From a cyanobacterium endosymbiont of Epithemia clementina EcSB (GTDB taxonomy: Bacteria > Cyanobacteriota > Cyanobacteriia > Cyanobacteriales > Microcystaceae): DNA of 32,000 bases. Position 1 is the first letter of the stretch. Each line of letters opens with the position of its first letter. The notes beneath the pieces were generated by a model, which saw only the letters and a program-made list of their open reading frames with translations, was not told the origin of the DNA and ran no database searches. Shown here one piece after another: positions 1-32,000 of the stretch. A program made the position numbers and the translations under genes. The stretch is taken from positions 2,890,434 through 2,922,433 of the forward strand of contig NZ_CP123991.1 in the NCBI RefSeq assembly GCF_029919255.1, read 5' to 3'.

Positions 1-1
1 G

Positions 2-343
2 GGAATAGACAGCAGTGATGGTTTAGCCGATGGAGTTCTGCAAATCTGCCGTATGAGTGGAGTAGGAGCAAGATTAGAGCGCTCGCAAATTGAGCCTCCT
101 CCAAGTTTATTACAATGGATGTCACCAGAAGAAGCTTTATATTGGACTTTGTATGGAGGAGAAGATTTCGAATTAGTTCTCTGTTTACCCCTAGAATTAG
201 CCAAAAAATTGGTGAAACGCTTAAGAAATGGGGCTGCTATTATTGGAACGATTACAGAAGAACCAAACGTGATTTTAGTTGATAATCAAGAACGATATCC
301 CCCCCAAAAATTAACTCTAACTCAAGGGTTTCAACATTTTTGA
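2..343 (+). CDS. thiL: Thiamine-monophosphate kinase, C-terminal fragment (5' end lies outside the window)
   Basis: The frame opened at nt 2 reads GIDSSDGLADGVLQICRMSGVGARLERSQI...LYGGEDFELVLCLP...AAIIGTITEEP. This matches the ThiL / AIR-synthase-related C-terminal domain pattern (DxSDGL, GGEDFELV). The stop is at 341-343. Confidence 0.75.
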   Translation, partial: GIDSSDGLADGVLQICRMSGVGARLERSQIEPPPSLLQWMSPEEALYWTLYGGEDFELVLCLPLELAKKLVKRLRNGAAIIGTITEEPNVILVDNQERYPPQKLTLTQGFQHF

Positions 344-349
344 TTGTTG

Positions 350-986
350 CCAATTTTCTAGTTGAAGTTAGGGGAAAAGACTAATAGTGACATCCTCCAT
401 CAGCACGAAAAAATTTGACAAGAAACATGAAAAAAATAAATTAGTGATGAATAAATGAGCAACTTTTCTAAAAATTGTCTGTTGCCTATTTCCCATTTTT
501 GGCTAAAAAAAGTCTATTTTTGAACGCTGAAGAGGTTTGCTCCGAACTCACCAAATAGTAGACTACATCATTTCCTACTTCACTAGACACCAGTTTCATA
601 GTGGTTGTATGGGGATAACCACATACTACATCACGTACCGCATAAAGAACCAATTTTCAACCAATAACTCCCTCAACATCAAGTTGACTAATCACATTGG
701 GGGCAATTCCATATGGGGACAGTCTACATAACCTCGTACGGTTCCATCTAACCCCAAATCTACTAAAAAACCTTTTAACGGTCCATCGCCTTTAATACGA
801 AAATTAATACGAGACCCCTTTCACTTCATACTTGAGGTAAGTAATAACTCCGATGTGATTCCCGGTCCCAGAGCTGCTGTAGCGATATAAGAAAGGTTTG
901 ATCCTACTCTTACTTTTTCGGTTAATCAAGTCTAGATCACACCGACGGCTCTAATTCCGTCTTCTGCTGCGGCAACCCTGATTCAT
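350..986 (-). pseudogene. hslO: Hsp33 redox-regulated chaperone pseudogene, with in-frame stops, a frameshift and an internal deletion
   Basis: Minus-strand translation gives [92 protein letters not shown]. After a frameshift it continues [60 protein letters not shown] remnant ADGGCHY* lies near nt 400. This is collinear with the cyanobacterial Hsp33 N-terminal domain, while most of the C-terminal zinc domain is missing. Confidence 0.75.
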
Positions 987-1249
987 AATATTTGCTATGA
1001 ATATCCTTACATTTCTTAATGTCTATTTTCTTATCCCAATCTAAGGGTCTATATTCTAAGAGAAGAAACAATAGTTCTAGGTAGAGAGTTTCTTCCTCCG
1101 AAAATATTACCTATGAGTAATTTGTTAGAAAGCGGATAACGTCTTGAATGAACATTCCATTCCACAACTCTAGCCTAGTCAACCAACATCCAATTACGGA
1201 TGCCATGACTGGTATCAAAATTACTGAAAATCGATACTTTGGAGTTTTT

Positions 1250-1579
1250 ATGATTCAAATCACACCAGCCGCAGTTAAAGAAGTCCAACGAATGCAGAGT
1301 AGCCGTCAGAAAGTCAACAATTACTTTCGACTAAGGGTGAAAAAGGGAGGGTGTTCAGGACTATGCTATATTTTTGAATTGTCTGAAACCCGACAAGAAA
1401 GTGATTATCTCTACCAACTAGAAGAAATTTCAATGCTGATTGATCAGGCCAGTCTTCCTTATCTTAAAGGGTTACGTTTGGACTATGCTGAAGACTTGAT
1501 GGGTGGGGGTTTCCGCTTCTCTAACCCCCAGGTTGCTGCGACCTGTAGTTGTGGTCTATCCTTTACTATCAAGCATTAA
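1250..1579 (+). CDS. HesB/IscA-family iron-sulfur cluster insertion protein
   Basis: MIQITPAAVKEVQRM...FRLRVKKGGCSGLCYIFEL...GGGFRFSNPQVAATCSCGLSF carries the A-type carrier cysteine pattern (C-x-n-C-x-C). I prefer the internal ATG at 1250 to the track start at 1148, because the homologous region begins there. Confidence 0.85.
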   Translation: MIQITPAAVKEVQRMQSSRQKVNNYFRLRVKKGGCSGLCYIFELSETRQESDYLYQLEEISMLIDQASLPYLKGLRLDYAEDLMGGGFRFSNPQVAATCSCGLSFTIKH

Positions 1580-1603
1580 CCTAAAAAAACACACCTTCAG
1601 GAG

Positions 1604-1633
1604 TTGACAGACTATCTCCTAGATAGGTATCAT
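1604..1633 (+). promoter_or_regulatory. Candidate sigma70-type promoter for the str cluster (TTGACA, 18-nt spacer, TATCAT)
   Basis: TTGACA lies at 1604-1609 and TATCAT at 1628-1633, about 65 nt upstream of the rpsL ATG. The spacer contains a short palindrome, ctatct-cct-agatag. The call rests on the sequence pattern only. Confidence 0.35.
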
Positions 1634-1697
1634 GGTAATTTGTCAACGATTATATTAATGATTTAGGGTTGGTTGTAACCCTTATTTGAGTTTACTC

Positions 1698-2072
1698 ATG
1701 CCAACTATTCAACAACTCATTCGCAGCGAACGCTCAAAACTGAAAAAGAAGACGAAATCGCCAGCACTCAAACAGTGTCCCCAACGTCGGGGGGTTTGTA
1801 CCAGGGTTTACACAACTACCCCAAAAAAGCCCAATTCAGCCTTGAGGAAAGTAGCACGGGTTCGTCTTACCTCCGGCTTTGAGGTTACCGCCTACATCCC
1901 TGGGATTGGTCATAATTTACAAGAGCACTCCGTTGTCCTTATCCGTGGAGGTAGGGTCAAAGACCTGCCTGGAGTGCGCTATCATATCATTCGCGGAACA
2001 TTAGATGCGCAAGGGGTCAAAGATCGCAAACAAGGACGTTCTAAATATGGAACTAAACGACCCAAAGGATAG
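1698..2072 (+). CDS. rpsL: 30S ribosomal protein S12
   Basis: [78 protein letters not shown]... is canonical S12. The ATG at 1698 is preferred to the TTG at 1686. Confidence 0.97.
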
Positions 2073-2164
2073 GATTATAGATAGGGTGTATCTAATTATT
2101 AATTATCCCTAAGTCTAGAAGTATAATTTTCTTTAGTTAGGCGATCATCATATACTTTAGTCCC

Positions 2165-2198
2165 ACCTAGTCTTGCCTTGAAGGATAAACGATTGTAA
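2165..2198. repeat. Bipartite short dispersed repeat, copy A (ACCTAGTCTTGCC-N8-TAAACGATTGTAA)
   Basis: Both half-sites recur in the same order at 18273-18317 with one mismatch each (ACCTAGTCTTACC-N18-TAAACGATTATAA). Copy A lies in the 275-bp rpsL-rpsG spacer. Confidence 0.55.
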
Positions 2199-2347
2199 TT
2201 TTCTTAGAGAGAAATCACATTCAAAGGCAATGCTAAATAATGTAAGGCCATAGACGACGAATATCTCCCAAGCATACTATCTATCCTCTTCATGGGAAGA
2301 AGGGGAAACTATAATCACTATCTTAAATTAAAGAGGAAAACCCAACT

Positions 2348-2818
2348 ATGTCTCGCAGAGGAAACATAAAAAGACGACCGGTTCCCCCCGATCCCATTTA
2401 TAACAGCCGTTTACTCAGCATGACAATCCGTCGAGTAATGAAAAGCGGGAAAAAGTCCGTAGCGGCTGGAATTATCTATAATGCGATGACCTCCATCAGT
2501 GAAAAAACGGGAGCTGACCCCTTAGAAGTTTTTGAAAAAGCCATTAAAAATCTGACTCCCTTAGTAGAGGTTAAAGCACGTCGGGTCGGAGGTGCTACCT
2601 ATCAGGTTCCCATGGAAGTTCGTTCCTCACGAGGAACAACCCTAGCTTTACGTTGGTTAGTCCACTATGCTCGTATTAGAGGAGGTCGTACCATGGCGAG
2701 CAAATTAGCCAGTGAAATTATGGACGCAGCTAACGAAACCGGGGGGGCAATGAAGAAGCGGGATGAAACTCACCGTATGGCTGAAGCGAACAAAGCCTTT
2801 GCCCACTATCGCTATTAA
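2348..2818 (+). CDS. rpsG: 30S ribosomal protein S7
   Basis: [44 protein letters not shown]...[11 protein letters not shown] is full-length S7. An aagagga Shine-Dalgarno sequence lies upstream. Confidence 0.97.
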
Positions 2819-2928
2819 GGGCTAGTTTTGCCAGGGAGCAGTGGCTAAGGTCTGATAGAACGCCCATTCTCCTATAGTGTGAACAGATAACCGATGAAAC
2901 TAGTTTATACAAAACCAAGGAGGTAGCT

Positions 2929-5016
2929 GTGGCACGTACTATTCCACTGGAGAAGGTACGAAATATAGGCATTGCAGCCCATATAGATGCAGGCAAAACT
3001 ACTACGACCGAGCGAATTCTGTTCTATACAGGAATCGCTCACAAACTTGGCGAAGTTCATGAAGGGACTGCCACCATGGACTGGATGGCACAGGAACAGG
3101 AACGAGGCATCACCATCACTGCTGCTGCTATTAGTACAAGTTGGCTTGGCCACCGAATTAATATCATTGATACTCCAGGTCATGTAGATTTTACCATTGA
3201 AGTGGAACGCTCTATGCGGGTATTAGATGGTGTAATAGCCGTATTTTGTTCTGTTGGAGGTGTCCAGCCTCAATCGGAGACAGTGTGGCGACAAGCGGAG
3301 CGCTACCAAGTCCCTCGCCTTGCCTTTGTGAACAAAATGGATCGCACCGGAGCTAACTTCTTCAGGGTTTGCGAACAAATTAAGAATCGCCTCAGAGCTA
3401 ATTCAGTGCCGATTCAAATTCCTATTGGGAGTGAAAACGATTTCCGTGGCATTATAGACTTGGTTCGGATGCGGGCTAAAATATATCAAGATGACTTAGG
3501 TAGAAATATCAAAGATACAGATATCCCTGAAGAATTTTTAGAGCAAGCCCTTGAATATCGAAGTAAACTCATTGAAGCGGTAGCCGAAAATAATGAAGAT
3601 CTTTTAGAAAAATATCTCGAGGGAGAAGAATTAACTGAGGCTGAGATTAAACAGGGACTACGTTTAGGAATTCTTAACCGTTCTATAATTCCTCTCCTTT
3701 GTGGTTCTGCTTTCAAAAATAAAGGGGTGCAACTGCTTCTCGATGCTGTAGTTGACTATTTACCCTCCCCCTTGGAAGTGCCAGCAATTAAAGGATTATT
3801 GCCTGATGGAACTGAAGACGAGAGAAAAGCTTTAGACGATGAACCATTCTCCGCACTGGCTTTTAAAATTGCCGCTGATCCATATGGCCGTCTGACCTTT
3901 ATGCGGGTTTATTCGGGGGTTTTGGCTAAAGGAACTTATGTATATAACTCAACCAAAAATAGTAAAGAACGGCTTTCACGCTTGATAGTCTTAAAATCCA
4001 ATGATCGCATTGAAGTTGATGAACTCAGAGCTGGAGACTTGGGCGCTGCCATTGGCTTAAAAAATACTACTACGGGGGATACCCTATGTGATGAGAATAA
4101 GCCAATAATCCTTGAATCTTTATTCATCCCAGAACCGGTTATTTCGGTTGCTGTCGAACCCAAAACCAAACAGGATATGGAGAAGCTTTCCAAAGCCCTT
4201 CAATCTCTCTCTGATGAAGATCCCACCTTCCGAGTGAGTATCAATCCTGAAACCAACCAAACAGTTATTGCTGGGATGGGAGAATTACACTTAGAGATCC
4301 TTGTTGATCGGATGTTGCGAGAATATAAGGTAGAAGCAACAGTGGGTAAACCCCAAGTAGCCTACCGTGAAACCATCCGTAAACCTTGTGACGCGGAAGG
4401 AAAGTATATTCGTCAAAGTGGGGGAAAAGGTCAATATGGGCATGTCATCATTCACGTTGAACCAGGAGAATCGGGAAGCGGTTTTGAATTTATTTCTAAA
4501 ATTGTCGGGGGAATCATACCTAAAGAGTACATCGCCCCTGTGGAACAAGGGATAAAAGAAGCTTGTGGATCAGGTATTATTGCAGGATATCCCGTCATCG
4601 ACCTTAAGGTAACGCTGGTTGATGGTTCCTACCATGATGTTGATTCTTCAGAAATGGCCTTCAAAATTGCCGGTTCAATGGCCATTCGCAATGCGGTCAC
4701 TAAAGCTTCCCCCGTTGTGCTAGAACCAATGATGAAAGTTGAGGTAGAAGTCCCTGAAGATTTTCTAGGAGAGATTATGGGAGATCTAAACTCTCGTCGT
4801 GGCAGCATCGAAGGGATGGAATCTGAAGACTGCCTTGCCAAAGTTTCTGCTCATGTTCCTCTGGCAGAAATGTTTGGTTACGCGACCGATATTCGGTCAA
4901 AAACCCAAGGTCGGGGAATCTTCTCGATGGAATTTAGCCATTATGCCGAAGTCCCGTCCAGTGTCGCCGAAGCGATCATAGCAAAAAACACAGGGAACGC
5001 CTACTACAGTGAATAG
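2929..5016 (+). CDS. fusA: Translation elongation factor G
   Basis: GTG start preceded by aaggagg. The sequence [19 protein letters not shown]...DTPGHVDF...NKMDR contains the GTPase motifs G1-G4. The 695-aa protein is full-length EF-G. Confidence 0.97.
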
Positions 5017-5140
5017 CAAATGGTGAAAAGTGGATAGTCAACCCTTAATGGTTAATAATGAACTACGGGTAACTGATTACTAATCACTGAAATTTATCAC
5101 TGTGATTTAAACAGAAGACAAAAAAAGGAACAATTGACTC

Positions 5141-6370
5141 ATGGCACGCGCAAAATTTGAACGGACAAAACCCCACGTTAACATCGGCACCGTCGGTCAC
5201 GTTGATCATGGGAAAACCACCCTCACAGCAGCTATTACCATGACTTTGGCTGCTGCAGGTAGTGCTAAAGCTCGTAACTACGAGGATATTGATGCAGCCC
5301 CTGAAGAAAAAGCGCGGGGTATTACCATCAATACCGCCCACGTTGAATATGAAACACCAACCCGCCACTACGCTCACGTAGACTGCCCAGGACACGCTGA
5401 CTACGTTAAGAACATGATTACCGGAGCTGCTCAAATGGACGGGGGCATCTTGGTAGTATCGGCAGCTGACGGACCTATGCCCCAAACTCGCGAACATATT
5501 TTGTTAGCAAAACAAGTTGGGGTTCCTAGCCTAGTGGTCTTCTTAAACAAAGAAGACCAAGTTGACGACGAAGAACTTCTCGAACTGGTAGAACTTGAAG
5601 TCCGTGAACTCCTTAGTGAGTATGATTTTCCTGGAGATGACATTCCCATCGTCACTGGATCTGCTTTGATGGCCGTAGAAGCTCTAAAAGAAAATCCTAA
5701 GCTTGCTGCCGGGGAAAATGAATGGACAGATAAAATCCTGAAGTTAATGGGAGAAATAGACGCTTATATCCCTGAACCCGAGCGAGAAATCGATAAAGCC
5801 TTCTTGATGGCAGTTGAAGATGTCTTCTCCATTACTGGTCGGGGAACTGTTGCTACCGGACGGATTGAACGGGGCAAGGTTAAAGTAGGTGAAACCGTTG
5901 AGATTGTTGGTATTCGAGAGACCCGTAACACTACTGTTACCGGGGTAGAAATGTTTCAGAAAACTCTTGATGAAGGAATAGCAGGGGATAACGTGGGTCT
6001 GCTTCTACGGGGTATCCAAAAAGAAGACATTGAACGGGGAATGGTTTTAGCTAAACCTGGTTCGATTACTCCCCATACCCTATTTGAAGGTGAAGTTTAT
6101 GTATTAACAAAAGAAGAAGGGGGTCGTCACACGCCTTTCTTCAAGAACTATCGCCCTCAGTTTTATGTCCGTACCACCGATGTAACCGGAACCATCCAAG
6201 ACTACACCGCCGATGATGGCAGTGCAGTAGAAATGGTCATGCCTGGTGACCGGATTAAAATGACTGTGGAACTTATCAATGCTATTGCTATTGAGCAAGG
6301 AATGCGTTTTGCAATTCGCGAAGGTGGCCGTACTATTGGTGCTGGTGTTGTTTCGAAAATTCTCAAGTAG
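5141..6370 (+). CDS. tuf: Translation elongation factor Tu
   Basis: [33 protein letters not shown]...DCPGHADY...NKEDQ is canonical EF-Tu of 409 aa. Confidence 0.98.
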
Positions 6371-6388
6371 GACAACTTAACCTTGATT

Positions 6389-6420
6389 AGCGGCCAGTTA
6401 TCAATTCTTGACTGGTCGCT
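6389..6420 (+). other. Intercistronic stem-loop between tuf and rpsJ (10-bp stem including one G-U pair, 12-nt loop)
   Basis: agcggccagt (6389-6398) pairs with actggtcgct (6411-6420). There is no downstream T-run, so this is more likely a processing or stability element than a terminator. Confidence 0.35.
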
Positions 6421-6475
6421 GACCGAATAACGGATTAATCTATCAATCACAACCGAACCTTGACAACTAAAAATT

Positions 6476-6790
6476 ATGGCTACACTGCAACAAAAAATTC
6501 GGATTCGCTTGAAAGCTTTTGATCGTCGCTTACTTGATACCTCCTGTGAGAAGATTGTTGATACAGCTAACCGAACAGATGCAACCGCAATAGGCCCGAT
6601 TCCTTTACCCACTAAACGTCGGATTTATTGTGTTTTGCGATCACCTCACGTAGATAAAGATTCTCGTGAACACTTTGAAACCAGAACCCACCGAAGAATT
6701 ATTGATATTTATCAGCCTTCTTCCAAAACTATTGATGCTCTAATGAAATTGGATTTACCGGCAGGGGTTGAGATTGAAGTTAAACTATAG
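6476..6790 (+). CDS. rpsJ: 30S ribosomal protein S10
   Basis: [78 protein letters not shown] is canonical S10. rpsJ directly following tuf is the usual cyanobacterial and plastid arrangement. Confidence 0.97.
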
Positions 6791-6902
6791 TATGCAACGA
6801 TTGAGCCTATCCTTTTGATAGAGGATAAAAAACGTTGTACTTAGCAAACCGATGATATCTAGGGCTATTGTATAGCTACTGATAATATTGACTTTAGTTT
6901 TG

Positions 6903-6939
6903 AGAGAGAGAGCACACGGGTATCTCTCTTTTTTATTTT
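6903..6939 (+). terminator. Probable intrinsic terminator of the str cluster
   Basis: agagaga (6903-6909) pairs with tctctct (6923-6929), followed by ttttt-a-tttt. It lies 113 nt after the rpsJ stop. Confidence 0.5.
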
Positions 6940-7228
6940 GACAATAGTTCATCATTAATACTCTTACAAAGAAAAGTAGTGTTTAGCTATTTTTTGCATA
7001 TTCAAAAAATCATTGTTATTTTTAAGCCCATTGTTCTTCTTTATAAAGAAGAGAGAAGTCAATGATACATTATTAAATCTTGTGGAACTCATATTTAATA
7101 ATGGCGTAACAGGCAGTTAGAATATAAATTTTTCAATAACTACAACTAGTTAGTGAAATTTTGGCAGATTAGTACAATGTTGTTTCCCGTGGACTTATCA
7201 ACTTATTACAAGTTTAATTAAGTTAATT

Positions 7229-7816
7229 CTAACTAACATTTTTTGCTTTATTTCTGGGATTCATCTCTTTCGAAGACTTGGATAACTGAGTTTTTGATAA
7301 TATTTGTGGTAACAAATAGCTGACCCCAGAAATTAATGTTAGAACGACAGCCACCCAAAATACAATTGAGCACAGAGTGCCCCACTGAGGACTAAGAGGA
7401 GCAATTAATAGAGCAATGGCTATTATTTGGCTGACGGTCTTTAATTTTCCCCACCAATTTGCCTCTTGAACTTTTCTATTTTGAGTTAAACTCGGATTGA
7501 CTCGCCAGCTAGTAATTGCTAATTCCCGGCCCATAATCAAAAAAACACCCCAAGAGGGAACCTTTTCTAATTCAATTAGACTTAATAACGGGGCGAGAAC
7601 TAATAATTTATCTACTAAGGGATCGAGAAACTTCCCTAATTCTGTAACTTGATTTAATCGCCTTGCTAAGTGGCCATCTAACCAGTCTGTCCCTGCTGAT
7701 ACTAAAAAAATTGCTATGCTAATCCAGCGATGAGATGGGGTAGGATCATGTAGGAAATAAAACATAAATGGCAATCCTAATAAACGCGATAACGTAACTA
7801 AGGTGGGGAGATTCAT
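7229..7816 (-). CDS. pgsA: CDP-diacylglycerol--glycerol-3-phosphate 3-phosphatidyltransferase
   Basis: The CDP-alcohol phosphatidyltransferase motif is present: DWLDGHLARRLNQVTELGKFLDPLVDKLL (D-G-x2-A-R-x8-G-x3-D-x3-D). The protein is multi-pass hydrophobic. Confidence 0.88.
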   Translation of the reverse strand: MNLPTLVTLSRLLGLPFMFYFLHDPTPSHRWISIAIFLVSAGTDWLDGHLARRLNQVTELGKFLDPLVDKLLVLAPLLSLIELEKVPSWGVFLIMGRELAITSWRVNPSLTQNRKVQEANWWGKLKTVSQIIAIALLIAPLSPQWGTLCSIVFWVAVVLTLISGVSYLLPQILSKTQLSKSSKEMNPRNKAKNVS

Positions 7817-7884
7817 CTTTATCTGGCAAGCATTTTCAACTGAATTATAGAAACCTAAATAAACAGATCATTAAAATTACCCAC

Positions 7885-8505
7885 CTAACTTGGGCGATTC
7901 TGCTTTTCATTAGCTATTAGTTTAGCAGCTAAGACTCCGCCGAGAAACCCAAATAGATGGCCTTCCCAAGAAATTCCAGGGCGAGAAGGTAACATTCCTA
8001 ACACTAATCCACCATACAGAAAACTAACAATAATGGACAAAAAAATTGAGACGAAGTTCTGTTGAAAATATCCTCGTAATAGCAAAAATCCCAAATAGCC
8101 AAAAATAAGAATACTAGCCCCAATATGAACTGAACCAGGAACCCCAAATAACCAGACCCCAAAACCACCTACTATCATTGTTAGTAAAGTAACCACCCAA
8201 AAATCACTGGTTTCTTGTAACATTACAAACCAGCTTAAAACCACAAAAGGAAGAGTATTGGCAATTAAATGACTTAATCCACCATGCAAAAATGGAGCAA
8301 ACAAAATTCCTCGTAATCCAATTAAGTCATGGGGAATAATGCCAAATCGGTCTAAACTTCCTTTAAAGATTAACAGATCTAAAAGCTCTAAAACCCAAAA
8401 AACGCTAAGAAATCTCCCTAGGAGATTAACACGGCTTTTTATTTTATAGGAAATGCTATTATCTTTGAGGTAATTCATGGGGCTTATATTTGAGGAAGTT
8501 TTCAC
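7885..8505 (-). CDS. Rhomboid-family intramembrane serine protease
   Basis: Polytopic membrane protein with FLHGGLSHLIANT (the H..H..N region), HIGASILIFG (GxS catalytic serine context) and GHLFGFLGGVLAA (catalytic histidine helix). Confidence 0.75.
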   Translation of the reverse strand: MKTSSNISPMNYLKDNSISYKIKSRVNLLGRFLSVFWVLELLDLLIFKGSLDRFGIIPHDLIGLRGILFAPFLHGGLSHLIANTLPFVVLSWFVMLQETSDFWVVTLLTMIVGGFGVWLFGVPGSVHIGASILIFGYLGFLLLRGYFQQNFVSIFLSIIVSFLYGGLVLGMLPSRPGISWEGHLFGFLGGVLAAKLIANEKQNRPS

Positions 8506-8606
8506 TTCAAGTCAACTTTGATCTGACCAAGCTAAGATATATTAACGATAATAGATTCTAAAATCAAAGTTTCACGGTAAAACTATCGATTAAATCGCCA
8601 AAAACT

Positions 8607-8972
8607 ATGGAATTCATTGAAATTACTAAAATTAGGTCCTACGGCTACACGGGATATTTGCCAGAAGAACAGGTATTAGGTCAGTGGTTTGAAGTTGATA
8701 TAATCATAGGACTTGATCTAACCTCCGCCGGAAACAGCGATCAAATTAAAGATACATTGGATTATCGTCAAGTGATCGCCATCGTTAAACGTCTTATTGC
8801 CACCGAAAAATTTGCCCTAGTTGAAAAACTGGCTGAGGTGATTGCTCAAAAAATATTAATTTTGAACAAGGTTCAACTAGTTAGAGTTCGTTTAAGTAAA
8901 CTGGCAGCTCCTATTCCTGATTATAACGGAAAAATTACCATTGATATGACAAAAAGACGAAAAACAATCTAA
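8607..8972 (+). CDS. folB: Dihydroneopterin aldolase
   Basis: The 121-aa protein reads ITKIRSYGYTGYLPEEQVLGQWFEVDIIIGLDL...DTLDYRQVIAIVKRLI...FALVEKLAEVIAQKIL, the FolB-family pattern. Confidence 0.85.
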   Translation: MEFIEITKIRSYGYTGYLPEEQVLGQWFEVDIIIGLDLTSAGNSDQIKDTLDYRQVIAIVKRLIATEKFALVEKLAEVIAQKILILNKVQLVRVRLSKLAAPIPDYNGKITIDMTKRRKTI

Positions 8973-9371
8973 ATCTTTACCTTTGTTAGTAAGGTAAAGT
9001 ATAAATATGAAGTTTAATCATAAAATTTACAGAAAAATCTTAGATTCTAGGGTAGAAGTTAATGGCACAACAGCCAGATTCTCTTCACCAAAAATATCTA
9101 GTTATGTCAAAGATTATAACGATTTTTTATAAAAAGATTCAATAAATTTATAGTAATATGCTAGTTTTGGCTAAAATAAGGCTAATATCCTGCACTTTCA
9201 AGCAGATGCAGTTATAATAGAATCTGTCATCTTAATAACAAGAGACTATAAAAAATAGCTTAGTTATATTCTCAATTAAAATCTCACTACTAGAAAAGTG
9301 TTTAAAAAACAATAGCTAATCTCTGGAGAGATTATACTCAATAAAGAGTTTCTTTTAGATAGAGTTCTTGT

Positions 9372-9986
9372 ATGAGTGTTGAGTCTGAGATTAGACGATT
9401 ATCGGATCTTATGCCAGCTTCTGGACGAATGTTAACCAAAATTATTAGCAAACCTCAGCAATCAAAGGTAATTGATGCGCCATTTTCTCCTCCTTGGAAT
9501 CGAAATAACCGTCCTATATATATTAACTTTAATTTATGGTGGCAATTACCACAAGGACAACGAGATTTACTACTTTTAAGAGCAACTACCAGTTTAATTG
9601 GAATTAAATGGCTTAAGCCTAATTTATATCAAGGAATTACTGCAGCCGGATTAGTAGGACTGACAGTTCAAACGGCTCAAGGGGATATTTTAGGAATGAT
9701 AGTTTCTGGAGGATTAACCGCAATCTCCGCTTATCAAATTTGGCGCAATAACCTAAGTATGCAACGGGAACTCGATGCTGATGAAGAAGCTATTAAAATT
9801 GCTTTTAGACGAGGCTATAATTCGGTAGAAGCCTCGAAAAATCTACTTAATGGGCTTGAAGCATCTTCGCAATTGGAAAGACGTTTCAGTCTCAGTTTTA
9901 CGGAGTTAATTCGTTGCCAACATCTTAAGGAACTCGCAAATATCTCCCCGATTGGCGTTCCTGAAATGGTAAAAACAAGAAAATGA
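9372..9986 (+). CDS. Conserved cyanobacterial hypothetical protein (I recall this family as DUF3318; unverified)
   Basis: EIRRLSDLMPASGRMLTKIISKPQQSKVIDAPFSPPWNRN...QRDLLLLRATTSLIGIKWLKPNLYQG...ELDADEEAIKIAFRRGY resembles a protein family restricted to cyanobacteria. The codon usage looks like that of the neighbouring genes. Confidence 0.7.
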   Translation: MSVESEIRRLSDLMPASGRMLTKIISKPQQSKVIDAPFSPPWNRNNRPIYINFNLWWQLPQGQRDLLLLRATTSLIGIKWLKPNLYQGITAAGLVGLTVQTAQGDILGMIVSGGLTAISAYQIWRNNLSMQRELDADEEAIKIAFRRGYNSVEASKNLLNGLEASSQLERRFSLSFTELIRCQHLKELANISPIGVPEMVKTRK

Positions 9987-10221
9987 TTAGTTACAATCAA
10001 TTGCTCCATATATAAATTGAAGTTACTCAATTGAGCAGATAATTTTTTTTAAGACTTAATGATAAACTAAACTGTATCTTATCGGGATAGAGACTGCTAT
10101 ATTGGGTTTCTTTAACTGACTCTTTTTCTGAATCATTCCTAAAAAACTAGACGAATTTTCTGAGAATTAGATGGAAAATCACTAAAACAATTTGAGAAAT
10201 ATTAAACTGGATATTTTTACC

Positions 10222-10265
10222 AAAAACTTCAATTGTGTAATTAAATTTACACAATTGAAGTTTTT
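10222..10265. terminator. Perfect 19-bp hairpin flanked by A5 and T6 runs; bidirectional terminator-like
   Basis: aaaaacttcaattgtgtaa (10222-10240) is the exact reverse complement of ttacacaattgaagttttt (10247-10265), with loop ttaaat. It lies 236 nt after the stop of the 9372-9986 gene. Confidence 0.6.
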
Positions 10266-10356
10266 TATTAAATCAATTCTAAAGATTAACTAGTTTTACA
10301 TTGATCATTAATCAGGATTAATAAGTTATGATTGATAAAATCACGTTATTGGGGAA

Positions 10357-10572
10357 ATGTTAATGAACTCAGGAAAAATAGTTGCTATTATTACAGGAAC
10401 AGTCTCTATTTTTTTAGCGATTGCTTATCTTATTCTAGTACAATTACTAGACATTAGAGGGGAAACGATTCCTGGCTCAAACTTCAATAATAAACAGATA
10501 TCAATTCATGAAGTTGTCAACAATAAGATAAATAATTGTGAAGTTTTAAATGCAAAAGGGATAATCGTTTAG
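10357..10572 (+). CDS. Hypothetical small membrane protein (one predicted TM helix); the start may be the second ATG at 10363
   Basis: The ORF-track entry contains a hydrophobic helix, IVAIITGTVSIFLAIAYLILVQLL, followed by DIRGETIPG. I recognise no family, and the C-terminal half is N/K-rich like the surrounding AT-rich DNA. Confidence 0.35.
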   Translation: MLMNSGKIVAIITGTVSIFLAIAYLILVQLLDIRGETIPGSNFNNKQISIHEVVNNKINNCEVLNAKGIIV

Positions 10573-10678
10573 TAGCTATTAGATAGACTGAGCAAAAGTG
10601 ATAAAGAATTATTGATATAAAAAAATACCCCCGATGATTCCTAGAATTATCGGAAATTGTCCACTGATAAGGATTTGA

Positions 10679-13600
10679 ATGATTCCCCTCGAACTTAGCC
10701 TGAAAAACTTTCTTAGCTATCGAGAAGCAACCCTAAATTTTAGAGGGTTACATACAGCCTGTATCTGTGGTGCAAATGGTGCAGGAAAATCATCTTTACT
10801 CGAAGCAATTACCTGGGTGATTTGGGGTAAAAGTCGCGCCGTAGTTGATGATGATGTTATTTATACAGGATGTAACTATGTGCGAGTTGATTTTCAATTT
10901 ATTAGTAATCAAGAAGTTTATCGAATCATCCGTAATCGTCATCGAGGACGTAGTAGTCATCTAGAATTTCAAATAGAAAGTTCAGGAGAATTTCGTTCAT
11001 TGACTAGCAAAGGAATACGAGCTACTCAAGAAAAAATAGTTTTCTCCTTAAAACTGGATTATGAAACGTTTATTAATTCAGCATATTTACGTCAAGGAAG
11101 AGCTGATGAATTTATGCTACGTCGCCCAATAGAACGAAAACAAATATTAGCAGATTTATTAAAGCTTGGACAGTATCAAGAATTATCTAATCGAGCTAAG
11201 GATTTATCTAAACAATATCAAGGACAAGCTCAACACATTGAATTAAGTCTAGTACCTATAAAAGAAAAATTAGAAAAGAAAAAAGATATTCAAGGACAAC
11301 AGTTAACTCTATCCGAACGGATACAAAAACTTCAACTTAATCAAGAAAAGCAAAAAAATCAACTCCAGCAACTTCAACGAGAAGAACAGCAGAGAAAAAC
11401 TTGGTATAACCAATTAGATTGGCAAGAACAACAATATAAAAAACTAGAAAAAGACAAACAAAGATTACAAAAGGAAAAGAACGAAATTAATCAACAGCTG
11501 CATCGTCTTATAATAATTACAAATCAAGAAGATAATATTCTTAAAGGTTGCCAGAAATTATTAGAATTACAAAAGGAAGAAAAAAGCTTATCTCTTAAGT
11601 TTAAAGTTCATCAAGATAATACTAAAAGACAACAATTATTAACCCAAAAGCTAAATAAAAAACATAATGTAATTGAGTTACAAATTCATCAAGCTAAAAC
11701 TCAGTTAGATATATTAGAGCGAGAAGAAAAAGAACTGCAGTATATTCTTAAGAATTCCGATGAAGTCAAAACTGCTTTGCAACATCTATCTAATCATCGT
11801 AGACACTTATACGAATTAGATAAGTTACAGCATAAAGTTACACCAATTCAACAAAAATACTACAATATACACTCTGAAATTGAACAAGTTAAGGCTAATT
11901 TAAAAGCCCAGCTAGAACAGCTTTATATTGCTGAAACTGATTGTTTGGAACAACTAGAAAAAATGCCAAAAATACGGGAATCTGTATCAGATCTTGATAC
12001 TAAAATACAAAATCTTGACAATAAAAAAAATTATCAAAAACGAGTGGAAGAAAAAGGTCAAAAACAAAAAGAGTATCAAAAAATACTCAAAGAAAATCAG
12101 CGACACTTTGAAGAAAAAATTGAAGAATTAAAACAAAAACTACAAAAACTAAACGTTCCAAATTCAATTTGCCCTCTATGTGAACAGCCATTAAATGACA
12201 CTCATCTTAATCAAATTTTTAGAAAAACTCAGTTGCAGGAACAAGAAATTAAAGATAAAATTTGGATGTTACAAGAACAGATATCTCTTGTAGAAAAAGA
12301 ATTGAAAATACTAAGAATAGAATATACTCAATTAAATAAAGACTTAGCTGATTATCCTTCATTACAGAAAAAAATTGGACAATTAGAAGCACAACTAGAA
12401 ACTTTTGAAAAAGTTAATTTTAAACTTAAACAAGTTAGAGAAAAAATTCAAAAAATTGAACAAAAATTGACTGAAAATAGCTATTGTATAGATTTACAAT
12501 CTGAACTTAATACTCTAAATCAAGAACTAAAACATCTCAATTATGACGAGCAAACCCATGCTTTAGTTAGAGGAGAAGTCGAACGATTGCGTAAAGTAGA
12601 AATTAGACAAGCTAAACTAGAAGATGCGAATCGCCGTCAGTCAATTATTTCACAACAAAAACCCCAACTTATTCAAAAAATATCTGCTCTTAAGCAAGAA
12701 ATAAAAAACTTACATCAAACCTCAAAGATTAAACAAGAGCTTGAGGAAATAGAACAATCAATTCAAAATTTAGGCTATCAAAATTCAAATCACCAGGAAT
12801 TACTAAAGTCTCTTCGTGAGTCCCAGTCTTGGGAACTAAAATTTCAAGAATTGCAACAAGCAAAACAACAATATCCCGAATTACAAAAACGGTTAGAAAT
12901 TGTAGAAATACGACTAAACGATAACCTTACTGAACAAAATAAAATTAAACAAGAAATTGATATCTTATCTTTTAAGATAAAATCCACAATGGATCAAAGA
13001 GAAATAATTACTGTCCTAGAAAAAAGCATCCAAATTCAACGACAAAAATTAGATGAGTTGTTAGCAAACCAAGGAAGATTAGAACAATCTATTTCTCAAT
13101 TAGAAAGTGTTAAACAACAATTTACTGATGATAAAAAACAGCTTAAAGATATCTATAGGAAATATCGTGTTTACACAGAATTAGCTCAAGCATTTGGGAA
13201 AAACGGCATCCAAGCATTAATGATCGAAAATATTTTACCTCAATTAGAAGCTGAAACTAATCAAATTCTTGCTCGCTTAACGGATAATCAACTTCATATT
13301 CAATTCTTTACTCAAAGAAAAGGACGTAGTGGTAGTTCTCGGAAGAAAACTACAAAAGTTATTGATACTTTAGATATTTTAATTTCTGATTCTCAAGGAA
13401 CTCGTTCATATGAAACTTATTCGGGTGGGGAAGCATTTAGAATTAATTTTTCTATTCGTTTAGCTTTAGCAAAGTTACTAGCACAACAGGCAGGAACTTC
13501 TTTACAAATGCTCATTGTTGATGAAGGATTTGGAACCCAAGATGCTCAAGGTTGTGAGCAATTAGTTGCAGCAATTAATGCTATTGCTTCAGACTTTTCT

Positions 13601-13705
13601 TGTATTTTAAGTGTCACTCATATGCCACGATTCAAAGAAGCTTTTCAATGTCGTATTGAAGTATATAAAGACAATCAAGGATCTCAATTAGAGTTAGTTA
13701 GTTGA
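10679..13705 (+). CDS. sbcC: SbcC/Rad50-family DNA repair ATPase (SMC-like, with a zinc hook)
   Basis: N-terminal Walker A CGANGAGKSSLLEAI. A coiled coil of roughly 700 aa rich in Q/K/E. CxxC zinc hook CPLC at nt 12170-12181 (Cys498). C-terminal ABC signature YSGGEAFRINFSIRLALA, Walker B MLIVDEGFG and H-loop SVTHM. Confidence 0.88.
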   Translation: MIPLELSLKNFLSYREATLNFRGLHTACICGANGAGKSSLLEAITWVIWGKSRAVVDDDVIYTGCNYVRVDFQFISNQEVYRIIRNRHRGRSSHLEFQIESSGEFRSLTSKGIRATQEKIVFSLKLDYETFINSAYLRQGRADEFMLRRPIERKQILADLLKLGQYQELSNRAKDLSKQYQGQAQHIELSLVPIKEKLEKKKDIQGQQLTLSERIQKLQLNQEKQKNQLQQLQREEQQRKTWYNQLDWQEQQYKKLEKDKQRLQKEKNEINQQLHRLIIITNQEDNILKGCQKLLELQKEEKSLSLKFKVHQDNTKRQQLLTQKLNKKHNVIELQIHQAKTQLDILEREEKELQYILKNSDEVKTALQHLSNHRRHLYELDKLQHKVTPIQQKYYNIHSEIEQVKANLKAQLEQLYIAETDCLEQLEKMPKIRESVSDLDTKIQNLDNKKNYQKRVEEKGQKQKEYQKILKENQRHFEEKIEELKQKLQKLNVPNSICPLCEQPLNDTHLNQIFRKTQLQEQEIKDKIWMLQEQISLVEKELKILRIEYTQLNKDLADYPSLQKKIGQLEAQLETFEKVNFKLKQVREKIQKIEQKLTENSYCIDLQSELNTLNQELKHLNYDEQTHALVRGEVERLRKVEIRQAKLEDANRRQSIISQQKPQLIQKISALKQEIKNLHQTSKIKQELEEIEQSIQNLGYQNSNHQELLKSLRESQSWELKFQELQQAKQQYPELQKRLEIVEIRLNDNLTEQNKIKQEIDILSFKIKSTMDQREIITVLEKSIQIQRQKLDELLANQGRLEQSISQLESVKQQFTDDKKQLKDIYRKYRVYTELAQAFGKNGIQALMIENILPQLEAETNQILARLTDNQLHIQFFTQRKGRSGSSRKKTTKVIDTLDILISDSQGTRSYETYSGGEAFRINFSIRLALAKLLAQQAGTSLQMLIVDEGFGTQDAQGCEQLVAAINAIASDFSCILSVTHMPRFKEAFQCRIEVYKDNQGSQLELVS

Positions 13706-14344
13706 GTAGATATAAATAATTTAATATATATTACTTGAATTGATATCTTTAAAAGTAACTTTTATTTGATAAATGTAGTTCTACTAAACTGCTCATATAG
13801 AATATATTAGTTAAATACCAATTTAAAAAACTTCAGAGTTGAAAATTTGCAAAATCTCTTAATCTATAAGCTCTCCTTTAAATCAACTTAAATTTATTGT
13901 TAATACCTTCTAATGTTCCTTCCAAAAAAAGGAAATAATTTTTCTAATTTAATACCAATTAAACAGCCTTTTAGCTGTAATAAGTGAGTTCTTAAAAACA
14001 TAAATTAGTTAATTTTTACAGTCCTGATACCTAAATTTGAGTCTTTTTTGAAAATTGTTCTAAATTATTCTTAAAATTGGTGTTTTAAAAGAAAAAAAGT
14101 AACATTACATAAATCTATATATAACTTAATTTTTAATTTTTTGCTTATTTCTTTTTAAGAAAATTTACTATTATTTGATTCTATATTTTTTAGGTTTTAA
14201 TTTAATTTTTAAGTTTTGTAGCTTTTTATTTAATAGGTTTTAAAATAAGCTAATTAAGCATTTACTTGTTTGATGACATAAAACATAGTTGCTAGTACTT
14301 TAGCTTATAACATTTATTTATTAAAAAGATTTAATAGGATGGTG

Positions 14345-16060
14345 TGAGATCTAGACTAATCTATTTAATCTTCCTCAAAATCTCTTTCTCCCAAACTTCT
14401 GACTATTTTGCTCTTTTTTAAAATTTTCTTACTTTTGTAATTATTACCATCATTCCTTTATGTAAATTTACCAACACTATATGATAGTAAATATGGTAAT
14501 GAAAACTAATTTATAATGAGAGGGTAATATTCTCAATATAAATGATATATCTAAAATATTATTTAGTTTCACTAAATAGTTTATCGGAATCAAAAAAATA
14601 GTACTTTTTTTTGAAAAAATCTTGGAAAGAAACTATAAAAAAATCTTGCTATAATCATATTTTATTCTTAATAACAAGAAAATTTTAAAAAATAAATAAT
14701 TAAAAATTTTCAAGATAAGAATTAAAAGCAAAGAGACTAAACAAACTTTATTAGTGAATAAAGTTTCTAAAAAATTAACTCATAAGTTAAAATTAAAACC
14801 AGCAAATGGATGAATATGGACATAATCGACAGCAGCCAGTTGGACAGGTAAAAAAATGAGATTCCTGAAAAAAGTTTAGATACTCCTATCAGATTCTAAG
14901 ATCAAAATATAGAACTTTTTAAACAAGAAATATTTATTGCAAATCAACCTTTTTAAAAAACTATATGAAATATCTTCAGAAGTAGAAATAGATATATAGC
15001 TATTTTATGAACTTTAAGTCTACTTAAAGTTCATAAAAGAAAAGTTTTTAGTACTCTCATAGAAAGATTTACTGCGACGGTAACCTAGAGCTATCAATAT
15101 TTAGTTGTATATCTATATATTTATCAAATAACTAACATGATAAACCTTATAAAATTAAATTTCAATAAAAAATATAAAATGGTCGAATTTAGTTGATGAA
15201 TATTTGGCTAAAGATGTCAAACTATCTGAAAAGAGTTTTATTAAGAGAAGATAATGCCGAACGGCGTTGTAGCAAAAAGAGAAAAATTTCTTCAGGAATT
15301 ACTAGAGAATACTTGCTAGCTTGCTCTCCAGAATTAGAGTCAGCAGAAAAATGATAGACGTTAGCAGATGATTTTTGAGGTTATGAGTATTTTGAAATAA
15401 TTAATAAAATGGAAAAATTCTTGTTTGATTTTGGTAAGATTCTCAGTCAAATACAAAAAATTAAAAATTTTATCGATGATTTTAAGTTAAATATCCTGTG
15501 TTTTATACAGATAAAATGGCAATTGGATTCAATTTAATAACTTTCTTGTCTTTTAATCATGGCAATTTAATACAATGTAAACTTTTTAAACTTCTAAGTA
15601 AACTTCTAAGGTTTTGATATTTGTAATTTTTGACCTAAATATTCCAGTATTATCTTTTTTTCTTGTTCAATTACTCCATTTCTTTTGGCTACATCGTTAA
15701 CGTCATTATTTAAGACCTCTTCGATGATTTTTATATTTAATCTTTTTGAAGATATTCTTTTTTTTAAAAAAAAACCTTACTTTTCTGTAAACTTATTTTT
15801 ACATTGATTACAATTCATTTGACGATGATTAATCCTGAGATAGACGGCTTCCTCTTCTCAAGGTAAATCTTCGATAGTTAATTTTTAATTTTAATAAAAT
15901 TGAATGGTGGCTGAACTACAATCAATACGAGTTTCTATTTGGTCTATGTTTTCAATAAATCAAACTATTCCTATATCATTTTTTATTTTATAAAAGGTAA
16001 TAATAAATTTTTCTAAATTTAAAATCTAATTTACTAAACTGAGTTTAGTTTGACTTTTTT
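14345..16060 (-). mobile_element. Decayed ISL3-family transposase gene, relic copy 1 (many stops and frameshifts; boundaries approximate)
   Basis: Minus-strand translation gives ILNLEKFIITFYKIKNDIGIV*FIENIDQIETRIDCSSATIQFY*N*KLTIEDLP*EEEAVYLRINHRQMNCNQCKNKFTEK* (the zf-ISL3 pattern LP..G..VYL.I.RRQ..C..C...FTE). It continues KIIEEVLNNDVNDVAKRNGVIEQEKKIILEYLGQKLQISKP*KFT*KFKKFTLY*IAMIKRQESY (the HTH and GIDEIA..KGQ.Y region). A C-terminal remnant KRAK*...FGRKRF*GRLNRLV* lies near 14350-14420. Confidence 0.7.
15003..15038. repeat. Perfect 16-bp inverted repeat (hairpin) inside ISL3 relic 1
   Basis: ttttatgaactttaag (15003-15018) is the exact reverse complement of cttaaagttcataaaa (15023-15038), with loop tcta. 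Confidence 0.85.
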
Positions 16061-16685
16061 AAGAAATAAGATTTGCTACAATGTAGTCTATACTATAATT
16101 ATATTTTTTGATAAGTTCATCATTGACAATCAAAATTTGCCTTTATTTTATAAAATTGTTGGTTATTATTAGTTCTTTTATTTTTTTTCTGAGCGCTCTC
16201 TCTTTAAGGGATTTTATGTCTTTTTTTTCTAAATTATTTCTTTTTACTTCTTGGATAATCCAACAATCCTTCTTTTCTTTGAAAAATTGATCTAGGAATT
16301 ATTTTCCTAAAAAATATTTTCTGATAGATTTCTCAAATCTGTGATCCCCTTACCTTCTTATCCTCTTGGATTTAAATATAATATTTTTGCCATTTTTCTT
16401 GAAGATTATTTTTAGATTGTTAGTGAACTTTGATGTTTCTTGACTTTCCCAATTTTATTAGCTTAATTTTTTAGCAGGCTGACATCTAGTGAGCGCTTTT
16501 CTTCAACTATTTTTTTGCACCACATTCGTTCAAGCTCATCTGCTTAACTATTTAACAATATCCCTACTGATTCTTTGTAGCAAACCTAAAGGAAATTTTA
16601 CATATAAAATTTCAAAACTTCTTAGTCTTATTTAATCATTTAGAAGAATAGGATAAATTTACTAATTTCTCTTAGGTAAAAAGAC

Positions 16686-18179
16686 TCACACTTTTGCTTC
16701 TTCTAAAAGGAGCTTAGAGCGCTTAATTCTTTCGGGAATGCTAACAGGATAGTCTCCGGTAAAACAAGCAGAACAGAAACTATCGGGATCTTCGCCCGTT
16801 ACTTCTAACATTCCTCTCCAACTCAGATAAGCCAAAGAATCCACTCCTATTTGTCTTGCAATATCAGGAATAGACTTGGTGGCTGCCACTAACTGAGTTT
16901 GGTTGTCAGTGTCAATGCCATAAAAACACGGATGAGTGACAGGGGCGGAAGAAATCCTCATGTGTATTTCTTTAGCACCAGCATCACGCAAGGCTTTAAC
17001 AATTTTACGACTGGTGGTTCCTCTTACAATAGAATCATCCACTATGATTACTCGTTTATCTGCAAGTACATCTTTAAGGGGATTTAACTTCATTTTAATC
17101 CCCGACTCTCGCATCTGTTGAGTGGGTTGGATAAACGTCCTTCCTACATAACGATTTTTGATTAATCCTTCCCCGTAAGGAATTCCTGATACTTGGGAAA
17201 ATCCAATAGCTGCCGGAATACCAGAATCAGGAACTCCCATAACTAAATCAGCTTCAACAGTAGATTCTCGTGCCAATTTTTGCCCTAAACGTACCCGATA
17301 ACTGTACAGAGTTTCACCGTGCATTATGCTATCAGGACGGGAAAAATAAATCATTTCAAAAATACATAATTTCCGTTTCGGTTGAGTTACCCAGTGGAAA
17401 GATGATAAACCATTTTCGGTAATCCAAACTAATTCTCCTGGTTCTACATCCCGTAGATAGTCTGCTCCAATAATATCTAAGGCACAAGTTTCCGAGGCAA
17501 GGACATAACGAACAGGATTTCCTTCTAAAATACCGATGACTAAGGGACGGATACCGTTAGGATCTCTTACCCCCATTAATCCCGCTGGAGTTCCAATGGC
17601 TAAGCTATAGGCTCCAGAACATAATTGAAACGAACTAATAGCTGCTTCTAACCAGTCTTTGCCCTCATTGACCTCTTGGGCAATGGCTACTGCAATCATC
17701 TCTGAGTCGGTGCTAGTATCAAAGTGGCAGCCTCGTTTTTTTAGGATTTGACGTAATTCTATGGTATTGACAAGATTGCCGTTGTGTGCCAGGGATAAGT
17801 GACCTAGACGGGTATTGAGAACAGCTGGTTGAGCGTTAGCTTTTTGGCTAGATCCTGTAGTTGAATAGCGGGTATGTCCAACGGCTATATTCCCAGTCAA
17901 TTCATCTAAGATAGATTCTTTAAAAACTTGGGAGACTAACCCCATGTCTTTGTAAATGTGAACACCATCCTCATCTAAAGTAGCAATTCCGGCTGATTCT
18001 TGCCCTCGATGTTGCAGGGCATAAAGTCCAAAATATGTCAATTTTGCAACGACTTTCTCGGGGGCATAAAGTCCAAAAATACCACAGGCTTCTTCTGGTT
18101 TTTCAGAGGCTAGATAGAGAGAGTCAATGGTGTCAGTTATTTGCTGATGATCATTAAAAATCTGGTCGTTAGCAGTCAT
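16686..18179 (-). CDS. purF: Amidophosphoribosyltransferase (glutamine PRPP amidotransferase)
   Basis: A propeptide is followed by the catalytic Cys in EEACGIFGLYAP. It also has HRGQESAGIA, the PRPP-binding loop VIIVDDSIVRGTTS, and the C-terminal Fe-S cysteines CFYGIDT...CSACFTGDYP. Confidence 0.96.
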   Translation of the reverse strand: MTANDQIFNDHQQITDTIDSLYLASEKPEEACGIFGLYAPEKVVAKLTYFGLYALQHRGQESAGIATLDEDGVHIYKDMGLVSQVFKESILDELTGNIAVGHTRYSTTGSSQKANAQPAVLNTRLGHLSLAHNGNLVNTIELRQILKKRGCHFDTSTDSEMIAVAIAQEVNEGKDWLEAAISSFQLCSGAYSLAIGTPAGLMGVRDPNGIRPLVIGILEGNPVRYVLASETCALDIIGADYLRDVEPGELVWITENGLSSFHWVTQPKRKLCIFEMIYFSRPDSIMHGETLYSYRVRLGQKLARESTVEADLVMGVPDSGIPAAIGFSQVSGIPYGEGLIKNRYVGRTFIQPTQQMRESGIKMKLNPLKDVLADKRVIIVDDSIVRGTTSRKIVKALRDAGAKEIHMRISSAPVTHPCFYGIDTDNQTQLVAATKSIPDIARQIGVDSLAYLSWRGMLEVTGEDPDSFCSACFTGDYPVSIPERIKRSKLLLEEAKV

Positions 18180-18272
18180 GGATAGGATTTTGCTCCTGAA
18201 AGAGGCGGTCTGGCGATTTTAGCTGAAATTGGTCTAGTTAAGAATATTACGAACGGACTTTAATAGTTTTTT

Positions 18273-18317
18273 AACCTAGTCTTACCAAAGTTTTTATCTA
18301 GGGTTAAACGATTATAA
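18273..18317. repeat. Bipartite short dispersed repeat, copy B (ACCTAGTCTTACC-N18-TAAACGATTATAA)
   Basis: It matches copy A at 2165-2198 with one mismatch per half-site. It lies in the 405-bp purL-purF spacer, antisense to the direction of transcription there. Confidence 0.55.
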
Positions 18318-18531
18318 GGTGTGGCCATCTAATTTGTATAGACCAGCTATATTGATTTAAATTGTTTCTAACTTAAAATTAACATTGGATGCTCAAAATG
18401 ACCAATGTTTTTTACAAAAACCATTGTAACGTTAATCAAAAATCTACGATTAATTATGTTTATGTGTATTTTTAAAATTTTCTATGATATTTAATTTAGT
18501 TTATGAGAACGTTAAGTTTTGTATAAACACC

Positions 18532-18571
18532 TAAAAAATCAAAGCATAAATCTCTGTTAGAGATGTTTATA
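18532..18571 (-). terminator. Probable intrinsic terminator of purL
   Basis: On the minus strand, directly after the purL stop: gtataaacatctct-aac-agagatttatgc (about 12 bp with a 2-nt bulge), followed by tttgatttttt. Confidence 0.6.
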
Positions 18572-18584
18572 CTTTAATTGAAAT

Positions 18585-20891
18585 TTAAATTTTCAACTGT
18601 TTTTCAATTGCTGTTGACCAGGTTTCAAGCATTGGTTCGATATCTAAGTTAATCAAAGATAAGTTGTCAGAAATAGTGATGTTTAAACTCTTAGCAGAAG
18701 TTCGACCTATTTTTTGCCAATCTTGGTTTAACTCTTGATTTAAATAGTTTTCCAATTTATCTTGATTAATGGGACTAGTAGAAACAATTATTTGTCCAGT
18801 TACCTCTCCAAATAATAACTCATCAAGTCGTTTTTTATCTTCCACTTGTAGAAAAATCTCTGCTCCTAATCTACCGCTAATGCAACACTCTGCCAAGGCA
18901 ACACCTAGTCCACCTTCTGAACAATCGTGAGCAGATTTTACCCAACCTTGACGAATGGCATTACGGCATACTTTTTGGACTAGAATTTCAGTATTAATGT
19001 TTACTTTAGGTGGCTTTCCTGCTACTATCCCGTGTAAGCTTGCTAAGTATTCTGACCCTCCTAAGGTAGGCCTATTTCCTATTCCCAAAACATAAATTAA
19101 ATCCCCTACTTTTTGCCAGCCTTGACCACATATTTTTGTGATGTCAGGAATTAATCCCACCATTCCTATGACTGGAGTAGGATAAATAGGTTGAGGTTTT
19201 CCGGCAGAATCAAGGGTTTCATTGTAAAGGGAAACATTCCCCCCAGTAACCGGAGTATTTAAATCTCGACAAGCTTCAGAAATACCTTCACAAGCTAAAG
19301 CTAATTGCCAATATCCAGTAGGGTTTTCAGGACTACCAAAATTGAGATTATCCGTGACTGCTAACGGTTCTGCTCCCACACAACTTAAATTCCTCGCAGC
19401 CTCAGCTACAGCGGCTTTCGCCCCTTCGTAGGGGTCAAGATAAACATAACGGGAATTACAGTCGGTGGTAGCCGCAACCCCAATTTTACAAGTGTTGGGG
19501 TTTGCTTCAATAGGACGAATACGAATTATTGCCGCATCAGCCTCTCCAGGCAAGATCACAGTATTATTCTGAACCTGGTGATCATATTGGCGATAGACCC
19601 ATTTTTTTGAAGCAATAGTGGGAGTATCTAATAAGTCTAAAAGGATTTCATCCCAGGTTTTTAATTGATTGTTAATCTCAATCCCATTTACTGTACAATC
19701 AGGTAAACTTTCAGCCGTCCACTGCCAAGCTCTCTGGGCATATTTAGGGGGATCTTTTAGTAGTTCTCGATGATAAATAGGGGTATCATTTGCTAAGGCT
19801 GTGGCTGGAATTTCAGCAGCAATTTCCCCTTTAAATAAAATCCTAACAATGGGTTCACTAATAACGGTTCCAGCAACCACTGCTTGAAGTCCCCAACGGT
19901 GAAAAATCTCAATTAATTCTTGTTCCCTACCTTTGTGGGCAACAAATAACATTCTTTCTTGGGACTCCGACAACAAGTATTCATAGGGAACCATACCGGT
20001 TTCTCTTACAGGAATCTTATCTAAGTCTAATTCAACTCCCACCCTTCCATTAGCTGCCATCTCTGAGGTGGAACAAGTAATTCCTGCTGCACCCATATCT
20101 TGGGCGGCGACAACTGCACCAGTTTTAAAGGCTTCTAAACAGGCCTCAATTAAGGATTTTTCTAAAAAAGGATCTCCCACCTGTACTGCCGGGCGATCGT
20201 CCATAGACTGGACCGTAAGTTCCGCACTAGCAAAACTCGCTCCTCCCATGCCATCTCTTCCAGTAGTTGAACCGATGTATAAAACTGGGTTGCCGATGCC
20301 TGATGCCCCAGATTTAACGATTTCGGAAGTTTCCATCAACCCCAGGGCCATAGTGTTAACTAGAGGATTGCCGCTATAAGCAGTATTAAAATAAATTTCA
20401 CCTCCGATAGTGGGAACTCCAACCGCATTACCATAATGAGAGATTCCTTCAACTACCCCGACAAACAATCTTCTAGTTTTGGCGTCTTCCAAATTACCAA
20501 AACGTAGAGAGTTCAAACAAGCTATGGGACGCGCTCCCATGGTAAAGATATCTCTGAGGATACCACCGACCCCTGTGGCTGCCCCTTGAAAAGGCTCGAC
20601 CGCAGAGGGATGGTTATGAGATTCAATTTTAAAGGCTAATTGTAGTCCATCCTCCAAATATACTACCCCTGCATTTTCTCCTGGCCCAACGAGAATATGA
20701 TCGCCTTTTGTGGGGAATTGTTTGAGCAAGGGGCGAGAATTTTTATAACAACAGTGTTCTGACCACATGACCCCAAACATTCCTAATTCGGCCTTGTTAG
20801 GGTGGCGCCCTAGTCTTCGAACAATTTCTTCATATTCTTCGGGTTTTATACCTTCTGCGGCGATTTCTTCTAAGTCAAAGGGGTTAATCAT
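18585..20891 (-). CDS. purL: Phosphoribosylformylglycinamidine synthase subunit II (small-type PurL)
   Basis: The 768-aa protein reads [17 protein letters not shown]...ENAGVV...[27 protein letters not shown]...[15 protein letters not shown], typical of FGAM synthase II. Confidence 0.96.
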
Positions 20892-21096
20892 AGAGGATTG
20901 CTTAGGATAACAGGGGTAATAAGGTAAGATAAATAGTGGTTACCGTTTAGAATTTACCAGCCGGATTAATCACTGGTCATATAGTTTAGACTCATTAGTT
21001 CGTTGTTGCTTAATTTTCTATTTCAAAATTTTCATTACTCTGTTTGAAATAAAAGTAGTAAGAATTCTTTCAAGAGGAATTACAACAATGTATGAC

Positions 21097-21126
21097 TGAT
21101 GATGTATCTTATATGATACATCATCA
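21097..21126. repeat. Perfect 12-bp hairpin with a GTATC/GATAC core
   Basis: tgatgatgtatc (21097-21108) is the exact reverse complement of gatacatcatca (21115-21126), with loop ttatat. It lies in the 1.4-kb purL/fabG divergent spacer. Confidence 0.8.
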
Positions 21127-22292
21127 ATTACCGCAATTACATTATAATTATTCCTACTATTAGTAGTGCAAAACTCTATACTACTAATGTTAATATTGAT
21201 ACTACTAATGTTTTTTGTTGTCTAGGAATAAATAAACTGAAAAAAAATAAAATCTGCCAACATTTTTTAAAACATAAAAATATGTTATGTATACTGTGCT
21301 GTTGCTACTTCGTGAGTGTTAGTTAAGCGACACTCCTCTATAAAATTACTTTTTTATATTTGTAATTTTATTTATTAAAGTTTTAAGTACTATTAGTATT
21401 CTTAGAATTTACAATAAACAACAAAATTAGTAATTGTAAAAATAAGATACTAGGAATTGAATAACAATAAGTATGTGTTAAAAAAATGAATTTTAAGAGT
21501 CGGATATTGACCAAGCTTAAAAAAAAATGTAAAGATTAATTGTTTAAATTTATCTAAGGAGATGTCTAGAGTTTAATAAGAAAAGTTTTTAATACAGATG
21601 GTTCTATAATTAGTTACTTGACTATTTAAAAACAGATTATTAGTGAGTTGTTTTTAACATCGTCTACCACGTTAGATAAAATAAGATCGTAAATTATAAT
21701 TAACTACAAAAGTAACACAGCAGAGCCAAGAGTATTATAGTTGGACTACTAAATTTAGTATAAAGTTCATTATTTAGTGTATCTAAAAAAACTAAAATAA
21801 AAACTATTGAAATAAATCAGGTTTTAAAATATCGTTTGTGCTGGGATAAATGGAGGTGTTTCAATAGAAAATGACGAGATTTTGCAAATAAATCAACTAG
21901 TTAGTTTTAAGATCAAATTTTCTGCTAAAATATTTCATAATTTAGTATTATCACATAAGTTAGAAATTTTTGTAGAGCAATAATTAGAATAAGGGAAAAA
22001 AGTAATTATAATTGACACCAGTCCATGCACTTTACAGATTCAAACAAAAGAGGTAGTTTTGTTTTTATTTAAATTGTTTGCGGATAAGAATTAGTGAAGA
22101 TATTTAAACAGTTAGAACCAGGCTTACAATCTACGAAAATATTTAGAGATTAATTATATTTACGTCAATATAAGTTCTCAGAAGGAAATAGAATACTTGA
22201 AGTCCGAGAAACTAAATGCAGAAAGAAAAGTAGTAACTTTTGATGGAAAGTATCTGTGATACTCTAGCCACTTTCGAATAAATGTTCCCTGA

Positions 22293-23093
<801 letters not shown>

Positions 23094-23188
23094 GAAATGA
23101 TTGATAGTTAATAGTGACCAGTTGTCAGTAATGCTGTGACTGGTCAACTTAATATATTAGACAATAAATAATTATATCTAATTTTTAA

Positions 23189-23216
23189 TACTTGTATCAT
23201 AGATATGATACAAGTA
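23189..23216. repeat. Perfect 12-bp hairpin with a GTATC/GATAC core, 96 nt downstream of fabG; a possible weak terminator
   Basis: tacttgtatcat (23189-23200) is the exact reverse complement of atgatacaagta (23205-23216), with loop agat. No T-run follows it. Confidence 0.8.
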
Positions 23217-23224
23217 CAACTAAG

Positions 23225-24045
23225 TTAATTGATAATAAATGATAGAAAAAGAAAAACAGCATAATTTAAACGCTTCATCAAAGATGACGGACACATTGCT
23301 TTAATTTATATACGAAAAAAAATAAAAATATCAAGCTTATTAAGCAATAAAAAAATACTTAAATTTAATCTCAAAAAAATTAAATGCCTAGACAAAATAT
23401 GTCCAGAAGCCAAAGATAAAATTTAGAGTTCTATTCAGAAAAACTGCCATGCCAAGCCAAGCTTATAAATGATCATTTGAAAAAAGTATTATCAATAGAA
23501 TATTATTATGGACGGCGCAATAGTAAAGAGAAAAAAATCTGAAATCTTATTTATTAGAACTTTCTTGTCTTTTAATCACAGCAATTTTATCGATTACGAA
23601 TCATTTCCATGTCTGAGCTTTTTATATCTGTAATTATTGACCTAGATTTTTAAACATCATTTCCATTTCTTCTTTACTCAATTAATTTCTTGTTACTACA
23701 TATTTCCAGGATATGTTCTTTTCTTGTTTAAAAAACTTAACCTTTTAAAAATTTAGAGAACCATACAAAGATTTTAGAAAAGTTTTCTAATCAAAAAAGA
23801 AGTAATCAAATGGTTAATCAATTGGAACAATTAGAGAATATGCAGAAACCTTTTTTAAAACTGTCCTAATGTTTTTGTGTAGTATTACTTTTAAGTAAAA
23901 GTCAACATTTTGACTTAATTTAACTAAAATAAAAAAACTGATATAACACTTTCTATATAAAAACTATGGCTTTTTATAAACCTATAATTGACAATTAAAT
24001 CTTGTCTGTATATTTTATATTTTTATACAAAAATTTAGGTAAAGT
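23225..24045 (-). mobile_element. Decayed, 3'-truncated ISL3-family transposase gene, relic copy 2
   Basis: Minus-strand translation gives ...LENFSKIFVWFSKFLKG*VF*TRKEHILEICSNKKLIE, then LSKEEMEMMFKNLGQ*LQI*KAQTWK*FVIDKIAVIKRQESSNK*...YYCAVHNN...IFGFWTYFV*AFNFF...SNVSVIFDEAFKL (compare PNA.IV.DRFHV). At the nucleotide level, 23557-23590 (aactttcttgtcttttaatcacagcaatttt) is shared with 15538-15570 of copy 1. Confidence 0.6.
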
Positions 24046-24049
24046 TTGA

Positions 24050-24092
24050 CAAAAAAAATTATAGAAGTTTTGTCGAGCAAAACTTCTATAAT
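24050..24092 (-). terminator. Intrinsic terminator of clpB (perfect 15-bp stem followed by a U8 run on the minus strand)
   Basis: attatagaagttttg (24058-24072) is the exact reverse complement of caaaacttctataat (24078-24092). Read on the minus strand, the hairpin is followed by tttttttt (the A-run at 24051-24058 on plus). Confidence 0.75.
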
Positions 24093-24131
24093 TCCAAAAA
24101 CTTAATTCTCATAAAAATTAAGTTTTTGGAA
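24092..24131 (-). other. Second perfect 16-bp hairpin immediately upstream (in the clpB sense) of the terminator
   Basis: ttccaaaaacttaatt (24092-24107) is the exact reverse complement of aattaagtttttggaa (24116-24131), with loop ctcataaa. A third copy of attatagaa (24131-24139) and a 12-bp palindrome agaatgcattct (24135-24146) flank it. Confidence 0.7.
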
Positions 24132-24280
24132 TTATAGAATGCATTCTGCAGTCAGCACTAAAAGTTTTACAAGTCATCAGATACTGAATCTATCATTCTT
24201 AGTCTAGAAAAATAGATATCTATTTTAACTTCTAGCTTCTAGTTTTTATTATGTATGGTAAATATTACCCACTCTATAAG

Positions 24281-26899
24281 TTAGACTGTTGGTTTTTCAT
24301 GAGATAAGCGTTCAAACGTCAGTCGTTCATTTTCTAGATCTACAAAAATAGTATCTCCAGCTTTAAATTCTCCCCGTAAAATTGACCTGGCTATCGCAGT
24401 TTCTAAGTATTTTTGGATTGCTCGTTTTAATGGTCTGGCACCATACACTGGATCATAGCCTATTTCTCCCAGGAAATCTAAAGCTAATTCCGATAGTTTT
24501 AGGTCAATTTTTTGCTCAGCTAATCGTGTTTTTAATAACTGAATCTGCACATCAACAATTTTTTGTAATTGACACTTTTGTAATCCGTGGAAGATAATAA
24601 TTTCATCGATACGATTAAGAAATTCAGGACGAAAACTATGACGCATTGCATCCATCACACGGGAACGCATTTCTTCATAAAGAGAATCATCTCCAGCCAC
24701 ATCTAAAATGTATTGCGATCCAATATTACTAGTCATGATAATAATGGTATTTTTGAAATCTACCACATGACCTTGAGCGTCAGTTAATCGCCCGTCATCG
24801 AGAATCTGTAACATGACATTAAAAACATCATTATGGGCTTTCTCGATTTCATCAAAAAGAATTACAGAGTAAGGACGACGGCGAATGGCTTCAGTTAATT
24901 GTCCCCCTTCATCATAGCCAACATACCCCGGAGGCGCACCCATTAAACGGGATACTGTATGTTTCTCCATATATTCAGACATATCGATACGAACTAAGGC
25001 GTCTTCCGTATCAAAAAGATTCTCGGCTAATGCCTTGGCTAATTCCGTTTTACCGACCCCTGTAGGACCGAGAAAAATAAAACTTGCAGTAGGGCGGCTA
25101 GGATCAGAAAGTCCAGCGCGAGAACGTTGAATAGCTTCTGAAACAGCCGTTACAGCCTCTTCTTGTCCAATCAATCGTTTATGAATTTCATCTTCTAAAT
25201 AAAGTAGTTTCTCTTTTTCTGATTCCACTAACTTACTAATAGGAATTCCTGTCCATTTAGAAATAATCTCAGCAATATCTGATTCTAAAACTTCTTCCCG
25301 TAATAAATTTTTTCCAGTAGTTTGACGTTCTGCAATTTTTATTTCAAGTTCTTTAACCTGTTGTTGTAAATCTGTTAGTTTTCCATATCGCAGTTCTGCT
25401 GCCTTATTTAGGTCATAATTTCGCTCAGCTTGTTGAATTTCTAAGTTGATTTGGTCGATAGTTTCTTTTATTTTACTAATTTCATCAATAGCTTCTTTTT
25501 CTAATTGCCATTGAGCATTAAGTTGGGATTGTTCTTTTTTTAGATCTGCAAGTTCTTTTTCAATTTTTTCTAATCTTTCTAGAGAAACAATATCTACTTC
25601 TTTTTGTAAGGATAATCGTTCCATTTCTAACTGAATAACTTTGCGATCCACTTCATCTAATTCTTCGGGTTTAGAAGTGATTTCCATCTTTAATTTAGCA
25701 GCTGACTCATCTACTAAGTCAATAGCTTTATCTGGTAAAAAACGATCACTAATATAACGGTTAGATAACATGGCTGCGGCAACTAAAGCAGTATCAGCAA
25801 TTTTTACCCCGTGGTGAACTTCATAACGTTCTTTAAGTCCCCGTAAAATAGAGATAGTATCGACTACATTTGGCTCATTAACTATGACCTCTTGAAAACG
25901 CCGTTCTAAAGCAGCATCTTTTTCGATATATTTACGATATTCATCGAGGGTTGTTGCCCCAATGCAGAGCAATTCTCCCCGTGCTAACTTGGGTTTTAAG
26001 AGATTTCCTGCATCCATAGCCCCTTGGGTTGCCCCTGCTCCAACGACGGTGTGAATTTCGTCAATGAACATGACAATTTCCCCTTGGGAATCTGTAACTT
26101 CTTTGAGAACTGCTTTAAGACGTTCTTCAAATTCTCCACGATATTTTGCCCCGGCAATTAATGCTCCCATGTCCAAGGCAATTAATTTTCGATCTCGCAA
26201 AGATTCAGGGACATCACGGTTAATAATTCGTTGAGCTAATCCTTCAACGATAGCAGTTTTGCCAACTCCAGGTTCCCCAATTAATACAGGGTTATTTTTA
26301 GTTCTACGAGAAAGAATTTGAATGGTTCGACGGATTTCATCATCCCGTCCAATAACAGGGTCAAGTTTACCTTCTCGCGCTAATTGAGTTAAATCTCGAC
26401 CATATTTTTCTAACGATTCATATGTCTCTTCAGGGTTTTGACTAGTCACTTTTTGATTTCCTCTAACTTGTTGAATAATCTCTTTTAATCGAGTTTCATT
26501 GAGACCAAATTCCTTTAGTAAAACCTGACCAAAACGGTCATCTTTAGCATAAGCCAACAGCAAATGCTCAACAGAAATATAATCATCTCCAAAATCTTTA
26601 CGAAATTGTTCAGCTCTGTCAAGAAGACTATCCAGATTCCGTCCTAAGTAAATAGACTGGCCAAGGTTAGACACTTTGGGTTGACGACGGATAAATTCTT
26701 CGGTTTTGTCTCGCAGACGTTGAATACTAATATCCGCTTTATTAAAGACGCTGGTAGCTAACCCTTCTAGTTCGAGAAGAGATGCCATCAGGTGTTCGCT
26801 TTCAATTTGTTGATGACTATGTTGTTTAGCAATATCGGGAGTTCGGACAATAGCCTCCCATGCCTTTTCGGTAAATTGATTAGGATTGGTCGGTTGCAT
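24281..26899 (-). CDS. clpB: ATP-dependent chaperone / disaggregase ClpB
   Basis: The 872-aa protein has two AAA+ modules ([15 protein letters not shown] and [15 protein letters not shown]), a long middle coiled-coil domain typical of ClpB, and the N-terminal Clp repeat domain. Confidence 0.97.
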
Positions 26900-27265
26900 T
26901 ATTCACGAGTAAGTATAGTACAGTAAGGTCATATAAAATATTGTAAGTGCGATCAATTTTTAGGTTAAGACGGTTAACCCTACTATTTGTGGGTGTGTAT
27001 GAGCGATATTAAAAGAGTAATTTATCAAAAAAATTGACGTTTAAACAGCTGAAGTAATTAGTTTATTTTTCGAGATGGTATGTTCACACATTTTAAATAT
27101 AAAATATAAAACTCTTCTTCTTAAAGATAGAAATTAGTTATTTTATATCTAAAATATGTTATTTGTCTTAGACAAGACAACTCCATCTAGTTATTAAAAA
27201 TAACTAATATAACAGGAAGAAAAAAATACCTAAAAAAACATAAAAAAGTTAGTCTTTTCTTGAAG

Positions 27266-27302
27266 TTTTTGCATAAATACTTTGAATAGATTTATGCAAA
27301 AA
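27266..27302. repeat. Perfect 13-bp hairpin in the clpB-upstream AT-rich spacer
   Basis: tttttgcataaat (27266-27278) is the exact reverse complement of atttatgcaaaaa (27290-27302), with an 11-nt loop actttgaatag. Confidence 0.8.
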
Positions 27303-28122
27303 ATCTGAAATTCCAAAAAAAACTTATCTGTGTAACTAAATTATTGAATTAATTACTACTCAAAAAAACTAAGCTAAAAATGCAAAAATATTAAAATTAC
27401 TGGTTATGGACAAAGAGAAAATATCAAATCTAAATAAGAGTAGATATATTGGTTTATTCTAAATTAGTTTTTAAATAAAAAGCTTAAATTCTTACCTTGC
27501 AAAGTCTCTAATATTCAATACAAAAATACAAATTAAGTTTGTGAAGTTAAAGGAGGCATTGATAACAAGAGTTTTAGGAGTCATCAACTATTAATTTCTC
27601 GTACTTATTCTAAAAAAGCTATTTATTTTACTTAGAGACAAAAAAGATTTACATGAAGAGTAAAACCTAAATTAAACCAAGTGTATAGAATATCGTCAGT
27701 TTTATCAAAAATTTACTAAGTAAGAAACAATTTTAGAAGAATTTTGATAAAAAACTAAATTGGATATTGGTATTATTAAACTGAGCTAGTTAGTATTAAA
27801 AATATTATTTATTGTACCTAAATGTGGAATAATCAGGTATTGAATTGGAAAAACTTTTTCCCATTCTAATCAAAGAAAATTTCAATAAATAGTAAAAAAT
27901 ATTAATAATAAATTAAAGCTCATGAAGAGGAGAGCTTATGAGTTAATAAATATTGTGAGTTTTTAACCCCTAAGTTTTAAATTTAGTGTTTAACTAGTTG
28001 ACTCTATATCCTAAATCAGGTACGACTATTAATTTCAAATTAATTATTATTTATTTTTGTATTTTTTTTGTAGTTATTAAGTTTTTGTCAGTTTTTTAAA
28101 TTATTAGACTCATTTTAATCAA

Positions 28123-28329
28123 TTAACGGCTAAATTTTTGAGCTTGAGCAACCAGTCCGGCACTAACATAACGTCCGTAACTATCGAGACGATCTTGTTG
28201 AGCAGCACGAAAAGGAGATAGAAAAGTATCAACTAAGCCAGAACTCATCATCATGACAGTAGCCGCAAGAATGATATAGTTACGAATGACGATGACGTTT
28301 TCGTTAACAGTAGTTGTTTTGGTAAACAT
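28123..28329 (-). CDS. Hypothetical small protein (68 aa) with one hydrophobic segment
   Basis: The ORF is visibly richer in GC than the flanking spacer DNA and is preceded by aaggaga about 8 nt upstream of the ATG. The sequence is MFTKTTTVNENVIVIRNYIILAATVMMMSSGLVDTFLSPFRAAQQDRLDSYGRYVSAGLVAQAQKFSR. I do not recognise the family. Confidence 0.5.
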   Translation of the reverse strand: MFTKTTTVNENVIVIRNYIILAATVMMMSSGLVDTFLSPFRAAQQDRLDSYGRYVSAGLVAQAQKFSR

Positions 28330-28594
28330 CTTGGTGGTTTCTCCTTTGTGTCGACGCCTTTACTATATAGGAAACAAATTGGTGATGTCAGTCCCAAAAC
28401 CCTGTATATTGGGGATTGTAGTCGTTCTATTTTTCTCCTTAGAAGTGGAATTAAGTGGAAATTTTTCTATTCTCAATATAATTACTCTACCTACATAAAG
28501 GGTTTTAGAAGTCTCCTATTGACAAAGAGTGTTGAAGATGAAGGTATTGCTGTCATCGGAGCAGGTTGTACTACTATACTGATTTAATATTAAG

Positions 28595-29233
28595 ATGACT
28601 ATGAAATCATTGTTCATTGTATTAGAAGGAATTGACAGGGCAGGGAAGTCAACTCAAGCAGAATTATTAAAAAATTATTTTCTTACTCACCAGCAGCAAG
28701 CTGTTATTAGCTCTGAACCTACTGATGGGCCAATTGGTAGATTAATTCGTGAAGCTATGCAAAGTAAAATTATTGCGATTAAACAGAAAGAAAGCTTTGA
28801 TGAACAAATGGCTTATTTATTTACAGCAGATAGATATTATCATTTATTTAATGACATAAATGGAGTTTATAAATTAATTAATGAAAACCATACTCATGTC
28901 ATAGCAACCCGTTATTATTTTTCATCTTTAGCTTATAATTGCAATACCAAAGATGAGTTTAGTTTTGTAGCGAAACTAAACCAAAGATTTCCTGATCCTG
29001 ATGTAGTTTTTTACATCAATATTTCCTTAAAAATCGCTTTATCTAGACTTAACAATCATTCTATGAGAGAAATATATGAGACAGAAAAAAAGCTCAGAAA
29101 GGTCAGACATAACTACGAAAATATTTTTAAAACTTATGAAGGAAAAATATTTAAATTAGATGGAAGTAAATCCATAGAAGAAATACATAAGAAAATTTTA
29201 ACTTATCTTAAAGAAACTTTTAGTAGTTTTTAA
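28595..29233 (+). CDS. Divergent (archaeal-like) thymidylate / dNMP kinase family protein
   Basis: P-loop FIVLEGIDRAGKSTQAELL, SEPTDGPIGRLIRE (the nucleotide-monophosphate binding region), the DRY-type motif FTADRYYH, ATRYYFSSLAYN (compare DR...S..AY in Tmk), and PDVVFYINISLKIALSRL. The overall Tmk-family layout is present, but the sequence is far from canonical bacterial Tmk. Confidence 0.75.
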   Translation: MTMKSLFIVLEGIDRAGKSTQAELLKNYFLTHQQQAVISSEPTDGPIGRLIREAMQSKIIAIKQKESFDEQMAYLFTADRYYHLFNDINGVYKLINENHTHVIATRYYFSSLAYNCNTKDEFSFVAKLNQRFPDPDVVFYINISLKIALSRLNNHSMREIYETEKKLRKVRHNYENIFKTYEGKIFKLDGSKSIEEIHKKILTYLKETFSSF

Positions 29234-29267
29234 CCTAAAAATTTATATCTATCTGAATATTATAGAA

Positions 29268-30310
29268 TTAACTGGTAAAGCGCCAAACTAAAACACTTTG
29301 AAGTTTAAAATTCTAAAATTCTCTAAATCCATAATCTCTTCTTTTAGAAAACTTCAATTTATTATGAATACCTTCTACTTTTTGATAAAAAAAATGATAT
29401 TTTATCCAATTTGATACCTAACTATCCACTATTTTTGAGCTATAATTAATAAGTTTTAAGAGCTATAAAGTTAGTTCTAATAAACCTAACACTTACTTTT
29501 TTTTGAAAAAAAAGTCGTTATAAATTACTATTTATGTTCGTTTACATATTAAATATTTGCAATATTTAATTCAATTATTTTGACTTAACTTTTTGTTATT
29601 TTTCTTAATTTTCTTTTTTACCACTATTTTAAAGCTCTTCAAATTTTCTATATAATGGTTTTTCCTTGATCGACTAATTGAGCATTGACTTGTTTAATCA
29701 CATGTAATATATTTACTACTACTTCAGCTTGTGACATTAATTGATTTCTAATCTATTTAGAGAAAAAAATTTTCTCAGATATATACTTATATTTTTGATT
29801 TTAGTAAAAACATATTTCCCAAAAACTCTTAGAGATTTTACAATTTATCTCTCCTAATTCTTTTATTTCTATGATTATTAAGCTCACTTCTTTATTTGAG
29901 TTTAATGACGCAACAGAATAGTTTTTTTTGAAAGTAATAATTATCTCAATTTACACTGTTTTTATATCTATTTTTTAAAAGCTACAATTCTTTCTCTTAA
30001 TTTTTCAAAATTGTCTTTATTTATTGTTTACTAACTTCACTTTTTATATTTATATTTTTAATGTTCCTATTTAAGACTTCTTCAATGATTATTGTTTTAA
30101 CCATTTTATTATCTATCTGTAAAACAATAGTTAAAATTTTCTGTAAATTTATTTACATATTGATTGCATCTAATTTAAGAACGATCTATTTCAAGAGAAA
30201 CAAATTTTCTACAGAAGACAATTTTATAGTTATTAATTAATTATTTAGGCAAAATTTCTTGCTAGTTAAACTCCAATAAATATAAGTTGCTATTGAGTCT
30301 ATTTCTTCAA
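29268..30310 (-). mobile_element. Decayed ISL3-family transposase gene, relic copy 3, filling the tmk-like / thyA-like spacer
   Basis: Minus-strand translation of the 3' end gives KRRDYGFREF*NFKLQSVLVWRFTS*, the ISL3 C-terminal signature KRR.YGFRNF.NF, with the stop at 29268-29270. Upstream lie ...FVSLEIDRS*IRCNQYVNKFTENFNYCFTDR** (the zinc-finger region) and IIIEEVLNRNIKNI (HTH). Nucleotide blocks are shared with copy 1, for example tatttaagacYtcttcRatgatt and ttttctgtaaaYttattt. Confidence 0.7.
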
Positions 30311-30522
30311 CTAAGTTGCGTATTTAATACTATAGGTATAAGTAAAATTAGAATATTGGGCTTAATATAATTTAACTTAAATATAAAGCTTGTTAGAATA
30401 TTAGCTGTATAATAATTACATCTTTTTATAATGCGATTGTTGGTAATAAAACTTTGTCTTCGTGTTATAAGTTTTCATATGGCAAGTTTGTTAAAAGCAA
30501 ATTAATTATGAGTAATTAATTC

Positions 30523-32000
30523 ATGAGAATAACTCAATCAAAATATAAAGTTGAATATATTCCTCATTATCAACCCAATCAACTGATCTGTGGTTATGGA
30601 CAGACTGCTATCATTACTGGATGGACACTTCGACAGTCAGTAGCTAAACATTTAAACCCAGAAGATTATGCAGTTATTGGTAATTTGTATAGTCCTACTA
30701 GGGGAATTAGTCCTTTAATTCGTAATTTATTAGCTAACCCTCATGTTCGGTATTTAGTTATTTTGCAGGCAACAAAAGAAGATAAAAATGCGGGAGGATG
30801 TCAATGTTTGTTGGATTTTTTACAACAAGGTTTTAGACAGGGAATCAGTGATACAGGTAAAAATATATGGGTAGTGAATTCTAAGATTACTGGATATATT
30901 GACATTGAAATCCCTGCTGATATCTCAGAAAATTTACGTCAATCTTTACAGTATAAAGAAGCAAGTTCAATTGAAGAAGCAATGAATATAATCCAAGAAT
31001 TTAATCAATTTAAAATAGAACCCTGGGGTAAACCATTAACTTTTCCTGAAAGAGAAAGTTACCCAACAGTTTTACCAGGTCCTAGATATGGTCATCGAAT
31101 TGAAGGAAAAACTATTGCAGAAACTTGGGTTAAAGTTTTACATAGAATTAAAACAACAGGAACAATTAGACAAACAATTTATGGACAATGGCAAGAATTA
31201 ATTGATCTAATAGCTATTGTTACTGATGAACCACCAGAGTTTTATTTTCCTGAGCCTAATTATTTACCTATTAAAAGAAATTTTCTTAGAGATTACATTG
31301 AACAAATATTAGACGATGCGCCCCAAAAAGAAGGAGTAAAATATACATATGGACAACGGTTAAGATCATGGTTTGGACAAGACCAAATTGAACAACTAAT
31401 TAATAAATTGGTAGGAGATATTAACTCATCAAGAGCCGTCATGTCATTGTGGGATGTAAGAGATTATGAAGATAGTGATAGTCCTCCCTGTCTCAATCAT
31501 ATTTGGGTAAGAATTGTTGATAATGAATTATCCTTAACTGCTACATTTCGTAGTAATGATATGTTTTCTGCTTGGCCAGCTAATGCAATGGGATTAAGAT
31601 TTTTGCAACAATTTATCCAAGATGAAATTATCAAAAAATCAAATGATAGTCTAATTTTAGGTCCTTTAATTATTATTAGTCAAAGCGCACATATTTATAG
31701 TGACTGCTGGGAACATACACAACGAATTATTGATACAGAATATACAAAAATAAATCAAAAAAGAAATTTTGATGACCCCAGTGGCAGCTTTTTAATTTCA
31801 GTCAAAGATAATCGTATTTTTGTTGAACATATAACCCCAGGTTCAGGAGAAATTGTTAACTGTTATTCAGGTAAACTTGCTCGTCAACTATATCAAAAAA
31901 TTGCCTTAAATTCTCCTAGTATTCAAATTGAACACGCGATGTATTTAGGGACAGAATTACAAAAAGCAGAATTGTGTTTAGTTAATAAACTAAACTGTTA
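30523..32000 (+). CDS. Thymidylate-synthase-like fusion protein: MtrA-like N-domain, ThyA-like catalytic domain and a DUF4346-like C-domain (3' end lies outside the window)
   Basis: An open frame of 492 codons runs from the ATG at 30523 to the window edge. It is absent from the ORF track because no stop lies inside the window; an in-frame TAA sits at 30517. ThyA motifs occur with E. coli-like spacing: nucleophile Cys323 in SPPCLNH (nt 31489-31491), R343-S-N-D 20 residues later, and P-A-N354 11 residues after the Arg, then SAHIY. The N-terminus (aa 20-105, AIITGW...GNLYSPTRGISPLIRNLLANPHVRYLVIL...GGCQCLLDFLQQG) resembles the MtrA fold family. The C-terminus (DDPSGSFLISVKDNRIFVEH...IEHAMYLGTELQKAE) resembles DUF4346. 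Confidence 0.8.
   Translation, partial: MRITQSKYKVEYIPHYQPNQLICGYGQTAIITGWTLRQSVAKHLNPEDYAVIGNLYSPTRGISPLIRNLLANPHVRYLVILQATKEDKNAGGCQCLLDFLQQGFRQGISDTGKNIWVVNSKITGYIDIEIPADISENLRQSLQYKEASSIEEAMNIIQEFNQFKIEPWGKPLTFPERESYPTVLPGPRYGHRIEGKTIAETWVKVLHRIKTTGTIRQTIYGQWQELIDLIAIVTDEPPEFYFPEPNYLPIKRNFLRDYIEQILDDAPQKEGVKYTYGQRLRSWFGQDQIEQLINKLVGDINSSRAVMSLWDVRDYEDSDSPPCLNHIWVRIVDNELSLTATFRSNDMFSAWPANAMGLRFLQQFIQDEIIKKSNDSLILGPLIIISQSAHIYSDCWEHTQRIIDTEYTKINQKRNFDDPSGSFLISVKDNRIFVEHITPGSGEIVNCYSGKLARQLYQKIALNSPSIQIEHAMYLGTELQKAELCLVNKLNC

What the first reader, a model, noticed from the sequence alone, without database searches (positions are those of the whole stretch)
28595..32000. Divergent dNMP-kinase plus MtrA/ThyA/DUF4346 fusion: a two-gene pyrimidine-nucleotide module of unproven function
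Two same-strand genes encode an archaeal-like Tmk-family kinase and a protein of more than 492 aa whose ThyA-like core sits between an MtrA-like N-domain and a DUF4346-like C-domain. The sequence shows an intact P-loop and DRY motif in the kinase. It also shows an intact nucleophile Cys, the RSxD motif and the Asn in the ThyA-like core. From established knowledge, pairing a ThyA-family enzyme with a dedicated dNMP kinase is the logic both of ordinary dTTP synthesis and of phage pathways that make 5-hydroxymethyl-pyrimidine dNTPs (ThyA-family hydroxymethylase plus dNMP kinase). By inference, both genes stay intact while neighbouring DNA has decayed and an IS died between them, so the pair appears to be under purifying selection. 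Either it is the sole dTMP-to-dTDP route of this organism, using a non-canonical synthase, or it produces a modified pyrimidine nucleotide. As far as I know, the extra domains, whose fold family is associated with a methyltransferase subunit that handles C1 units, have no demonstrated role in such fusions.
Basis: partly seen in the sequence, partly recalled or inferred. Interest (0 to 1): 0.7.

Follow-up and report, generated by a model that had tools for sequence, protein, structure and literature searches.

The report
Housekeeping thymidylate kinase and three-domain thymidylate synthase
These two genes are the ordinary enzymes that make and phosphorylate the DNA building block dTMP in a diatom's nitrogen-fixing cyanobacterial endosymbiont; the synthase carries two extra domains that are widespread, already annotated and never explained.

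Summary
Window 28595-29233 (+) encodes a 212-aa dTMP kinase that passes NCBI's equivalog cut-off. Window 30523->32000 (+) encodes a protein with an MtrA-like domain, a ThyA core and a PterinBD-DUF4346 domain; it runs off the window, and relatives are 501-502 aa.

The kinase is the normal cyanobacterial Tmk, 72% identical to that of Rippkaea. The synthase is the standard "thymidylate synthase" of most cyanobacterial orders, 62-92% identical across the 80 best species genomes scanned. It has dUTPase, dCMP deaminase, a dCTP-deaminase-like gene or tmk beside it in 37 of those 80. In a Patescibacteria genome it sits in a dcd-thyA-tmk-dut row. In a Nanoarchaeota genome it is fused to Tmk in one polypeptide. 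All dUMP-methylase residues that align reliably are invariant in 160 loci. The residues that mark phage dCMP-modifying homologues are absent. Housekeeping dTTP synthesis is therefore strongly favoured and a modified base is unlikely.

The open point is the extra domains. The N-domain has the MtrA fold but lacks MtrA's cobalt-binding His84 and Glu54. Elsewhere the two extra domains lie next to each other as one module. These organisms reportedly lack FolA, so a role in dihydrofolate handling is worth testing. The window itself is ordinary; the family-level question is moderately interesting.

The parts
28595..29233 (+). tmk, dTMP (thymidylate) kinase, 212 aa
   Evidence: TIGR00041 equivalog 172.6 bits against a cut-off of 83.25; Pfam PF02223 148 bits. 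72% identical to Rippkaea PCC 8801 Tmk and 91.5% to that of the R. gibberula endosymbiont. The best solved relatives are all thymidylate kinases.
28628..28654 (+). Tmk P-loop GIDRAGKST (aa 12-20)
   Evidence: Read from the translation. The Arg inside the P-loop is the 'type I' (human-like) arrangement; that classification rests on my own knowledge.
28829..28837 (+). Tmk DRY motif (aa 79-81)
   Evidence: Read from the translation.
29234..30299 (.). AT-rich decayed spacer (GC about 0.22) between tmk and thyA
   Evidence: Composition. It aligns at about 75% with the R. gibberula endosymbiont spacer but mostly not with uoEpiScrs1. No sbtA or sbtB remnant was found by tblastn. No Rfam match, no terminator, and promoter-like sites at chance level.
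29301..29417 (-). Probable relic of the 3' end of an ISL3-family transposase gene
   Evidence: Pfam DDE_Tnp_ISL3 positions 200-238 of 240, E = 1.7e-4, 21.9 bits against a cut-off of 23, one of six frames. Weak: the orthologous stretch in L001 was not detected.
30300..30522 (+). Upstream region of thyA conserved among four endosymbionts; probably its own promoter and 5' leader
   Evidence: It aligns among the window, RgSB, EtSB and uoEpiScrs1 although the rest of the spacer has diverged, and it includes a conserved TATAAT. The promoter function is inferred, not shown.
30523..32000 (+). Three-domain thymidylate synthase gene (thyA type), cut off by the end of the window after 492 codons
   Evidence: 92% identical to 'thymidylate synthase' of the R. 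gibberula endosymbiont; more than 1400 homologues. Listed as thyA, EC 2.1.1.45, in all rhopalodiacean endosymbionts and UCYN-A (PMC12903740 supplement).
30523..31083 (+). N-terminal MtrA-like Rossmann-type domain (aa 1-187)
   Evidence: Profile against PDB: 5LAA E = 1.5e-11. Foldseek gives only MtrA structures as significant hits. 16 of 25 family members hit Pfam MtrA, best E = 2.6e-15. In the profile alignment MtrA's His84 and Glu54 fall opposite the consensus positions that I read as window Ala90 and Pro58.
31090..31752 (+). ThyA catalytic core, short 'methanogen-type' (aa 190-410)
   Evidence: TIGR03283 138.8 bits over aa 193-396, below its 174.55 cut-off. PF00303 is above its cut-off. Foldseek finds the ThyA fold, E about 1e-9.
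31489..31491 (+). Codon of the catalytic nucleophile Cys323 (E. coli C146)
   Evidence: BLASTP alignment to E. coli ThyA. Invariant in 160 of 160 loci.
31774..31998 (+). C-terminal PterinBD-DUF4346 domain (aa 418-492, end missing)
   Evidence: PF14251 78 bits against a cut-off of 29.6. It matches the C-terminus of the archaeal DHPS-like protein model TIGR00284 and positions 290-360 of the MtrA-paralogue model NF002128.

Best explanation
The two genes are the last dedicated steps of dTTP synthesis in a reduced cyanobacterial endosymbiont of a rhopalodiacean diatom.

- The three-domain protein is the cell's thymidylate synthase. Cys323 attacks C6 of dUMP, a methylene from a reduced folate is transferred to C5, and dTMP is released. 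This is inferred from the conserved ThyA residues, not assayed.
- Tmk then makes dTDP.
- dUMP comes from the dUTPase and dCMP deaminase genes that, in relatives, lie immediately downstream, just outside the window.
- The present tmk-1.3 kb-thyA layout is a by-product of genome reduction. The gene order tmk, sbtA, sbtB, two small ORFs, thyA of Rippkaea lost its middle, and an ISL3 element may have decayed there.
- The MtrA-like and DUF4346 domains are two halves of a module that is contiguous in archaeal MtrA paralogues. Its DUF4346 half also ends the archaeal DHPS-like enzyme. Here the ThyA core sits between the halves.
- The most likely role of that module is to bind or position the pterin/folate co-substrate for a minimal ThyA core. 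This last step is inference only.
For: Identity of the kinase:
- Tmk passes the TIGR00041 equivalog cut-off and is orthologous to Rippkaea, Crocosphaera and Synechocystis Tmk.

Identity of the synthase:
- It passes Pfam Thymidylat_synt.
- Y94, C146, R166, S167, D169, N177, H207 and Y209 (E. coli numbering) are invariant in 80 genome loci and 80 viral loci.
- The model's core has the ThyA fold.

Genomic context:
- 37 of 80 genome loci have dUTPase (21), dCMP deaminase (20), tmk (14) or a DCD-like gene (12) on the same strand within 2.5 kb.
- A Patescibacteria genome has the row dcd-thyA-tmk-dut.
- A Nanoarchaeota genome has a single MtrA-ThyA-DUF4346-Tmk polypeptide followed by dCMP deaminase.

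Retention and selection:
- The gene is kept in all six rhopalodiacean endosymbionts and in the very reduced UCYN-A. It is the only enzyme listed for EC 2.1.1.45 in the published reconstruction (PMC12903740 supplement).
- It is absent from Synechocystis, where ThyX is the predicted synthase (PMC7133116).
- dN/dS is 0.13-0.27.

Module nature of the extra domains:
- The N-domain matches NF002128 positions 144-259 and the C-domain matches positions 290-360 of the same 390-position model.
Against: - No enzyme of this three-domain family has been assayed, as far as my searches show: 0 papers mention DUF4346 or PterinBD, and none listed concern this family for PF14251, TIGR03283 or MJ0757.
- The protein falls short of the TIGR03283 equivalog cut-off (138.8 against 174.55).
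- The position of E. coli L143, thought to exclude water and so prevent hydroxymethylation, is Ser here and Ser, Gly, Asn or Ala across the family.
- The alignment of the N-terminal third of the core, including the E58 equivalent, is uncertain.
- Absence of thyX from this genome was not tested. A paper citing Myllykallio 2003 says Nostoc PCC 7120 has ThyX, so co-occurrence in some cyanobacteria is possible.
- ThyA chemistry yields dihydrofolate, yet FolA is reported missing from these organisms. The plain ThyA cycle therefore leaves a gap.
Confidence: 0.85

Rival explanations
1. The enzyme is a thymidylate synthase whose extra domains change the cofactor cycle. The MtrA-like plus PterinBD module would hold, re-reduce or otherwise recycle the pterin. 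The enzyme would then not depend on a separate dihydrofolate reductase, functionally like the DHFR-TS fusions of protists and plants but with unrelated domains.
For: [quoted passage not shown]
- The architecture occurs in lineages with very small genomes: Patescibacteria, Nanoarchaeota, Woesearchaeota and UCYN-A.
- Both extra domains are as conserved as the catalytic core. Family-wide near-invariant residues include W34, G53, Y56, R67 and N68 in the N-domain and H471, Y474 and E478 in the C-domain.
- Pfam now labels the C-domain a pterin-binding domain.
- DUF4346 also ends the pterin-handling archaeal DHPS-like protein model TIGR00284.
Against: - No redox cofactor site was identified. MtrA's cobalt ligands His84 and Glu54 are not conserved, and no NAD(P)H or flavin family matched.
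- The model coordinates could not be inspected, so domain packing around the active site is unknown.
- The correlation between this enzyme and absence of FolA was taken from one paper, not measured here.
- A simple substrate-binding or oligomerisation role explains the same conservation.
Confidence: 0.2
2. The pair makes a modified pyrimidine nucleotide, for example 5-hydroxymethyl-dUMP that is then phosphorylated by the kinase, as in phage hypermodification pathways.
For: - ThyA homologue plus dNMP kinase is the logic of phage pathways (PMC13326640).
- The L143-equivalent is small and polar (Ser or Gly) rather than bulky hydrophobic.
- The best single Foldseek hit of the core is a phage dCMP hydroxylase, 9IQU (TM 0.74 on the target).
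- The three-domain gene is carried by at least 125 IMG/VR contigs, at least one of them a genuine phage.
Against: - Asn at N177 (uracil, not cytosine) and Asp at D169 are invariant. The L143 position is never Asp or Glu. The diagnostic substitutions N177D, L143D/E and D169N are all absent.
- The kinase is the housekeeping Tmk, also present in cyanobacteria that lack this synthase.
- The neighbours are dUMP suppliers typical of ordinary dTMP synthesis.
- The enzyme is the only thymidylate synthase listed for these genomes, so dTMP must come from somewhere.
- The 9IQU hit is statistically no better than dozens of true thymidylate synthases.
Confidence: 0.03
3. The N-domain binds a corrinoid (pseudocobalamin) as MtrA does, making this a B12-dependent C1 transferase.
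For: - Clear homology and fold match to cobalamin-binding MtrA.
- The shared motif RG-I-x-x-L-I-R-N-L-L-A-N-P against LGIEKVIANIISNP.
- Cyanobacteria make pseudocobalamin (PMC12903740).
Against: - The cobalt ligand His84 and its partner Glu54 fall opposite what I read as window Ala90 and Pro58, and no His appears in that loop in the distant family members inspected.
- EtSB, EaSB and RaSB are reported unable to make pseudocobalamin yet keep the intact gene.
- ThyA chemistry needs no corrinoid.
Confidence: 0.04

Closest known systems
Canonical thymidylate synthase ThyA (E. coli, L. casei, human; EC 2.1.1.45)
   Same: Same fold. Same nucleophile Cys and the same dUMP-binding residues R166, S167, D169, N177, H207, Y209 and Y94. 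Same pathway context, with dUTPase, dCMP deaminase and Tmk nearby.
   Different: - Only about 25% identity over about 135 residues.
- The core is about 220 aa against 264.
- L143 is replaced by Ser, H147 by Leu and D205 by Ser.
- The core is flanked by two extra domains absent from all solved ThyA structures.
Methanogen-type thymidylate synthase (NCBIfam TIGR03283; the MJ0757 type, by my own knowledge)
   Same: It is the best-scoring family model for the core: 138.8 bits over aa 193-396, covering model positions 3-198 of 201. It is a short ThyA core.
   Different: The score is below the equivalog cut-off of 174.55. The TIGR03283 model is only 201 positions long, so it covers the core alone. 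The biochemistry of the methanogen enzymes is itself poorly known (PMC9012536).
Bifunctional DHFR-TS of protozoa and plants
   Same: A thymidylate synthase permanently fused to another folate-related domain. Fusion is a precedent for coupling dTMP synthesis to folate handling.
   Different: The fused domains here are MtrA-like and DUF4346, not DHFR. The matches to DHFR-TS chains cover the TS part only: sequence hits span query residues 283-365, and the full-length Foldseek alignments have rmsd about 20 A. No reductase activity is shown or predicted.
MtrA, the cobalamin-binding subunit of methyl-H4MPT:CoM methyltransferase (PDB 5LAA, 5L8X, 8Q3V)
   Same: The N-domain is homologous (profile E = 1.5e-11) and has the same Rossmann-type fold.
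   Different: His84 and Glu54, which ligate cobalt in MtrA, are not conserved. There is no transmembrane anchor. The window protein itself scores below the Pfam MtrA cut-off (14.9 against 25 bits).
Phage ThyA-homologue plus dNMP-kinase hypermodification pathways (T4 gp42 dCMP hydroxymethylase; RB69, DLP3 and HY126 5-hydroxy-dCMP synthases)
   Same: A ThyA-fold enzyme paired with a nucleotide kinase. The core is structurally as close to HY126 AfhB (9IQU) as to true thymidylate synthases.
   Different: It lacks N177D, L143D/E and D169N. The kinase is the host's housekeeping Tmk. The context is chromosomal and housekeeping.
ThyX (flavin-dependent thymidylate synthase)
   Same: Same physiological product. 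Synechocystis, which has no orthologue of this enzyme, is predicted to use ThyX for this step.
   Different: An unrelated fold and mechanism. ThyX does not oxidise THF to DHF, whereas a ThyA-type enzyme is expected to.

Membership tests
dTMP kinase (Tmk, TIGR00041 / PF02223) | Score above the curated equivalog cut-off | tested here: met
   172.6 bits against 83.25; Pfam 148.3 against 27.
dTMP kinase (Tmk, TIGR00041 / PF02223) | P-loop GxxxxGKS/T and the DR(Y/H) motif | tested here: met
   GIDRAGKST at aa 12-20 and DRY at aa 79-81.
dTMP kinase (Tmk, TIGR00041 / PF02223) | Orthology to the housekeeping tmk of relatives | tested here: met
   72% identical over the full length to Rippkaea Tmk. Placed in one orthologue row with cce_1174 and slr0379.
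dTMP kinase (Tmk, TIGR00041 / PF02223) | Phosphorylates dTMP | not testable with these tools
   Needs an enzyme assay or complementation of a tmk(ts) mutant.
ThyA-type thymidylate synthase (PF00303) | Score above the Pfam gathering threshold, and the ThyA fold | tested here: met
   58.4 bits against 24.3. Foldseek hits to many thymidylate synthases, E about 1e-9 and probability 1.00.
ThyA-type thymidylate synthase (PF00303) | Catalytic Cys (C146) and the dUMP-binding residues R166, S167, D169, N177, H207, Y209 and Y94 | tested here: met
   All are present and invariant in 160 of 160 loci.
ThyA-type thymidylate synthase (PF00303) | Glu58 equivalent and the folate-binding elements (W80, W83, C-terminal segment) | tested here: inconclusive
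   The N-terminal third of the core does not align reliably with E. coli ThyA. An invariant Glu225 exists, but its equivalence to E58 is uncertain. The core ends where DUF4346 begins.
ThyA-type thymidylate synthase (PF00303) | Bulky hydrophobic residue at L143, proposed to exclude water | tested here: not met
   Ser320 here. Across 160 loci the position is Ser, Gly, Asn or Ala. The criterion is taken from PMC13326640, which calls it 'thought to'.
ThyA-type thymidylate synthase (PF00303) | Converts dUMP plus CH2-THF to dTMP plus DHF | not testable with these tools
   No assay of any three-domain member was found.
Methanogen-type thymidylate synthase equivalog (TIGR03283) | Score above the curated cut-off | tested here: not met
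   138.8 bits against 174.55.
MtrA (PF04208, cobalamin-binding methyltransferase subunit) | MtrA Rossmann-type fold and sequence homology | tested here: met
   Foldseek: 5L8X, 5LAA and 9QTR with E from 2e-7 to 4e-6. Profile against 5LAA, E = 1.5e-11.
MtrA (PF04208, cobalamin-binding methyltransferase subunit) | Window protein above the Pfam gathering threshold | tested here: not met
   14.9 bits against 25. More distant family members do pass.
MtrA (PF04208, cobalamin-binding methyltransferase subunit) | Cobalt ligand His84 hydrogen-bonded to Glu54 | tested here: not met
   In the profile alignment His84 falls opposite an Ala and Glu54 opposite a small residue of the family consensus; I read these as window Ala90 and Pro58. 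The residue roles come from PMC4915002.
PterinBD-DUF4346 (PF14251) | Score above the Pfam gathering threshold | tested here: met
   78 bits against 29.6.
PterinBD-DUF4346 (PF14251) | Binds a pterin | not testable with these tools
   Only the Pfam name suggests it. No paper was found.
Phage pyrimidine-hypermodifying ThyA homologues (dCMP/dUMP hydroxymethylase, 5-hydroxy-dCMP synthase) | N177D (cytosine substrate), L143D/E, or D169N | tested here: not met
   Asn, Ser/Gly/Asn/Ala and Asp at these positions in 160 of 160 loci.
ISL3-family insertion sequence (relic) | Transposase homology above threshold, terminal inverted repeats | tested here: inconclusive
   One 39-aa match, 21.9 bits against a cut-off of 23. 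Ends not sought. The orthologous L001 stretch did not match.

The most novel reading that the evidence does not exclude
The MtrA-like plus PterinBD module makes this widespread ThyA-type enzyme self-sufficient for its folate cycle, by binding and recycling or re-reducing the pterin. That would explain how FolA-less cyanobacteria, their endosymbionts, Patescibacteria and DPANN archaea run a ThyA-type thymidylate synthase. It would be a previously unrecognised solution to the 'life without dihydrofolate reductase' problem.
Probability: 0.2. Interest if true: 0.8.

Novelty: new member of a known kind. Interest (0 to 1): 0.4.

Why it matters
For this window the result is ordinary. A reduced endosymbiont has kept its dTMP synthase and dTMP kinase, and both are already annotated as such in sister genomes.

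What matters lies at family level. The three-domain thymidylate synthase is the predominant ThyA-type enzyme of cyanobacteria. It also occurs in Chloroflexota, Patescibacteria, DPANN archaea and phages. It has, as far as I could find, never been purified. It works in organisms reported to lack FolA. If the extra domains turn out to handle dihydrofolate, that would close a 20-year-old gap in folate metabolism. It would also define a thymidylate synthase type distinct from the human enzyme.

Tried and rejected
Searches that found nothing:
- Literature searches for DUF4346 and PterinBD returned 0 papers. Searches for MJ0757, TIGR03283 and PF14251 gave nothing on this family.
- An exact look-up of the kinase found no record, so the window's genome is not in the collection.
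- tblastn for sbtA, sbtB or DUF29 remnants in the tmk-thyA spacer found none.
- Pfam on the orthologous spacers of two sister endosymbionts, to confirm the ISL3 relic, gave no hit.
- Rfam on 26900-30700, to look for a THF or other riboswitch upstream of thyA, gave nothing credible. There were no terminators and promoter-like sites were at chance level.
- The listing of cluster members on ten distant family members returned no names.

The thyX test:
- I found no way to query one chosen genome.
- The held copy of the orthologue table in PMC12903740 is cut at about Cyan8802-2000. The absence of 'thyX' or 'sll1635' from it is therefore not conclusive.

Explanations considered and rejected:
- Cobalamin dependence, because MtrA's His84 and Glu54 are not conserved.
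- A cytosine substrate, because Asn177 is invariant.
- The kinase as a dedicated dNMP kinase, because it is the housekeeping orthologue.

Full report
WHERE THE WINDOW COMES FROM. The synthase is 92% identical to 'thymidylate synthase' of the cyanobacterial endosymbiont of Rhopalodia gibberula. It is 91% identical to that of the Epithemia turgida spheroid body, 85% to uoEpiScrs1 and 75-76% to Crocosphaera. The other genes in the window are housekeeping genes: rpsL, a rhomboid, folB, sbcC, purF, fabG and clpB, with purL placed by synteny with L002. They are separated by stretches of 21-25% GC. No exact match to the kinase is on record. The window therefore comes from a related but different diatom endosymbiont ('spheroid body' or diazoplast) with a decaying genome.

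THE OBSERVATION. Gene A (28595..29233, +) encodes 212 aa. It scores 172.6 bits against NCBIfam's dTMP-kinase equivalog TIGR00041 (cut-off 83.25) and 148 bits against Pfam Thymidylate_kin. It has the P-loop GIDRAGKST and a DRY motif. Its closest solved relatives are all thymidylate kinases.

Gene B starts at 30523 and is open to the last base of the window, giving 492 aa. Orthologues are 501-502 aa. Pfam finds Thymidylat_synt (58.4 bits, aa 270-407) and PterinBD-DUF4346 (78 bits, aa 418-489). NCBIfam's best model for the core is the methanogen-type synthase TIGR03283, at 138.8 bits over aa 193-396, which is below its 174.55 cut-off. That places Cys323 on C146, R343/S344/D346 on R166/S167/D169, Asn354 on N177 and H390/Y392 on H207/Y209.

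The N-terminal 187 residues are MtrA-like. A profile of this domain from 25 diverse family members hits the MtrA structures 5LAA (E = 1.5e-11), 8Q3V (9e-11) and 5L8X (1.2e-7). Sixteen of the 25 members hit Pfam MtrA, with a best E of 2.6e-15. An AlphaFold model of the domain (pLDDT 87) has MtrA structures as its only significant Foldseek hits in the PDB, with TM 0.57-0.67.

SELECTION AND THE SPACER. Pairwise dN/dS among the window, two sister endosymbionts and free-living relatives is 0.16-0.27 for tmk and 0.13-0.24 for the synthase. For comparison, clpB gives about 0.05-0.07. Both genes are under purifying selection.

The 1289-bp spacer has 22% GC. Translated in six frames, it gives one Pfam match: the last 39 positions of the ISL3 transposase domain, on the minus strand at 29301..29417 (E = 1.7e-4, 21.9 bits, cut-off 23). 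The homologous stretch in the R. gibberula endosymbiont looks similar by eye but did not score. A dead IS is therefore plausible but not proven.

The last 220 bp or so before the start codon are conserved among four endosymbionts, although the rest of the spacer has diverged. They contain a conserved TATAAT. I read this as the synthase's own promoter and leader, which is an inference. No riboswitch or terminator was found.

THE KINASE. It is not a special or divergent dNMP kinase. It is 72% identical over its full length to Rippkaea PCC 8801 Tmk. The orthologue table of a 2026 comparative study puts it in one row with Cyan8802-1281, cce_1174, Synechocystis slr0379 and the tmk of all six rhopalodiacean endosymbionts (PMC12903740 supplement). 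Synechocystis has this tmk but not the three-domain synthase. The kinase therefore does not depend on the synthase type.

THE SYNTHASE. It belongs to a large, already annotated family. The word-indexed search returned more than 1400 homologues. The best 120 are all about 500 aa, carry the same Pfam pair and are commonly named 'thymidylate synthase'. A scan of one genome per species found more than 575 loci. The best 80, at 62-92% identity, come from most cyanobacterial orders, including Microcystis, Nostocales, Oscillatoriales-type genera, Chroococcidiopsidales, Thermosynechococcaceae, Prochloron and UCYN-A.

A filter-free HMMER search of 1.84 billion cluster representatives found 367 clusters at E <= 1e-30. 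Full-length matches extend down to about 32% identity. A search from one distant member showed the same three Pfam domains (MtrA + Thymidylat_synt + DUF4346) in Chloroflexota, Patescibacteria, KSB1, Nanoarchaeota, Woesearchaeota and Thermoproteota. The residues that align reliably with ThyA's active site are invariant in all 80 genome loci and all 80 viral loci examined.

GENOMIC CONTEXT. In the R. gibberula and uoEpiScrs1 endosymbionts the order is clpB(-), a 68-aa ORF(-), tmk, synthase, dUTPase (142 aa), dCMP deaminase (177 aa). The two dUMP-supplying genes must therefore lie just beyond the end of this window.

In Crocosphaera subtropica the synthase is followed by a DCD-like gene, dUTPase and dCMP deaminase, with no tmk nearby. 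In Rippkaea the order is tmk, sbtA, sbtB, two small ORFs, synthase, a DCD-like gene and then further dUMP-pathway genes. sbtA, sbtB and the small ORFs are marked as lost in all the endosymbionts. The spacer in the window is therefore what remains of that interval, although no sbtA or sbtB remnant is detectable.

Across the 80 species loci, 37 have at least one dTTP-pathway gene on the same strand within 2.5 kb: dUTPase in 21, dCMP deaminase in 20, tmk in 14 and a DCD-like gene in 12. tmk lies 14-97 bp upstream in six Microcystis genomes and in Gomphosphaeria, SU2 and one further cyanobacterial MAG (P01_G01_bin.49).

Outside cyanobacteria the linkage recurs. A Patescibacteria genome has dcd, synthase, tmk and a dcd/dut-like gene in a row. 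A Nanoarchaeota genome encodes MtrA-ThyA-DUF4346-Tmk as one 708-aa protein followed by dCMP deaminase. This recurrent linkage, including a gene fusion, is strong evidence that the synthase's product is Tmk's substrate.

The published pathway reconstruction lists this gene as the only entry for EC 2.1.1.45 in Rippkaea, in all six endosymbionts and in UCYN-A. Synechocystis lacks it and is predicted to use ThyX.

AGAINST A MODIFIED BASE. A 2026 paper on phage ThyA homologues gives the diagnostic positions. N177D switches the substrate to dCMP, L143D/E accompanies hydroxymethylation and D169N marks 5-hydroxy-dCMP synthases (PMC13326640). Here N177 is Asn and D169 is Asp in 160 of 160 loci, and L143 is never acidic.

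Two points keep a small residue of doubt. The L143 position is Ser, Gly, Asn or Ala rather than bulky. The best single Foldseek hit of the core is the phage HY126 dCMP hydroxylase 9IQU, though its E-value is no better than those of dozens of true thymidylate synthases.

THE EXTRA DOMAINS. Shown:
- The N-domain is homologous to MtrA.
- According to Wagner et al. 2016, MtrA binds cobalt through His84, which is hydrogen-bonded to Glu54 (PMC4915002). In the profile alignment these positions fall opposite the consensus residues that I read as window Ala90 and Pro58. No His occupies that loop in the distant family members I inspected. His-on cobalamin binding of the MtrA kind is therefore not conserved.
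- The window's N-domain matches positions 144-259, and its C-domain positions 290-360, of one and the same 390-position NCBIfam model of an MtrA paralogue (NF002128). The C-domain also matches the C-terminus of the archaeal dihydropteroate-synthase-like protein model TIGR00284.

Inferred: the two extra domains are the halves of a module that is contiguous elsewhere, and the ThyA core has been inserted between them. The DUF4346 half is also attached to a second pterin-handling enzyme. The extra domains are conserved about as well as the core.

The most economical reading is that the module binds or positions the folate for a minimal ThyA core. [quoted passage not shown] A ThyA-type enzyme should generate dihydrofolate at every turnover, so a built-in way of coping with it would be valuable. 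I found no cofactor-binding signature that would support a reductase function. I could not inspect the packing of the full-length model (pLDDT 74). I give this reading about 0.2.

WHAT WAS NOT SETTLED. I could not search this or any single genome for thyX, canonical thyA or folA. The held copy of the orthologue table is truncated at about Cyan8802-2000, so its silence on thyX is not decisive. One paper, citing Myllykallio 2003, says Nostoc PCC 7120 has ThyX, so the two synthase types may coexist in some cyanobacteria. No enzymology of any three-domain member turned up.

VERDICT. The gene is a new orthologue in a known, annotated family. Interest for this locus is modest. It is raised somewhat by the unexplained and widely conserved accessory module, and by its possible link to the missing dihydrofolate reductase of cyanobacteria.

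Noticed in passing
L148:5001-6530 (IMG/VR contig of 188 kb); also L086-L165: The complete three-domain synthase gene is present on at least 125 IMG/VR viral contigs at 45-63% identity. In L148 it lies between an endolysin-like gene and a large terminase subunit, so at least some of these are real phages carrying it as a nucleotide-metabolism gene. Others (for example L087, which by eye seems to carry a dnaN-like ORF) may be host DNA. Only 4 of 80 have a dCMP deaminase nearby and none has tmk or dut.
   Followed up: partly
L166:8001-10127 (Nanoarchaeota MAG JBDLJZ010000001.1); protein P0347, also P0367: A four-domain polypeptide MtrA-ThyA-DUF4346-Tmk (708 aa), followed by dCMP deaminase. This is a gene fusion of exactly the two activities found side by side in the window.
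   Followed up: yes
window 28123-28329 (-): A 68-aa ORF between clpB and tmk is conserved in the R. gibberula and uoEpiScrs1 endosymbionts (88-94% aa identity, dN/dS 0.14-0.38). It has no Pfam match. It is probably a real small protein of unknown function.
   Followed up: partly
L005:9134-9367 (Rippkaea orientalis PCC 8801): A 77-aa ORF just upstream of the synthase, flagged as weak DUF4346, is a scrambled fragment of the synthase itself. It joins a piece of the core (HRFKTTGTIR) to the C-domain motif (VEHGMYLGTELQKAEI), so it is a partial duplication relic.
   Followed up: partly
L026 (UCYN-A4 MAG) and PMC12903740 supplement: UCYN-A keeps the synthase, dUTPase and dCMP deaminase as neighbours, but no tmk orthologue is listed for it. 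This raises the question of who phosphorylates dTMP there.
   Followed up: no
window 30300-30522 (+): About 220 bp upstream of the synthase are conserved among four endosymbionts, while the rest of the spacer is not. The stretch includes a TATAAT box about 110 nt before the ATG. No Rfam family matches it.
   Followed up: partly
window 14001-16000, 21001-22000, 23001-24000 and 27001-28000: Further long stretches of 21-26% GC without ORFs of 100 aa or more look like decayed genes or intergenic wasteland typical of a reducing genome. They were not examined for pseudogene remnants.
   Followed up: no
window 8607-8972 (+): folB (dihydroneopterin aldolase, 107 bits) is retained in the same window. 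Part of folate synthesis is therefore kept, even though the published reconstruction finds PABA synthesis and the final DHFR step missing.
   Followed up: no
model m6651b3746b63 against the PDB: The top structural neighbour of the ThyA core is the recently solved flavin-dependent phage dCMP hydroxylase AfhB (9IQU, 217 aa), a similarly short ThyA-fold protein. The diagnostic residues differ, but it shows that minimal ThyA cores can change cofactor.
   Followed up: partly
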